Shown: one piece after another, positions 1 to 52,693 of the stretch
Layout of the letters: each line of letters starts with the position of its first letter
How positions within the stretch are numbered: the stretch's first letter is position 1
IMG/VR virus record: IMGVR_UViG_3300012041_000006
Span: 1 to 52,693 of that record
Origin: a virus
Lineage: Duplodnaviria; Caudoviricetes
Length of the DNA stretch: 52,693 bases
Strand: one strand, 5' to 3'
Made by a program: the position numbers and the translations under genes
Notes under the pieces: generated by a model
Databases searched by the model: none
The model's input: the letters and a program-made list of their open reading frames with translations, nothing else
Told to the model about the DNA's origin: nothing

Positions 1-84
1 CACATGGCTCATATGTGCACCACAAGCCGTCGCTACTGAATCAACCTAATACGTACGTTAGCAAGGGTTCTAAACATCCGCAAC
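1..84. repeat. Terminal direct repeat, copy 1 (identical to 52610-52693); circular-assembly overlap or terminal redundancy
   Basis: CACATGGCTC...CATCCGCAAC matches the last 84 nt exactly. Confidence 0.97.
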
Positions 85-450
85 CGTTCACTGGACACTA
101 AGTTACTACCTTCCCAGTATAGCAGAGCAGCGCTCGTCAGCGCCAGCCCCCCTCTCCCTCGGAATGGACAGCCGGATGGCCCCCTGCCCTTTCTGGGCTT
201 CATTTTAAGAGAAAAAGGAAATTGCCATACGTAATGGCATTGGATAATTGCATCACCCAATACGTATGGGGGCATGTAATGATATGGATAATGTTGTCAA
301 CAATGACACAGGGATACAGACATGCTCTTTACGCTAAGGAGCGTCAGAGAGAGGGCGCCAAGATCTGTTATTGCATGTATGCATACCTGACAACATACGG
401 CCCACAATAATGGGGCAATCAGATGAATGCCCCAAATATTGCCCTACGTG

Positions 451-795
451 TTATGGACGAGACAGCAACACACGCGAATCGAACACGGCACGTATTGATG
501 CGTGCAATGACATTGCGAACTGTTGCCAATCATCATCGTTGAATTCCCACATCATGTCCATGGTCGATGAGTGAAAATCCACATGTTGAATTGAACTCTG
601 AGACGCGTCGGCGTCAACGCGTTCCATGATGTGATACACCTCAACCAATTCCTCGTCGCCATTCATGAGGTGATCCAACGCAATACGCGCGGCGTATATT
701 TCCATTGCCGATGTAATACACCTCGCGCATAGGTTGCCGTATTCGTGCTGAAAATCATCCCCTGGGTTTTTGTTACATGCGCTGCAATCGATCAT
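451..795 (-). CDS. Hypothetical protein with N-terminal CxxC...CxxC zinc-finger-like motif
   Basis: ATG at 795 (MIDCSACNK...LCARC) with AGGAGG RBS and upstream promoter; start shortened from the track's 975. Confidence 0.7.
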   Translation of the reverse strand: MIDCSACNKNPGDDFQHEYGNLCARCITSAMEIYAARIALDHLMNGDEELVEVYHIMERVDADASQSSIQHVDFHSSTMDMMWEFNDDDWQQFAMSLHASIRAVFDSRVLLSRP

Positions 796-829
796 CGTGC
801 GCCTCCTTGTCGTTGTGTCCATGCACCAC

Positions 830-858
830 ATCGTATATCCGAGTGTGTCAGGTGTCAA
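830..858 (-). promoter_or_regulatory. Sigma70/SigA-type promoter
   Basis: Minus strand TTGACA-17 nt-TACGAT, about 35 nt upstream of the ATG at 795. Confidence 0.75.
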
Positions 859-1091
859 CCGTTTTTGCGCACGTACACGTCGACCCTCGGGCGATTGCCC
901 TTCCACCCGTAATTGATCCAAAATTCGTCCTCCAATGTGCCCTTGGGCAATACGACAGTGCATGGCGCATTGCATTGTCGCCGTGTATCAGGTGTCGCCT
1001 GTGCGTCAACAATGACCGCTCCAACGATCAATACCCCAATGATAATCCCCAGGAACATTGCCCCAATCAAATCGGTGATTTTATACGTCAT
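855..1091 (-). CDS. Small membrane protein
   Basis: N-terminal hydrophobic stretch LIGAMFLGIIIGVLIVGAVIV. Confidence 0.65.
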   Translation of the reverse strand: MTYKITDLIGAMFLGIIIGVLIVGAVIVDAQATPDTRRQCNAPCTVVLPKGTLEDEFWINYGWKGNRPRVDVYVRKNG

Positions 1092-1362
1092 GGAAAATTA
1101 CACCCCTTTCACGTTCGGTTACCTGAATGATGCGCCCACCTGGGTCGTAATCCTGCGCCAATGCCACCGACGCGATTACACGTGCGTCCGAATCGTCACG
1201 ACCGATCACGTCGATCTCTTCAACCGCCGAATTCCCTGCCGAACCATCGCCCCAATTGAACCTGACAAACGCCGTAAAATATCGCTCGGGTTCATTGGGC
1301 GAACATTTCTCCGCACGTTTGTACGCGCCTGACCGTTCGTCGCGTGCCAATTCAAGCGTCAT
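1081..1362 (-). CDS. Hypothetical protein
   Basis: ATG at 1362 (MTLELAR) with GGAGG RBS; stop overlaps the next gene. Confidence 0.65.
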   Translation of the reverse strand: MTLELARDERSGAYKRAEKCSPNEPERYFTAFVRFNWGDGSAGNSAVEEIDVIGRDDSDARVIASVALAQDYDPGGRIIQVTERERGVIFHDV

Positions 1363-1377
1363 GTTGTTCCCTCCATT

Positions 1378-1391
1378 CGATGATACGTTCG
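1378..1391. promoter_or_regulatory. SOS-box-like operator, copy 1
   Basis: Reverse complement CGAACGTATCATCG, just upstream of the ATG at 1362. Confidence 0.45.
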
Positions 1392-1481
1392 GCAATTGTT
1401 TATCGGGTGTTTGCGTTCCGTGTCGTCGTGTCTGAAAACACGAATGGGGGTGTCGTGTTGACCACCCCCAATTCGTTGTCC

Positions 1482-1814
1482 CTACGCGCTCGCCTTCGTC
1501 GTGCGACGCCGATTCGTGCGCGCCTTCGCCTGAGGTGTGCGCTCGATGCGCCCCTTACGTGCGATGCGCACCTTCGCCGTTGCCATCGCCCTGTTGAACT
1601 TCGCGCGACCCTTCTCGTCAAGGTCACCAACACGTGCAACACCCGACGCCTTCAACGCGGCGTGATATGCCTTGTTGTACGCGCTCTCGCCCGCCTTCGA
1701 CCAGGGCGACAACCCATCCTTCTGTGACTTGTCCCGATAGAAGAATTCGGGCGTCGCGGGCATTGCCTCACCCGTGAACGTGCAAACCTTTGTGACCTGT
1801 GCCTTGCGTGCCAT
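1482..1814 (-). CDS. Basic protein with a degenerate HNH-associated zinc-ribbon motif
   Basis: KVCTFTGEAMPATPEFFYRDKSQKDGLSPWSKAG resembles KxCxxCxExKxxxEFxxxxxxKDGxxxxCKxC; Lys/Arg-rich tail; AAAGGA RBS before ATG 1814. Confidence 0.65.
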   Translation of the reverse strand: MARKAQVTKVCTFTGEAMPATPEFFYRDKSQKDGLSPWSKAGESAYNKAYHAALKASGVARVGDLDEKGRAKFNRAMATAKVRIARKGRIERTPQAKARTNRRRTTKASA

Positions 1815-1915
1815 TGCCGATCCTTTCGTCGTGCAATGAACATCGTGTCCATTGCGTTGATTCAATATACATCCGAATCACCCAACGTTTGTAAACTGTT
1901 TGTATGGATAAAATC

Positions 1916-1929
1916 CGAACGTATGATCG
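1916..1929. promoter_or_regulatory. SOS-box-like operator, copy 2
   Basis: CGAACGTATGATCG, one mismatch to CGAAC-N4-GTTCG, intergenic. Confidence 0.5.
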
Positions 1930-1957
1930 CCGTTGTCGCATTTGCAAACATTGTCGA

Positions 1958-2200
1958 TTACGTCAACGTACGCGCGTGTGCAATAAACACCGTGATCTTC
2001 TCCAACAAATATGCACGTTCTTTCGGGGCACGATACGCAGTACGATGACGCGGCGATGTTACGTCGTCGTATACATCGGCAATTTGCGTATCATTTGCCA
2101 AAACATTGTGCGCAATTTCGCGCCCAACATCACCCAGTGTGCCCCACAATTCCAACAACCGAATTACGTCAGACATTTCGCGTGCCATTAGATTCTCCAT
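1958..2200 (-). CDS. Hypothetical protein
   Basis: 80-aa ORF co-oriented with neighbours; alternative start at 2188 follows GGAG. Confidence 0.6.
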   Translation of the reverse strand: MENLMAREMSDVIRLLELWGTLGDVGREIAHNVLANDTQIADVYDDVTSPRHRTAYRAPKERAYLLEKITVFIAHARTLT

Positions 2201-2234
2201 TCGTCGTTGTTTTTACATGCGACAACGACAACGG

Positions 2235-2248
2235 CGAACATACGTTTG
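2235..2248. promoter_or_regulatory. SOS-box-like operator, copy 3
   Basis: CGAACATACGTTTG upstream of the 1958-2200 gene. Confidence 0.5.
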
Positions 2249-2792
2249 GATTTTCAAGGTTCGGGGTCGAACACGTCATTATTGCATTTCTCCGCCGATT
2301 TGTCCATTCAGATTACTTATCGCCTTAGTCGCCGACCCTGTGCGTGCTCAACAATTGTCCGATCAACCATACCCACGATTGTTCTTGCGAGTTGTGCAGA
2401 TTACCACGTACCATTGCAACATGGATAATTTGACACACCCTCCCATCGCACAGATTTGTAAGGCTCAGCCATACAAGCAGGCGGCCGTTAGCCTTACACC
2501 AGGGTCGGGGACAGCCTCACAGGAAAATCTCCAGTGGCCTAACAGAGAATCAGAGAACAGCCTGACACCCCTTGTAAAGCCGGCCTGACAGGGTCTGAAA
2601 AACCCCATATTAGAAGGGTTTGGCTCTGAGCTTCTGAGGGGAAAAAATTTCTGGGGGTTATTAGGTTTATTTTGCTCTGAGCTTCTGGACCCAGAAATTT
2701 ACCGCAAAAAGAAAGACCTGAGCCGGGGGAAGTGAACTCAGACCTTTCTCTTTTGAGTCGTCGGGAGACGACATCTATGTCCGCCGTGGGTT

Positions 2793-3137
2793 CTAGGCGC
2801 TCATCCGTGCTCCGCCAGCACGTGCGCTCTTGGCGTTGTTCTGCCACTTGAAGAAGACACGAGGACGACCTTGCCTGCGTTCGGTCTCTTCCAAACGCTC
2901 AACGAGTCCTACTTCCTGCAACGTGGTCAGGATGTAGAGAAGTTGGTCATAGGCAACACCCCCGTAGAGGACGCCGGCCTTCCCGCGCGACCGTGCACCA
3001 GACGCCAAACGGATCTGCTCGTAAGACAGAGGTTCACGTGCATCCTTGAGAGTGGACATGACCTGCTGCACACGCTGCTCTGTCTTACCTCTGATAGGGG
3101 TGACTGTTCCCATGTGTCCTACAAGGTAGTCACCCAT
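2793..3137 (-). CDS. Winged helix-turn-helix DNA-binding protein
   Basis: PLSYEQI...YILTTLQEVGLVERLEETERRQGRPRVFF is a typical wHTH helix plus GRP wing. Confidence 0.7.
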   Translation of the reverse strand: MGDYLVGHMGTVTPIRGKTEQRVQQVMSTLKDAREPLSYEQIRLASGARSRGKAGVLYGGVAYDQLLYILTTLQEVGLVERLEETERRQGRPRVFFKWQNNAKSARAGGARMSA

Positions 3138-3257
3138 AAGGTATCTGTCAAGGTGTGTGCCTCCTTCACCCTAGTCCTTAGTAAGACCCCACCCCTGTAT
3201 GGCCCTACCCCCGTGTAGTTTAAACCCCGCCTCGGTATAGGCCCCCCTCGTCAGATT

Positions 3258-3506
3258 TTACACCCCGCCCGAGTCAGACCCCGCCTCGGTTAGTTTTGGA
3301 CAATCGACACACTGCTTGAACACCTGGGGTAGAAGACGCTTCTTATCCAGGCAACAGGACGGTTCGTGTTTGAGGTTGACTTTTGGATTTCGATACGCAC
3401 TCCCTGGAGGTTTGTTTTTTCCTGACTTCACTGATCTGAGTGCGTCCTTCTGCCGTACCTCCTCAATCGTGTCTTTCCTGATCTGTGCATTCGTTCGTTT
3501 CGCCAT
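3258..3506 (-). CDS. Hypothetical basic protein with C-terminal cysteines
   Basis: 82-aa ORF with GGGGGAG RBS-like sequence upstream. Confidence 0.55.
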   Translation of the reverse strand: MAKRTNAQIRKDTIEEVRQKDALRSVKSGKNKPPGSAYRNPKVNLKHEPSCCLDKKRLLPQVFKQCVDCPKLTEAGSDSGGV

Positions 3507-3554
3507 TCAGACTCCCCCTCTCCTCTTCCCCAACAATCGCTGTCTAAACACCCG

Positions 3555-3731
3555 GGTTGGTAGGGCATGGCCTAGGTCGGTAGCATACTGGAGCGGGGCT
3601 AGCCCCGCTCTCCACACGTGGACTACCAACCCAGACCCTGATAGGCCATCTTCCTTACCATGGTAGGGTTACCAACCATGGTTACCAACCCAAAACGTAT
3701 GTTCGCTTCTATGCTCTTCTCTATGCTCTTC
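3555..3731. repeat. Cluster of short direct and inverted repeats (candidate origin or regulatory region)
   Basis: TACCAACC at 3624, 3670, 3683 and inverted at 3555; 20-bp palindrome GAGCGGGGCTAGCCCCGCTC at 3591-3610; CTATGCTCTTC twice. Confidence 0.5.
3692..3705. promoter_or_regulatory. SOS-box-like operator, copy 4
   Basis: AAAACGTATGTTCG; 3693-3706 is the exact reverse complement of 2234-2247. Confidence 0.45.
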
Positions 3732-3797
3732 CAAATACCCAGCAGCATGCGATTCAGGTCTGTGCTCTAGGTTTAGGCTCACGTGTTAATACCTTCT

Positions 3798-4025
3798 TCA
3801 TCTCGTTTTCTCTAGGAGGTCTGCCATCTCAAGGATGGACATCTTGTCTGGACGCGACAGAAGCGCCTTGCCGATCTTTTCAGGGTCGCGTGCATCGCGG
3901 GTGTCAGGGACTGAAGACCGTACTACTGTGAGTGTTCCGCGGATGTCGAATCCGCGCAATCTCTCAAACTCAAGATAATTCTCTTCCTTGTTGAACCTCT
4001 CAATGGGTTTATTGTCAGCGCTCAT
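3798..4025 (-). CDS. Hypothetical protein
   Basis: 75-aa ORF downstream of the primase-helicase. Confidence 0.55.
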   Translation of the reverse strand: MSADNKPIERFNKEENYLEFERLRGFDIRGTLTVVRSSVPDTRDARDPEKIGKALLSRPDKMSILEMADLLEKTR

Positions 4026-4079
4026 ACGAACCAGAGAATTATTAGTATGAGGATGATGACGAGCAATACAGTTCCGATG

Positions 4080-5930
4080 CTAACTCTCATCTTCTGCCTC
4101 CTTGTAGTTTTTCACCTTACCGGGTCCGTTATCTATCTCTGTTACATACCCCTCCTCAATGAGTGCTGCAATGTGCGTCCTCACTGTTGCATCTGACAAT
4201 TGTGTCTCTTTCATGATCTGGGTTCGTGTCTCTGCACCCATCTTGATCGCTATATGCACTGCGTGCTTGTTTTCATCTCCCTGTGCCTGGTGCTTTCTTT
4301 TCTTGACAACCACCTCAACATCACGTGCATCTATCGCGAACTCGTCGTCCGTTATCGTCACCTTCCCCTTAAAAGATGAATTGGGCTCAAGATTCGCGTG
4401 TGTCTCACGTCCATCCATCCAGATGCTCACCACATTGTCTTCCACAGGATGTTTCTGCATCTGGATCCCGAGGTCTACTTCACCCCCGTGTCGCGATGAC
4501 CCACGAGACGATCCCCACCCGCCTACTTCTGATTTATTGCCGTGGTGCACGACGACAACAGTCAGATCTGGACATGCCTGTTGAATACGTGCGACCTCAT
4601 CCCACACGATTCCCATCTCTGACGCATCATTCTCATTGACGCCCGGGATCATCCTCTGCAACGGATCGAAGATGAGTACTTCTACCCCGTACTCACGGCA
4701 CACAGAGATTATGTAGGCCATCGACTCGGGCTCTGTGAATCTGATGTTCTTCTTATGGATGAGCATGAAGTTCTCGTCGTCAAGGGACAACCCGAGGCGC
4801 CTCAGACGTCGAGCGAAGAGCGTTATGTTCCCCTCCTCCTCGACAAGCAATGTCTTGTGTGGTCGCGATGTTGTCCACTCGTCACGCATGAGAAACGGTG
4901 TGCCCTTGACGAGACACCGAATGAAGTCAAGCACTGTCCATGTCTTGTACGCTTTCGGTGGTCCCCAGATGAGAACCTTGTCTGTCGGCGCGAGGAGGTG
5001 GTCGATGATCCAGTCGACGTTTGCCTCTGCTGCGAGCATGATGTCTCGCACGGTGAGGAATTCTCTCCCTCTTGAGATTGCATATGTCGCACGGTCAACA
5101 AGATCCTTAAATTGGATTTCGTCGTCTACAGCCTTCCATAGGGAATTCAGATCCTTGTGAGGATAAAACGGGTCTACAATCCTTGTCAGGTCACAGACGT
5201 TGACAGCGAGTCCAGCGTCAATTGCGAGCGTGACCACACGTTCTTTGAGAGAGTCTCCACTCTGGTCAGCGTCTGCATAGATTGTAATCTCGCGCACTCC
5301 TCTGGATGCAAGTGCTGAAAACGTCGCAATAGACAGAGGCGTACTGGATCCTGTTGTGATAGAAAATCCCGGTGGAAGCCCGGCAGCATAGGTTGTTCCA
5401 CAATCAGATTCTCCTTCCGTGATCGAGATATGTTCAGGAAGTTCATCTTGTGGGATGGGCCACAGGGGGGATATTTCTGTGCCTTTAGGCTCAAAATATA
5501 TCTTTTTCTCTTCAGATGTGCGTACTTTAATTACATCTGATTCCACAAAGGTAAACTTGACAGCAGCAGATCCATGTGAAAAGCACCCCAATTGCTCCCA
5601 GACATGTGCATCTACTTGCGTATACTGAGCCCACCATTTGAGCCCGCCTTTTCCCTTAGTTGAGGTGATTGTGACGTTTGGAACGTCATCCTCTTCATAG
5701 GTATAGTCACCCTCAATCGCCTGTATCACTTTTGTGAGAGTCGCACCACAGTGCCCGCTGTGACATTTATAGAGAATCTTGCCACTTGGTTTAACGGTAA
5801 TGGATCCGCCCTTCATGGACGATCCAACGTCGTCGTGGCAGGGGCAATAGCAAAAATATTGTGAACCTGAGCCTTCAAACCCTTCTAGATGTTCTCGTAA
5901 CCAGTCGAGTGTCACATCAGATGCACGCAC
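4080..5930 (-). CDS. DNA primase-helicase (Zn-binding, TOPRIM, RecA/AAA_25 helicase, C-terminal wHTH)
   Basis: CPCHDD...CHSGHC Zn motif; TEGESD and YADAD TOPRIM motifs; Walker A GPPKAYKT; VLIFDP; HHGNK...SRGSS. Confidence 0.9.
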   Translation of the reverse strand: MRASDVTLDWLREHLEGFEGSGSQYFCYCPCHDDVGSSMKGGSITVKPSGKILYKCHSGHCGATLTKVIQAIEGDYTYEEDDVPNVTITSTKGKGGLKWWAQYTQVDAHVWEQLGCFSHGSAAVKFTFVESDVIKVRTSEEKKIYFEPKGTEISPLWPIPQDELPEHISITEGESDCGTTYAAGLPPGFSITTGSSTPLSIATFSALASRGVREITIYADADQSGDSLKERVVTLAIDAGLAVNVCDLTRIVDPFYPHKDLNSLWKAVDDEIQFKDLVDRATYAISRGREFLTVRDIMLAAEANVDWIIDHLLAPTDKVLIWGPPKAYKTWTVLDFIRCLVKGTPFLMRDEWTTSRPHKTLLVEEEGNITLFARRLRRLGLSLDDENFMLIHKKNIRFTEPESMAYIISVCREYGVEVLIFDPLQRMIPGVNENDASEMGIVWDEVARIQQACPDLTVVVVHHGNKSEVGGWGSSRGSSRHGGEVDLGIQMQKHPVEDNVVSIWMDGRETHANLEPNSSFKGKVTITDDEFAIDARDVEVVVKKRKHQAQGDENKHAVHIAIKMGAETRTQIMKETQLSDATVRTHIAALIEEGYVTEIDNGPGKVKNYKEAEDES

Positions 5931-5940
5931 ACGAATCCTC

Positions 5941-6065
5941 CCTACGCCGGATTAGCGGGCACGTTTCTTCGCCGTGAGAAGATCAACAGGATTGGCCAAT
6001 CTGTTGAGGCAGGATATCGGCTTGCCTACCGAACGTGCCCGCTCGGTACATGTTACGTGAGTAGG
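5941..6065. other. Predicted four-way-junction structured element in the divergent intergenic region
   Basis: 12-bp outer stem 5954-5965/6032-6043 enclosing three adjacent hairpins. Confidence 0.6.
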
Positions 6066-6124
6066 TCCTGCCTTGCCAAGCGGGACTGTGGTGTCCAGGA
6101 AACAGTGAGACCCCACGATAGTGC

Positions 6125-6153
6125 TTGATTTCTGTGTACTCGTTGTCTATTGT
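6125..6153 (+). promoter_or_regulatory. Sigma70-type promoter
   Basis: TTGATT-17 nt-TATTGT upstream of the ATG at 6197. Confidence 0.6.
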
Positions 6154-6196
6154 GTGCAACACACACGCCATCGAACTAAAGGAGAGGAGGTAACAG

Positions 6197-6712
6197 ATGG
6201 CAACGAAGACTCAGAAGGCGAAGACAGGTACGAAGACACGTGCAGGCTCGGCTGCAAAGGCCAAGGCGACTGGCGCGAAGCGTGGTGCTCCGAAGGGACC
6301 GCGCGAAGCAATCGTCACGCCAGAAAAGGCGACGTTTGAGACGGATGACAAACGCGCGCAATACGCTCGTCTCGTCATCTTCAATTTCGCGCGGTCTGCG
6401 AACAGCAAGGCGAAGGTAGCCAAGAGCGTCGATGTGAACTCTGTGTCAGACGCAGTGCTCACGCAGGCGGGCAAGGAGCTCGTCGGGGGCACCATGATCA
6501 AGGGCCAGGATGGCCTCGATCTGATCATGTCTCTGTCGAAGGAGGGATCCACCACAGGGCGTCCACTCACGCGGGCATACGCTGCCGAAGTGCGGCCGTT
6601 CCTGAAGCGTCTCAAGCTCGCTCCTCAGTTCGGACGTCGCGGTGGTAAGCGCAAGGCGGCGGACAACGGAGGCGAGACGGCGGAAGCGCCTGCAGAGGCA
6701 CCCGCCGAGTAG
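6197..6712 (+). CDS. Lys/Ala-rich basic protein, possibly nucleoid-associated
   Basis: Strong GGAGAGGAGG RBS; MATKTQKAKTGTKTRAGSAAKAK N-tail; own promoter and terminator. Confidence 0.75.
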   Translation: MATKTQKAKTGTKTRAGSAAKAKATGAKRGAPKGPREAIVTPEKATFETDDKRAQYARLVIFNFARSANSKAKVAKSVDVNSVSDAVLTQAGKELVGGTMIKGQDGLDLIMSLSKEGSTTGRPLTRAYAAEVRPFLKRLKLAPQFGRRGGKRKAADNGGETAEAPAEAPAE

Positions 6713-6717
6713 TAGGT

Positions 6718-6755
6718 GATGCGAGGGGTCACTGCGGTGGCCCCTTCATCATTTT
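6718..6755 (+). terminator. Intrinsic terminator
   Basis: AGGGGTCAC-TGCG-GTGGCCCCT hairpin followed by a short T run. Confidence 0.65.
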
Positions 6756-6927
6756 CCCTGTAGGCAATATGTTAGGAGGCATAAAGACCTAGTAGATGAC
6801 CCCAACGTAGATAGAATTGCCAAGATGAAGCAAGCAGCACTAGAAGGTGTAGAAGCTTACAACGGGGGAGCTACTGCAACAGATCTCGCTGTGTTCTTAA
6901 GAGATGTAATTTCCGAAGGGAGAAGAC

Positions 6928-7068
6928 ATGCGTGACACAACTGCATCCACTATCCTTTGGGCTGAGGCAATCTGGTACATCTGGGTCCTGCCCGCTCTTT
7001 CTCTCTACTTCCTCTTCTGCGGAATCATGTTCAATGTCATCGTCATCCTACTACTCGTTTGGGGGTAA
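6928..7068 (+). CDS. 46-aa membrane protein (below the ORF-track cutoff)
   Basis: MRDTTASTILWAEAIWYIWVLPALSLYFLFCGIMFNVIVILLLVWG; GGGAG RBS. Confidence 0.6.
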   Translation: MRDTTASTILWAEAIWYIWVLPALSLYFLFCGIMFNVIVILLLVWG

Positions 7069-7071
7069 GAC

Positions 7072-7299
7072 ATGGCAGACGTCATTTCCGACCAGCACGG
7101 AGCGGAGGCAGTACGCACCAGGCTGAACGTAGTGGATCCTGGCAAGAAGGGATACAACAAGTTCTTCGGTACCCCAACAGCATCGAACGAGGGAACAGCA
7201 ATCAAGTTGATCAATGGCCACAATGAGGTGTTCAGGCCTGGAGGAGTCGCGGACGATGTTGCAGATCTGAAGAGGGATCTGAACCGCCGCCCTTTCTGA
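7072..7299 (+). CDS. 75-aa protein; short product of a putative -1 frameshift gene
   Basis: Ends CGC CCT TTC TGA, directly on a slippery heptamer. Confidence 0.7.
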   Translation: MADVISDQHGAEAVRTRLNVVDPGKKGYNKFFGTPTASNEGTAIKLINGHNEVFRPGGVADDVADLKRDLNRRPF

Positions 7300-7952
7300 C
7301 ATCCCATCGCGGAACACTCTTCACTGTTCCCGATGGATCTGCAGAGTCATTCACAGATGACGTCTCCTGGGTCGCGTGCAACCTTGAGTACGCGCCTCAG
7401 CAGTGGTCCAAGGTTCGATCTCGCGCAGCGTCTCTCGGTGTTCGTGTCATCCCATGGACTCGCCTGGCCCACATAGAACATGGGGACACGTGGGACGACG
7501 TGAAGACACGTTTGGCCCTTCTTGTCGCAACTGCGACAACATGGGGCGAGAACATTATCATGCCGAACTACGAGAACGAGGCTGAGACATTCTCCCCCTC
7601 TTCCATCGCAGATCACCTCTACGGCGTCATGAACTGGACTGGAGAGACAGGATGGTCGACGCAAGCATGGCTTCCGAACTCACCTGACTTTAGTCCTCTA
7701 GCAGACAGGGGTGACTCTGTCCATCTGCAAATCTTCCCGCAGGACAACCGCTGGGAACCGTGGCAAATTCCAGGGAAGTTGGGTGACTGCGTTGCACATG
7801 CGCGTGTAGACAAAGGCTTCCGGTTCGTTGGAGTGACCTATCAGACGTACGCAGGAGCGATCCCTGCGTGGTACGACTGCGGTGCGTTCATGCACTCGTC
7901 GTTCCCAGGGAACCTGATTGGTCATGGGGAGTGGGGGACGTGGTATAAGTGA
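7072..7952 (+). CDS. Putative -1 frameshift fusion (~293 aa) with a C-terminal glycoside-hydrolase-like TIM-barrel domain
   Basis: The -1 frame is open from 7227 to 7952 with no ATG/GTG before 7500; reads ...RRPFLTSHRGTLF...WVACNLEY...RAASLGVRVIPW...MPNYENE. Confidence 0.6.
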
Positions 7953-8107
7953 TCTGGCCGTCTGCTCTCGTATTCGCACTCACCGCAACTGGCCTGAGTT
8001 TGGTCGTCAACGATTCCTCCTGGTTCACCCAGATCGGCTGCGCGATGCTCGGCGTTGTGGCTGCGCTTTTCTGGACACGGTTATCAAACCAAGAGGACAG
8101 GCCATGA
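7949..8107 (+). CDS. 52-aa protein with two predicted TM segments
   Basis: MIWPSALVFALTATGLSLVVNDSSWFTQIGCAMLGVVAALFWTRLSNQEDRP; GTGA and ATGA overlaps with both neighbours. Confidence 0.65.
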   Translation: MIWPSALVFALTATGLSLVVNDSSWFTQIGCAMLGVVAALFWTRLSNQEDRP

Positions 8108-8490
8108 GGCGTCAGCTTCGCTTGGTGTGGAACGTCTTACGTGGGCGTCCGGTTGCCTACCGGATAGAAGTCCGAGATGGTGTGCTGTGGGTTCCATCCG
8201 GAGGGATGGTCGTTGAGTGCGCCTTCCTCGGTAGGTCGGGGTTGCGGGAAGCACAAAGCCAAGATATGACACGTGATCCAGCTACGACAGACATGGGCGC
8301 GGTCATAGCTGACGATCACTGGCACGAGCGACACTCGAATCAAGCTTCGACAGCCTGCGCCTGCATTGGCCCACCTGCTGACGATGGTGACCTAAGGTGT
8401 GTCTGTGCAAGACTCGCAGCAGAGGAAGGTCACCCCTGGGAACGTTGGAAAAATTATGTTGCCCCACGAAAGCAGGATACACCGACTTGA
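8104..8490 (+). CDS. Hypothetical protein with Cys-rich C-terminus
   Basis: ATG at 8104 overlaps the previous stop (ATGA); CACIGP...CVC. Confidence 0.6.
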   Translation: MRRQLRLVWNVLRGRPVAYRIEVRDGVLWVPSGGMVVECAFLGRSGLREAQSQDMTRDPATTDMGAVIADDHWHERHSNQASTACACIGPPADDGDLRCVCARLAAEEGHPWERWKNYVAPRKQDTPT

Positions 8491-8515
8491 CAACCCTGGT
8501 GGCAGGTACTATCGT
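8487..8515 (+). promoter_or_regulatory. Sigma70-type promoter (GTAC-extended class)
   Basis: TTGACA-17 nt-TATCGT. Confidence 0.65.
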
Positions 8516-8553
8516 ACATAGTGCCTACTATTCAACCACCAAGGAGGTGGGAC

Positions 8554-9558
8554 GTGAGTCATAACCTTTTCGGCGATAGGTTTGGGGATGCCAGGAAGCC
8601 CGCATGGCATCATTTAGGACAGGTATTTGAGAAGTCGCTGTCCGCAACACAGGCACTCAAGAAGATCGGAGGGTACAACGTTCGTCTTGCAGAGACATCT
8701 GCTGATGGTGTTTCCCTCAACAAGATGGCAATCCTGCGCGACCCTACGACGGACGATCCAGAGGTTCGCGTGTTCGGTATCGTCGGGAACGACTACATGC
8801 TGATCACTCCGCAGGACGTGTGCTCAATCTACGACGAGCAGGTAGGCAAGCCAGTCGAGACGATTGGCGCGCTCGGAAACGGGGAAGTGTTTTTCCTCTC
8901 CACTACGTTGCCTACACTCGATGTGAAGGGCGATGAGTTGGAGAACTACCTCATCATGTCCAACCCGATGACGGGCCTCATGTCAGCGGAATTGCGCGTT
9001 GCCCCAGTCAGGGTCGTGTGCCAGAACACGCTCACTGCCTCTGATCAGATGGCAACGCAGAGGCTGCGCATCACTCACGACAAGCACGCGAAGGCGCGTC
9101 TGGCTGAGTGGTTGCGTGAGACGTACGAGTTCGCAGAGACGTCCTCGCGCGTGTTGCGTGACCTGTTTGAGGAGATGACGAAGGTCCGCATGAAGGATGC
9201 AGAGGCACGCAAACTGTTCGCCGCGTGCTACCCGCACCCGACCAAGCCTCGCATGGACGCAACGAAGGTGGTCATGGATCAGAGGTTGAATTGGTGGCAG
9301 GAGGGTATCCAGCTCATGGATCGCAGGCGTGAGGGTGCAAAGATGCTGTTTGAGGGCATGGGCACTGGCATGGACACACCTGCTGCAAAGGGTACGCTCT
9401 GGGGTGCATACAACGCTGTTGTTGAGACAGAGGACTATAGGCGCGGGCGCAACGAGACCCAGATCGCAGCGTCGAGCATGGGCTGGGGTAACCTGCCAGA
9501 ACGAGCTCAGACAAAGAAGCGCGCGTTTGAGTATTCGGTGGACCTAGTCAAGCAATGA
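8554..9558 (+). CDS. DUF932 (TIGR03299-like phage/plasmid) protein
   Basis: PAWHHLG; ETIGALGNG; PVRVVCQNTL; GTLWGAYNAVVE; AGGAGG before GTG 8554. Confidence 0.85.
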   Translation: MSHNLFGDRFGDARKPAWHHLGQVFEKSLSATQALKKIGGYNVRLAETSADGVSLNKMAILRDPTTDDPEVRVFGIVGNDYMLITPQDVCSIYDEQVGKPVETIGALGNGEVFFLSTTLPTLDVKGDELENYLIMSNPMTGLMSAELRVAPVRVVCQNTLTASDQMATQRLRITHDKHAKARLAEWLRETYEFAETSSRVLRDLFEEMTKVRMKDAEARKLFAACYPHPTKPRMDATKVVMDQRLNWWQEGIQLMDRRREGAKMLFEGMGTGMDTPAAKGTLWGAYNAVVETEDYRRGRNETQIAASSMGWGNLPERAQTKKRAFEYSVDLVKQ

Positions 9559-9647
9559 CGGCAAGGTTGAGGGCCCAAGGCCTATCCTGCCCCAGTCCGG
9601 CAGTCAGGGAAGGTACAGGCCCTCAGCAACACTAAAGGAGGCACGCA

Positions 9648-9785
9648 ATGAGAGCATGGATTTCATCTTCTGGTAACGTAGGGATATCAAAGTACATCGG
9701 TGGCGGAGTCCTCGGGTGCTTCGGGTTTCTGTTTGCGATCCTCGGAGTACTCGCAATTGCAGCACTGATCTACTCGCTGACATGA
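9648..9785 (+). CDS. 45-aa membrane protein
   Basis: AAGGAGG RBS; ...GGVLGCFGFLFAILGVLAIAALIYSLT. Confidence 0.65.
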   Translation: MRAWISSSGNVGISKYIGGGVLGCFGFLFAILGVLAIAALIYSLT

Positions 9786-9832
9786 TAGGCAGTATGGCTA
9801 ACATATGGGGAGCACTAACACGGGAGGTACAG

Positions 9833-9913
9833 ATGCCTCTCTGGGTAGCGATTCTTTTGTGGGTATCTTTAGTGAATCATGTCATCCTGCCGTGGGTACT
9901 GGGGTGGTTCTAG
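9833..9913 (+). CDS. 26-aa hydrophobic peptide
   Basis: GGGAGG RBS; MPLWVAILLWVSLVNHVILPWVLGWF; stop abuts the helicase ATG. Confidence 0.5.
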   Translation: MPLWVAILLWVSLVNHVILPWVLGWF

Positions 9914-11722
9914 ATGCCTAAAGAGAACATCATCCAGGAGACACTCAAGGGCAGGCGCAAGACAGTCACCCACAGGCACCACGTGTGGATCGACGGGAGG
10001 TGGATTATGTACTCCCCCTCTCACGGAATCGGATCTGTGGCGCGTGAGATGAGGGAAATTGGAGGAAGGTGGGAAAAGAAAACCCAAGCGTTCCGGCTCC
10101 CTCGTCTCACTCGCATGGTGAGATTCCTTTCAGAGTTTGATCCTGATGCCTCTATGGTTCCAGATCTTAAACGACACCTGAAAGGTACATGGGAAGAGAC
10201 AGATTCAGAGGTTTGGAGAGCGATCTGGCATGACTCGTGGCATCAAGGGTATGACAAATTGTACCCGTACCAGAAAGAAGCAGTGCACGCACTTGCAACG
10301 CGACCCTACCATGGTGAGTTGCTGACGCTATCTCCTGGCCTTGGTAAGACGCCAACGTCGATTGTTGCAGCTGAGCACTATATGGCAGAGTTTGGAAACT
10401 CACAGCGTATCCTTGTTGTCGCTCCCCTCTCGTTGCTGCACAACTGGGAACGTGAGATCGAACGTTGGGCGTCGGACACACGTGTTGAGGTGTGTCACCA
10501 GGAGTCGCCTACTGAGGACCGTAGTGTACGGTGGACGGTTACGAACTACGACTCGATCATGGAGAGGATTAAGGACCCAACGTCCAACCGTACTGTTGTC
10601 ACAGGGAACCTGAAAGAAGAGTGGGACCTCGACTGGGATGTAGTCATCTTTGATGAGTCAGTGCTCTTGAAGAACCGCAAAGCAAAGAGGACACAGGCAG
10701 CACGCACTCTCGCACGAGCAGCGAAACGTGTGTGGTTGCTGTCAGGTGCACCTATCACTCGTGACAACTCAGACATCTGGGCACAGTTTAACATCATGGA
10801 ACCAGACTACTTCACCTCCTTCTGGCGATACGCAGAAGAAGCATGCGTCGTCGTCAAGACGCAGTGGTCAATGGGTGAGATTTTGGGGTCGCGCAAGGAC
10901 TTCGATACAAGGCACGAGTATCCAGAGATCATGTTCGTGCGTAACCAAGAAGAGGTGTTTGAGGACTTACCTGAATACCTTTATCAGGAGGTTGAGATAA
11001 CTCTTGACCCAAGACAAGCAAAAGCTCATGAAGATGTTTTGCAGACATGGATACATGAATTAGAAGAGAACAGAGACAAACGAGTTGAGGTTACAGCAGT
11101 AATTGCTATGTTGACACGCCTCATGCAGATAACTAGTTCTCTTTACAATCTAGAAACAACCGGAAAAGAGTGGCCTGATGTGTCTGCTAAAGCAGATTAC
11201 ATCTGTGAAGAGTTAAACAACGGAGAGTTTGAACTCCCTGCTCTTGTGTGGGTACACCACAGGCCAGGCGCTCATGCATTGCGTGACAGGTTGGTGAAAC
11301 TAACCAAGAAGAAAGAATCAGCAATGTACGGAAAGAGAATTGAACTTGTTCTCGGGGGAATGAAGAAAGGTGTGGCAGATACTCTCATCGAAGAGTATAA
11401 AGCAGGGAAGATAGATGTTCTTCTCATGGGGCTAACTGTCGGTAAGTTCGGCCATTCTTTAGCGGTTACACGTACTGCTGTTTATTTTGATAAAGTGTGG
11501 GATGTCGATGCCCTAGTACAATCATTTCACAGAGTAGCAGGTGCCCGTGCCAAGATCACAGGTTATACCCACAAACCAAGACTCATCACACTCCGCTGTC
11601 GTGGAACAGTGGATGACTTTGTTGAACTCAACCTCGCTGGTAAGCTACCCAGCATTGCTCGTATTACTGGAGCGGATCTCTCCAAAATGCTTAGAGCACT
11701 TGGAGAAGACCTTGTGCAGTAA
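9914..11722 (+). CDS. SNF2-family (SF2) helicase/ATPase
   Basis: LYPYQ Q-motif; SPGLGKT; VVAPLSLLHNW; VIFDES; LSGAPI; C-terminal QSFHRV. Confidence 0.9.
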   Translation: MPKENIIQETLKGRRKTVTHRHHVWIDGRWIMYSPSHGIGSVAREMREIGGRWEKKTQAFRLPRLTRMVRFLSEFDPDASMVPDLKRHLKGTWEETDSEVWRAIWHDSWHQGYDKLYPYQKEAVHALATRPYHGELLTLSPGLGKTPTSIVAAEHYMAEFGNSQRILVVAPLSLLHNWEREIERWASDTRVEVCHQESPTEDRSVRWTVTNYDSIMERIKDPTSNRTVVTGNLKEEWDLDWDVVIFDESVLLKNRKAKRTQAARTLARAAKRVWLLSGAPITRDNSDIWAQFNIMEPDYFTSFWRYAEEACVVVKTQWSMGEILGSRKDFDTRHEYPEIMFVRNQEEVFEDLPEYLYQEVEITLDPRQAKAHEDVLQTWIHELEENRDKRVEVTAVIAMLTRLMQITSSLYNLETTGKEWPDVSAKADYICEELNNGEFELPALVWVHHRPGAHALRDRLVKLTKKKESAMYGKRIELVLGGMKKGVADTLIEEYKAGKIDVLLMGLTVGKFGHSLAVTRTAVYFDKVWDVDALVQSFHRVAGARAKITGYTHKPRLITLRCRGTVDDFVELNLAGKLPSIARITGADLSKMLRALGEDLVQ

Positions 11723-12296
11723 AGGAAGAAAAGAAGGCTATCTTGCTGCACTTCTTGACGGTGAGGGTTCAGTAGCCAAAGCTTCAGAAAAGGTGGCGGT
11801 TATTTACAACTCAGATCCTGACTTGATTGCAGCAGGTATTTTCTGTTCTGTGCATTTGGGTTTTGAGTCACTCACTCTGTCAGTTAATTCTGTTAAAGGC
11901 TACAAAGACATGTGGACTCTCCATTTTTACACACAGAGTAGTTTTCGTAAGTTGTTGCAAACTCCCCTACAGGTAAGAAATAAAATCTCAAGGCTAGAAG
12001 CCATTCTAGCTTCATATAAGGGGAGACAGCGTAAAGATTGGTCTAGGACAAGTGCAGTACGATTTCATAACCAAGGGTGGTCACCAGTACAGATTGCTAA
12101 ACGTTTGGGGGTAGACTACACAACCATTGAGTTTTACTTTAAGTCAAAAGGGATTAAGAAAAATACCAGGCCTCCTTCTAGACATGGAACACACTCAAAG
12201 TACGGAATGGGATGTAGGTGTGAACCTTGCAAAGAAGCTAATAGAGTTTACAAGCGTGAATGGTACCACAAAAACAAACAGAGAAAGGAGGCATGA
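11712..12296 (+). CDS. Free-standing LAGLIDADG homing endonuclease with C-terminal HTH and HG..Y..GCRC..C motif
   Basis: GYLAALLDGEGSV; SPVQIAKRLGVDYTTI; HGTHSKYGMGCRCEPC; AT-rich; TTG start inferred from GGAG. Confidence 0.75.
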   Translation: MCSKGRKEGYLAALLDGEGSVAKASEKVAVIYNSDPDLIAAGIFCSVHLGFESLTLSVNSVKGYKDMWTLHFYTQSSFRKLLQTPLQVRNKISRLEAILASYKGRQRKDWSRTSAVRFHNQGWSPVQIAKRLGVDYTTIEFYFKSKGIKKNTRPPSRHGTHSKYGMGCRCEPCKEANRVYKREWYHKNKQRKEA

Positions 12297-12559
12297 TGAG
12301 TGACTGGCTAGTATTGTCCCAGACAGTTACGTCGAAAGGCAACCCGAGGGAGTTTGGAATGGAAACTCTCGATGGGTTTCTGGAGAAGAGTCGTGTATAC
12401 GTTATTGCAGCTGAACGTAGAGGCAGTGGCGGTGATGACTCACGTATCCCACGACGTGTCATCGGTATAGGCGCAGATCGTCATTCTGCTCGACGCTCTC
12501 TTGAGGAGACAATCACGTCCTACGATCCTGCTGGTCGCGTCGTGTTCACGCAGGCGTGA
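12293..12559 (+). CDS. Hypothetical protein
   Basis: AAGGAGG RBS; ATGA overlap with the previous stop. Confidence 0.65.
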   Translation: MMSDWLVLSQTVTSKGNPREFGMETLDGFLEKSRVYVIAAERRGSGGDDSRIPRRVIGIGADRHSARRSLEETITSYDPAGRVVFTQA

Positions 12560-12660
12560 GCGTGCGCGTCTGTCACACGTGTAAATCGCCCAACGCATAG
12601 CATGGGCCTATCGTTCTTTGCCTGTTAGCACGCGTTCTGTGCAGTAGTAATTCGCTGCAG

Positions 12661-13389
12661 TTGCGTAGTGTGTGCGCATATGCACACAATTCTGTAGTTC
12701 CAGCAACATGCCCTGTCAGCGAAGGAAGGAAAGGGATCATCGGTGTCAGAGTATTCATACTCGTTACGGTTATATGTGTCGGATTAACCGGCGCAAGTTC
12801 AGGAGCGGCTCAGCCCACAGTAATTGGTAAGGCGCCTGTCGCCAAGAGAACATCCGCTCCCCCTCTTACAGGTTCATGTCCATACGCTCGTCTAGGTGTC
12901 GCCTTCTATCGAGGGCGATTCATTCAACACCAGGTGCAGCGCAATGCTTCTATCCCCTCGTGGCGTAAACCTCGCAACTGTGCAGACGCACGGTACCTCG
13001 CTTTCGTCTGGGCGAGGGGAGCCTACGCCTCTCGTATGCAGACGAAGAAACATCTAGAGGCACTTGAAGCAAGAAGGAACGAGCACCCACGAGACATAGC
13101 GCTCAGGTTGCTCCAAGGTGACAGAGTGCAGTGGGGATGTCTCATGTCGATTGTCGCAGGAGAGAATCGAGCGATGATTCCCACTCTCGATTTCGGAGGT
13201 GGTCACGGCAACGTCTACGAGGCGTATGGAATCCCTCAAGCGAATCCAGGGTACAAGATGAGGAGTGCAGGCCCTGACTGGCGCACGAACCCAGAGACAC
13301 AACTACGTTGGATGATCGGATACTGCCGTGGACGGTATGGATCGGTGTGCGGTGCAGCACGCGCTCGTCGCACGCAAGGGTGGTACTAG
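12661..13389 (+). CDS. Secreted lytic transglycosylase (SLT/lysozyme-like, actinobacterial type); start uncertain
   Basis: WGCL...E; AYGIPQANPG.KM.SAGPDWRTNPETQLRW...Y..GRYG; signal-peptide-like N-region. Confidence 0.85.
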   Translation: MRSVCAYAHNSVVPATCPVSEGRKGIIGVRVFILVTVICVGLTGASSGAAQPTVIGKAPVAKRTSAPPLTGSCPYARLGVAFYRGRFIQHQVQRNASIPSWRKPRNCADARYLAFVWARGAYASRMQTKKHLEALEARRNEHPRDIALRLLQGDRVQWGCLMSIVAGENRAMIPTLDFGGGHGNVYEAYGIPQANPGYKMRSAGPDWRTNPETQLRWMIGYCRGRYGSVCGAARARRTQGWY

Positions 13390-13456
13390 ATTTCTGTGTT
13401 CAAACTGTCACAGAATACGCACCCACACTAGACAGCATGATCCCCACGAAAGTCAC

Positions 13457-13485
13457 TTGCAGGGCTAATCGCAATGTACTAACGT
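13457..13485 (+). promoter_or_regulatory. Promoter (GTAC-extended class)
   Basis: TTGCAG-17 nt-TAACGT; near-copy of 15616-15644. Confidence 0.6.
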
Positions 13486-13513
13486 ATGCGTCGGTAGGAG
13501 CATGACGGCGGAT

Positions 13514-13593
13514 GTGTGGGTGCTGGTTACTGCCCAAGGAGTAGTCTCGTTGAGCTTGGTGAGGGAACGCGAGAGACTAGCCAGCACCCACAC
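13514..13593 (+). other. Structured leader or ncRNA candidate
   Basis: GTGTGGGTGCTGGTTA pairs with TAGCCAGCACCCACAC; inner AGTCTC/GAGACT stem. Confidence 0.5.
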
Positions 13594-13620
13594 TTCTAAA
13601 CGACGACGAAAGGGCACGCA

Positions 13621-13812
13621 ATGACTGTTCAAGAAGCACAGGATCTCCTCTATGAGGCCTTGAACGAGGCACTCGATGAGATCTCAGAGAAGGAGGACAG
13701 GAACGTTGTTCTCTACACCTTTGAGGAACAAGGAGTCATGACCTACAACAAGGGCGTGGTCCTTGGTATTGGTGACAGCGAGTTCCAGATCTCCATTGTG
13801 AGATCACGATGA
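13621..13812 (+). CDS. Hypothetical protein
   Basis: 63-aa ORF with AAAGGG RBS; ATGA overlap downstream. Confidence 0.7.
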   Translation: MTVQEAQDLLYEALNEALDEISEKEDRNVVLYTFEEQGVMTYNKGVVLGIGDSEFQISIVRSR

Positions 13813-14198
13813 CCCTTGCTGAGTACTTCGCGCAAGACAAGTACTTCTCTGAGTCGACACAGGAACTCATGCCGATTGATGAGATGCCGTTCCCCCATGC
13901 CATGCACGCTGCAAAGAAGTTGAATGCTGAGCATGGCACTGATTTCATTTACTCTCGGCTAGGAGAGGCTTTTATGGAGCGGCTCTCCCCGCCACAAGAG
14001 TGCATCCAGGATCAGCTGAAACGGAGTGGAACATCAGCGCATATAGTGCTCGGGTCGACCACGAACGTACGATCGAAGTTTTACCACGCAGGGCGGCGTC
14101 TCGGAGTGAAAGTGAAGACGCACAAGAAGGGACATTACGTGACAGCGGAAGTTGTCACAGGCACGCAGGTCAGAGTGAAGGGACAACAAGTTGCCTAA
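13809..14198 (+). CDS. Hypothetical protein
   Basis: 129-aa ORF translationally coupled to the previous gene. Confidence 0.7.
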   Translation: MTLAEYFAQDKYFSESTQELMPIDEMPFPHAMHAAKKLNAEHGTDFIYSRLGEAFMERLSPPQECIQDQLKRSGTSAHIVLGSTTNVRSKFYHAGRRLGVKVKTHKKGHYVTAEVVTGTQVRVKGQQVA

Positions 14199-14357
14199 GG
14201 GCAGTAAGTGTGGAAGTAACTGGAGCGCAGCGTAGCGTGCCGCGCGGTGTGCTCAGGCTATCCCACCAGCCTTTCGGTGTCTTCGTCGTCACCGGCGGTT
14301 GCTTCCACAAAATTTTTAAGGTAGAAAAATGAAACGCTGCTTGTTGGGCGAAATCCA

Positions 14358-14963
14358 GTGACCTTCCCTCCCCTCAATACCCTCTACGACTCACACTGCA
14401 CGAAGTGTCCTCTGCATCAGAACGTGACACACATCTGCATACCCTCCTCTGGTGCATCAGACAAGTTCAAGTGCTTGGTAGTTGGAGAGGCACCAGGACG
14501 CAATGAGGATGAGCAAAACACTCCATTCGTTGGGCGCTCAGGCTGGCTATTAGATCGTGAGTTGAATCGTGCGTTCCAGGTAGATAATGCACGCACACTC
14601 ATCCCTGTCACAAACGCTGTGAAGTGTCGCCCCTCATCCTCTGACGGACGCTTCAATAAGACACCTGAGTTACCAGATATTAATGCGTGCGTAGACTCCT
14701 ATCTCGTACACGAGATTTTTGTCCTCGATGCCCGCGTTATCCTCGCGCTCGGGAACGTCGCAGCACACGCGCTGCTCGACACGACCGGTATACAGATGCT
14801 GCGCGGGTCATGGCACGCACTCACAGAGAAAGCACAGCGATGGGTTCGCGTGACGTACCACCCAGCGTATGTACTGAGGCAAGGACTTGAGTCTGCAGTG
14901 GCACAGGCCTTCAGAGATGATATTGCGGAATTTGCACGGACGGCAAGGAAGGAGGCTAAGTGA
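14358..14963 (+). CDS. udg: Uracil-DNA glycosylase, family 4 (Fe-S)
   Basis: CTKCPL; VGEAPGRNED...PFVGRSG; NAVKCRP; TYHPAYVLR. Confidence 0.92.
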   Translation: MTFPPLNTLYDSHCTKCPLHQNVTHICIPSSGASDKFKCLVVGEAPGRNEDEQNTPFVGRSGWLLDRELNRAFQVDNARTLIPVTNAVKCRPSSSDGRFNKTPELPDINACVDSYLVHEIFVLDARVILALGNVAAHALLDTTGIQMLRGSWHALTEKAQRWVRVTYHPAYVLRQGLESAVAQAFRDDIAEFARTARKEAK

Positions 14964-15256
14964 TCACTGACCTAGAAGATAAACAGCGAGACGGAAGGAT
15001 TCATCCATGTAATGGGTACGTCCTGGTTGAGAGGCTGACGGAGAGAGAAGATATCATTGTCGTTGAGTTTTCAGAGAGTTACAAGTCAGCAATTGTTGTC
15101 GAAACCTCAGACGATGAAACAGATGGAGGTATAGAAGTAAGGGCAGACACCTTTGAGTGGCGTCACGGTGACCTTATCTACTTCAAGGACTCAATCGAGG
15201 TGGATAGCAACATCTTTGTGCACTGGACAGACATCGTGGCGTACAAGAGATTCTGA
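14960..15256 (+). CDS. GroES-like co-chaperonin
   Basis: IHPCNGYVLVERL...GDLIYF...DIVA pattern; 98 aa. Confidence 0.55.
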   Translation: MITDLEDKQRDGRIHPCNGYVLVERLTEREDIIVVEFSESYKSAIVVETSDDETDGGIEVRADTFEWRHGDLIYFKDSIEVDSNIFVHWTDIVAYKRF

Positions 15257-15633
15257 TGTTCCTTCTTGCCCTTGACCTTGGTAGAACAACTGGATATGCT
15301 CTATGGGCTGCTCCAGATAAAGTCGCCAAGGTAGGTTCATTCAAAGACCCGGACGAGGGGTATCTCATGCTCAGAACTCTAGGAACTCCAGAGAACATTG
15401 TGGTAGAGAAACCCATTGTTATCAGAGGAGAACTCGGTAATGAGATGGCAGGTCTCATCGCACGTACAGAATCAGAGTTTGGTGACATAACGTATGTCAC
15501 AGCAGCGCAGTGGAAACCTCATCCCCTCATAAAGAGAATAAGAAACACTACTGGCAATTTCAATCCACACGAAAAGGACGCCCTGTGTATAGGTGCCTGG
15601 TTTATACATGTGCACTTGCAGGGGCAGGCCTAA
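15256..15633 (+). CDS. RuvC-like Holliday junction resolvase
   Basis: LLALDLGRTTGYA; IVVE; AAQWK; HEKDAL. Confidence 0.75.
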   Translation: MFLLALDLGRTTGYALWAAPDKVAKVGSFKDPDEGYLMLRTLGTPENIVVEKPIVIRGELGNEMAGLIARTESEFGDITYVTAAQWKPHPLIKRIRNTTGNFNPHEKDALCIGAWFIHVHLQGQA

Positions 15634-15644
15634 CGTACTAATGT
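15616..15644 (+). promoter_or_regulatory. Promoter (GTAC-extended class), probably giving a leaderless transcript
   Basis: TTGCAG-17 nt-TAATGT, 7 nt before the ATG at 15652. Confidence 0.6.
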
Positions 15645-15651
15645 ACTCCTA

Positions 15652-16737
15652 ATGGAACGATTCCATACCACAATCACAGAGCGGGGTTCCTTCCGCGACT
15701 GCAGACGCCGCTGGTCGCTTGAGGTGCGTGAGCGCCTCTCGCACAAGTCGCAGGTCGCGTGGGCTCTGATCTTTGGAGAGTGCATCCATGCAGCGCTTGA
15801 AGCTTACTACAAGAAGAACGAGAGGTCGCTTGCGAAAGCACTGTCCGCGTTCAAGCGCGCATGGCGTAAAGAAGATGCGATCCTGCAGGAGTCGTACGGA
15901 GGTCTCTACAAGGGAAGCATCGAGGACGAATGGCTCACGTATCTTGAAAAGGGCGTGACGATGCTCACCTACTATAAGCAGTACGATGACCAGGCTGACT
16001 TCGACTTTGAGTCGGTGATCGCTGTCAACATTGAGGCACGCGCATTTGTTGACATCTTGAATCCGCACGATGAGTCACGCCTGGAAGGTCTCCCTCTCTT
16101 GTCCGGTAGGATCGACCTCGTCGTAGAGAGGAAAGACGGGATCTGGATTTGGGACCACAAGACAGCAGCGTCAGCGTACGATGCACGTGCGCTCGATATT
16201 GACGACCAGTTGACAGGGTACTGCTACATATACTGGCGCCTCACAGGTGACATGCCCCGTGGCGCTGTCTACAACGCGCTGATTAAGTCACCACCTGGTC
16301 CCCCAAAGATTTTGAAGGCAGGTAATCTGTCACAGGACAAGGCACAGCGGACAACGTATGACCTCTACCTACAAGCGATCAAGGATAACGGCCTTGACAA
16401 GAGTGAGTACGAGGAGATACTCGCGTACCTGAAGGATAAGAAGTGGGCACAGTTCTACCTGCGCGAGGGCGTGACCATGAACGAGGAGCAATTACTCTCG
16501 TTTGAGCATCGTCTCTATTACGAGTACCTCGACATGCAGAAGGTCATTGCTGAGCCTGAGTGGGCCTACCCGAATCCGTCACAGCGCACGTGTGGGTGGT
16601 GTTCTGTGCTTCCGATCTGTCAGGCAATGGAGGAGAGAGGAGATCCAGATTTCATAAAAGAGAACATGTTCATCGAGCAACCAGTGAGGGCAGCAGTCCC
16701 AAAGACCATACTGTCTCCCAAATGGGAAGGAGTGTAG
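15652..16737 (+). CDS. PD-(D/E)XK Cas4/RecB-like exonuclease
   Basis: DCRRRW; FGECIHAALE; GRIDLV...IWDHKT; QLTGY; CGWC...C. Confidence 0.88.
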   Translation: MERFHTTITERGSFRDCRRRWSLEVRERLSHKSQVAWALIFGECIHAALEAYYKKNERSLAKALSAFKRAWRKEDAILQESYGGLYKGSIEDEWLTYLEKGVTMLTYYKQYDDQADFDFESVIAVNIEARAFVDILNPHDESRLEGLPLLSGRIDLVVERKDGIWIWDHKTAASAYDARALDIDDQLTGYCYIYWRLTGDMPRGAVYNALIKSPPGPPKILKAGNLSQDKAQRTTYDLYLQAIKDNGLDKSEYEEILAYLKDKKWAQFYLREGVTMNEEQLLSFEHRLYYEYLDMQKVIAEPEWAYPNPSQRTCGWCSVLPICQAMEERGDPDFIKENMFIEQPVRAAVPKTILSPKWEGV

Positions 16738-16740
16738 ATT

Positions 16741-17088
16741 GTGGCAACGAAAGCAGAAGTCGAGCAAGAACTCGCAGAGGCACAAGAGAGGATCGCTGAG
16801 TTGGAAGCAGGCGGTGGTGAAACTGCCAGTGACAGCGACCTCCCTGATCCGACAGAGGACAAGGAGAAGATCCTGAAGGAACTGCAGGACGCAGATGGAC
16901 CTCAAGAGGAGGGTGAGGACACGTACATGGTTAGTGTCTGGTCCCACCGCCTTGAGTCACCTGCATTCGTGCGTGCGTTCATGTGGGCGCGCAAGAGGGG
17001 TAACGAGCTGAAGGCGTGCCTTGTGTACGCAGATTCAAAGGAACTCGACTTTGAAGAGTCAGTCGCGCCGGTGGTCAAGAGGGACTGA
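16741..17088 (+). CDS. Hypothetical acidic protein
   Basis: 115-aa ORF in operon; AAGGAG RBS. Confidence 0.65.
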   Translation: MATKAEVEQELAEAQERIAELEAGGGETASDSDLPDPTEDKEKILKELQDADGPQEEGEDTYMVSVWSHRLESPAFVRAFMWARKRGNELKACLVYADSKELDFEESVAPVVKRD

Positions 17089-17825
17089 TGGCCCGAAAGC
17101 GCAACATACCCTCCACGTCAAACAGACGCTGCAAAGGGCTTTTCTATGGCCCACCGAAGCACGGGAAGACACACCTGATCGGAACAGCAGCGCACGATGA
17201 GCGCACAGCGCCTCATTTCTGCTTTGACTTGGAGGGTGGTGTTGAGGATGTCTTGGAGACGATGCCTGGGTACGGTACAGATTTCATACGTCATGCTGTA
17301 TCGACCTGGGATGACATGAACGAGGGATTTGAGCGCCTTCGCGTGAACGATGAGGGATTCAAGTCAGCGTCTGTTGATTCGTTGTCCGAGACACACATCT
17401 TTGCCCTGATGAATCTTCTGGAGGATGGCCGCCCGAGTAGGGAAAAGAATCCAGACCTCATCGAGCAAGGTGACTACGGAATTGCGCTCGTGCAGTTGCG
17501 AAGGTTCGTGCGATACCTGCGCGACCTACCACTGCACACGTTCTACACGGCGCATCACAAGGAAGACGTAGATAGAAAGGAGGGCTTGATAACAACGGTC
17601 AACCTCGCTGGGAAGGCCGCAGTCGAGATCCCAGGGTTGATGTCCGTTGTTGCTTACCTTGCGTTGTCAGAGAATGAGGCAGGAGACACGGAGCGCCTTC
17701 TCCTCATCCAGAACTACGCAAAGATTCGGATTGGTGTGCGTGCAGGTTGGGGTGTCACACCCCCGGACGAGATCGTGAACCCAACAATCACCAAGATCCT
17801 AGATGCGCTCCAGTATACCAGTTGA
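17088..17825 (+). CDS. AAA_24/Sak4-like ATPase (recombination)
   Basis: FYGPPKHGKT; DLEGG; VDSLS; YTAH; lies between the exonuclease and SSB. Confidence 0.82.
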   Translation: MARKRNIPSTSNRRCKGLFYGPPKHGKTHLIGTAAHDERTAPHFCFDLEGGVEDVLETMPGYGTDFIRHAVSTWDDMNEGFERLRVNDEGFKSASVDSLSETHIFALMNLLEDGRPSREKNPDLIEQGDYGIALVQLRRFVRYLRDLPLHTFYTAHHKEDVDRKEGLITTVNLAGKAAVEIPGLMSVVAYLALSENEAGDTERLLLIQNYAKIRIGVRAGWGVTPPDEIVNPTITKILDALQYTS

Positions 17826-17836
17826 GGAGGATTGAT

Positions 17837-18313
17837 ATGCCGAAGGTCACCGTTGACTTCTCTGACGTTCAAGAGATCGAACCGTTGGAGAAGGGTGAGT
17901 ACGCAGCAATCATCGAGAAGGCAACGTACGTCGAGCCTGTCTCTGAAGACAAGTACCCCTACATCAATGTCGAGCTCACGCTCACAGAAGCTGTCGGGGG
18001 ATCATCGAAGGCGTGGACGATCTGGTCGCTCTCGCCGCGTGCACTGTTCCGGATGAAGCAGGACTTTGAGAATCTGGGTCTACCTGCGGACGAGATCGAG
18101 ATCGACTACGACGAAGACACGATGCTGGTCACGGAGCCTGAACTCGCTGGCATGCCATGCATCGTCGTGTGTGACAAGCCTCGTGTGTACGAGGGACGTG
18201 CGCAGACGAACGTCGCAGCGTTGCTCGGAAGTGACAGTGCTCCTGCAGGTAAGAAGACGACGGCCAAGTCTGCAACAAAGCCCAAGGCTGGGGCATCGAG
18301 GAAGTTCAAGTAG
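17837..18313 (+). CDS. DUF669-like single-stranded DNA-binding protein
   Basis: GAGGAGG RBS; MPKVTVDFSDV...LEKGEY..II.KA; standard position after Sak4. Confidence 0.7.
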   Translation: MPKVTVDFSDVQEIEPLEKGEYAAIIEKATYVEPVSEDKYPYINVELTLTEAVGGSSKAWTIWSLSPRALFRMKQDFENLGLPADEIEIDYDEDTMLVTEPELAGMPCIVVCDKPRVYEGRAQTNVAALLGSDSAPAGKKTTAKSATKPKAGASRKFK

Positions 18314-18784
18314 ATGGAATCCGGGGAACAGACTACCAGAGTGGAAGATACAGATCCACACGGGCACAGGTTCCTCGGCTCAGGGGTGTCAGCGTCGCAA
18401 GAACCTTTTGCGGCGCTGACATCTCAGGGTTCGGGCGCGTACATTGGATTGGAGACATTTCCAAACCCAGGGTGCGTCATCGTCAAGTACACATCTGACG
18501 AGGTAGTGGCCAGGTGTCCAGTTACAGGCCAGCCTGACTACTACGTGTGCGAGATCACACTGCGGGAAGCAACAAAGCTCATCGAGTCGAAGAGTTTAAA
18601 GATCTGGTTCAACAACATCCACGAGAACACAATGAAGGGAGAGGCACCTGGTCTCTTCTGTGAGTCGCTCGCCGTATTCATACGCGACCAGGTAGCAGAA
18701 ATCACAGATACAGAACAAGAGAACGTACAGGTCAGGCTCACGCAGAAGTCGCGTGGCGGAATCTCAATCGAGTCAGTCGCATGA
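18314..18784 (+). CDS. queF: preQ0 nitrile reductase QueF
   Basis: CPVTGQPDY; QueF motif ESKSLK; C-terminal RGGI. Confidence 0.85.
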   Translation: MESGEQTTRVEDTDPHGHRFLGSGVSASQEPFAALTSQGSGAYIGLETFPNPGCVIVKYTSDEVVARCPVTGQPDYYVCEITLREATKLIESKSLKIWFNNIHENTMKGEAPGLFCESLAVFIRDQVAEITDTEQENVQVRLTQKSRGGISIESVA

Positions 18785-19185
18785 GTGAGATTTCTTACGA
18801 GATGACGTTCGATGCAGGGCACCGCATCGTCGGTCACAAGGGCAAGTGCGCTCGTCTGCACGGACATACGTACAAGGTCCACATCATGGCTTCTGGTCCT
18901 GTGTCTCCCCCTGGGTTTGTCGTTGACTTCGGTGACCTCAAGGAGATTGTCAACGAGTGGGACCACATGCTCTTGCTATGGGATCAGGATCCCTTTGTTG
19001 AGAATTGGCTTACTATAACTCAGGTAAGGGAAGCAGGAATTGTCGCTGTGTCTTTCAACCCAACAGCAGAACACATGTCGGAGTACCTCTGTCGCAGGTT
19101 CGTGGACGAGTTCTCACTCTTCTCTTGCATGGTTGAACTGTGGGAGACACCAAAGTGCATGGCAAGGTACGTGATCGAAGGATGA
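18781..19185 (+). CDS. queD: 6-carboxy-tetrahydropterin synthase QueD
   Basis: FDAGHR...CARLHGHTY; VVDFGDLK; DH; NPTAE; WET. Confidence 0.93.
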   Translation: MSEISYEMTFDAGHRIVGHKGKCARLHGHTYKVHIMASGPVSPPGFVVDFGDLKEIVNEWDHMLLLWDQDPFVENWLTITQVREAGIVAVSFNPTAEHMSEYLCRRFVDEFSLFSCMVELWETPKCMARYVIEG

Positions 19186-19919
19186 GGAGGTTCCGTGTTG
19201 CAGAGATCTTTGGACCCACAATCCAAGGTGAGGGTCGCCACATTGGCATACCTTGCCATTTCATTAGGTTCGGTGGGTGCGACTATAGGTGTAGTTGGTG
19301 CGATTCACCTCACGCTGTTCTACCTTCTCTTGTTGCTGAACTACCACAGAAAACAGATGAGGAGATCTGGGATGAGGTTCGTGCACTCCCGAAGGTCCGC
19401 TGGGTCGTCTACTCGGGTGGGAACCCTGCCCTCCTAGATCTTTCCCTCTTGACCTCGTACCTGAATGGTGACGGGTACTCAGTCATGATCGAGACACAGG
19501 GTACTGTGTGGAAAGACTGGATGGGTTACGTCGATGAGGTCTGTGTGTCACCGAAACCACCGTCCTCTGGAAACGCGACTCAGGCAGACACAGTTGACGA
19601 GTTTCTCTATCATATTCCAGATAACCGTGCATACCTCAAGGTGGTTGTGTTCGATGACGACGACTACAACTACGCCAAGTGGGTTCATGGAGTGTTCCCA
19701 GGGAGGGAAATGTTCATCTCAGCAGGAAACGAGGATCCGTACCTACCTACAGTAGACAACCCGAACCCAACACCTGGAACTATTCACTACACAAGAGATG
19801 TCATCCTCGACAAGATGGTGTGGCTCATGGAGAAGGTTGCAAACGATGAGTTCATGAGAGATGTTCGTGTGTTGCCTCAGATGCACGCCTTGGCGTGGGG
19901 CAATGTGAGGGGAAGATGA
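19182..19919 (+). CDS. queE: 7-carboxy-7-deazaguanine synthase QueE (radical SAM)
   Basis: [11 protein letters not shown]; [16 protein letters not shown]; SGGNP; ETQG; SPKPPSS; LPQMH. Confidence 0.95.
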
Positions 19920-20512
19920 CTGTTATCGACAGTCCTGGATATAAAGGTACCATCGTACGCGATTCTGTGACAACGATCCTCGATGCTATAGGCGAGGACG
20001 TCGGGCGTGAAGGACTGCGCGAGACGCCTGCACGTGTGCGGCGCTCGATGGGTGAACTCACACGTGGGTACCGTGAGGATCCTAGAGAATGGTTCCGCGT
20101 GTTCGATGCAGAAGGCGCTGACCAGATGGTGTGCCAGTGGAACATCCCGACCTACTCACTCTGTGAGCACCACATGCTGCCATTCACAGGGTACACTCAC
20201 ATCGGGTACATCCCGAAAGAGAAGATCGCTGGCCTGTCGAAGTTCAAGCGTGTAGTAGATATGTACGCACGGCGCCTGCAAGTTCAAGAGCGTCTGACGC
20301 GACAGGTTGCCGAGTTTCTAGAAGGAGAACTCAAACCGAGAGGAGTAATGGTTGTCGTAGAAGCAGAACATCTCTGCATGACCATGCGCGGCGTGCAGGC
20401 GCCAGGTACATTGACGACGACGTCTGCCGTAACAGGTGATTTCCAAGACCCAGCAGAAGGGTCGCGCGATGAGTTCTTGACCCTTCTCGGACACTCAAAG
20501 GAGAGACGATAG
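19916..20512 (+). CDS. folE: GTP cyclohydrolase I FolE
   Basis: [11 protein letters not shown]; [10 protein letters not shown]; GLSK; [10 protein letters not shown]; HLCMTMRG. Confidence 0.96.
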
Positions 20513-20781
20513 TGGACCAAGAAACATTCCTGTCACGCTTGCGTGGCTCATTTCCATACAAAGGAGAGACGACAATGGAAGGTAGAGATGCAGTTGCTTC
20601 ACTGTGTGGTCTTGTTCTTCGGCGCCTTCAAGATGACGTGGGCGTTACTGGGGTGGGTGACGAAGACCACACCCCAGTCACCGTTTCGGATCTGCGTAAG
20701 ATTTTTGGTGAGGCGCTTGAGCAGTTCTCCAAGCCAGAACAGTCAGACACACTGAGGAAGAATGAGGAGGACGGCTCATGA
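20512..20781 (+). CDS. Hypothetical protein within the que cluster
   Basis: 89-aa ORF coupled to folE and queC. Confidence 0.6.
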   Translation: MDQETFLSRLRGSFPYKGETTMEGRDAVASLCGLVLRRLQDDVGVTGVGDEDHTPVTVSDLRKIFGEALEQFSKPEQSDTLRKNEEDGS

Positions 20782-21527
20782 GTGGAGCACTCGTTGTTCT
20801 ATCTGGAGGACTCGACTCATGTGTCGCACTCGCACTCGCGTGCAAAGAGCATAAGCGTGTCGAGACCTTGTCCTTCTCTTATGGACAGAGACACACAGCG
20901 GAACTCAATGCTGCAGCGAAGATCGCAGATCACTACGAAGTAGGGCATACAGTGTTGACTATTCCGCTAGGTATGGGAGAGTCAGTGCTCATGGATCACA
21001 ATGCTGAAATGCCTCAGATGACGTACGAAGAACTTGAGCAATCACAAGGCCCTTCTCCTACCTATGTTCCGTACCGCAACGGCACGTTCCTGTCCCTTGC
21101 AGCGTCAGGTGCACTCGACATGGGCCTCGACTACATCTACGCAGGGATGCACGGTGAGGATGCACACAACTGGGCTTACCCTGACTGCACTCCAGAATTC
21201 ATTGGAGCAATGCAGAACGCTATCTATATCGGCACGTATTTCAAGGTGCGTCTTATCTGTCCATTCTCGTACTCGATGAAGAAAGAGATCATCCAGATTG
21301 GTCTCGATCTTGCAGCGCCTATCGAGTTGACGATGTCTTGCTATGAAGGACGCGACCCTGCATGTGGACGCTGTCCTACGTGCATTGCACGACTGGAGGC
21401 ATTCAAGTCACTTGGTGTCCAGGATCCGATCAGGTACAAGTTCGACACGTACAGGGATGGCCTCATGTCACGTGAGACAGTCAATGCGTCACTACGCCTG
21501 TCAAGGGAGTTGAGGAAGAATGTCTAG
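20778..21527 (+). CDS. queC: 7-cyano-7-deazaguanine synthase QueC
   Basis: VLSGGLDS; YGQRH..E; YVPYRN; YPDC; SCY...CGRCPTC..R. Confidence 0.96.
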   Translation: MSGALVVLSGGLDSCVALALACKEHKRVETLSFSYGQRHTAELNAAAKIADHYEVGHTVLTIPLGMGESVLMDHNAEMPQMTYEELEQSQGPSPTYVPYRNGTFLSLAASGALDMGLDYIYAGMHGEDAHNWAYPDCTPEFIGAMQNAIYIGTYFKVRLICPFSYSMKKEIIQIGLDLAAPIELTMSCYEGRDPACGRCPTCIARLEAFKSLGVQDPIRYKFDTYRDGLMSRETVNASLRLSRELRKNV

Positions 21528-21822
21528 CGTTCCTCCAATGAAGGCGCCAGTTCCTGCAGGTGGAGTCATCCTCGGTGAGCAGCCAAAGAGACCTCAACCC
21601 ACAAAAGAGGTGATCCACTTCCACAGTTGCATGATTGGCATCTACGTCATGCTCGATGAGAACAACATCTGCAAAGGGTACAAGGTGCAGATCAGAGATC
21701 CAATCTTCAACAGAGAGTACAACTTCGATGTGGACAACCAACAGGTATGGGACGAGATCGTGAAAGACATCCCCTCCTTCCCTAAGATTGGAGAAGTGCC
21801 TGAGGAGATCAAGAGTGACTGA
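21520..21822 (+). CDS. Hypothetical protein within the que cluster
   Basis: 100-aa ORF overlapping the queC stop. Confidence 0.6.
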   Translation: MSSVPPMKAPVPAGGVILGEQPKRPQPTKEVIHFHSCMIGIYVMLDENNICKGYKVQIRDPIFNREYNFDVDNQQVWDEIVKDIPSFPKIGEVPEEIKSD

Positions 21823-22324
21823 TCTCACAGAAGGAACAAAATTGGATGAGGATAAGGTTCCTGTCGATCTCCTCTCCCCACTCTGGCTCCTCGCGACCAG
21901 TCAGGTTCTTGACTTCGGTGCCAAGAAGTACGAACCGTATAACTGGGCAAAGGGAATTTCGTACTCACGTGTGTACGCAGCACTGAATCGACATCTCATG
22001 GCATGGTGGGTGGGTGAAGACGAAGATGAAGAGACAGGTATACATCATCTCGCCCATGCATCATGTTGTCTGATGTTCCTTACTCACTACGAGCTGGTTG
22101 GAGGGAGATACAGAGAGTATGACGATAGAGAACATGGAATTTTCGACCCGAATCAAGCGTCTCCGAAAGAACGAAACACCTCGGAAGAACTCAGTCGGGC
22201 ACGCGGACTCAGTGGAGAAGATCCTGAACCAACTGTCACTCCTGAGTCCAGAGACGCTTACCTACCAGTCGACCCTGAAGTCAGGGCGTTCGCGGATCGT
22301 GTCACTGAGCGCCAAGGTAGATGA
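21815..22324 (+). CDS. DUF5664-type dATP/dGTP diphosphohydrolase
   Basis: GTKLDEDK...DLL; FGAKKY..YNW.KG; AALNRHL..WW.GED.DEETG..HLAHA.CC..FL. Confidence 0.85.
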   Translation: MTDLTEGTKLDEDKVPVDLLSPLWLLATSQVLDFGAKKYEPYNWAKGISYSRVYAALNRHLMAWWVGEDEDEETGIHHLAHASCCLMFLTHYELVGGRYREYDDREHGIFDPNQASPKERNTSEELSRARGLSGEDPEPTVTPESRDAYLPVDPEVRAFADRVTERQGR

Positions 22325-22898
22325 AGTACTCATCACTCCCTCTCTCTTCCGGAAATTCATCTGCACAGATGGATGCACAGCGTGTTGCCAGAAGTTCACG
22401 TTGGATTATGTGCCATCAGAGTTCGTCAACGTCGAGCATCAGGAAGGTTTCGCAGAGAGGGAAGTGCATGTGAATGGCAAGCGAAAGGTCATCCACACGA
22501 ACGATCAAAACAGTAACAATATCTGCGATTTTTTGCGTGTCGAACGACCTGGAGGAGGTCTCGGTTGCGCAAATTATCTCCATGCTCCACTCAGCTGTAT
22601 CTCAGCACCCCAACTACAGTTTATACAGATGCGAGCGCAACGAACTTACGTCCTATCAAAACCCTTTGGGAGAGCATGGGCAATGACGCCAACTCCAGAA
22701 TGTCAATTCGTGAACGTTGACTGGAGTGACCTTGGAGTAGAGATTGATTCAAAGATCGCTATCCTCAACAGGTTCCACGAGTGGGCAAGGTACTTCGGGA
22801 TCAAGACGTGCCTCACCCAAGTGAAGAGAGAAATCAAGCGTCTTTACAGAGAAGGACTCATGCCAGTACAAGCTTACTCAGTGTGGAAAGCAGAATAA
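22119..22898 (+). CDS. CxxxCxxCC (YkgJ-like) metal-cluster protein; candidate deazaguanine-tailoring enzyme
   Basis: CTDGCTACC, then CDFL, GCANY..APLSC; lies inside the que-dpdA locus. Confidence 0.7.
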   Translation: MTIENMEFSTRIKRLRKNETPRKNSVGHADSVEKILNQLSLLSPETLTYQSTLKSGRSRIVSLSAKVDEVLITPSLFRKFICTDGCTACCQKFTLDYVPSEFVNVEHQEGFAEREVHVNGKRKVIHTNDQNSNNICDFLRVERPGGGLGCANYLHAPLSCISAPQLQFIQMRAQRTYVLSKPFGRAWAMTPTPECQFVNVDWSDLGVEIDSKIAILNRFHEWARYFGIKTCLTQVKREIKRLYREGLMPVQAYSVWKAE

Positions 22899-22902
22899 TC
22901 TC

Positions 22903-23289
22903 ATGGCACTTACCCAAAAAGAAATTAGTCGTAGGTATTACCTCAAGCATAAAGAGAGAATAAAAGAAGAAGCTAGGAAGTACTACCATGACAACAAAGA
23001 AAAGTGTGCCCAACAGGGTAGGGAGTACTACCTAAAGAAGAGAAAAGATTATATTTCTCTTGTAGTGCAACTCAAAAGTGGTCCATGTGTTGACTGCAAG
23101 CAAACCTTCCACCCAGCAGCTATGGAATTCGACCACAGAGAAAGTAGTCCTAAAAACCAGAGTATAAGTGCAATGAGGAGCCATTCAATAGAAGCTATCC
23201 TTGATGAAGTTTCAAGGTGTGACCTCAGGTGTGCTAGTTGCCATAGGATTAGACATCTTAAGCACATGTATGATGAGGTGATGAGTTGA
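22903..23289 (+). CDS. HNH homing endonuclease
   Basis: CVDC...MEFDH...CDLRCASCHRIRH; AT-rich island. Confidence 0.85.
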   Translation: MALTQKEISRRYYLKHKERIKEEARKYYHDNKEKCAQQGREYYLKKRKDYISLVVQLKSGPCVDCKQTFHPAAMEFDHRESSPKNQSISAMRSHSIEAILDEVSRCDLRCASCHRIRHLKHMYDEVMS

Positions 23290-24110
23290 AAGCCGCACTG
23301 ATACCTCCGATTCCCCACCTCGATCAGTTCGGTCATGGTGACTTCCATCTGCTCCTTGCACACCTGCTCGATCATGCAACGTACAGAGAGTGGTACAGAG
23401 CAGAGCGCAAACACGGCGCCTATCTCGTGCTCGACAACTCAGCGCATGAGAATGGACAAGGCCAGGATCCCGCGACCCTACTCAAGATGGGTTTCGATCT
23501 CGATGCACAAGAGATTGTTGTCCCAGATGTGCTCGATGATGCAGGCGCCACAATCGAGTGCTGCCTTGCGGCTCACGAGGAGTGGTTTGAGAGCAAAAGC
23601 GTGATCCTAGATACATATGCTCCAGCGTTCATGTACGTCCCACAGGGGCGCAACGAGGATGAGTGGAAAGACTGTCTCAAGGATCTTGTCTCAATCCATG
23701 ATTACTGTGCCCGCAAGTATTCTCTACGTCGTGATTATGTAATTGGAGTATCGAAGGACTACAACGTGTGGGACGGCGGCCTGATGAAATTGCTGGACGA
23801 GCATGTCAAGCCACTCCGTGACGAGGCACTAGAGCGTGGGGTAAGGGTCCAGGTGCATCTTCTTGGCTGGATGCGTGACTTGTGGTCACTCAGGGAGATT
23901 GCTAACAAGCACTTGTGGCTCAGGTCGACTGATTCTGCAAAGCCTTTCGTGTATGCAGAGGCGAACATCGACCTCATCGAGTCCTACAACAAGCACAAGG
24001 TGCCAGAGTATCCGAAGAGGAAGGACGAGTACTTCTACAAGAAGCTCAATCGCAGGCAACTAGAAATCGCTGACAACAATGTGTGGATGTTCAGAGAGAC
24101 AGCACTGTGA
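23286..24110 (+). CDS. dpdA: Divergent TGT/DpdA-family 7-deazaguanine transglycosylase
   Basis: TIM-barrel motifs LDNSAHE, VVPDV, VPQG, VHLLG, RSTDSA match the TGT-like pattern; adjacent to que genes. Confidence 0.68.
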   Translation: MKAALIPPIPHLDQFGHGDFHLLLAHLLDHATYREWYRAERKHGAYLVLDNSAHENGQGQDPATLLKMGFDLDAQEIVVPDVLDDAGATIECCLAAHEEWFESKSVILDTYAPAFMYVPQGRNEDEWKDCLKDLVSIHDYCARKYSLRRDYVIGVSKDYNVWDGGLMKLLDEHVKPLRDEALERGVRVQVHLLGWMRDLWSLREIANKHLWLRSTDSAKPFVYAEANIDLIESYNKHKVPEYPKRKDEYFYKKLNRRQLEIADNNVWMFRETAL

Positions 24111-26878
24111 AGATCCTCGTCCTGACAGATAGACCTATGTCATCGGTCGCGCAGCAGACAATGGACGCGATCTTCAAGGCGTTCAAGGTGCAGTGGAAGA
24201 ACGTTGCTATCTTCCCAACGATGACAGAGCCAGAAGTCAAGAAGGTCAAACCAGCACAGTGGCTAGCCCGGACCAAGGAGATCCATGACGAAGCAAGACA
24301 ACACGACAAGGTCCTCTGCATGGGTTCGATCCCAGCAGCATGCTTCTTTGAGCATGAGAAAGGTATCACTGTCTCTAAGGTCCGTGGTAGAGGGTACCTC
24401 CATAAGCTTCAAGGAGGCATAAAGAGCACTTTCGCTATTGTCACGTTTCCAGCAACCACAATGGTCAAGGACCCTGAGTTCTATCGAGACATCTGCTTTG
24501 ACACATGCAAGCTCATCGAGAACAAGGGCCCTCTGCCTCAGCCTGCTTGCGAGATTCATCTCGTAGAACGTGTCAAGGATCTCTCCCTCTTGCGTGACCT
24601 GCACGGCGCGTCGTTCCTTGGGACAGACATCGAGACGACAGGCCTGTCTGTTTATAAGGGCATGCTACCACACATCCCTGCTGATATTCTGGGTATCGGG
24701 TTCTGTGCGCTGACAGAGGGGGAAGAGGGCTACGCTGTTGTCGTGCCTCAGGAACTTATTCGCCATGAGGTACACAAGTTCTTGCAGACGTACAAGGGGA
24801 CGTTCGTCTTCCACAATCTGAAGTTCGACACACAGCATCTCTACAAGAAGTTCGGACGCTTTGAGTACACGTCTCTCGCTGACACAATGCTGATGGGTTG
24901 GGCTCTCGATGAGCGTCCGTTCAACCGCTACCGCCATCTCGGCCTTGACCTGATGCAGCGTCTGTACTTCGACGCGCCTCCAAAATCAGTGCGCATGGGC
25001 GAATGGCTTGAGGAGTACTATCGTGAGGACGTGGGTAACAAAGCACGTGCGGCTTATGTTATTGACTTTTGCGAGCGACATCCAGAGAAAGCAAGAACGT
25101 TGTGGCAACAGGCTACAGATCCTGAGGATGCAGAGTGGCGGGGACGCAAGGTTGGAAGGGACATTGCTATATCAACAGTTGCTCCTTTCATACCGTTGCC
25201 TACAGCTATGCAACACGCTCCTGACGCCTCTCGTAAGGAAGTGATGTGGGAATCCATGATGAGGTACATGGGAGAGGATTGCCATTCGACTGCACGCCTG
25301 TACCCAATCCTCAAGCAGGAGGCTCAGTCTGAGTCCTCACGTCTACTCGCTCTGCACGACCAGTATCTGATCCCAGCGTCCATTGCACTTGGGAACATGG
25401 AGATGACAGGCGCACGTGTTGACCTCCCGTACCTGAAAGAGATGCTCGTGACGTTGCAGAAGACGCTAGAGGAAGAGATGCAGGAGATCCGCATCCTCGT
25501 TGCAAACTACACCAACTGGGTAGAGATAAATGAGGAGAAGCACGAGGAAGGATTCAACCCGAACTCGTCGCATCAGGTCAAGCAGGTTCTCTACAACGCA
25601 GGCGATGAGGGTGGACTTGGTCTCGCAATGCCGAAGGACGTAGGTCGCTATGCGTACAAGAGGGAAGAGGGCGAGGTCACAACGAACGCGGACACGCTCA
25701 AGGTGCTAGCCAGACAGTGCGCTAAGGACATGCCAGCGGCTGCAAAACTGATCAATCTCATTCTCTCCTACCGCGTCAAGTCAAAGATCGTCGGCACGTA
25801 CATTGAAGGTATCCTCAACCGAGTAGACAAAGACGGGAGGGTCAGAAGTGACTTCAATCTCCATGGCACTGCGACGGGCCGCTTATCGTCTTCCAATCCA
25901 AATCTACAAAATATCCCTGACGTCTCCCATGTGGGTTACGACATCCGTAAGGCTTACATTCCCGCCAAAGGCTGGGTCTGCTTGGAGGCAGACTATTCTC
26001 AGTTGGAACTCCGTGTCGCGGGTCTTTTCTCTCAGGATGAGGTCCTCATCGAAGCGTATCGAAATGGAGCTGACATCCACCAGGAAGTTGCAGAACTCCT
26101 CTTCAACAAGCCCAAGTCCGAGATCACGAAGTACGAAAGGTATCTCGCCAAGTGCATGAACTTCGGCGTCATTTATGGACGGGGATGGAAATCAATCGCG
26201 ACCGGTCCTGAGATGGACAACCTGGTTGAGCAGTACGGCAAGTTCTGGGGTGAGAATGAAATCGCAGCATACTTCGCTAAGTTCCAGGAAGGATACGTCG
26301 ATCTGTTCGCATGGATGGAAGTGCTCAAAGAGTATTGCTTCGCCAAGAAGTACGTCGAAGGCCCTCTCGGGAACAGACGACGCTGGCCTCTCGCCATGCG
26401 GCACGAATCTGCTGGCATCAAGCGTCAGATCGTTAACTCACCGATTCAAGGGTTTGCTGCGCAGTTGACATTGAACGCGCTCGTCCACATGGATAAAGAG
26501 TTCGATCCGAAGAAACAGCGTCTCCTGTTCACTGTCCATGACTCCATTCTCATCGAGTGCAGGAACAGGGATTCTCTGATCAAGGAGACGAATGACCTCG
26601 TGCGTGAGATCATGGAACTGCGTCTCCCAGACTGGGCTCGATGTCCATTTCCGACACTTGAACACGCTCCCTTCTCCATGGGTGACCTACTCACCTACAA
26701 CATCCCCTTTGTCGCTGACGTTGTGTATGGTGAGAACTGGGGCGACTGTAAAAACGCTATTGATGAGAAGGAAGATCCAACTATCTTCCTTACAGAGAAA
26801 GAGGAAGACAGAACGACGCGATTTGGTGCAGATAGAGAACGAAATCCTGATCGCTCACGTCATGTGCAGACGAACTGA
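24107..26878 (+). CDS. polA: DNA polymerase family A with degenerate UDG-like N-domain and 3'-5' exonuclease
   Basis: DIETTG; HNLKFD; TATGRLSSSNPNLQNIP; ADYSQLELR; RYLAKCMNFGVIYG; TVHDS; GTGA overlap with the dpdA-like stop. Confidence 0.95.
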   Translation: MKILVLTDRPMSSVAQQTMDAIFKAFKVQWKNVAIFPTMTEPEVKKVKPAQWLARTKEIHDEARQHDKVLCMGSIPAACFFEHEKGITVSKVRGRGYLHKLQGGIKSTFAIVTFPATTMVKDPEFYRDICFDTCKLIENKGPLPQPACEIHLVERVKDLSLLRDLHGASFLGTDIETTGLSVYKGMLPHIPADILGIGFCALTEGEEGYAVVVPQELIRHEVHKFLQTYKGTFVFHNLKFDTQHLYKKFGRFEYTSLADTMLMGWALDERPFNRYRHLGLDLMQRLYFDAPPKSVRMGEWLEEYYREDVGNKARAAYVIDFCERHPEKARTLWQQATDPEDAEWRGRKVGRDIAISTVAPFIPLPTAMQHAPDASRKEVMWESMMRYMGEDCHSTARLYPILKQEAQSESSRLLALHDQYLIPASIALGNMEMTGARVDLPYLKEMLVTLQKTLEEEMQEIRILVANYTNWVEINEEKHEEGFNPNSSHQVKQVLYNAGDEGGLGLAMPKDVGRYAYKREEGEVTTNADTLKVLARQCAKDMPAAAKLINLILSYRVKSKIVGTYIEGILNRVDKDGRVRSDFNLHGTATGRLSSSNPNLQNIPDVSHVGYDIRKAYIPAKGWVCLEADYSQLELRVAGLFSQDEVLIEAYRNGADIHQEVAELLFNKPKSEITKYERYLAKCMNFGVIYGRGWKSIATGPEMDNLVEQYGKFWGENEIAAYFAKFQEGYVDLFAWMEVLKEYCFAKKYVEGPLGNRRRWPLAMRHESAGIKRQIVNSPIQGFAAQLTLNALVHMDKEFDPKKQRLLFTVHDSILIECRNRDSLIKETNDLVREIMELRLPDWARCPFPTLEHAPFSMGDLLTYNIPFVADVVYGENWGDCKNAIDEKEDPTIFLTEKEEDRTTRFGADRERNPDRSRHVQTN

Positions 26879-27014
26879 CGTGCGGAATCTCAGGACCTCA
26901 CAGCGCTGCACAGATCGAGCGCTGCCGGGACGCGATACCTTCCGCCTATCATCCTATTCACTCGCCCGTCTTTGTGTCACAGCGCTGCGTCTGTGAAGGA
27001 ATAAATTTCCAAAG

Positions 27015-27062
27015 AACGTGAGACCCGGGCAAAAGGAGAGCGAAATACCCGGGTCTCACGTT
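27015..27062. terminator. 15-bp perfect inverted repeat at the convergence of the two arms (likely terminator)
   Basis: AACGTGAGACCCGGG / CCCGGGTCTCACGTT with an 18-nt loop. Confidence 0.65.
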
Positions 27063-27090
27063 GTCGCGTCGATGGCCGAGTGACGCAACC

Positions 27091-27387
27091 TTACGCTTCT
27101 GGCGGAGACAGATTGGTGCCTTCTTCAATCGTAGGCGCCACACCGGTTGGCTTCCAGAAGCCTTTGTATGTGGAGATGGTCGTGACTAGGATCACGAGTG
27201 CTGCTTCAATCCAGCGCTCAAAATTCAGGTCACCCTGAAAATACGCTGTTCCTGCACCCGCGAGCAAGCAAGCAAGGAACGCTACTATGGACTGCACTTG
27301 CTGGGACCACCGGGACTGCAGGATGATGGAAAGCGCAGGCGGAAGTAGGAACCCTACGATCAGTGCCCACATCTGGAAATTGGTCAT
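27091..27387 (-). CDS. Holin-like membrane protein
   Basis: 98 aa, three hydrophobic segments, YKGFWKPTG tail; last gene of the late arm. Confidence 0.7.
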   Translation of the reverse strand: MTNFQMWALIVGFLLPPALSIILQSRWSQQVQSIVAFLACLLAGAGTAYFQGDLNFERWIEAALVILVTTISTYKGFWKPTGVAPTIEEGTNLSPPEA

Positions 27388-27404
27388 TTATCTACCCTCC
27401 TTTC

Positions 27405-28121
27405 CTAACTTGGTGAGTTAGAGAGAAGAACCACAATAACTGTAATTATGAGTCCGAGTACTGCGACAACGCCTCCAGTCACACCGACGATTGCTCCCGT
27501 ACTAGCTCGTGACTCAACGACCTGAGCTTGCCCACCACGTTGCTCAGCCTGAGCGGTCGTGAGTTTCTCAACGAGTGCGAGCAGTGGGGCCATATCTTCT
27601 GCTGCACTCCGAGTCTCAACGACTTGAGCTTTCGAGCCTGCCTGCTCGTACTGAGCACGACGTAGGTCAGCAATGTCCTTCTGCACAGGATCGAGTGCGG
27701 CAGCAAGAGCGGTGGCAGCGGCCGCAGCTGCTGCTGCGACCTGTGAGCGCATTGCCTCAGCAGACGCCGTGACCTGTGCCGCAAGTGCAGTCGCGCGAGT
27801 CTCTGCTGCCTGTGCCTGCTGGATCACTGCCGCCACATCAACCGCGCGTATTGCGTCAATCCGTGCAGCCTCTGCCTCACGTAGCTCTCTCGCATGGTTG
27901 GCTCGTATGTTTGCGATCTCAGAGCGGATCGCAATAAGCTCGTGTAGATGAGAGATTTCTGACTTGAGCCTGTCACGCACACGCTCTGTTTCTGCATCAC
28001 GTAGATCGTCCTGACGCTTAATCGCTGCCTCAACAAGCTGGAAAACATTAGCTGTAGGGTCGATCACCGGCTCGTTATTCCGATTAGTAGCTGGACCCTG
28101 CCCGAATGAGGACTCTGTCAC
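27405..28121 (-). CDS. Coiled-coil protein with C-terminal membrane anchor (possibly lysis-associated)
   Basis: Ala-rich helical body; GVVAVLGLIITVIVVLL at the C-terminus; next to the holin. Confidence 0.65.
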   Translation of the reverse strand: MTESSFGQGPATNRNNEPVIDPTANVFQLVEAAIKRQDDLRDAETERVRDRLKSEISHLHELIAIRSEIANIRANHARELREAEAARIDAIRAVDVAAVIQQAQAAETRATALAAQVTASAEAMRSQVAAAAAAAATALAAALDPVQKDIADLRRAQYEQAGSKAQVVETRSAAEDMAPLLALVEKLTTAQAEQRGGQAQVVESRASTGAIVGVTGGVVAVLGLIITVIVVLLSNSPS

Positions 28122-28133
28122 TGACTCTCCCCT

Positions 28134-28700
28134 TTAGCTCGTGTACTTGATATACCAGACACCACCGACAAGGTGTGCTGGTGCTTCTGTAGGACCTGAC
28201 CTGTATGCACCAACAGTTAGAATTGGTGCTTCACTAGTTGAATCCTTAGCAGACAGAGGAGCTACTATTGAACCAGCGTTGCCTGTGAAGTTACTGTAAT
28301 GGAGGACATGGGCATGTCTTGGTGAACGGGCAGCTTCTGCTATTGCATCATTACCCCCAAGAGTTACATCAGCGTGTGTTCCTGCGTTAACTAGTGTACG
28401 TCCTCTTGTATCTGGAAGATTGAACGTTGTAGTGCCATTACCTACCCCAAATGGCAACGCTGGTGTCAGGGAATTAAAGTGAGCAAACAGTGCTGCATAC
28501 GTAGACCGAGACACAGCAACACCATTACACTCAAGGAAACGGTTCTCTACTACTGTCTCAACAGAAGTGAAGTTCGCCACTCGATATATGAGTGAACCTA
28601 CAGGTAGGATCGCGCGGAGATTATCCCTCACGTGTGCATTGAACTCTGTTGCTCCTGGAAATTCTCCAGGTACCCATGTGCGTGGTTCAGTCCAAGCCAT
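28134..28700 (-). CDS. Tail collar domain protein
   Basis: LECNGVAVSRSTYAALF...FGVGNGTTTFNLPDTRGR. Confidence 0.85.
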   Translation of the reverse strand: MAWTEPRTWVPGEFPGATEFNAHVRDNLRAILPVGSLIYRVANFTSVETVVENRFLECNGVAVSRSTYAALFAHFNSLTPALPFGVGNGTTTFNLPDTRGRTLVNAGTHADVTLGGNDAIAEAARSPRHAHVLHYSNFTGNAGSIVAPLSAKDSTSEAPILTVGAYRSGPTEAPAHLVGGVWYIKYTS

Positions 28701-30778
28701 CAGTATGCCACCTTGTTGTCGATGCCGAGTTGATGCGTGCCAAGAATCCAGTACTGGTTAACATCTGCTGGGGACAGTGTCCACGTCGTTGTCCAACGTC
28801 CAACAATGTATCTGTGCTGCACATGCTCGATGATTGCCTGGAGGTCATGGAGCAGTACACCCGTGCCCGGTGGATAGATCTTGAACCTAATGCGATCTCC
28901 AATTTCTCTCCCCAACGCATGTTCCCACATAGTAGAATCCATCTGAGGCTCGATAACAACCTGCTTGACACGAGTGAATGGCTCTTTGAACAACTGCAGA
29001 ACCCAGTATGCCTTAATCTCTGCTTCTGTCTCATCAGCAAGGGGGAGTTCTCTTTCGTACGACCTCTGTCTGTGGTGCCCAACAGACGCAGAATCCTGTG
29101 CAATGAACTCGGGTCCGTCAGTCACCTTGATGCGGACATGATTGATGATCTGGTCCTTGTCGTCCCCTACATCTGCATCGACCAGAGGCAACTCACCAGG
29201 CAGTGGGATGTTAGAGAACGTTGCCTTGACAACATTCAGAGGAGCAGTAGCGCGTGCCAAACGGTCTTTGAATACAACACGACCTTCACCATCAATGTAC
29301 GTGTGCCCTGACTCTGTAGTTACCATAAGGAAGAGAAGTTCAAGAGCAGATCCTTCTTTCCCCACCCATGCCTGAACAGGGGTCGTACCTATATCAATAA
29401 CTCTAAGTGAGCGGGGCCACCCGGCAGCATTAAGGATCCTCTCCACACGTGCACCAGTTGTTTCTACAGGAGCATCAATCCTCACTCGCGCCTGTGATAG
29501 AGGCTCAAACCCATCAAGAACTGTAACAGGAACCTCATTGACACGACCCTGCCAGTCCTGAGGCCAGTCTTCAATATCACCACGAAATAGTTGGTAAGAG
29601 AAACCATCTTTAATAGCACGCAGGCGACATGGTCGTGCAGGAGCTACTTCAGGGGAGTAAGGAGAGGACGGATTTCCTGGGTCAAAGCGCCTGTCCTGGT
29701 TGCGTAAACGAGTCTGCAGTAGGCCTGTCTCTGGGTCACGGAAGATGTCTGTTCTTCCCCTCTTGACAGACAACTCTAACTGCCGTGACGTAGCAACAAT
29801 ATCATCAGAGACAGTTGTCCATGTAAATGTAGTACTCGTTGCACGAGAGTATCCGTGGTACTCCACTTTTTCACGCGAAAGGTCATGCTCGTATACCGCA
29901 ACCTCGTCAATACGCCCATCGAAGAAATTGGTTGGAACCTGTTGAGTTGAAGCACCAACTGTAAGATAAGAGTCGATAGACCTCTTCATCATTACCCATG
30001 ACTTCGGGAAGTATGCAGCAAGAGCACCGTTGATATAGAGTGAAACAGAGATTTCATTGACAACACATACAACGTGGTATGTAGTTGAAGCAGAGAAACT
30101 CTGTGTTGTTGTATAGGTAAAGGTTGTCTCAACTCCATCTACGAGTGCTACCAGTGTGAATTGAAGATACCCATTATTGAGGCGAAAATCAAAGATTGGT
30201 GCATCTGTTGTTCTCACACCTCTGGCAATAATTGACCGGATGCCTGTAACAGAATCTGGACGAATGTTAGCCTCAAGGGTTAACAACGTGACATAGTCAG
30301 TTACAGTTTCTGGAAAGTCTAGCAATCCCATGTCAAACCCATGGAGAAATCCTGTGGTACCATTGAAGTCATACGAGGAGTCAGAATCCCCAGAAAGAAG
30401 TGAACCTGCATTACGCGTGATAGTGCCATTAGTAACAAGATTTAATCTGCCCATCTGGTCAATCACAGATGCAAGACTCTGATCTTCATTTAATCTGTAA
30501 TAAACAGTAGGGAGATCAAGTGCCACTGCTTCTGTATAAATAGGTCCACCAGAGGAGTTAAAAGACACATCAAGATACAACTCAGGAAGGGTTCCTGCAG
30601 CAGCGCCTGCTATAAAAACACTAGCATGATCTAGCCCAAAACCACTGTCAGGTACATTAAGTAGGCTGGAAATATCTACAGATACAATTGCACTGTCAAC
30701 TCCACTCCCACTGTCAGACCTATTGTGGGAGGCAGATCCAGCTGAAAGAGGAGACTTAAGAAGTACGAGAACTGTCAA
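28700..30778 (-). CDS. Minor tail/baseplate protein with LamG/ConA-like domain
   Basis: YYRLNE...FNGT...YHVV...LYING...FDGRIDEVAVY; follows the tape measure gene. Confidence 0.78.
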   Translation of the reverse strand: MTVLVLLKSPLSAGSASHNRSDSGSGVDSAIVSVDISSLLNVPDSGFGLDHASVFIAGAAAGTLPELYLDVSFNSSGGPIYTEAVALDLPTVYYRLNEDQSLASVIDQMGRLNLVTNGTITRNAGSLLSGDSDSSYDFNGTTGFLHGFDMGLLDFPETVTDYVTLLTLEANIRPDSVTGIRSIIARGVRTTDAPIFDFRLNNGYLQFTLVALVDGVETTFTYTTTQSFSASTTYHVVCVVNEISVSLYINGALAAYFPKSWVMMKRSIDSYLTVGASTQQVPTNFFDGRIDEVAVYEHDLSREKVEYHGYSRATSTTFTWTTVSDDIVATSRQLELSVKRGRTDIFRDPETGLLQTRLRNQDRRFDPGNPSSPYSPEVAPARPCRLRAIKDGFSYQLFRGDIEDWPQDWQGRVNEVPVTVLDGFEPLSQARVRIDAPVETTGARVERILNAAGWPRSLRVIDIGTTPVQAWVGKEGSALELLFLMVTTESGHTYIDGEGRVVFKDRLARATAPLNVVKATFSNIPLPGELPLVDADVGDDKDQIINHVRIKVTDGPEFIAQDSASVGHHRQRSYERELPLADETEAEIKAYWVLQLFKEPFTRVKQVVIEPQMDSTMWEHALGREIGDRIRFKIYPPGTGVLLHDLQAIIEHVQHRYIVGRWTTTWTLSPADVNQYWILGTHQLGIDNKVAY

Positions 30779-33700
30779 TGCACTGGCCGCCCTCGACGCT
30801 CCTCAACAATGATCGCTTCTCTAATCCTGTCGTTGAGGTCCTGCTCGTAGATAAGGGACCCGTATATGTGCTGATGCACGATAGGAGCCATACTTCCCGT
30901 TGTAGACGTCCCACTCCCTGCGAGAGCGTACCCACCCCCTGCTGTAGGTTGCATCGCGCCTGCGAGTGCGAGAGCTGCACGCTCAACAGGACTCTTGTCA
31001 AGTCCTGAGACAAGTGTGGATCCAAACGATTTCCACCACTTGTCAAGATCAGACATCGGGCCTTCCTTCGTCGGACTCGCTGTGCGCAAGATACGAGACA
31101 CCTTATTCGCCATCTCTGTAGCAGCAGCAATAACTGCTGCCATTGAGTCTCTAAGACCTTGAGCAAAGTTCTCACCGACAACTGAACCTGCATCTCTATA
31201 GGAGATGCCATACGAGTGAAGAAGGGCGATGATCTTATCCTGTGTCTTTTTATGCTGCTGTGGATGCTTCAGGAGGTACTCCATGAGATTTTCAAGTTCT
31301 TTCTCAAGATGCCGTTTCTGAATACCTCTGCGTGCCTCGTAATTCGTGCGCTCTTTCTCTGCCTGCCTTTCAAGTTTCGCCCTTTTCTGCTCGTACATGA
31401 GATCATCCCATGAACGCTGAGCGTTCAGAAGTGCTGACTCCCTACGGTCGAGTTCAGCCTGTGCATCTTCTGGAGAAGAGAAGGAAGCAGCATCGAAGGA
31501 AGCCATGTCGTCTTTCGCCTTCTGCAGTTCTGTGCGTGCCTCACTAAGGCGTCTCTTGAATTCCTCTGCATCATGCTTCGACACAAGATTATCTAGGAGA
31601 CGCTCAGACCTGGTCCTGTGTGCAGATGTAATTGCATCGAACGCGTCGAGAGCATCAGATGCCATCTGTGCGAATGCATCCTTGAACTTGGACTGGAATT
31701 CCTCCACTACCTGACGCCCAGCTTCAAGAGCCTTTTTCAGTGACTCAGAAATCTTGTCTGGGAGATCATTCGTTCCAAGAAGGAAACCCATGATAATACC
31801 ATCGCCAATAGGCTTACCTATTTTGTCAGCGAAGAGTTTAGAAGGGGATCCAATACCTAGGAAACTTGTTGCTGAATCAAGTGCAGACTGCGCTGCACCT
31901 TTCACTGCACCAGCAAGACGCCCTGGCAGGCCTGCGATACCTGAGATGATTCCATCCGCAATTGCCCTTCCGATTGCTGCAGCTGCACCACCAACCCAAC
32001 CAACAACAGATGCAATTGCTGATGCTGTACCACTCTTGATCTTGTCCCACAACCAGCCTGCAAGGCTAGCAATCCCGTTCCCAATACCTGTAAGGATTGC
32101 TTTACCTATAGCAACAGCAAGACCAAGCACTGCAGGAACCAACTTGGTCAGAGTATTCCAGATGAGACGGATGATCGTGCCAAGGATCCCGTCAACAATC
32201 TGCTTGATCCCCTCCCACGCGCGACCCCAGTCACCTTTGATAATCCCCATCACAAGATTAATGACGCCTTCCACGTACGTCATATAACCCTTAACAAGGA
32301 TCAGGATATTGCCAAGCACTGCCTCAATGACTGAACGGATCTTATCCCAATTCTGGATTGCAAAATTGAGGATCCTTCCGAATGTCTGCTCCCAATAGAG
32401 CCTCACCAGGCTAAGGTACGTCTGGACAATCTCTACTATGCTTCCCCAGTGTGTGCGGATAGCATCGACAACCTCCATGATGATTGGAAGTACATTCTCC
32501 TTAATCCAAGAGAATGTCGAATCGACAATCTTACGGAACGTCTCTGATTTCTGGTAGGCAAGGAAGAATGCAGCACCAAGAGCGACGAGTGCAGCTGCTG
32601 CAAGAACAAACGGGTTCATCAGCATCGTTGCGTTCAGAGCGAGCATAGCGATCTTCATTGCCTGAACCATGGCGATGATCTTGGTCATGACGAACATACC
32701 AGTGAGGGCACCTGCAAGTGCGACAAGTGCGTACTGCAGTAGATCTGAACCCCTCACGAGTTCGATAACCCACACAACCCCACCCTTGATCGCTGAGAAG
32801 AACCCGATGATCTTCTGAGGATCAATTGCTGCAATGAAGTTAGCGAACGCTCTGACTACTGCTGTCACCGATGGTAACATCGCTGTGCCCAACTGAATGG
32901 CGAGTGTCTCAGCAGCTGATCCCACAGCGCCAAGAGCACCGTTGAGGCCTTTGGTACGAGCTTCTGCCATCTTCTGCGCTGCGTTTGTACCTGTGATCTC
33001 CTTCCGGTACTTCTTGTATGCCTCTGCACCCTCCCCCATCAAGATCCGCATTGCCTGGTTCGCGCGAACACCAAAGATCGTGGTGAGTGCCTGTTCTCTC
33101 TGCTCCTGTGTCAGATTTGAGAGGCCGTCCTGGAACTCGCCAATGATCGCAGGCATAGATTTCATGTTACCTGCTGAGTCGAAGATCTCCATGTTGTACT
33201 TCTTCATGACAGCAGCTGCTTTATCTGTTGGAGAGGTCAACCTGATCAGCATGGTCTTCAGTGCTGTGCCTGCGTACTCTCCGCTCAGTGCATTATCCGC
33301 AAGTACAGAGAGGGATGCAACAAGATCCTCCATAGGCATACCTACGCCATGGAACTGTGCTGCTGCATTCTGCATGCCGAGAGCGAGGTCTGTGATCTCA
33401 GCAGTTGACTTGTTAGCGCCTGCTGCAAACAGGTTCGCGACCCTGGTCGACTGGCTCCCCTGCATGTCGAACGCTTGCAGCGCTCGTGCGACGAGTGTTG
33501 CTGAGTCTGCAAACCCGATGTTCGCGGCAAGGCCCAACTGCAGAGTACCTCTAGTTGCAGCCAGTGTCCTGTTAACACCCAAGCCACCCTTACTCAGCTC
33601 AACCATAGCGTCAGCAGCATCCTTGGCTGACACATTTGGAAGTTTGAAGTCACCACCGAGAGCAATCGCTTCATCCCCAAGCGATTTCATCTGTGCCTCT

Positions 33701-33927
33701 GTTGCGCCAGACACAGCCTGGAGAATGTTCATGCTCTGTTCAAAGTTACCAGCTGCACGCAAGGATAGGATCCCGATACCTGTAGTAGCCAGACCTATCC
33801 CAGCGAATATGCGGGAGGCTACCCCACCAGTCCTGATCATGGAGGAGTTCATAATAGCCATTGAACGGTAGAACCCGGAGGTATCTGCCGTTACTCTAGC
33901 TACCAGTTGCGCGACGGTCAGCGCCAC
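30775..33927 (-). CDS. Tail tape measure protein (TP901 family)
   Basis: 1050 aa; FEQSM...VSGAT; AGTALKTML..L; W-periodic amphipathic repeats. Confidence 0.93.
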   Translation of the reverse strand: MALTVAQLVARVTADTSGFYRSMAIMNSSMIRTGGVASRIFAGIGLATTGIGILSLRAAGNFEQSMNILQAVSGATEAQMKSLGDEAIALGGDFKLPNVSAKDAADAMVELSKGGLGVNRTLAATRGTLQLGLAANIGFADSATLVARALQAFDMQGSQSTRVANLFAAGANKSTAEITDLALGMQNAAAQFHGVGMPMEDLVASLSVLADNALSGEYAGTALKTMLIRLTSPTDKAAAVMKKYNMEIFDSAGNMKSMPAIIGEFQDGLSNLTQEQREQALTTIFGVRANQAMRILMGEGAEAYKKYRKEITGTNAAQKMAEARTKGLNGALGAVGSAAETLAIQLGTAMLPSVTAVVRAFANFIAAIDPQKIIGFFSAIKGGVVWVIELVRGSDLLQYALVALAGALTGMFVMTKIIAMVQAMKIAMLALNATMLMNPFVLAAAALVALGAAFFLAYQKSETFRKIVDSTFSWIKENVLPIIMEVVDAIRTHWGSIVEIVQTYLSLVRLYWEQTFGRILNFAIQNWDKIRSVIEAVLGNILILVKGYMTYVEGVINLVMGIIKGDWGRAWEGIKQIVDGILGTIIRLIWNTLTKLVPAVLGLAVAIGKAILTGIGNGIASLAGWLWDKIKSGTASAIASVVGWVGGAAAAIGRAIADGIISGIAGLPGRLAGAVKGAAQSALDSATSFLGIGSPSKLFADKIGKPIGDGIIMGFLLGTNDLPDKISESLKKALEAGRQVVEEFQSKFKDAFAQMASDALDAFDAITSAHRTRSERLLDNLVSKHDAEEFKRRLSEARTELQKAKDDMASFDAASFSSPEDAQAELDRRESALLNAQRSWDDLMYEQKRAKLERQAEKERTNYEARRGIQKRHLEKELENLMEYLLKHPQQHKKTQDKIIALLHSYGISYRDAGSVVGENFAQGLRDSMAAVIAAATEMANKVSRILRTASPTKEGPMSDLDKWWKSFGSTLVSGLDKSPVERAALALAGAMQPTAGGGYALAGSGTSTTGSMAPIVHQHIYGSLIYEQDLNDRIREAIIVEERRGRPVH

Positions 33928-34495
33928 CTACGTCGTCCTCTCTTGTTTTGCTGCGCTTCTGCGTGTGCCTCTGCGTCCATTGCCATCGTGGCAATTTCGA
34001 TCCAGGCTACAGACCGTTCTAGCAGTTCCCATGGCATGCACTTGTAATACTGTGCTGCTCTGATTACGAGGTACCACTGAGGGATTTCTCCGGTAGCTCC
34101 TCCTGTGGCGAGGAACTTTCGGAGCTGTCGTCCTTCGGATCTTTTGGGCGCACATCATTCATCATGGATGCAAAGATGAACCCAAGGGCAGGAAGAGGAA
34201 CCAACCGCAAACCTTCTGTGGTTGCAGGAACCTTCTGCACCTCTCCTGTTGGATTGCCATCTTCATCTACAACATCCATCTCTAGATCCCAATCCACAAG
34301 AATCAGAGATAGCATGTCCAAGATAGCGCCCGCTTCTGAATTGTCTCTGATCCCTGACTGAACTGACTCCACCACGTCGATGGTGAGTTCTCCAGGCTTG
34401 TAGTCAATCCACATCTGGCCTGGCTCAAACCCATCTTCTTCCTTGAAGATGATATCCACGTGACGGACACCACCTTTGAGTGCTGCAACTTTCAT
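33918..34495 (-). CDS. Tail assembly chaperone, -1 frameshifted long form (gpGT-like)
   Basis: In-phase slippery C CCA AAA at 34148-34142; -1 frame reads RSEGRQLRKFL...YYKCMPWELL... to TGA at 33918-33920. Confidence 0.78.
34064..34495 (-). CDS. Tail assembly chaperone, short form (gpG-like)
   Basis: Lies between major tail and tape measure genes; LVDWDL motif. Confidence 0.8.
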   Translation of the reverse strand: MKVAALKGGVRHVDIIFKEEDGFEPGQMWIDYKPGELTIDVVESVQSGIRDNSEAGAILDMLSLILVDWDLEMDVVDEDGNPTGEVQKVPATTEGLRLVPLPALGFIFASMMNDVRPKDPKDDSSESSSPQEELPEKSLSGTS

Positions 34496-34520
34496 CTAGC
34501 TCTCCTTTTGCACCTGAAGG

Positions 34521-34727
34521 TTACTGATCAGTCGCGAGTAGCGTTGTCTCGTCTTTGCGCGACTCCTCCAACGGAACCTCAGGCGCTGAAAGTTCCGCAG
34601 GTTCAAACCCTTCCTCGGCCGGGAAGCGGTTCGGATCGTCTTCGTACCTCACACGATCCTCATCTGCAACTGGCGTAGACGCAGGCTCAGGTGCAGGCTC
34701 CTGGTACTCGTCCTCGTATTCACCCAT
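34521..34727 (-). CDS. Acidic low-complexity small protein
   Basis: 68 aa, E/P-rich; coupled to the major tail gene stop. Confidence 0.55.
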   Translation of the reverse strand: MGEYEDEYQEPAPEPASTPVADEDRVRYEDDPNRFPAEEGFEPAELSAPEVPLEESRKDETTLLATDQ

Positions 34728-35713
34728 TAGAGTGTAGTCTCCTTGTTAACTAGATTAATGTCGAAGCCCTTGCCCCACGCTCCGTCAAACACCATCTCAA
34801 ACGTCCACTCGATGGCATACACGCCATCCTCGTCCTGGAAGTCCCCAACCTCTCCGACCTTGACTGCTGCGTCAATCTCTAGAGAGTAGGGCTCAGTTGC
34901 TGCACCTGCGAGCTGAGGTGAGGTAGCAGAGATCTTGACGAACTTCGTATCCCCTGCCCTCATCTGCCCGAGCTGCGTCATTCCTTCAGCATCCGCCTCC
35001 ATCAGAAGCGTCAACTGTGCTGTCGGCTCAGACTCAACATGCGCTGCGAACGAGGCCAGCGTTGAGTTGAGAACCCACACAGGATTGAACCTGTCACCGA
35101 GTGTCCACGTTGCCTCCAGGACACGCAGCAACTTTGTCGTACCAAGAGCACCGAACGTAGGATCAAGGAACACGTCGATGTCTGTCGGAAGGATCGGGAG
35201 CTGGGGAGGCGTAACAGGTGCACCCGTGAGTGCAATGTTGTCAGAAAGCCTCTGACCGATCATTGCACCGCCGACCTCGATGCCATCCCTGTTGAATGTC
35301 AACTCAAGCTCTGTCACCAAGCCGTAGTTGAACTTGTGGGCACGAACCACACCACCCTGCTCCACTGTCATCGTCTTAACAGTGTCTTCTGCAGATGCAG
35401 CGGACGTGAAGTTCCACCTACGCGCTGACGTATCAACTGTCGTAGGTGCTCCAGGAGCCACAATGAGGGAGGAGAAGAACCAGAGGAGCTCTGTGTACGA
35501 ACCCACCCCTTCGATATCTGCCTCGACCCACTCCTTACCTGGAGTGACGATGGTGTTGTATTTGGAGCCCATCGGCCTGAACACGACAGGATCCATCTGG
35601 ACAGCGGGAGTGATCCCGATAGAGACAAACTTCTTGTTAGCTGCGACGTTCGTCCCCGGTACTGTCTCAATACCGACTTGAACGCCCTGAGTTAGAGACG
35701 ATCGTTCAGCCAT
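34727..35713 (-). CDS. Major tail (tube) protein
   Basis: 328 aa, beta-rich; QVGIETVPGT N-terminus; synteny; AAGGAGG RBS. Confidence 0.8.
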   Translation of the reverse strand: MAERSSLTQGVQVGIETVPGTNVAANKKFVSIGITPAVQMDPVVFRPMGSKYNTIVTPGKEWVEADIEGVGSYTELLWFFSSLIVAPGAPTTVDTSARRWNFTSAASAEDTVKTMTVEQGGVVRAHKFNYGLVTELELTFNRDGIEVGGAMIGQRLSDNIALTGAPVTPPQLPILPTDIDVFLDPTFGALGTTKLLRVLEATWTLGDRFNPVWVLNSTLASFAAHVESEPTAQLTLLMEADAEGMTQLGQMRAGDTKFVKISATSPQLAGAATEPYSLEIDAAVKVGEVGDFQDEDGVYAIEWTFEMVFDGAWGKGFDINLVNKETTL

Positions 35714-35771
35714 TACCTGTCCTCCTTAAGGGACTGGACCTCAGTATACGATCTACAAGAGCACTTCCTAG

Positions 35772-36188
35772 TCACGGAGCTTGCACCATAGTTCTGTAGA
35801 CACCCCCTGCATGGCGATACATAACGCCACTGTCCTCTGGTTCTAGTAGCGAGAAAGGTTCCATCCTCACACAGGAGAGAACAATGATGTTTGCTGTTGC
35901 ACCGTTCTTGTTATGAAGTGCTGTGTCAAGTGCATCTGCTAGTGGTACTATTGGAGAAATAAGGTGCCCCTCGTTGACGACAACGATGAGCCAGTCAAGG
36001 CGGACCATGATCCTTTCGCGCTCGTCACCAACTCCACGGATATCATGGCGCGACTGCACAGATGCTCTCACTGCCGGCAAATCCCTATCTGCAGGAATCA
36101 AATCCATGTAGAACTGCAAAGCGTTCGGAGGCACAATCGCCTCTACCTTCTCCCGAAGCCACTCTGCTGTGTGGAATTCCTCGTTCAT
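35772..36188 (-). CDS. Tail terminator/completion protein
   Basis: 138 aa immediately upstream of the major tail gene; synteny. Confidence 0.65.
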   Translation of the reverse strand: MNEEFHTAEWLREKVEAIVPPNALQFYMDLIPADRDLPAVRASVQSRHDIRGVGDERERIMVRLDWLIVVVNEGHLISPIVPLADALDTALHNKNGATANIIVLSCVRMEPFSLLEPEDSGVMYRHAGGVYRTMVQAP

Positions 36189-36535
36189 CAGAATTTACCG
36201 AACAGTCCTTTCCCCATCTCCAAGAAGTATTCGTCCCTGTGCTGGTCAATCGCCTTGGACAAGAAGAAGCGTGGACCCATCTTGTAGGTCCCGTACTCCA
36301 CGTAAGCTGCATACGATGCATCGAACCTGACTTCAGCCGTCTTGCCTGTCGCAATGGATACTGTACTTCCCGAGTTGCGAAGTTCACCTGTCACATATGG
36401 AGCATTTCTCTTCGCTGTTGTAAGGATCTTGTCTGCAGTTCGTTTAGGGACGGACCTGCTATTAGCCTCCACGAAGGCTATAAGAGCAGGAATGCGATTC
36501 ATAACCACAATGAATCCTCCGCCACCTCTAGCCAT
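36188..36535 (-). CDS. HK97 gp10-like neck protein
   Basis: APYVTGELRNS; YAAYVEYGT.KM.PRFFL. Confidence 0.85.
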   Translation of the reverse strand: MARGGGGFIVVMNRIPALIAFVEANSRSVPKRTADKILTTAKRNAPYVTGELRNSGSTVSIATGKTAEVRFDASYAAYVEYGTYKMGPRFFLSKAIDQHRDEYFLEMGKGLFGKF

Positions 36536-37035
36536 TAGACGAGTGACTCCGGCCTGACAACAATCAAAAGATCTGAACGGTAGTGCAGCCTAGTTGGCTC
36601 AGGCCCAGCCTCACGTCCATGTGAAGACCAGATTGACGCTGCTGCGCTACCATTCTTTCTACAGATTGTCACGTGTTTAGTGTTCCACAGAGATGAGCCA
36701 AAGATTGCGAGATCACCGACAAAGAAGAAATCACGATCCAGGGGCACATTTCTCTTCTTGTTGTGAGACAGCAAGGTTCCAGTGTAACCGTATCCGTTGT
36801 AACCCATACCATTGGGGTCACGCACCGGGAACACTGTGTACCTGTCTGCCCAGAAAAGTGCAGACGTCACGTACCCAGAACAATCAGCTGACCACTCCTG
36901 TCCAGGTGACATGCCAAGATGAGTCATCGGACGATTCTGTGAGTAGTGGATGCGGCCACGTGTGTTCTCACACCTCTCACAGTACCTGCGGATGAGATCT
37001 CGTGCAATCTTCTTTTCAGTCGGACTCAGCATCAT
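36535..37035 (-). CDS. NlpC/P60-family cysteine peptidase (candidate endolysin)
   Basis: HYSQ.R; ADCSGYV; GYTGTL; GDLAIFG; HVTIC; SHG. Confidence 0.8.
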   Translation of the reverse strand: MMLSPTEKKIARDLIRRYCERCENTRGRIHYSQNRPMTHLGMSPGQEWSADCSGYVTSALFWADRYTVFPVRDPNGMGYNGYGYTGTLLSHNKKRNVPLDRDFFFVGDLAIFGSSLWNTKHVTICRKNGSAAASIWSSHGREAGPEPTRLHYRSDLLIVVRPESLV

Positions 37036-37162
37036 CGTCCTCTTCCTGACCTGGTGCGTCTTCTATCTCTGTGGGAGTGACCTTGGTAGGCACCATCTCT
37101 GTGCCTTCTTTGGCCTCCTGGTCGTCCCCTTCATCTCTTGGTGCCTCTGTAAGGATTGGCAT
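37016..37162 (-). CDS. Small acidic protein
   Basis: AAGGAG RBS; MPILTEAPRDEGDD. Confidence 0.45.
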   Translation of the reverse strand: MPILTEAPRDEGDDQEAKEGTEMVPTKVTPTEIEDAPGQEEDDDAESD

Positions 37163-37172
37163 TTTCTCTCCT

Positions 37173-37559
37173 TTAGATGTGATGCTCACCCAACGAGGTT
37201 GCAATCAGCATTCTCTCAACCTCGTGTGTCTCAGGCGCCATCACTGCTGTCACCCGCATGTGCTCATTACCCTTTGACCAGATAATGAGATGATCACCTA
37301 CACGCACATCAGTACCTGAAGGCACGTACACGATGAACGAGGTAGCAGCCCTCTCCGCACTAAACATCTGGATTGTCTGCTCGTGACCAGCACCTGTCTC
37401 TACAGTGCAGGAGATCGAGTCGTGCACCATTGCCTCTGTTCCACCTGAACCACCGTAGGGATCATCTACAGTTGTCGTCCTGTAGATGTCACACCTGTCA
37501 GGCATCCATACAACTGCCTCTTCTTGGAGGAGACCTAGTTCCTCAGCAGTCAGCGACAT
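37173..37559 (-). CDS. Head closure (stopper) protein
   Basis: MPDRCDIYR...DPYGG...PSGTDVRVGD; synteny. Confidence 0.7.
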   Translation of the reverse strand: MSLTAEELGLLQEEAVVWMPDRCDIYRTTTVDDPYGGSGGTEAMVHDSISCTVETGAGHEQTIQMFSAERAATSFIVYVPSGTDVRVGDHLIIWSKGNEHMRVTAVMAPETHEVERMLIATSLGEHHI

Positions 37560-37944
37560 AAGAAGAGTTCCAGTTGTTAGGAATGTCCTCAAGCCTGCTA
37601 CCTGACTCAGACGCGAGCCTGATAGCACTGAGTTGTGCTTTACCCATAAACTTGCGGTGGAGTTCCATGCAGTGCTCGTAGAACATGTTTCGGGAGAACA
37701 TCTTTCCACCTGCCATGAACAGGTAGCGGTTAGCAAGTCGGGTGGACTTGATCAACCACGCTTGAGCTACAGCGTAATTGGCATCATACGTGTCTTCCCA
37801 GCCTACTGTATCTGGCCGCACACCATTGATATCCAGGCGTCTCGACATATCAAGGATCACCTGGATATCAGCCTCACCCAGGACAGGCTCAGTGTTCAGA
37901 TCACCGAACGTACTGAGCCTGGCCCGGGTGGAAGCTTCGTTCAT
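37543..37944 (-). CDS. Head-tail connector/adaptor protein
   Basis: 133 aa; YDANYAVAQAW..K; synteny after the capsid gene. Confidence 0.65.
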   Translation of the reverse strand: MNEASTRARLSTFGDLNTEPVLGEADIQVILDMSRRLDINGVRPDTVGWEDTYDANYAVAQAWLIKSTRLANRYLFMAGGKMFSRNMFYEHCMELHRKFMGKAQLSAIRLASESGSRLEDIPNNWNSSYVADC

Positions 37945-38207
37945 GATTCTGGTGCTGACTTCTTCGACTTCTTCACACTGGAGTCAGCTGCATGAGGCTG
38001 TTCTGGTTTCTCTGCTGCCTGACCACCTGCTGCAGGATTCATGAACTGCTTGTTTGCCTCTGCCTGATGTGCAGCGAGCTCCTCAGGATCGAGGTCCTTG
38101 TCGCCACCAAGCGATGCTCCATCACTTGGAACGTAACCGAGTGCCTCCTCGATGTCTTTCTTCGCCTGTACCTGACTCTGTCCTAGGTCTTCTACCTTTT
38201 CGGGCAT
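37941..38207 (-). CDS. Hypothetical protein
   Basis: 88 aa with AGGAG RBS; coupled to the next gene. Confidence 0.6.
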   Translation of the reverse strand: MPEKVEDLGQSQVQAKKDIEEALGYVPSDGASLGGDKDLDPEELAAHQAEANKQFMNPAAGGQAAEKPEQPHAADSSVKKSKKSAPES

Positions 38208-38387
38208 CTAGTTCTCCTGACCTTTGATCCGTCCCCGACTCGTCAGTGGTGCCCAGAACTTCTTTGTCCGAGCAGCACGTGACGGGTCCGGAGTGAGTTT
38301 CGCCTGCAGTTGACGCTGGAACTCCTCACGACGTTCCTCCGCCGCAAGGTGTTCCAGCGCCTTCTGCTCTTCTTCCGTCAGTGCCAT
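38208..38387 (-). CDS. Hypothetical protein
   Basis: MALTEEEQKALE...; start inferred. Confidence 0.5.
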   Translation of the reverse strand: MALTEEEQKALEHLAAEERREEFQRQLQAKLTPDPSRAARTKKFWAPLTSRGRIKGQEN

Positions 38388-38389
38388 CG

Positions 38390-38620
38390 TTACCCGAGGT
38401 GCATGGACCTCGTGAGACGGTGCACTGCTTCTGTGCGCTTCGACAGATCTGCCTGAGCAGACGTAGATACGAGAGCACAACCTGCAGCAAGGAACCCGTA
38501 TGCATCAGCCGTCGTGTCGTCAAGCGCGAGCACTGTCGTCTTACGAGCGACAGCAACCTGTGCATTGACGGTGACGTTTGCTGCTGTCGGGTTTGCAATT
38601 GCAACGTTGACTACAGCCAT
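38390..38620 (-). CDS. Small Ala/Val-rich protein (possible virion protein)
   Basis: 76 aa just downstream of capsid and endonuclease genes. Confidence 0.55.
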   Translation of the reverse strand: MAVVNVAIANPTAANVTVNAQVAVARKTTVLALDDTTADAYGFLAAGCALVSTSAQADLSKRTEAVHRLTRSMHLG

Positions 38621-38985
38621 TAAGCCACCTTCCTTTGTTGAGCTTCCTCAATGAAAGCAAGGCATTCTTCTGCCTTACCCTGCCTTCTCTGACCAAACTG
38701 AAACATCAGAAGTTTCAACACTCGACATACAGTTTCTCTTGAACCTGTGTGCCATGTGTAGCAAGGCTTGCAAAGTTCTCCATTCTTCTTAGGATACCTT
38801 TTATCGGCGTAGATCTCTCCACAACCAACAATGCTTTGAAACCTCTGAAGAACATCTTGGTCAGTGGAAGACACTCGCAAGGCTTGTGAAGGCCACGGAT
38901 ACTTAAGGGTGCCTCGGTAGAGGTAAATTGTACCTTCACCCCCAAACAGGCCTGCTGCCCAAGCGATGTCTTCCTTAGATGGCAC
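38620..38985 (-). CDS. Free-standing LAGLIDADG homing endonuclease
   Basis: IAWAAGLFGGEGTI; STDQDVLQRF..IVG.G; AT-rich. Confidence 0.8.
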   Translation of the reverse strand: MPSKEDIAWAAGLFGGEGTIYLYRGTLKYPWPSQALRVSSTDQDVLQRFQSIVGCGEIYADKRYPKKNGELCKPCYTWHTGSRETVCRVLKLLMFQFGQRRQGKAEECLAFIEEAQQRKVA

Positions 38986-39920
38986 TAGGGAGCTCTCAAC
39001 ACTGCGAACGGATACCTATTGGCCTCCGTCAGCTGCTCATAGTTGATGGGGTTCGGGACCTGCCACGCATACCTGGCGACCACACGCAGAGCAACCATGT
39101 CCTGCTGGGCCAGGTTGTAGACAATTGCACCAACGTTGTCCTGGATGACTGCTTCTGTCAGGATCTTGTAGGTGATGTCTTGCCGAACTGCGAGGATCCC
39201 CTGGGTCCAGTCACCGGCGAACATTTCCGCCGAACCGACACCCGAAGGCCACAGGCCGGGCATTGCGTAGATCAGAGGCGAACCCTCGATGGACGAGTTG
39301 CTCACGTCGAGGAGCTTCTGACCTGTCGTGTCACGGGCAGAACGGAGACGCGCCTTGTACGTCGTCCGTGTCACAAACCCGTTAGGATCAAACCCATCCG
39401 CCTCAAGGAGGCCCATGAGCTGGTTGAGGTCTTCTGCAATGCCACCCTGAGCAGCAGTCGCAGTACCTCGGTTGTACGTGTTACCAGCAGCGCTTGCTGC
39501 CGTTGCGATGTCTACGGGCCAAGAAGCCGGCTTGTTCGTCCCGAAGAAGATTGCAGCGTCAAGTGCGCGCCCAATTGCTTCCTCCAGACGAGGCCGAATC
39601 TCTCCCCAGACGTCGAACCCTGCATCGTCCAGAACCGCTTCCGGAATCGGGACGATGGCAGCGATCTCTTCCGCGAAGAGGAACTTGTTACCCCATGCCA
39701 TCTCAGTCGTCTGCTTCAGACCTGTGTCGCCGTTGACAAAGTATGCCGTCGGCAGCGCTGCAAGAACAGGCATCCGCTGCTGATTGGTGGACATTGTCAC
39801 ACGACGGAACAAGCGGAGAGCAGCAGACTGGTCAACCACGTTCTCGATGATCTCACGCGACACGTCCTCAGGGATGAGGGCGGTAACGTTAGATCGAGCG
39901 ATCAGGTTGTTATAAGCCAT
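38985..39920 (-). CDS. Major capsid protein (HK97 fold)
   Basis: [11 protein letters not shown]; AYFVNG; [14 protein letters not shown]; DAAIFFGT; GDW; [11 protein letters not shown]. Confidence 0.92.
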
Positions 39921-39941
39921 CTGTTGCCTCTCTGTTCCGGG

Positions 39942-40526
39942 TTACCGCCCTGCGGCTGCTCGCAGCATGGCGTTCATATCACCTGATGCAGTTTCACGAT
40001 CTCCGCCGGCACCTCCGTCACCTCCACCAGGAACCTTGCCAAGGAGAAATGGCTTCTCCTTCACCAGGGTGCGGAGTGACTCTTCAAGTTCACGCTCATC
40101 GTCAGGATCAGAGATCTGTTCCCAGTCGAGAAGACGGGCAGCGTCAGCGCGTGCTTCACGCACGATGCCAACGCGAGATGCGAGTACTTCCACCCGCAAC
40201 TTCCTGACCGCTTCTCTTTCTGACTTCAGGTCCTGCTCGGCCTTCACTGCTCGATCACGCTCCTTCTGGAGGTCCGTCTTGTCCTCATCCTCACGAGACT
40301 GCAGCGCATCCTGAGCTTTGCGGAGTTCCCTACGGTACTTCGCAGCCTCACGATTCACCTTCGCAAGTTCGGATCGTGGAACTAGATCATCTTGGCTACC
40401 TGAGCCTGTGTCGCCCCCCGGGGGCGTATCCTCGCCCTGACCATCATCGTCAGGATCCGGATCGTCTCCGCCGCCTGAACCACCTGGGTCATCTGTGCGG
40501 TAGAGAAAGAGTTGCCTCTTCTTCAT
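39942..40526 (-). CDS. Capsid scaffolding protein
   Basis: Acidic Gly-rich N-terminus; REAAKYR coiled coil; KPFL; MNAMLR C-terminus; directly before the capsid gene. Confidence 0.82.
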   Translation of the reverse strand: MKKRQLFLYRTDDPGGSGGGDDPDPDDDGQGEDTPPGGDTGSGSQDDLVPRSELAKVNREAAKYRRELRKAQDALQSREDEDKTDLQKERDRAVKAEQDLKSEREAVRKLRVEVLASRVGIVREARADAARLLDWEQISDPDDERELEESLRTLVKEKPFLLGKVPGGGDGGAGGDRETASGDMNAMLRAAAGR

Positions 40527-40554
40527 GGTACGTGCTCTCCTTCCTGCTTGTCAA

Positions 40555-40917
40555 CTACAAAGCACTTGCATTAACTGGGTGTAGTAGAATGATCACCCCT
40601 TTTCCGACTGTCTGGATAAGATCTGGATTTTGGTCCATCTTCTTCACTTTGGTGTCGTAGAGAAGTGCGCGACCCGTAAGGCCTGTGCAGTCACTTGGAG
40701 TCAACTTGACTTGACACCTGCCTGTGCCAGGATCTACATCCACAATTCCACCACCACCTCTGGTCACAGCAATAGCAGCATCAACGTCAGAGTCACTACG
40801 TGTGTACTTCGCTGTAAACCACACCTCATCACCAGTATCAAGATCCGTGTTGAGGTCAATCTCGTAGACGTTACTTTCGCCGACGACGAGTTCCAGAGTT
40901 GTTGTCAAAAGAGTCAT
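40555..40917 (-). CDS. BppU-N/Ig-like virion protein
   Basis: VWFTAK...G..QVKLTPSD..L....YD.K pattern. Confidence 0.6.
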   Translation of the reverse strand: MTLLTTTLELVVGESNVYEIDLNTDLDTGDEVWFTAKYTRSDSDVDAAIAVTRGGGGIVDVDPGTGRCQVKLTPSDCTGLTGRALLYDTKVKKMDQNPDLIQTVGKGVIILLHPVNASAL

Positions 40918-43319
40918 TCTACCTTCCTGATTGTAGAAGTGAGCCTCTCAGCACTCAATGTTCCAGAAGAGAGTGGGGCTGCTGTGGTGCCTGTTGTCCC
41001 CTCGATTTCGTAAATAACCGCTGTAACTGGGACCCAAGGTGTACCTACAGACACAACAGAAATATCTGTCACTAGTACAACACCATCTGAGCCTGCCACA
41101 CTCGCGATCAGGAGTACGAGATCTGTACCTGCACCAACCTCGATGACCTCAATGAATACAGTGCCAGGTACGACAACATCATCCCCTGTACCTGTATCTG
41201 AGAGTGGCATTGAAACAGATACAATTGCTGTGTCACTACCCACCCCTGCGTCTACTCCTGCGCGTGCCTCAACAGCTCCCACAAACGCTGCATCTACTCC
41301 CACTCCTGCATCTATTACTGCAGCAACAGCAACAAGTGCCGCGACGTCTTGAGTGCTAACAGGCGAGTCAACAAGGGTGTAGGTTGCGACATGGACTACG
41401 TCTTCCTGTGTCAGAGCGCCTGCGTCAACGAGAGACTGCGCAACATGTAGTGCTGCTGCGTCATCGCCTGTGCCTACATCGTCGTCTGTGACCTGAGCAC
41501 CGGCAACTGTGACAACTGCTATATCTGTGCCTGCGGCAGTGTCTGTGAGCGAGTACTGTGCAGTGAGTACTGATACATCTGCACCAGTTCCCTCATCAGT
41601 ACCAGTGAGAACATCCTCAGAGACAAGTGCTGCAACATCAGTACCAGTCGCGCTGTCTTCTGCCAATGCAAGTGCTACTAGCTGAACATCATCTGCCCCA
41701 GTACCTTCTTCTGTAACTGCATACGACTGTGAGACAACAGAGGTATCCGCTCCTACACCAGATTCCACAACCGCGTAAGCTTGCGCGAGGGTGGATGTGT
41801 CGTCCCCTGCCCCTGTATCAGTTACAGTGTGTGCTTGGTCGATAGAAGATGTCTCTGCCCCAGAGCCTGTGTCTGTAAGTGGGTAGTTAAAGAATGAGGA
41901 AGAAACATCATCGCCCAGACCAGCCTCAACAACAGAGAAAGAAATACCTACAGAAGAAACATCTGCCCCTGTTCCTGTATCTGTAGCAGAAGCACTAGCA
42001 ACAAGAGATGAATTGTCAGTACCTGCACCTGTATCTGTTGGTGCATAAACACTCATGAGTGTTAGTGTCTCTGTCCCCACCCCAGTATCTGTGACTGGAT
42101 AGTTACGGAACACAGAGGATACATCGTTACCTGTACCTGCCTCAACAAGTGCGTACTGAGCTGCTAGCCCTACGTTGTCAGTACCTGTACCTGTATCCAC
42201 TAGCGCACGTGCTAGAGCTGAAACTACATCAGCACCTACGCCTGCCTCTGTGCGGGGCAATGCCACTGTCTCAGAAGATGCATCTGTGCCTGCCCCTGAA
42301 TCAGTTGCGGATATAGGTGTTGTAGAAACTCCTTCTGGTATCTCTAGTGAGACCTCAGCAACCTCAAAGACAATTGCACCGCCACCAGCCGCATAACCCC
42401 AAATCCTGATTTCAAGATCTGAGTAATCTGTAATATCCTCTGCGTCTATCTCTGCAATTGCCAACTCATAGTTAGCAAGAGATGTCGTAAGTGCAGATGA
42501 CTCGAGGTCCCCAGACCTATTTGTTGCCCCCTCATAAAGAGCTACACGCATCTTCCCTGCACCTGAAGTGACACGGGCACGTATCTTAATCTTGTGCCCA
42601 GTTCGTACATCAGGCGTGTTACCTGAGGCAAGGGAGAGACGAGCAACAGCCGTCGAGGTTGGAGTCGGTACGGGGTGGATGACAATCGTCTGTGCCCGCC
42701 AGGCACCAGTGGCAATAGTGAATGTTCCAGGATCAGAGGTAGCGGTCGTAGAGGCGAGATGGGCTGTGGCGACCATGCCTGCGAGGTTTGAGCCAGCGGT
42801 GCCGCATGCCTTCTGGCGTAGCGACCCGAAGCCTGCAGGTGCAGCAGAGACCCAGGTGTCGTCGTCAGCTTCCTCACCAGCACGCCCGAAGCAAGCGATG
42901 GTGAGGATGTCTTTCGACCCGCCCGTGACTGACACAGATGGCGGGTTGGGGGTCGTGGAAGAACCTGTAGCCGTGGTGCCGACCTGTGGTGCTTGTGTGG
43001 CAAACGCTGCCTGCCCCGAAACCTCGTACACGATCCAGGCACCCCTCGTAGCCGAGGATAGGGTGAACGTAGTAGTGGCGCCCTCGGTGCCGTCGCACTC
43101 CTTGACCGCGATGTAGAGGCCAAGGACGATGGCCTCGTCCAGTAGCTCGTTCCACCCGGTCAAGGCGTTGACGGTGGGAGTCGTTCCGGCGGACCCCTTG
43201 CTCATGACCGCCACAAACATGTTCCCGGCGGTCCCTGCAGGCAGGTTGACGACGTGCGAGGTACTCGCCGTCGAGATAGCGGTCTCTGTGGGAGTGCCGA
43301 CTACTGCGGGAGAAGCCAT
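40914..43319 (-). CDS. Large virion protein with about 20 copies of an ~18-aa [DE]xGxGx[DE] repeat
   Basis: 801 aa; beta-rich N-domains then DTGxGxD repeats. Confidence 0.75.
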   Translation of the reverse strand: MASPAVVGTPTETAISTASTSHVVNLPAGTAGNMFVAVMSKGSAGTTPTVNALTGWNELLDEAIVLGLYIAVKECDGTEGATTTFTLSSATRGAWIVYEVSGQAAFATQAPQVGTTATGSSTTPNPPSVSVTGGSKDILTIACFGRAGEEADDDTWVSAAPAGFGSLRQKACGTAGSNLAGMVATAHLASTTATSDPGTFTIATGAWRAQTIVIHPVPTPTSTAVARLSLASGNTPDVRTGHKIKIRARVTSGAGKMRVALYEGATNRSGDLESSALTTSLANYELAIAEIDAEDITDYSDLEIRIWGYAAGGGAIVFEVAEVSLEIPEGVSTTPISATDSGAGTDASSETVALPRTEAGVGADVVSALARALVDTGTGTDNVGLAAQYALVEAGTGNDVSSVFRNYPVTDTGVGTETLTLMSVYAPTDTGAGTDNSSLVASASATDTGTGADVSSVGISFSVVEAGLGDDVSSSFFNYPLTDTGSGAETSSIDQAHTVTDTGAGDDTSTLAQAYAVVESGVGADTSVVSQSYAVTEEGTGADDVQLVALALAEDSATGTDVAALVSEDVLTGTDEGTGADVSVLTAQYSLTDTAAGTDIAVVTVAGAQVTDDDVGTGDDAAALHVAQSLVDAGALTQEDVVHVATYTLVDSPVSTQDVAALVAVAAVIDAGVGVDAAFVGAVEARAGVDAGVGSDTAIVSVSMPLSDTGTGDDVVVPGTVFIEVIEVGAGTDLVLLIASVAGSDGVVLVTDISVVSVGTPWVPVTAVIYEIEGTTGTTAAPLSSGTLSAERLTSTIRKVE

Positions 43320-43383
43320 CAGTCAGGTCTCCGTGCGTGTGCCGACTACTGCGGGAGAAGCCATCAGTCAGGTCTCCGTGCGT
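43294..43383. repeat. Perfect 45-bp tandem duplication spanning a stop/start junction
   Basis: GTGCCGACTACTGCGGGAGAAGCCATCAGTCAGGTCTCCGTGCGT at 43294-43338 and 43339-43383. Confidence 0.95.
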
Positions 43384-43828
43384 GCGCTACGGGAGGCTCG
43401 TGGTAGCAGATGGGATGCTGCTCTGGATTCTCCGCCCTAAGCACGACCGCAATTGCCTCGCCAACAGCGCCGTCGATTATCTGCCACTCGACCCCTTCCC
43501 AGGCGTCCGGCAGATCTGGGTACCCACGGACGAGCCGGTCAGAGAACTTCGTGCAACCCAGACCGCTCGACAACAACCCACCGTCGGGATAGTGGAAGAT
43601 GCACCAGTCCCTCGGGCAGTCCCACAGCTGAGCGACTGCCCCGCACCAGGGAGCAACGTCATGCTCGACAATCACGAACCCTTTACCTCGCCCCCAAAGT
43701 TCAGCGACGAACCTTCCGTAACCTAGTTTGTCCTCTGCGGGAAACGTCTCGTACGCTACGCACTCCGCAGTTAGCACTAGTTCGGCGACGTTTGACATCC
43801 CCGAGTAGATCGGAATATAGACCTTCAT
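43364..43828 (-). CDS. Small GT-A-fold glycosyltransferase-like protein
   Basis: KVYIP; GFVIVEHDVAP (DxD-like); GLGCTKFS; late H motif. Confidence 0.55.
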   Translation of the reverse strand: MKVYIPIYSGMSNVAELVLTAECVAYETFPAEDKLGYGRFVAELWGRGKGFVIVEHDVAPWCGAVAQLWDCPRDWCIFHYPDGGLLSSGLGCTKFSDRLVRGYPDLPDAWEGVEWQIIDGAVGEAIAVVLRAENPEQHPICYHEPPVAHARRPD

Positions 43829-44556
43829 TAACCAACACCAAGTGTCATCATGGAAGAAGAGGTATTATCGCCACCGCCACCACCTGCACCAGCTGGTCCT
43901 GGGTATCCAGTGTTATTGAGAGCTACATCGTCAACCCATGTCGAACTACCAACTGTAGTAGCAGCTGTACCACCGATGATAGCAGATACAACCTGAGTCC
44001 CAGTGTTGCAGTTCGTCATGCCAAACGTAACAAGAGGTGAAGTAGAATCTGCCTGGAATAGCTTGCACTCGACAACACCTACAGTAACTGAGCAGAGAAT
44101 GAACCACTCAATACGCACCCACTCATTCACAGGCACAAGGACTGTATCTGATGACCCTACAGGTCCTAGGGTTGAATCAAAGATGTGAAGTTCACCGTCT
44201 GAGTTCCAGCGAACTAGCGTGTTTGTCACATCACCTACATCCTGCATCTGCACTAACCAAAGACCATCTGGTGTTGGTGTGGCAGTGCGGTAAGCGTAGA
44301 GACGACCCCAAACCTGCGTTTGCGCTCCCATCGAGGTATTCCACCCAAAGTACGCACCGTTTGCCCCTGAGTGGTCGATACGAGCTGAAAGATTTCCATG
44401 TGCCGCGCGAGCGTTGTCGTACTTGATTACGGATGGCGAGATTATGTTCTCAACGTCGAACGCATTGCCCGCTGACCCATCACCTGAGTTAACCGCAGTT
44501 AAATCAGTCTCGTCAGGTAGAACTGTCTCAAAAGAGTTTAATAGTGGAAGTGCCAT
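43828..44556 (-). CDS. Beta-sandwich (lectin/CBM-like) virion protein
   Basis: NSFE; VPVNEWVRIEW; WVDDVAL. Confidence 0.6.
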   Translation of the reverse strand: MALPLLNSFETVLPDETDLTAVNSGDGSAGNAFDVENIISPSVIKYDNARAAHGNLSARIDHSGANGAYFGWNTSMGAQTQVWGRLYAYRTATPTPDGLWLVQMQDVGDVTNTLVRWNSDGELHIFDSTLGPVGSSDTVLVPVNEWVRIEWFILCSVTVGVVECKLFQADSTSPLVTFGMTNCNTGTQVVSAIIGGTAATTVGSSTWVDDVALNNTGYPGPAGAGGGGGDNTSSSMMTLGVG

Positions 44557-45330
44557 CTATGCGCCCGTCGCTGTTATAACTGTCGCGTCACTTGAGTCGT
44601 TCACCTTTGAGAACAGTGGAGTAGTTGTCCAACCAGTCGTCACAACATCTGCGTCAGGCAGAAGCGTTTGTATCACACCAGAGAGACCAATATTGTAGAG
44701 ATTGAGAATGTCGGCTCCAGAGAGGATGCTCGGGAAGAACGCTTCGTGGGAGATTCTCCCTCCGAACGGATCTGCGTTGGTTCCGCCACCACCCCACGTC
44801 CCCCACATAACATCGCCAGGAGCATTGAAACCGCTGCCATTGGTCTTGGTACCTTGTGAGACACCGTTAATGAACAACTCCGAACCAAAGGTAGAATTGT
44901 TGTAGGTGAGTGCCCACATGAACTCACTCGCGGTTGGAATAGGGGTACCAGTCCAGGTAACTCCGCCCCCGCCAGTATCAGGGAACCAACTACACGTCTG
45001 CACACCTGTATTGCAACGCAGGAGGACTGAGTCACCACCAACAAGGCAGTGGTTACCAGTTGTACTTGCCCGCCTTGCCCAGCCCACCGCTGTAAGCGAA
45101 CCTGTCCACCCAGCAAATGTCGTGTCAATGGCCCCACCTGTGCCAATTGTGAGAGAGAAAACAGATGGTTCAGCTGCCAGGAGACTTGCCTGCTGGTACG
45201 TGATCGGATCGTACAGAGTACCATCACGACTGTTTGAAGAACTGTCATCCGCTGTTCCCGCAGCAGCTTCCTGTAACTCTAGAAACTGTGCCGGAGAAAG
45301 CGCGAGTACCGCAGTCGAGTAAGCACCCAC
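44557..45330 (-). CDS. LamG/ConA-like lectin-domain protein
   Basis: YSTAVLALSP..FLELQE; ADDSSSNSRDGT; LFINGV; FGGRISHEAFF. Confidence 0.72.
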   Translation of the reverse strand: MGAYSTAVLALSPAQFLELQEAAAGTADDSSSNSRDGTLYDPITYQQASLLAAEPSVFSLTIGTGGAIDTTFAGWTGSLTAVGWARRASTTGNHCLVGGDSVLLRCNTGVQTCSWFPDTGGGGVTWTGTPIPTASEFMWALTYNNSTFGSELFINGVSQGTKTNGSGFNAPGDVMWGTWGGGGTNADPFGGRISHEAFFPSILSGADILNLYNIGLSGVIQTLLPDADVVTTGWTTTPLFSKVNDSSDATVITATGA

Positions 45331-46962
45331 TTACTGAATCCCAACTACAAACAACCCATCCGCGAAAGCACCGTAAGCAGCATACGCTGGAGCTGGAACA
45401 TAAGCAGCTGGAAATCCACCTGTAGTGGGGAGAGGCTGAGAACCTGCCGCGACCCCTGCTGTTCCCTTAACTGGAATGTTGTGGAACACATTGCGGGTAG
45501 TATTCGTCGTCAGACAGTTTGGTCCCCAAGCGTCACCACTTGAGTAACCTGCTGAAAAGATATTGTCGGTGATCGTTGGAGCTGTTGCAACTCCTGTATG
45601 GAAAAAGCGGAAGGACGGATTACCCCGTCGGTCGAAAAAGGTATTCTTGTAGAAGTTCATAAACAAGCCACCTGACATGTTCGCGATCTGCGCGTAGTCA
45701 GGGTCGTGGTCATCAAAGATATTGTGGTGGATGACTTGCGCCTGCCTCTGTGTAGCACCAGCGAAGTCAGAGAATGATCCTGCACCCCCGTCAAAGAAGT
45801 TATGGTGGATGTGACAGGAACTCGTTGCAAGTTCAAGTGCATAGTTCGCTTGATTATCTGAGGTTTCGTGTTGGTTGATAATGTCAAAGTGGTTATGGTG
45901 AATGTCATAACGGTACTGCCCTGCAGGTAGTGGGCCACCGTTATTTGATGGCAAGGACACCGTGCGGTTGAAGTAACAGTTCCGGATCGTCACATTCAAG
46001 GGAGTAGTGCCCCACATCTCAAAGCAGATGAGTGGCCAGGAGACGAGGAAACCATTATCGCCGTCGTAGTAACAGTTGAGGTTGTAGAACTCAACGTTGG
46101 TCATGTAGCCAACTCCACCCTTGACACCCATGCCGTTGTTATCTGACATAGTGCAGTCGTGGATAGAGCAATCCATTGCGTTCACGATCCCGAAAGTGCC
46201 TGTGTAGTAATCTGCGAACAACCCAGTAGAGTTACGGAAGATGGAGTTCTTAACCTCACAGTTCCAAACTGTGTTGAGAGTAGCAGCTCCTCCTAGAGCT
46301 GGGTCTCCTCTAAAGTTCTCAGAACGAATAGCATCAATGGTCAGACCACGCACATTCTGTACAAGCAAACCCATACGACCAGCTGTTCTGTTCTGACCAT
46401 CAAGTTTAATTGCTGCAAGAGTTTGAATGTTATCTAGAGAGTTGTTATTAAGGTAGCGAATAAGTGGATCAGCGCTACCCCTGATCACAGTTGCATCACC
46501 AGCTCCGTAGATACTGACATTCTTAGGAACCTGCACTGTGGTATTCTCTGTATAAGTTCCTGCCTCCATGCTGATAACCGCACCTTCAGGGGCAACGCTG
46601 CATGCCTTAAATAGAGTACGGTAAGGAGACCCTTGAGAACCTGTTCCTGTTGTGTCATTACCAGACGGTGAGACAAAAATAGATCCTACTGGTGCTGGGG
46701 GTAGTGGAATTACTGGTGCTGAACCTAAATCAGTAACGCTCATGTGCATCCTTCCAGCAGCGACGAGCGCATCTCCGTGCGGAGTAGCCATAGTTGGGAT
46801 AGCAACAGCAGAATCTCCCTTGTCATAGGCGAGAACAGCGTTGCGGTACGTTCGCCACTTAGGAGCGTCCCCATTGGGGTTCGCCTGCTCCCACTTCTTG
46901 TGAGTAGACGACGCCTGCTCCCGAGGGACATACACGTCAGGGAAAAGTCTTCGTGGATCCAT
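45331..46962 (-). CDS. Right-handed beta-helix (pectate-lyase-like, DUF1565-type start) protein; possible depolymerase
   Basis: IFVSPSGNDTTGTGSQGSPYRT; GTYTE; repeated IHHN/I.N motifs; AAGGA RBS before ATG 46962. Confidence 0.78.
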   Translation of the reverse strand: MDPRRLFPDVYVPREQASSTHKKWEQANPNGDAPKWRTYRNAVLAYDKGDSAVAIPTMATPHGDALVAAGRMHMSVTDLGSAPVIPLPPAPVGSIFVSPSGNDTTGTGSQGSPYRTLFKACSVAPEGAVISMEAGTYTENTTVQVPKNVSIYGAGDATVIRGSADPLIRYLNNNSLDNIQTLAAIKLDGQNRTAGRMGLLVQNVRGLTIDAIRSENFRGDPALGGAATLNTVWNCEVKNSIFRNSTGLFADYYTGTFGIVNAMDCSIHDCTMSDNNGMGVKGGVGYMTNVEFYNLNCYYDGDNGFLVSWPLICFEMWGTTPLNVTIRNCYFNRTVSLPSNNGGPLPAGQYRYDIHHNHFDIINQHETSDNQANYALELATSSCHIHHNFFDGGAGSFSDFAGATQRQAQVIHHNIFDDHDPDYAQIANMSGGLFMNFYKNTFFDRRGNPSFRFFHTGVATAPTITDNIFSAGYSSGDAWGPNCLTTNTTRNVFHNIPVKGTAGVAAGSQPLPTTGGFPAAYVPAPAYAAYGAFADGLFVVGIQ

Positions 46963-46972
46963 TGCATCCTTT

Positions 46973-47509
46973 CTAGACCTCGACGTACACGCCACTTATA
47001 TCGGTACTTGAACCTGCACCAGTCGTCACTGTAAGGGACTGGCCAACCCCTGTCTCAAACCAACCTACTGGATTAAAAGGAAGCACCTGGCCTCCATTAG
47101 CACCTGCAGGGATGACATGCTTACGTGTTGTACCAGCTGCCTCAAATGTCGAAGTTGTTGCTACTCCTGCACACTGTAGAACCAAGGCAAGGATACGAAG
47201 CTTCTTACCTGCTACAGCAGCAATCAACTCTTCATCTGTATCTGATGCCACAACTGTCTCTGAAAAGTACTTCGGTGTCAGAGTAGTCAATGCACTCATC
47301 AGAGCATCTGTCTGCAAAGCAACAGCTATCGAATGTGTAGTTCTTGATGCTGCAGGGGCAGTGACAGGAAGTGGGTTAACCAAAGAAGTATCCACGGCAG
47401 CACCTTCCTGCCCATGTTGGATTTTGATTCTCTGGTGCCAAACACCCCCAATGTCATCAGCAGCAATAGGTGTCCCTGCACCTGCAGTTATAGGTACATT
47501 GTCAGCCAC
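46973..47509 (-). CDS. Hypothetical virion protein
   Basis: MADNVPITAGAGTPIAADDIGG; AAVAGKKLRI. Confidence 0.62.
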   Translation of the reverse strand: MADNVPITAGAGTPIAADDIGGVWHQRIKIQHGQEGAAVDTSLVNPLPVTAPAASRTTHSIAVALQTDALMSALTTLTPKYFSETVVASDTDEELIAAVAGKKLRILALVLQCAGVATTSTFEAAGTTRKHVIPAGANGGQVLPFNPVGWFETGVGQSLTVTTGAGSSTDISGVYVEV

Positions 47510-47518
47510 TAGAATTCC

Positions 47519-48223
47519 TTACGTGATAGTGATTGAAGCTGTGAGCGTCCAAGTACCAGTAGCTTTCGTACCAAGGGACTCGACCTTACGGTTGAGATTC
47601 TTGTTCCGCGTAACACCGTTCCGCACACCCCACTCTTGCCACGCCCAGTTCGCTTCACCTGACGTGAAGTCAGATCTGAAGTCCACTGTCTGGTTCGTGC
47701 GGATCGGATACGTCGCGACCATGGCCTTGAACAGCTTGTTTGTTGCAGCCTGCAGATCCGTCTGCGTTGCAGCAGCAGCTGTTGCTGAATCCCCAACACC
47801 GATGTCTGCATTCGCATTGTTGTACGCCGTGGTGCCTCCAGCTGCAATTGCGAGGTCCCACAACTCCTGGATCCCCTCATTCAGCAGAAGATTGCCCTTA
47901 ACACACTCGACCTGAGGCACTAGTCCAAGCTTCCTCAACTCCTCTGACGTGACACCCACAGCAACACGGATGTAGTTCTTGGCAAGCACGTACGCAGGGA
48001 CGTATGTCTGCGCAATGTTGTCCCACGTCATATCTCCAGAGAAGATCTTCTTGTAACCGTCCACCACGTGTGTCAGACCTTGCGCAAGAAGCGACTCACG
48101 TGCGAAGTCAACCTGGTCCTCATCCCACTTCTCACAGATCCACAGAGTATTGAACTCCCCTGCATCTGCCTGCCCCTGTGCAACTGCAACAGAAGCGCCT
48201 TCAATACCACGTGCTACATCCAC
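47519..48223 (-). CDS. Hypothetical virion protein (tail-fibre/baseplate-type C-domain)
   Basis: NLLLNEG...IGVGDS..A....TDL...F.SGEAN..W.EWG...LNRKV. Confidence 0.65.
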   Translation of the reverse strand: MDVARGIEGASVAVAQGQADAGEFNTLWICEKWDEDQVDFARESLLAQGLTHVVDGYKKIFSGDMTWDNIAQTYVPAYVLAKNYIRVAVGVTSEELRKLGLVPQVECVKGNLLLNEGIQELWDLAIAAGGTTAYNNANADIGVGDSATAAAATQTDLQAATNKLFKAMVATYPIRTNQTVDFRSDFTSGEANWAWQEWGVRNGVTRNKNLNRKVESLGTKATGTWTLTASITIT

Positions 48224-49755
48224 TACTGCCTCCTAACGCCTTGCGTCCCTGGGGGACGAGGACGCGGTTGCCCATTCGGGTTTGTTGCTGCCGCATTGGG
48301 CGGCTCTTGATCTGCCTTCATTAGCGCCTGACGCTCTGAATCAGCATCTGACTCTTCTAGCATACGCATGATCGTATCATCGTCATACCCCAGTTCTTTC
48401 AGAATCTGGGAACGTGACACGCCAACAGCCTTCTTCTTGACTGCTGTGTCTGCGATCTCGGAATCAGAGCGGGGAGACGCATCCTTCCACTCGACTTCAA
48501 GCTTCAAGTCGTCAGATGGTGACGGACCATCAATCTCCATGCAGAAGAGCATGACATCCTGCCAGACATTACCGTATGCCGTCTGGCGATCAGAGATCTT
48601 CTTAATAAACCTGGCTTCTGCTGACTTCATCGCCTCACCAGAGGGGAAATCTCCCTCAACGATATAGAAGTAGTGAAGCGGCGTGCCAGACACTCTAGCT
48701 GCCGATGCCCAGAATTTCTCTTGCACCTTGAGAAACTGCGTGAGATCTGTCGAATCCCACTGGCCAACCTTCACCTCAGGGTCACCGAACGTCAGCAACC
48801 GGTCCACTCCGTAATTCTTTGCGGATTGTTCGAGGGGTTCACCTGTCTGTTCGTCGTACTCGACCTCAATCCCCGTTACCCACCGCTGTTTGAAGGAAGC
48901 GAACTCCATTGCGATGAGCATGTCCATAACTGACTTGTTCTGTGCGTTCTGTAGAGGGATAATTGGGACGAGCTCCGAAATCCCCCTCTTTTTACGGCCT
49001 CGATTCGGGAAGTGGAACATTGGAACTCGTTCATACGGGTTCTCAATGAAATCTATCCTCGTCCACGCTTCTTCTCTGCTGTTGAATGTCCGACTTGTAC
49101 CTTTTTGCAGGTATTTTACGATGCCGAACTCGGTATAGATGTTCAGATACCAATGAGCCTCAACATCGTCCCACCACACCTTCGCTCCCCTGATAATCCG
49201 CTTCTGGTTGTTCGGATCGTACTGCACCACGCACTCGTTCGCGTACTGGGGCCAAATTTCTGCCTCCATGTCATCATTGGGCCAAACGATTGCGTATGCG
49301 TCCCCCATCATCAGCGATTCGTTATGGACCTCGTTCGCTCTTTCGTCCATGTTGTTCCGCTTCCAGATATCAAGTGCTGCTGCCCCTTGCGCATCCTCCT
49401 GCGTTACCTTCTTGCGCGGCTGCGCCTTTGGAGTGGGCACAGACGGACCAAGTGTTGCAGGACGAGGTGGCTGAGGCGTCGGCGTGTTCGATTCAACCTG
49501 CTCAATCTTCATCTCTGCTTCTGATGAGGTGAATCCGACAACCTCCAACCTGTCTGAAAGCGAATCCACCACGGTAGCGCACATGTTCTCCGCAAACTCC
49601 TTGAACACCTGACCGAACGTGTTCCTGAATTTCTCAGTGGCAAACGCCAAGGCATGATTGCCCATGTAATAGTTGTAGAAAAGAGAATACTTGGATTGAC
49701 GCTGTGCTGACCCAAAGCAATGCAGCGCCCACTGGAGATCCGACTTTTCTGGCAT
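48223..49755 (-). CDS. Portal protein (SPP1 gp6-like)
   Basis: YYMGNH; NMCATVVD; GDAYAIVW; VPMFHF; GISEL; SGEAMK; follows terminase. Confidence 0.9.
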   Translation of the reverse strand: MPEKSDLQWALHCFGSAQRQSKYSLFYNYYMGNHALAFATEKFRNTFGQVFKEFAENMCATVVDSLSDRLEVVGFTSSEAEMKIEQVESNTPTPQPPRPATLGPSVPTPKAQPRKKVTQEDAQGAAALDIWKRNNMDERANEVHNESLMMGDAYAIVWPNDDMEAEIWPQYANECVVQYDPNNQKRIIRGAKVWWDDVEAHWYLNIYTEFGIVKYLQKGTSRTFNSREEAWTRIDFIENPYERVPMFHFPNRGRKKRGISELVPIIPLQNAQNKSVMDMLIAMEFASFKQRWVTGIEVEYDEQTGEPLEQSAKNYGVDRLLTFGDPEVKVGQWDSTDLTQFLKVQEKFWASAARVSGTPLHYFYIVEGDFPSGEAMKSAEARFIKKISDRQTAYGNVWQDVMLFCMEIDGPSPSDDLKLEVEWKDASPRSDSEIADTAVKKKAVGVSRSQILKELGYDDDTIMRMLEESDADSERQALMKADQEPPNAAATNPNGQPRPRPPGTQGVRRQ

Positions 49756-49757
49756 CT

Positions 49758-51227
49758 CTACGCCGTCACCATAGTGTTCCTGCGCCTCGTAAAGTCCTCA
49801 TAACCTGCAGCAAGAGCATCACAGATATCATCATGCGCAGAGAATGGGTAATGCGTGACTTCGTAGAAGAAATCCCTGTTCCACCTGCCTCTGACCACTT
49901 TGAACTCCCCTCGTTCAGCTGCACCTGCAGCCGTGTCGATTCGCAGTTCCTTTGGGCCTGTAGAGGGGACACCGCGGAAATTGTACCCCTTGAAGACCGT
50001 TCTTGACAACTGGAAAATGGCGATCTTCCCCTGAGACCCTGGTTCACGCTCTACTCGATTGCGCGTCTGATACCCATCCCTCAACGTTGTCGCCCGCATC
50101 GTCTTCAACAGCGGCCCTGGGTTCTCGCGCACTCTGACCATGTCCAGGATATAGATGTACCCATCACTCCCCTGACCCATCAGCAACCCTACACTCCAGT
50201 CTGGGTCCTCCCCTGCCTTCGGATCTGTCGCTGCGAGATCCCACCTCCGCACGACCCTGCGGAACTTCACATTCCGCGGAACAGACGACACGACCTCAAA
50301 CCACTCCTTCTCAAACACGCCACCCTCAGATGGCGCAGGCCGCTGCTGATAAAGCGCCGACCACACGTTCCCATTCGACATGTGCGGCACCAACTTGTCG
50401 TATGGGAACCGCTCTGGAAACAACACTTCCCCCGGAGCGCGCCCTAACGGGTCCGGAATCGGGTAATCTTCATCTGGCGCCTCCGCAACCGCAGGCAACC
50501 TCACCCGCACGAACTTATCATCTAGATCCTCCCCAAGCGCCTCTTCCGCCAATACGCGACCGATCAGGTCATCCTCGTGCCAGCGCGTGCCAATCAGCAA
50601 AATCACCCCACCTGGCTCTAGACGCGTCCTAAACGTGGATTTATACCACTCCCACTGGTTCCTTCGCATTGTCTCTGATTGCGCATCCTTCATGTTCTTC
50701 ACAGGATCGTCCACAATCAAGAGATCTGCACCTTTACCCGTCAACGCACCACCAACACCCGCCGTGAACATCCCACCCTTACGTCCCTTCAACGACCAGT
50801 TATCTGCAGCAGACGTCCTCGGGTTTACCTCAATCCCGAACCACTCCTTACCATGTGCCTCTGTCGTATCTCTCACCTTCCTGCCCCACGTCGCAGCAAA
50901 GTCAGCCTCATACGACGCAAGCATCACCCTGTTATCTGGGAACGTACCCAAGTACCACGCAGGCGCATAGTGAGAACACAACTCCGACTTCCCATGCCGC
51001 GGGGGCTCTTCAATCACGACCCCGATGTACCCCTCTTTGAGGAGATCACCAGCAAACAGAGACACCAAGATACTGTCAAGGTAATCCACATGCTTCGCGT
51101 GAATCCACCTTGACGGGTTCTCTCCCTCTCTAACTGTCCCCGTTTTCCAGTTGCACGCCACCGCCAGGCCCGATGGCGATGTCTGGGCTAGCGTGGCCCG
51201 CAATTCGTTTAGGGCAATCTCAGCCAT
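49758..51227 (-). CDS. terL: Terminase large subunit
   Basis: PPRHGKS Walker A; LIVDDPVK Walker B; TRWHEDDL; LYQQRP; WDLAA; HDDICDA. Confidence 0.96.
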   Translation of the reverse strand: MAEIALNELRATLAQTSPSGLAVACNWKTGTVREGENPSRWIHAKHVDYLDSILVSLFAGDLLKEGYIGVVIEEPPRHGKSELCSHYAPAWYLGTFPDNRVMLASYEADFAATWGRKVRDTTEAHGKEWFGIEVNPRTSAADNWSLKGRKGGMFTAGVGGALTGKGADLLIVDDPVKNMKDAQSETMRRNQWEWYKSTFRTRLEPGGVILLIGTRWHEDDLIGRVLAEEALGEDLDDKFVRVRLPAVAEAPDEDYPIPDPLGRAPGEVLFPERFPYDKLVPHMSNGNVWSALYQQRPAPSEGGVFEKEWFEVVSSVPRNVKFRRVVRRWDLAATDPKAGEDPDWSVGLLMGQGSDGYIYILDMVRVRENPGPLLKTMRATTLRDGYQTRNRVEREPGSQGKIAIFQLSRTVFKGYNFRGVPSTGPKELRIDTAAGAAERGEFKVVRGRWNRDFFYEVTHYPFSAHDDICDALAAGYEDFTRRRNTMVTA

Positions 51228-51489
51228 TCATATGCCTGAGTGCATGGCAGTTAAGGCAGAGAACATCACACTTAGCAATCTCAGCCAGTATCTTTGCCAT
51301 ACCTCCTAGCCTACTCCCAATCTCAAACAGTTTTTCAGAAGGATCCCTGTGGTGGAAACACATCACCCTAGAAGGGTACTCAATACCACAATCCTCACAT
51401 GGTCTAGCTTTTGCCTCGTTTATGACCTTGGTTAGTTTACTTTCGTATTTCTTGACTGCACTTCTCTGCACTTCTCTGCTTTTCCACAC
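51220..51489 (-). CDS. HNH endonuclease between terS and terL
   Basis: CEDC...FHHRDP..K...EIAKCDVLCLNCH. Confidence 0.85.
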   Translation of the reverse strand: MWKSREVQRSAVKKYESKLTKVINEAKARPCEDCGIEYPSRVMCFHHRDPSEKLFEIGSRLGGMAKILAEIAKCDVLCLNCHALRHMNG

Positions 51490-51500
51490 TCCACGGTTGT

Positions 51501-52079
51501 CTAACTGTCGAGTTGTACGCTCTCGGCATCTACAACCTCTCCTAGTTCTTTTGCAGCAGGACCTGCGATGCGTTTAAGAAGGTCCCGTGCGGCTTCTCTC
51601 GCGTCTGAGTCAATGAGCACCACCGTATTCAGTTGTGTTTTCGGTCCTGTGTCACCTGAGTGCTCGACCTTGTCCTTGCGCCCCCAGTTTTCAGGATCCG
51701 TGCGCTCAAGGTACCAAGCACTCGCCTGCCATGTCCCTGGCTGCTGCGACTGGCCCACTGTCACAATCGCATCGACTGCATCTGCACGCCTCTCTGCTTG
51801 CGCCACAAGAATGTCATTAGCAAGGCTTGCAAACTCCACGTACCTCTCAGGCTCTCGCCGACCTTTCCACAACCAGTCATGAATCGTGTCCTTCCCAAGG
51901 CCTGCAAGCAATCCTGCATCCGTGATCGAGTTGCCCTTCTTGATCAGGTTGACAATCGTCTTGTGCACCTTTGGAGAGTACTTCGTCAGACGCACTACAG
52001 GAGGCCCTGTTGGCGGAAGAGCTCTCTTCTGCACACTAGGTGCCTTCGTCACCTTCACCTGAATTTTCTTCTGTGCCAT
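51501..52079 (-). CDS. terS: Terminase small subunit
   Basis: TKYSP; HTH GLGKDTIHDW; WQASAWYLER..P..WG.KDKVEHSG. Confidence 0.8.
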   Translation of the reverse strand: MAQKKIQVKVTKAPSVQKRALPPTGPPVVRLTKYSPKVHKTIVNLIKKGNSITDAGLLAGLGKDTIHDWLWKGRREPERYVEFASLANDILVAQAERRADAVDAIVTVGQSQQPGTWQASAWYLERTDPENWGRKDKVEHSGDTGPKTQLNTVVLIDSDAREAARDLLKRIAGPAAKELGEVVDAESVQLDS

Positions 52080-52174
52080 GCGCACGATGATACACACCCC
52101 TGTGTTCAGCGCAAGAAGGGGGAGGAGAGAGTGGGGTAAGCGCCCATAAGACGCCTACCCCTAGTCTCTACAAC

Positions 52175-52411
52175 TTAGACAGTGATCTCGAACGAGTCGA
52201 GAAGATCTGCGTCCGGAGACGTGAAGACCTCGACCTGACAGGTACCCGAGTAACCGAGAGGAAACGTCAGGGCAGCAAATCCAGGATTGGACACAAGCTC
52301 TGTACCTGACTGGTCGTCACCAGATGATGTCTTGATGGAGACAGGACCTTCGTAGTCGCCCTTGTCGTACTCGACAACTACAGCCCATCGCTCTTTGTAG
52401 ATTCCACCCAT
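52175..52411 (-). CDS. Hypothetical protein
   Basis: 78 aa with AGGAGG RBS. Confidence 0.6.
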   Translation of the reverse strand: MGGIYKERWAVVVEYDKGDYEGPVSIKTSSGDDQSGTELVSNPGFAALTFPLGYSGTCQVEVFTSPDADLLDSFEITV

Positions 52412-52609
52412 TACTTGCCTCCTGTTTTGTGAGGTTACTGACGTTGTGAGTATACACGCCCACAGAAAAGGCGCCAGATAGGTCTGTTACTCACAGTGGA
52501 GTCAGCACGTACCGAGCGCCAGTTCTGCAGAGGAAGCCAGGTGTCCCGAAGGAGGTGGAACTCCGCTCCTAGATCTCTTCAGGTGAAGGGTTTGCAAGCC
52601 ATTAACCTT

Positions 52610-52693
52610 CACATGGCTCATATGTGCACCACAAGCCGTCGCTACTGAATCAACCTAATACGTACGTTAGCAAGGGTTCTAAACATCCGCAAC
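52610..52693. repeat. Terminal direct repeat, copy 2
   Basis: Identical to 1-84. Confidence 0.97.

Follow-up and report, generated by a model that had tools for sequence, protein, structure and literature searches.

How does a phage gene continue into a long enzyme-like domain when its reading frame closes directly in front of that domain? The question arises in the window, by which we mean the whole 52,693-nucleotide stretch of phage DNA analyzed here, a complete virus record with terminal repeats. A 75-aa open reading frame (ORF A) ends in CGC CCT TTC TGA, with the heptamer C CCT TTC (7290–7296) in phase as X XXY YYZ, and the −1 frame runs on into a second coding stretch (B). The preliminary description of this locus had proposed a programmed −1 frameshift yielding 75-aa and ~293-aa products. 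The end of ORF A and its heptamer, the AGAGGG element 13 nt upstream (7271–7276), and a −1 frame open for 218 codons with no ATG or GTG before 7500 (nor, as we found, any TTG) were all located as that description had them. The features of the region are as follows.

6928..7068, + strand: small hydrophobic ORF of 46 aa, a holin-like candidate (hydrophobic segment by hydropathy), directly 5' of ORF A
7072..7299, + strand: ORF A, zero frame, 75 aa, with the C-terminus ...DLNRRPF followed by TGA (from the ORF list)
7271..7276, + strand: Shine–Dalgarno (SD)-like AGAGGG, a candidate upstream stimulator, separated by 13 nt from the heptamer
7288..7296, + strand: CGC CCT TTC, that is, an invariant Arg codon plus the slippery heptamer (from the sequence)
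7297..7299, + strand: zero-frame stop TGA abutting the heptamer, followed by C (from the sequence)
7304..7336, + strand: hairpin of 12 pairs, CCATCG-C-GGAACA / TGTTCC-CGATGG, 7 nt 3' of the heptamer
7296..7952, + strand: B, −1 frame, 218 codons plus stop, predicted TIM-barrel domain (ORF and AlphaFold2 model)
7949..8107, + strand: ORF of 52 aa, two of its segments hydrophobic and its C-terminus charged, a holin-like candidate (hydropathy) with its GTG overlapping the B stop codon

The −1 frame is open from 7227 to 7952 and reads ...PF followed by LTSHRGTLFTVPDG...; conceptual translation across the frames gives an A-B product of 293 aa with the junction ...RRPF-LTSHRG.... The first ATG, GTG or TTG of the −1 frame after the slip site lies at 7500. 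However, the alignment of homologues with B begins at about residue 7 of the 218-codon stretch; therefore, the 68 codons before 7500 belong to the domain, as had been suspected. The recorded gene product for the barrel in the window is a 146-aa protein (P0002). The barrel gene stands at the head of a replication and DNA-modification module, and tail genes are not adjacent.

The split junction in the window and its relatives

We collected 12 distinct loci with a barrel homologue (L007 and L013 lie on the same contig as L001), of which L002, L009 and L011 are cut upstream, leaving nine informative ones. The gene is split in seven of the nine, namely the window, L001, L003, L004, L005, L010 and L012, and each of these has the same architecture: a zero-frame ORF ending in ..RRPF, the codons CGC CCT TTC, an immediate stop, and the barrel in the −1 frame. 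The stretch CGCCCTTTCT(G/A)AC is identical in all seven. The stop stands directly 3' of TTC (TGA in four loci, TAA in three) and is always followed by C. The nine bases CGCCCTTTC are invariant in the split loci and variable in the in-frame ones, and in all seven codons after the slip site the third position varies among the split loci. This identity is retained among barrels whose identity to that of the window falls from 72% to 45% and among upstream ORFs of at least three unlike types. One copy of the 13-mer CGCCCTTTCTRAC is present in the window, against 0.14 expected with one mismatch allowed, and each related split locus has exactly one, always at the junction; thus, the junction feature exceeds chance. 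In L004, a −1-frame stop lies only three codons before the Leu codon that follows the slip site, which confines the shift to CGC CCT TTC.

Could the split simply mark a lysin gene inactivated by the loss of one base, or an error of sequencing? A single base does separate the split from the in-frame form, and the bases at 7285–7300 had been singled out for a check of the assembly. Contigs from three runs span positions 7000–7462 with zero differences and zero gaps relative to the window (the record itself may derive from two of these runs, whereas X3 comes from another study), and the same frame arrangement recurs in six further loci from other contigs. Taken together, these observations show that the split is not an assembly error. 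A dead gene is likewise contradicted already, as the identical break lies at the same base in seven loci whose barrels are just 45–72% identical to that of the window, A and B are both open and under selection, and the virus record is complete with its terminal repeats. We give this explanation practically no credence.

The two remaining informative loci, L006 and L008, are natural in-frame fusions, with one frame running across the junction into the barrel. L006 carries one extra C (CGC CCC TTT CTG), and L008 reads CGT CCC TAC CTG. The difference of exactly one C between L006 and the split loci means that the insertion of one base would give the right frame, and RNA polymerase might in principle supply it by adding a base in the CCC or TTT run. 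Known cases of transcriptional slippage, however, need far longer runs of A or T than the three-base CCC and TTT runs here. A heptamer in X XXY YYZ phase, the abutting stop and an SD-like element at 13–16 nt are traits of ribosomal rather than transcriptional slippage, and restoration of the frame at the RNA level is extremely improbable. Stop-codon reassignment was also considered and rejected, since relatives use TAA and the barrel lies in a different frame.

From the slip site onward, it is the −1 frame that is under selection, and by this measure the junction is translated in that frame. Over the seven codons after the slip site, pairwise comparisons gave synonymous and non-synonymous changes in a ratio of 134:60 for the −1 frame, compared with 41:172 and 3:206 for the other two frames. 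Over 16–18 codons of the four A-family loci, the corresponding values were 60:11, compared with 10:56 and 0:66.

The chief alternative to a fusion is that A and B are separate proteins and that B is started independently, at a non-canonical start or by termination–reinitiation. Gene callers give the barrel as a protein of its own, ~203–213 aa long and starting M[LF]TVPDG, on many contigs, and a start codon 7–8 codons past the slip site, near the upstream stop, is present in L003 and L004 (TTG) and in L005 and L010 (ATG). Consequently, a barrel-only product arising by re-initiation may coexist with A-B in these four loci. The seven codons before this usual Met are nevertheless under purifying selection in the −1 frame, and a start upstream of them is impossible, given the L004 stop and the codon that follows the slip site, which is the Leu codon CTA in three split loci. 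The same CTA codons exclude CTG at 7296, which had been named as a possible independent start. The interval from the upstream −1 stop to the slip site contains no ATG, GTG or TTG in any of the seven split loci, and downstream of the slip site none occurs for 68 codons in the window, 20 in L001 and 66 in L012, all of them part of the fold. The invariance of the nine bases in the split loci, compared with their variation in the in-frame ones, likewise speaks against independent initiation.

The in-frame relatives bear on the same point. In L006, the A-like gene (982–1200, ending in RRPW and a stop) lies apart from the barrel gene, an arrangement that agrees with two separate proteins and indicates that the covalent link is not needed in every lineage. 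On the other hand, the L006 barrel has an N-terminal helix and ERPF of its own, and the split loci encode precisely this part in the zero frame. We therefore regard independent initiation of B, with no fusion, as quite improbable. Furthermore, the protein P0070 carries an A-like N-terminus (BLASTP E 9e-14) and the barrel (E 3e-15) in a single chain. Among the 126 representatives of the barrel family (clustered at 50% identity), an A-like profile lies N-terminal to the barrel in three and C-terminal to it in eight, and the in-frame junction motif RP[FY].xx[HT][RS]G occurs in six. With its seven split loci, its in-frame fusions and its selection on the −1 frame, the comparison of relatives strongly supports the predicted programmed −1 ribosomal frameshift and upholds the two products originally proposed.

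Candidate stimulatory elements and the proposed slip

The SD-like element accompanies the split form. Its predicted duplex with the anti-SD sequence has an energy of −6.3 kcal/mol in the window and −6.3 to −11.4 kcal/mol across the seven split loci, compared with −1.7 kcal/mol in the two in-frame loci and a background median of −3.1 kcal/mol. SD-like pairing is thus found in seven of seven split loci and in neither in-frame locus, with a spacing of 13–16 nt to the heptamer. In a synonymous-recoding control, the element reached a Fisher p of 3e-4 over the seven loci and of 0.018 over the four independent types of upstream ORF; in L005 and L012, this control does not separate the element from amino-acid choice.

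The hairpin behaves differently. It is present in the window as first described, with arms at 7304–7316 and 7325–7336 that form 12 pairs with one bulged C and an 8-nt loop. RNAfold gives it −17.9 kcal/mol (z −3.29), and only one of 200 dinucleotide shuffles folds as well. It is stabler than 98% of synonymous recodings (fraction as stable 0.0175), and the window is the only locus whose hairpin beats 95% of them. Across the seven loci, 73.8% of the cells pair, compared with 32–48% when the partners are slid, and the covariation score is 0.20, compared with 0.10 for slid partners; this pairing follows partly from the conserved peptides G-T ... T-V-P. The hairpin is clear in the window and weaker in L003, L004 and L010, and neither folding nor synonymous recodings revealed it at the corresponding place in L001, L005 or L012. 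By these comparisons the hairpin is strong in the window, yet it is no conserved part of the signal. Homologues keep the split and the heptamer, as had been expected of them, and the expectation that they would also keep the hairpin fails in three of the seven split loci.

How, then, might the two products arise? Most ribosomes would translate ORF A, terminate at the UGA abutting the heptamer and release the 75-aa A. Some ribosomes would slip back one base on C CCU UUC, either because the Pro and Phe tRNAs both re-pair to CCC UUU or because only the Phe tRNA slips, with the stop codon then in the A site. The shifted ribosomes would read CUG ACA UCC... and go on for 218 codons to give the 293-aa A-B. 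The slip is probably helped by the SD-like element and by the adjacent stop in its weak context (UGA C), and in the window phage the 12-bp hairpin 7 nt downstream is probably a further aid. To our knowledge, C CCU UUC is not among the most efficient heptamers in E. coli, which may not be the host. The slip, its efficiency, the substrate of the enzyme and the role of free A are points that we infer.

A close model for such a signal is E. coli dnaX (tau/gamma), in which A AAA AAG is flanked by an upstream SD and a downstream hairpin and the shifted product is the truncated one. As in dnaX, the heptamer here is an in-phase X XXY YYZ with an SD-like element upstream (about 10–14 nt in dnaX, 13 nt here) and a hairpin downstream (a few bases away in dnaX, 7 nt here), and two products would come from one mRNA, in a ratio that for dnaX is set. 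Unlike dnaX, the heptamer is C CCU UUC, and the hairpin is unconserved across the family. Furthermore, with the zero-frame stop placed immediately after the heptamer, ribosomes that do not shift would make the shorter product, and a whole enzyme domain would be gained by shifting.

Fold and probable function of the barrel

B was modeled by AlphaFold2 with a pLDDT of 90.4 as eight strands alternating with helices, a TIM barrel, which bears out the barrel of the preliminary description. The same cannot be said of the GH25 label attached to it. Pfam gave no family up to E 1 for the window protein, Glyco_hydro_25 and Glyco_hydro_18 included, and the best folds are of the GH18 type. By title, chitinases, further GH18 enzymes and proteins with a GH18 fold make up 38 of the best 40 VIA-align rows (rank 30, an insect chitinase, is counted as GH18 type, and rank 34, GH164, is an exception, with others below rank 40). 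Z is 12.8–15.8 and rmsd about 3.1–3.9 Å over 203–217 residues, in round figures 3.2 Å over some 210 of the 218. No GH25 lysozyme title stands among the best 50 VIA-align rows and the Foldseek matches listed, an absence from these lists that by itself does not count against a GH25-type barrel.

Sequence searches placed the barrel in no described family. It had no match in Pfam, PHROGs or NCBIfam (CofH-type models scored 15–16 bits, against cut-offs of 374–1018), none of the 31 aligned barrel homologues matches a glycoside hydrolase family in Pfam, and a PDB sequence profile search returned chance-level rows only. The BFVD fold search gave only weak generic barrels at E 1e-4 or worse, and in the ESM Atlas B fell among unnamed clusters, the nearest named one (DUF4434 in 23% of members) scoring 0.87, which we take as a lead only. 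Searches of the INPHARED phages with A, B and the region matched nothing at either the DNA or the protein level. In genome_contigs, neither a relative by protein pattern nor a match to the junction DNA pattern was found, and in viral_contigs the contig of L001 was the sole match to the junction pattern.

The model suggests where the active site may lie. Strand 4 ends in I-I-M-P-N-Y-E-N-E, and N91, Y92, E93 and E95 are invariant in the 31 sequences; of the 28 residues that are invariant, 15 are located in the C-terminal half of a strand or at most five residues beyond it. N91-Y92-E93-x-E95, where strand 4 ends, is a part of the probable active site. In GH18 enzymes, strand 4 bears the motif DxxDxDxE. 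The barrel resembles the GH18 group (chitinases, endo-beta-N-acetylglucosaminidases, the spore cortex-lytic SleL) in its eight strands and in having an acidic motif where strand 4 ends. It differs in its identity of 6–14%, in its length of 218 aa compared with about 280–400, and in its motif, N-Y-E-x-E compared with DxDxE, the two being likened by position; DxxDxDxE as such is absent from the barrel.

What could such an enzyme do? We scanned 106 of the 126 representatives for Pfam domains (the 20 left unscanned are mostly short). In 14 of the 106, PG_binding_1 (12) and/or Peptidase_M23 (4) follows the barrel on its C-terminal side, and Pfam's own cut-off is reached in 11 of these 14; these relatives are distant, with profile E of 1e-15 to 1e-4. 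Part of one relative, P0122, matches an endolysin PHROG. Furthermore, small membrane ORFs, identified by hydropathy only, lie beside the barrel gene in the window and in L003, L010, L005 and L011. From the fusions to peptidoglycan-binding and M23 domains and the flanking membrane ORFs, we conclude that the barrel most likely serves as the catalytic part of a lysin (peptidoglycan hydrolase), of an undescribed family with a GH18-like fold, in line with the lysin idea first put forward. The other idea offered at that time, a capsid decoration protein with an enzymatic extension, is unsupported: the structural module does not include this gene, and relatives repeatedly pair the A-like module with the barrel as a domain partner.

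The frameshift could also be real and the barrel not a lysin. It might act on another glycan (capsule, exopolysaccharide or teichoic acid) or have a non-hydrolytic TIM-barrel role within the DNA-modification module. The missing family match fits such a role, as do Foldseek matches that are generic TIM barrels (E about 1e-4), and the gene has replication and 7-deazaguanine genes as its neighbours, whereas the VIA-align listing is dominated by GH18-type folds and includes a spore-cortex lytic enzyme. Pfam recognises no wall-binding domain in 92 of the 106 relatives, to be set against the wall-related partners of the other 14 and the endolysin match of P0122. The phage also has a second wall-active candidate, an ORF at 12661–13389 with a transglycosylase/aggregation-promoting-factor C-terminal-like domain; on the other side stand the small membrane ORFs flanking the barrel gene in five loci, those beside it in the window (6928–7068 and 7949–8107) having no family match. 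We judge a non-lysin role unlikely, and it appears quite probable that a single gene yields two forms by programmed −1 frameshifting, the long one carrying a probable lysin barrel.

Module A, product ratio and comparison with known systems

ORF A was modeled as helical with low confidence (pLDDT 66.6). It had no match in Pfam, PHROGs or NCBIfam (phrog_24938 appeared at E 0.27), and the ESM Atlas held nothing usable for it. Its C-terminal ...LNRRPF recurs in all five other database homologues. The idea of a diverged PG_binding_1 domain was not supported, as hhalign of the A family against the PG_binding_1 segments of nine relatives gave a probability of 2%. We take A to be an accessory module, one that is found repeatedly with the barrel.

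Could the frameshift serve as a stoichiometry device? Free A, the default product, and rare A-barrel chains might assemble through A into a heteromeric lysin, an idea that we hold tentatively and consider rather unlikely. If it were true, the lysin complex would have one or a few catalytic subunits, and the locus would achieve by recoding, with an N-terminal module, what isoform endolysins of Gram-positive phages achieve by an internal start. Since a weak stop (UGA C, with UAA C in relatives) directly follows the slip site, the share of full-length product would follow release-factor activity and the translational state of the cell, and the dose of lysin, hence the timing of lysis, would be tied to host physiology.

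Those endolysins offer the nearest functional comparison. CTP1L is reportedly an endolysin with two polypeptides made through an internal in-frame start. PMC9430671 describes two-polypeptide endolysins from one gene with an internal in-frame start, whose products can form heteromers. As there, one lysin gene would give a full-length enzyme and a free non-catalytic module, which in those endolysins is in excess. In those, the free module is C-terminal and in the same frame, whereas here it would be N-terminal and result from termination, and a change of frame is required for the full-length form. A and A-B begin at one start and diverge toward the C-terminus, where A stops at 7299 in the other frame; we therefore rejected the internal in-frame start (iTSS) type for this gene, because its two forms share a start and not a stop.

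Frameshifts in phage structural genes are known from the lambda G/GT tail assembly chaperone and T7 gene 10A/10B. A frameshift in the major head protein of Lactobacillus phage A2 is referenced in PMC10885494, which also cites (as its reference 35) a lactococcal lysin gene of 1994 as containing a frameshift. Like lambda G/GT, T7 10A/10B and A2, the present locus is predicted to shift by −1 at a conserved site close to where its first ORF ends, and so to extend a minor share of an abundant short protein at the C-terminus, and related phages with in-frame or separate forms exist. Unlike them, the gene is non-structural, the extension is a probable 218-aa catalytic domain, and what is made without a shift would be an accessory module belonging to a lysin-like enzyme. 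According to the PRFect paper, annotations of programmed frameshifts in phages are almost confined to tail chaperone genes and a small number of capsid genes. In the literature on endolysin frameshifting and on GH18-like TIM-barrel endolysins, judged partly by titles and abstracts, we found no account of a system like this one.

The present case thus lies in a non-structural, probably lytic gene and has a compact signal made up of the heptamer, the abutting stop and the candidate SD-like element upstream, for which the in-frame revertants among the relatives, which have lost it, are natural controls. It offers a testable model in which a phage sets the dose or the subunit ratio of a lysis enzyme by recoding, and recoding in lysis genes may be under-counted. 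It also brings to light an unannotated family of TIM-barrel wall hydrolase candidates with a recurrent A-like partner module, whose barrels gene callers report truncated or with wrong starts.

Under the tentative stoichiometry idea, the separate, the frameshift-joined and the either-order fused arrangements would be evolutionary settings of the A:A-B ratio. In a tree of 36 barrels, which has a midpoint root only, the split loci are scattered within a 26-row clade, the in-frame pair L006 and L008 is nested among them, and the distant in-frame fusions fall outside that clade.

Conservation and translation of the split gene

In the window, a 75-aa zero-frame ORF (ORF A, or A) stops at a heptamer, C CCT TTC, from which a -1 slip would lead into 218 open codons (B, hereafter the barrel), giving a 293-aa product (A-B). 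Each element listed in the preliminary description was found where it had been placed:

7072-7299, + strand: ORF A, 75 aa, with the final codons CGC CCT TTC TGA
7271-7276, + strand: SD-like AGAGGG, 13 nt from the heptamer
7290-7296, + strand: heptamer C CCT TTC, in phase with ORF A
7304-7316 and 7325-7336, + strand: arms of a hairpin beginning 7 nt past the heptamer (-17.9 kcal/mol, z -3.29)
7227-7952, + strand: open -1 frame, with its first ATG, GTG or TTG at 7500

Could the split be an assembly error or a decaying gene? We compared positions 7000-7462 with contigs from three sequencing runs, two of them a possible source of the record and one from another study, and found 0 differences and 0 gaps. 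As the same split also occurs in diverged loci, both explanations, including the extra base in the raw sequence considered previously, are therefore excluded.

A word-index protein search with the 218 -1-frame codons as the query returned 31 proteins, most of which are 203-213 aa long and begin with M[LF]TVPDG, a start that falls seven to eight residues inside the -1-frame stretch of the window. One protein, P0012 (232 aa), contains in frame the peptide ...AERPFLTSHRGTLLTVPDG, the exact junction expected from a -1 slip in the window. The DNA set comprised 12 distinct loci (L007 and L013 lie on the same contig as L001), of which L002, L009 and L011 end before the junction, leaving nine informative loci. 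The split was present in seven (the window, L001, L003, L004, L005, L010 and L012). In all seven, the upstream ORF ends in ..RRPF, its last three codons being CGC CCT TTC, directly followed by the stop codon (TGA in four, TAA in three) and a C, and the barrel lies in the -1 frame. Barrel identity to the window ranged from 72% down to 45% among the loci compared, and at least three dissimilar kinds of upstream ORF occur, with only a C-terminal helix and RRPF in common; the other five database homologues of ORF A all end in ...LNRRPF. In the other two, the near-identical pair L006 and L008, the gene is uninterrupted: the junction of L006 reads CGC CCC TTT CTG, with one extra C, and that of L008 reads CGT CCC TAC CTG, with the slipperiness lost. 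A maximum-likelihood tree built from 36 barrels scattered the split loci across a 26-row clade (support 87/85), with the L006/L008 pair inside a 21-row subclade (98/95) and the distant in-frame fusions outside. With a midpoint root only, the tree may be read as a single origin of the split, followed by a reversion.

Which frame is used across the junction? From the slip site to the usual Met position, the nine loci encode L-T-[SKR]-[HTE]-R-G-[TAS], with the third position varying in all seven codons, and the pairwise synonymous:non-synonymous changes were 134:60 in the -1 frame versus 41:172 and 3:206 in the others. In the four loci with an A-family upstream ORF, the ratio over 18 codons past the slip was 60:11 in the -1 frame versus 10:56 and 0:66 in the shifted frames (16 codons); over the 18 codons before it, the zero frame gave 14:39, the best of the three frames and a weak signal. 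The nine bases CGCCCTTTC are invariant in the split loci, despite the 6, 4 and 2 synonyms available for their three codons. Furthermore, in all seven split loci the -1 frame lacks a canonical start from its upstream stop to the slip site. In L004, this stop lies just three codons 5' of the Leu codon that follows the slip site, which therefore confines the frame change to CGC CCT TTC. Because the Leu codon is CTA in L001, L004 and L010, it is not a start, and the alternative that CTG at 7296 acts as an independent start is excluded. Start codons seven to eight codons past the slip site in four split loci could yield a barrel-only product besides.

Probable recoding signal and proposed mechanism

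An SD-like element was found 13-16 nt 5' of the heptamer in all seven split loci. Its anti-SD duplex energies were -6.3 to -11.4 kcal/mol versus a background median of -3.1, ranking in the best 2% of the background in four of the seven; the two in-frame loci gave -1.7. Compared with synonymous recodings of the same peptides, the element gave a Fisher's p of 3e-4 over the seven non-independent loci and of 0.018 over four independent upstream types, the motif in L005 and L012 being nearly forced by the amino acids. For the hairpin, 73.8% of cells pair across the loci versus 32-48% with slid partners, and the covariation score, for a structure taken from the window itself, was 0.20 versus 0.10, a value reached by 3 of 500 shuffles. 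The pairing of its core is explained by GGN ACN ... GTN CC, codons that are conserved. When compared with synonymous recodings, the hairpin stood out in the window only (0.0175; 0.11 in L010, 0.14 in L004 and 0.23 in L003), and it is absent from L001, L005 and L012. Thus, of the signal described initially, the heptamer and the upstream SD hold in all seven split loci (seven of the nine informative ones, as does the split itself), but the hairpin does not. In our reading, the heptamer, the stop abutting it and the SD-like element form the conserved signal, and the hairpin is a putative lineage-specific enhancer.

The conserved split, the selection in the -1 frame and the in-frame relatives argue for the -1 frameshift proposed earlier, with its 75-aa and ~293-aa products; from these comparisons, it is very probable that a programmed slip at C CCT TTC joins A to the barrel. 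Ribosomes translating ORF A would reach C CCU UUC UGA, where most would terminate and free A, while a fraction would slip one base back to make the 293-aa protein. The slip could involve the Pro and Phe tRNAs in tandem, or the Phe tRNA alone with the stop codon waiting in the A site; either route would give the identical protein, and the data are compatible with both. One message would thus yield much A and little full-length enzyme. To our knowledge, C CCU UUC is not among the most efficient heptamers of E. coli, a reference that may not resemble the host.

The signal would work like those of dnaX, phage G/GT and T7 10A/10B, but here it lies in another gene class and would add a whole enzyme domain to an accessory module. 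The PRFect paper (PMC10885494) names lysin genes among those 'known to contain a frameshift', citing a 1994 lactococcal phage study, and the nearest functional analogy is the two-polypeptide endolysins made via internal starts (PMC9430671). In the literature searched on phage endolysins, frameshifting and TIM-barrel lysins, we found no description of this barrel family or its frameshift.

Fold and relatives of the barrel and ORF A

The barrel was modelled with eight strands alternating with helices (pLDDT 90.4, pTM 0.87). In a VIA-align search against 48,161 chains, chitinases, other GH18 enzymes and GH18-fold proteins made up 38 of the best 40 rows (Z 12.8-15.8, rmsd about 3.2 A over about 210 of 218 residues, identity 6-14%). 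Foldseek gave E values of about 4e-5 or worse, the leading matches being a GH18-like protein and the PgaB C-terminal domain. The barrel sequence had no match in Pfam, PHROG, NCBIfam or the PDB, and no GH25 entry was among the structural matches listed from either search; the earlier GH25-like label is not supported, and the nearest folds among those matches are GH18 enzymes. Of the 28 invariant barrel residues, 15 fall within the C-terminal half of a strand or no more than five residues beyond it, on the face where TIM barrels usually carry the active site. N91-Y92-E93-x-E95 is among them and lies at the strand 4 end, where distant relatives retain N-x-E-x-[EN].

A profile search among 1.84 billion representatives found 126 proteins at E <= 1e-3: 34 have at least 60 residues before the barrel, 43 have at least 60 after it, 6 are fragments and the other 43 consist of the barrel alone, a group in which mis-called split genes would be expected. 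We scanned 106 of them for domains, leaving out 20 mostly short ones, and found wall-related domains C-terminal to the barrel in 14 (PG_binding_1 in 12, Peptidase_M23 in 4), 11 of which reach Pfam's own cut-offs. Judged by domain content, this combination is the architecture of modular wall hydrolases, and the barrel itself is probably one. Two further recurrent N-terminal extensions of about 90-120 aa, neither with a Pfam match, precede the barrels of distant relatives (P0068, P0100, P0126, P0144, P0146 and P0074, P0082, P0088, P0093, P0094); one is Trp/Arg-rich (..WPIPLPAWFWPWVRW..) and the other begins MTDREAL....

The model of ORF A is small, helical and poor (pLDDT 66.6). In one relative, P0070 (335 aa), a single chain begins with an A-like segment (BLASTP E 9e-14 against ORF A) and also holds a barrel (E 3e-15). 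An A-like profile placed the module on the N-terminal side of the barrel in P0070, P0139 and P0161 and on its C-terminal side in eight proteins, and six of the 126 representatives carry the junction motif (R)P[FY]...[HT][RS]G in frame. In L006, an A-like gene (982-1200; 72 aa, E 4e-5) stands alone, two genes 5' of the barrel gene, and ends in ...LDELLRRPW and TGA without a slippery site. From these arrangements, the A-like module and the barrel are seen to occur in three ways: as separate genes, as parts apparently joined by frameshifting, or fused in either order. Because the A-like module in relatives occupies the place of others' wall-binding domain, the comparison suggests that A is an accessory binding or assembly module. 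A relationship of ORF A to PG_binding_1 was tested and was unsupported.

Two further observations concern L006. A 75-aa ORF follows the A-like gene (982-1421 region), its GTG overlapping that gene's stop in the -1 frame relative to it. The barrel gene's own N-terminal helix and ERPF resemble a duplicated C-terminus of A.

Genome setting

The virus record that forms the window (52,693 bp, G+C about 52%) is complete and has direct terminal repeats; no tRNA genes were found in it. The structural module (terminase, portal, major head protein, tape measure and tail proteins) occupies the minus strand at about 28-52 kb. The plus-strand module, at about 6-27 kb, encodes a DUF932 protein, an SNF2-type helicase, a UDG-family protein, a PD-(D/E)XK nuclease, a Sak4-like protein, a 7-deazaguanine precursor pathway, a dATP/dGTP diphosphohydrolase-like protein and a family A DNA polymerase. 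The A-B gene lies near its head, 3' of a terminator-like hairpin (6723-6746):

6197-6746 region, + strand: 171-aa Lys/Ala-rich ORF without a family match, then the terminator-like hairpin
6928-7068, + strand: small hydrophobic ORF, 46 aa, 5' flank of the A-B gene
7949-8107, + strand: small hydrophobic ORF, 52 aa, with two hydrophobic segments and a charged tail, 3' flank of the A-B gene
12661-13389, + strand: 242-aa ORF; its C-terminal 57 residues match phrog_12661 'transglycosylase' (E 1.9e-17)
18314-22324 region, + strand: 7-deazaguanine precursor genes (GTP cyclohydrolase I, PTPS/QueD, QueE-like radical SAM protein, QueC)
21788-22324, + strand: protein with a dATP/dGTP diphosphohydrolase N-terminal domain, 3' of the precursor genes
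11541-12296 (+), 22903-23289 (+) and 38620-38985 (-): three HNH endonuclease-like ORFs, one of which separates the major head protein gene from the head-tail genes

The terminator-like hairpin may delimit a unit made up of A-B and its two flanking membrane ORFs, and comparable small hydrophobic ORFs lie beside the barrel gene in L003, L010, L005 and L011. These flanking ORFs and the wall-domain fusions favor the lysin of the preliminary description; the placement of A-B among replication genes was counted against it. The last 57 residues of the 242-aa ORF also match the NCBIfam 'aggregation-promoting factor C-terminal-like domain' (E 7e-21); with these matches, its product may be a second cell-wall-active candidate of the phage, a point likewise counted against A-B as the lysin. 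The precursor genes and the diphosphohydrolase-like protein suggest that guanine in the phage DNA is replaced or modified.

An ORF of about 128 aa (8104-8490, + strand) starts near the stop of the 52-aa membrane ORF. In the region 33927-34495 (- strand), a 143-aa ORF without a family match (34064-34495) lies directly upstream of the tape measure gene, a position that we take to be the expected place of the tail assembly chaperone and its usual frameshift.
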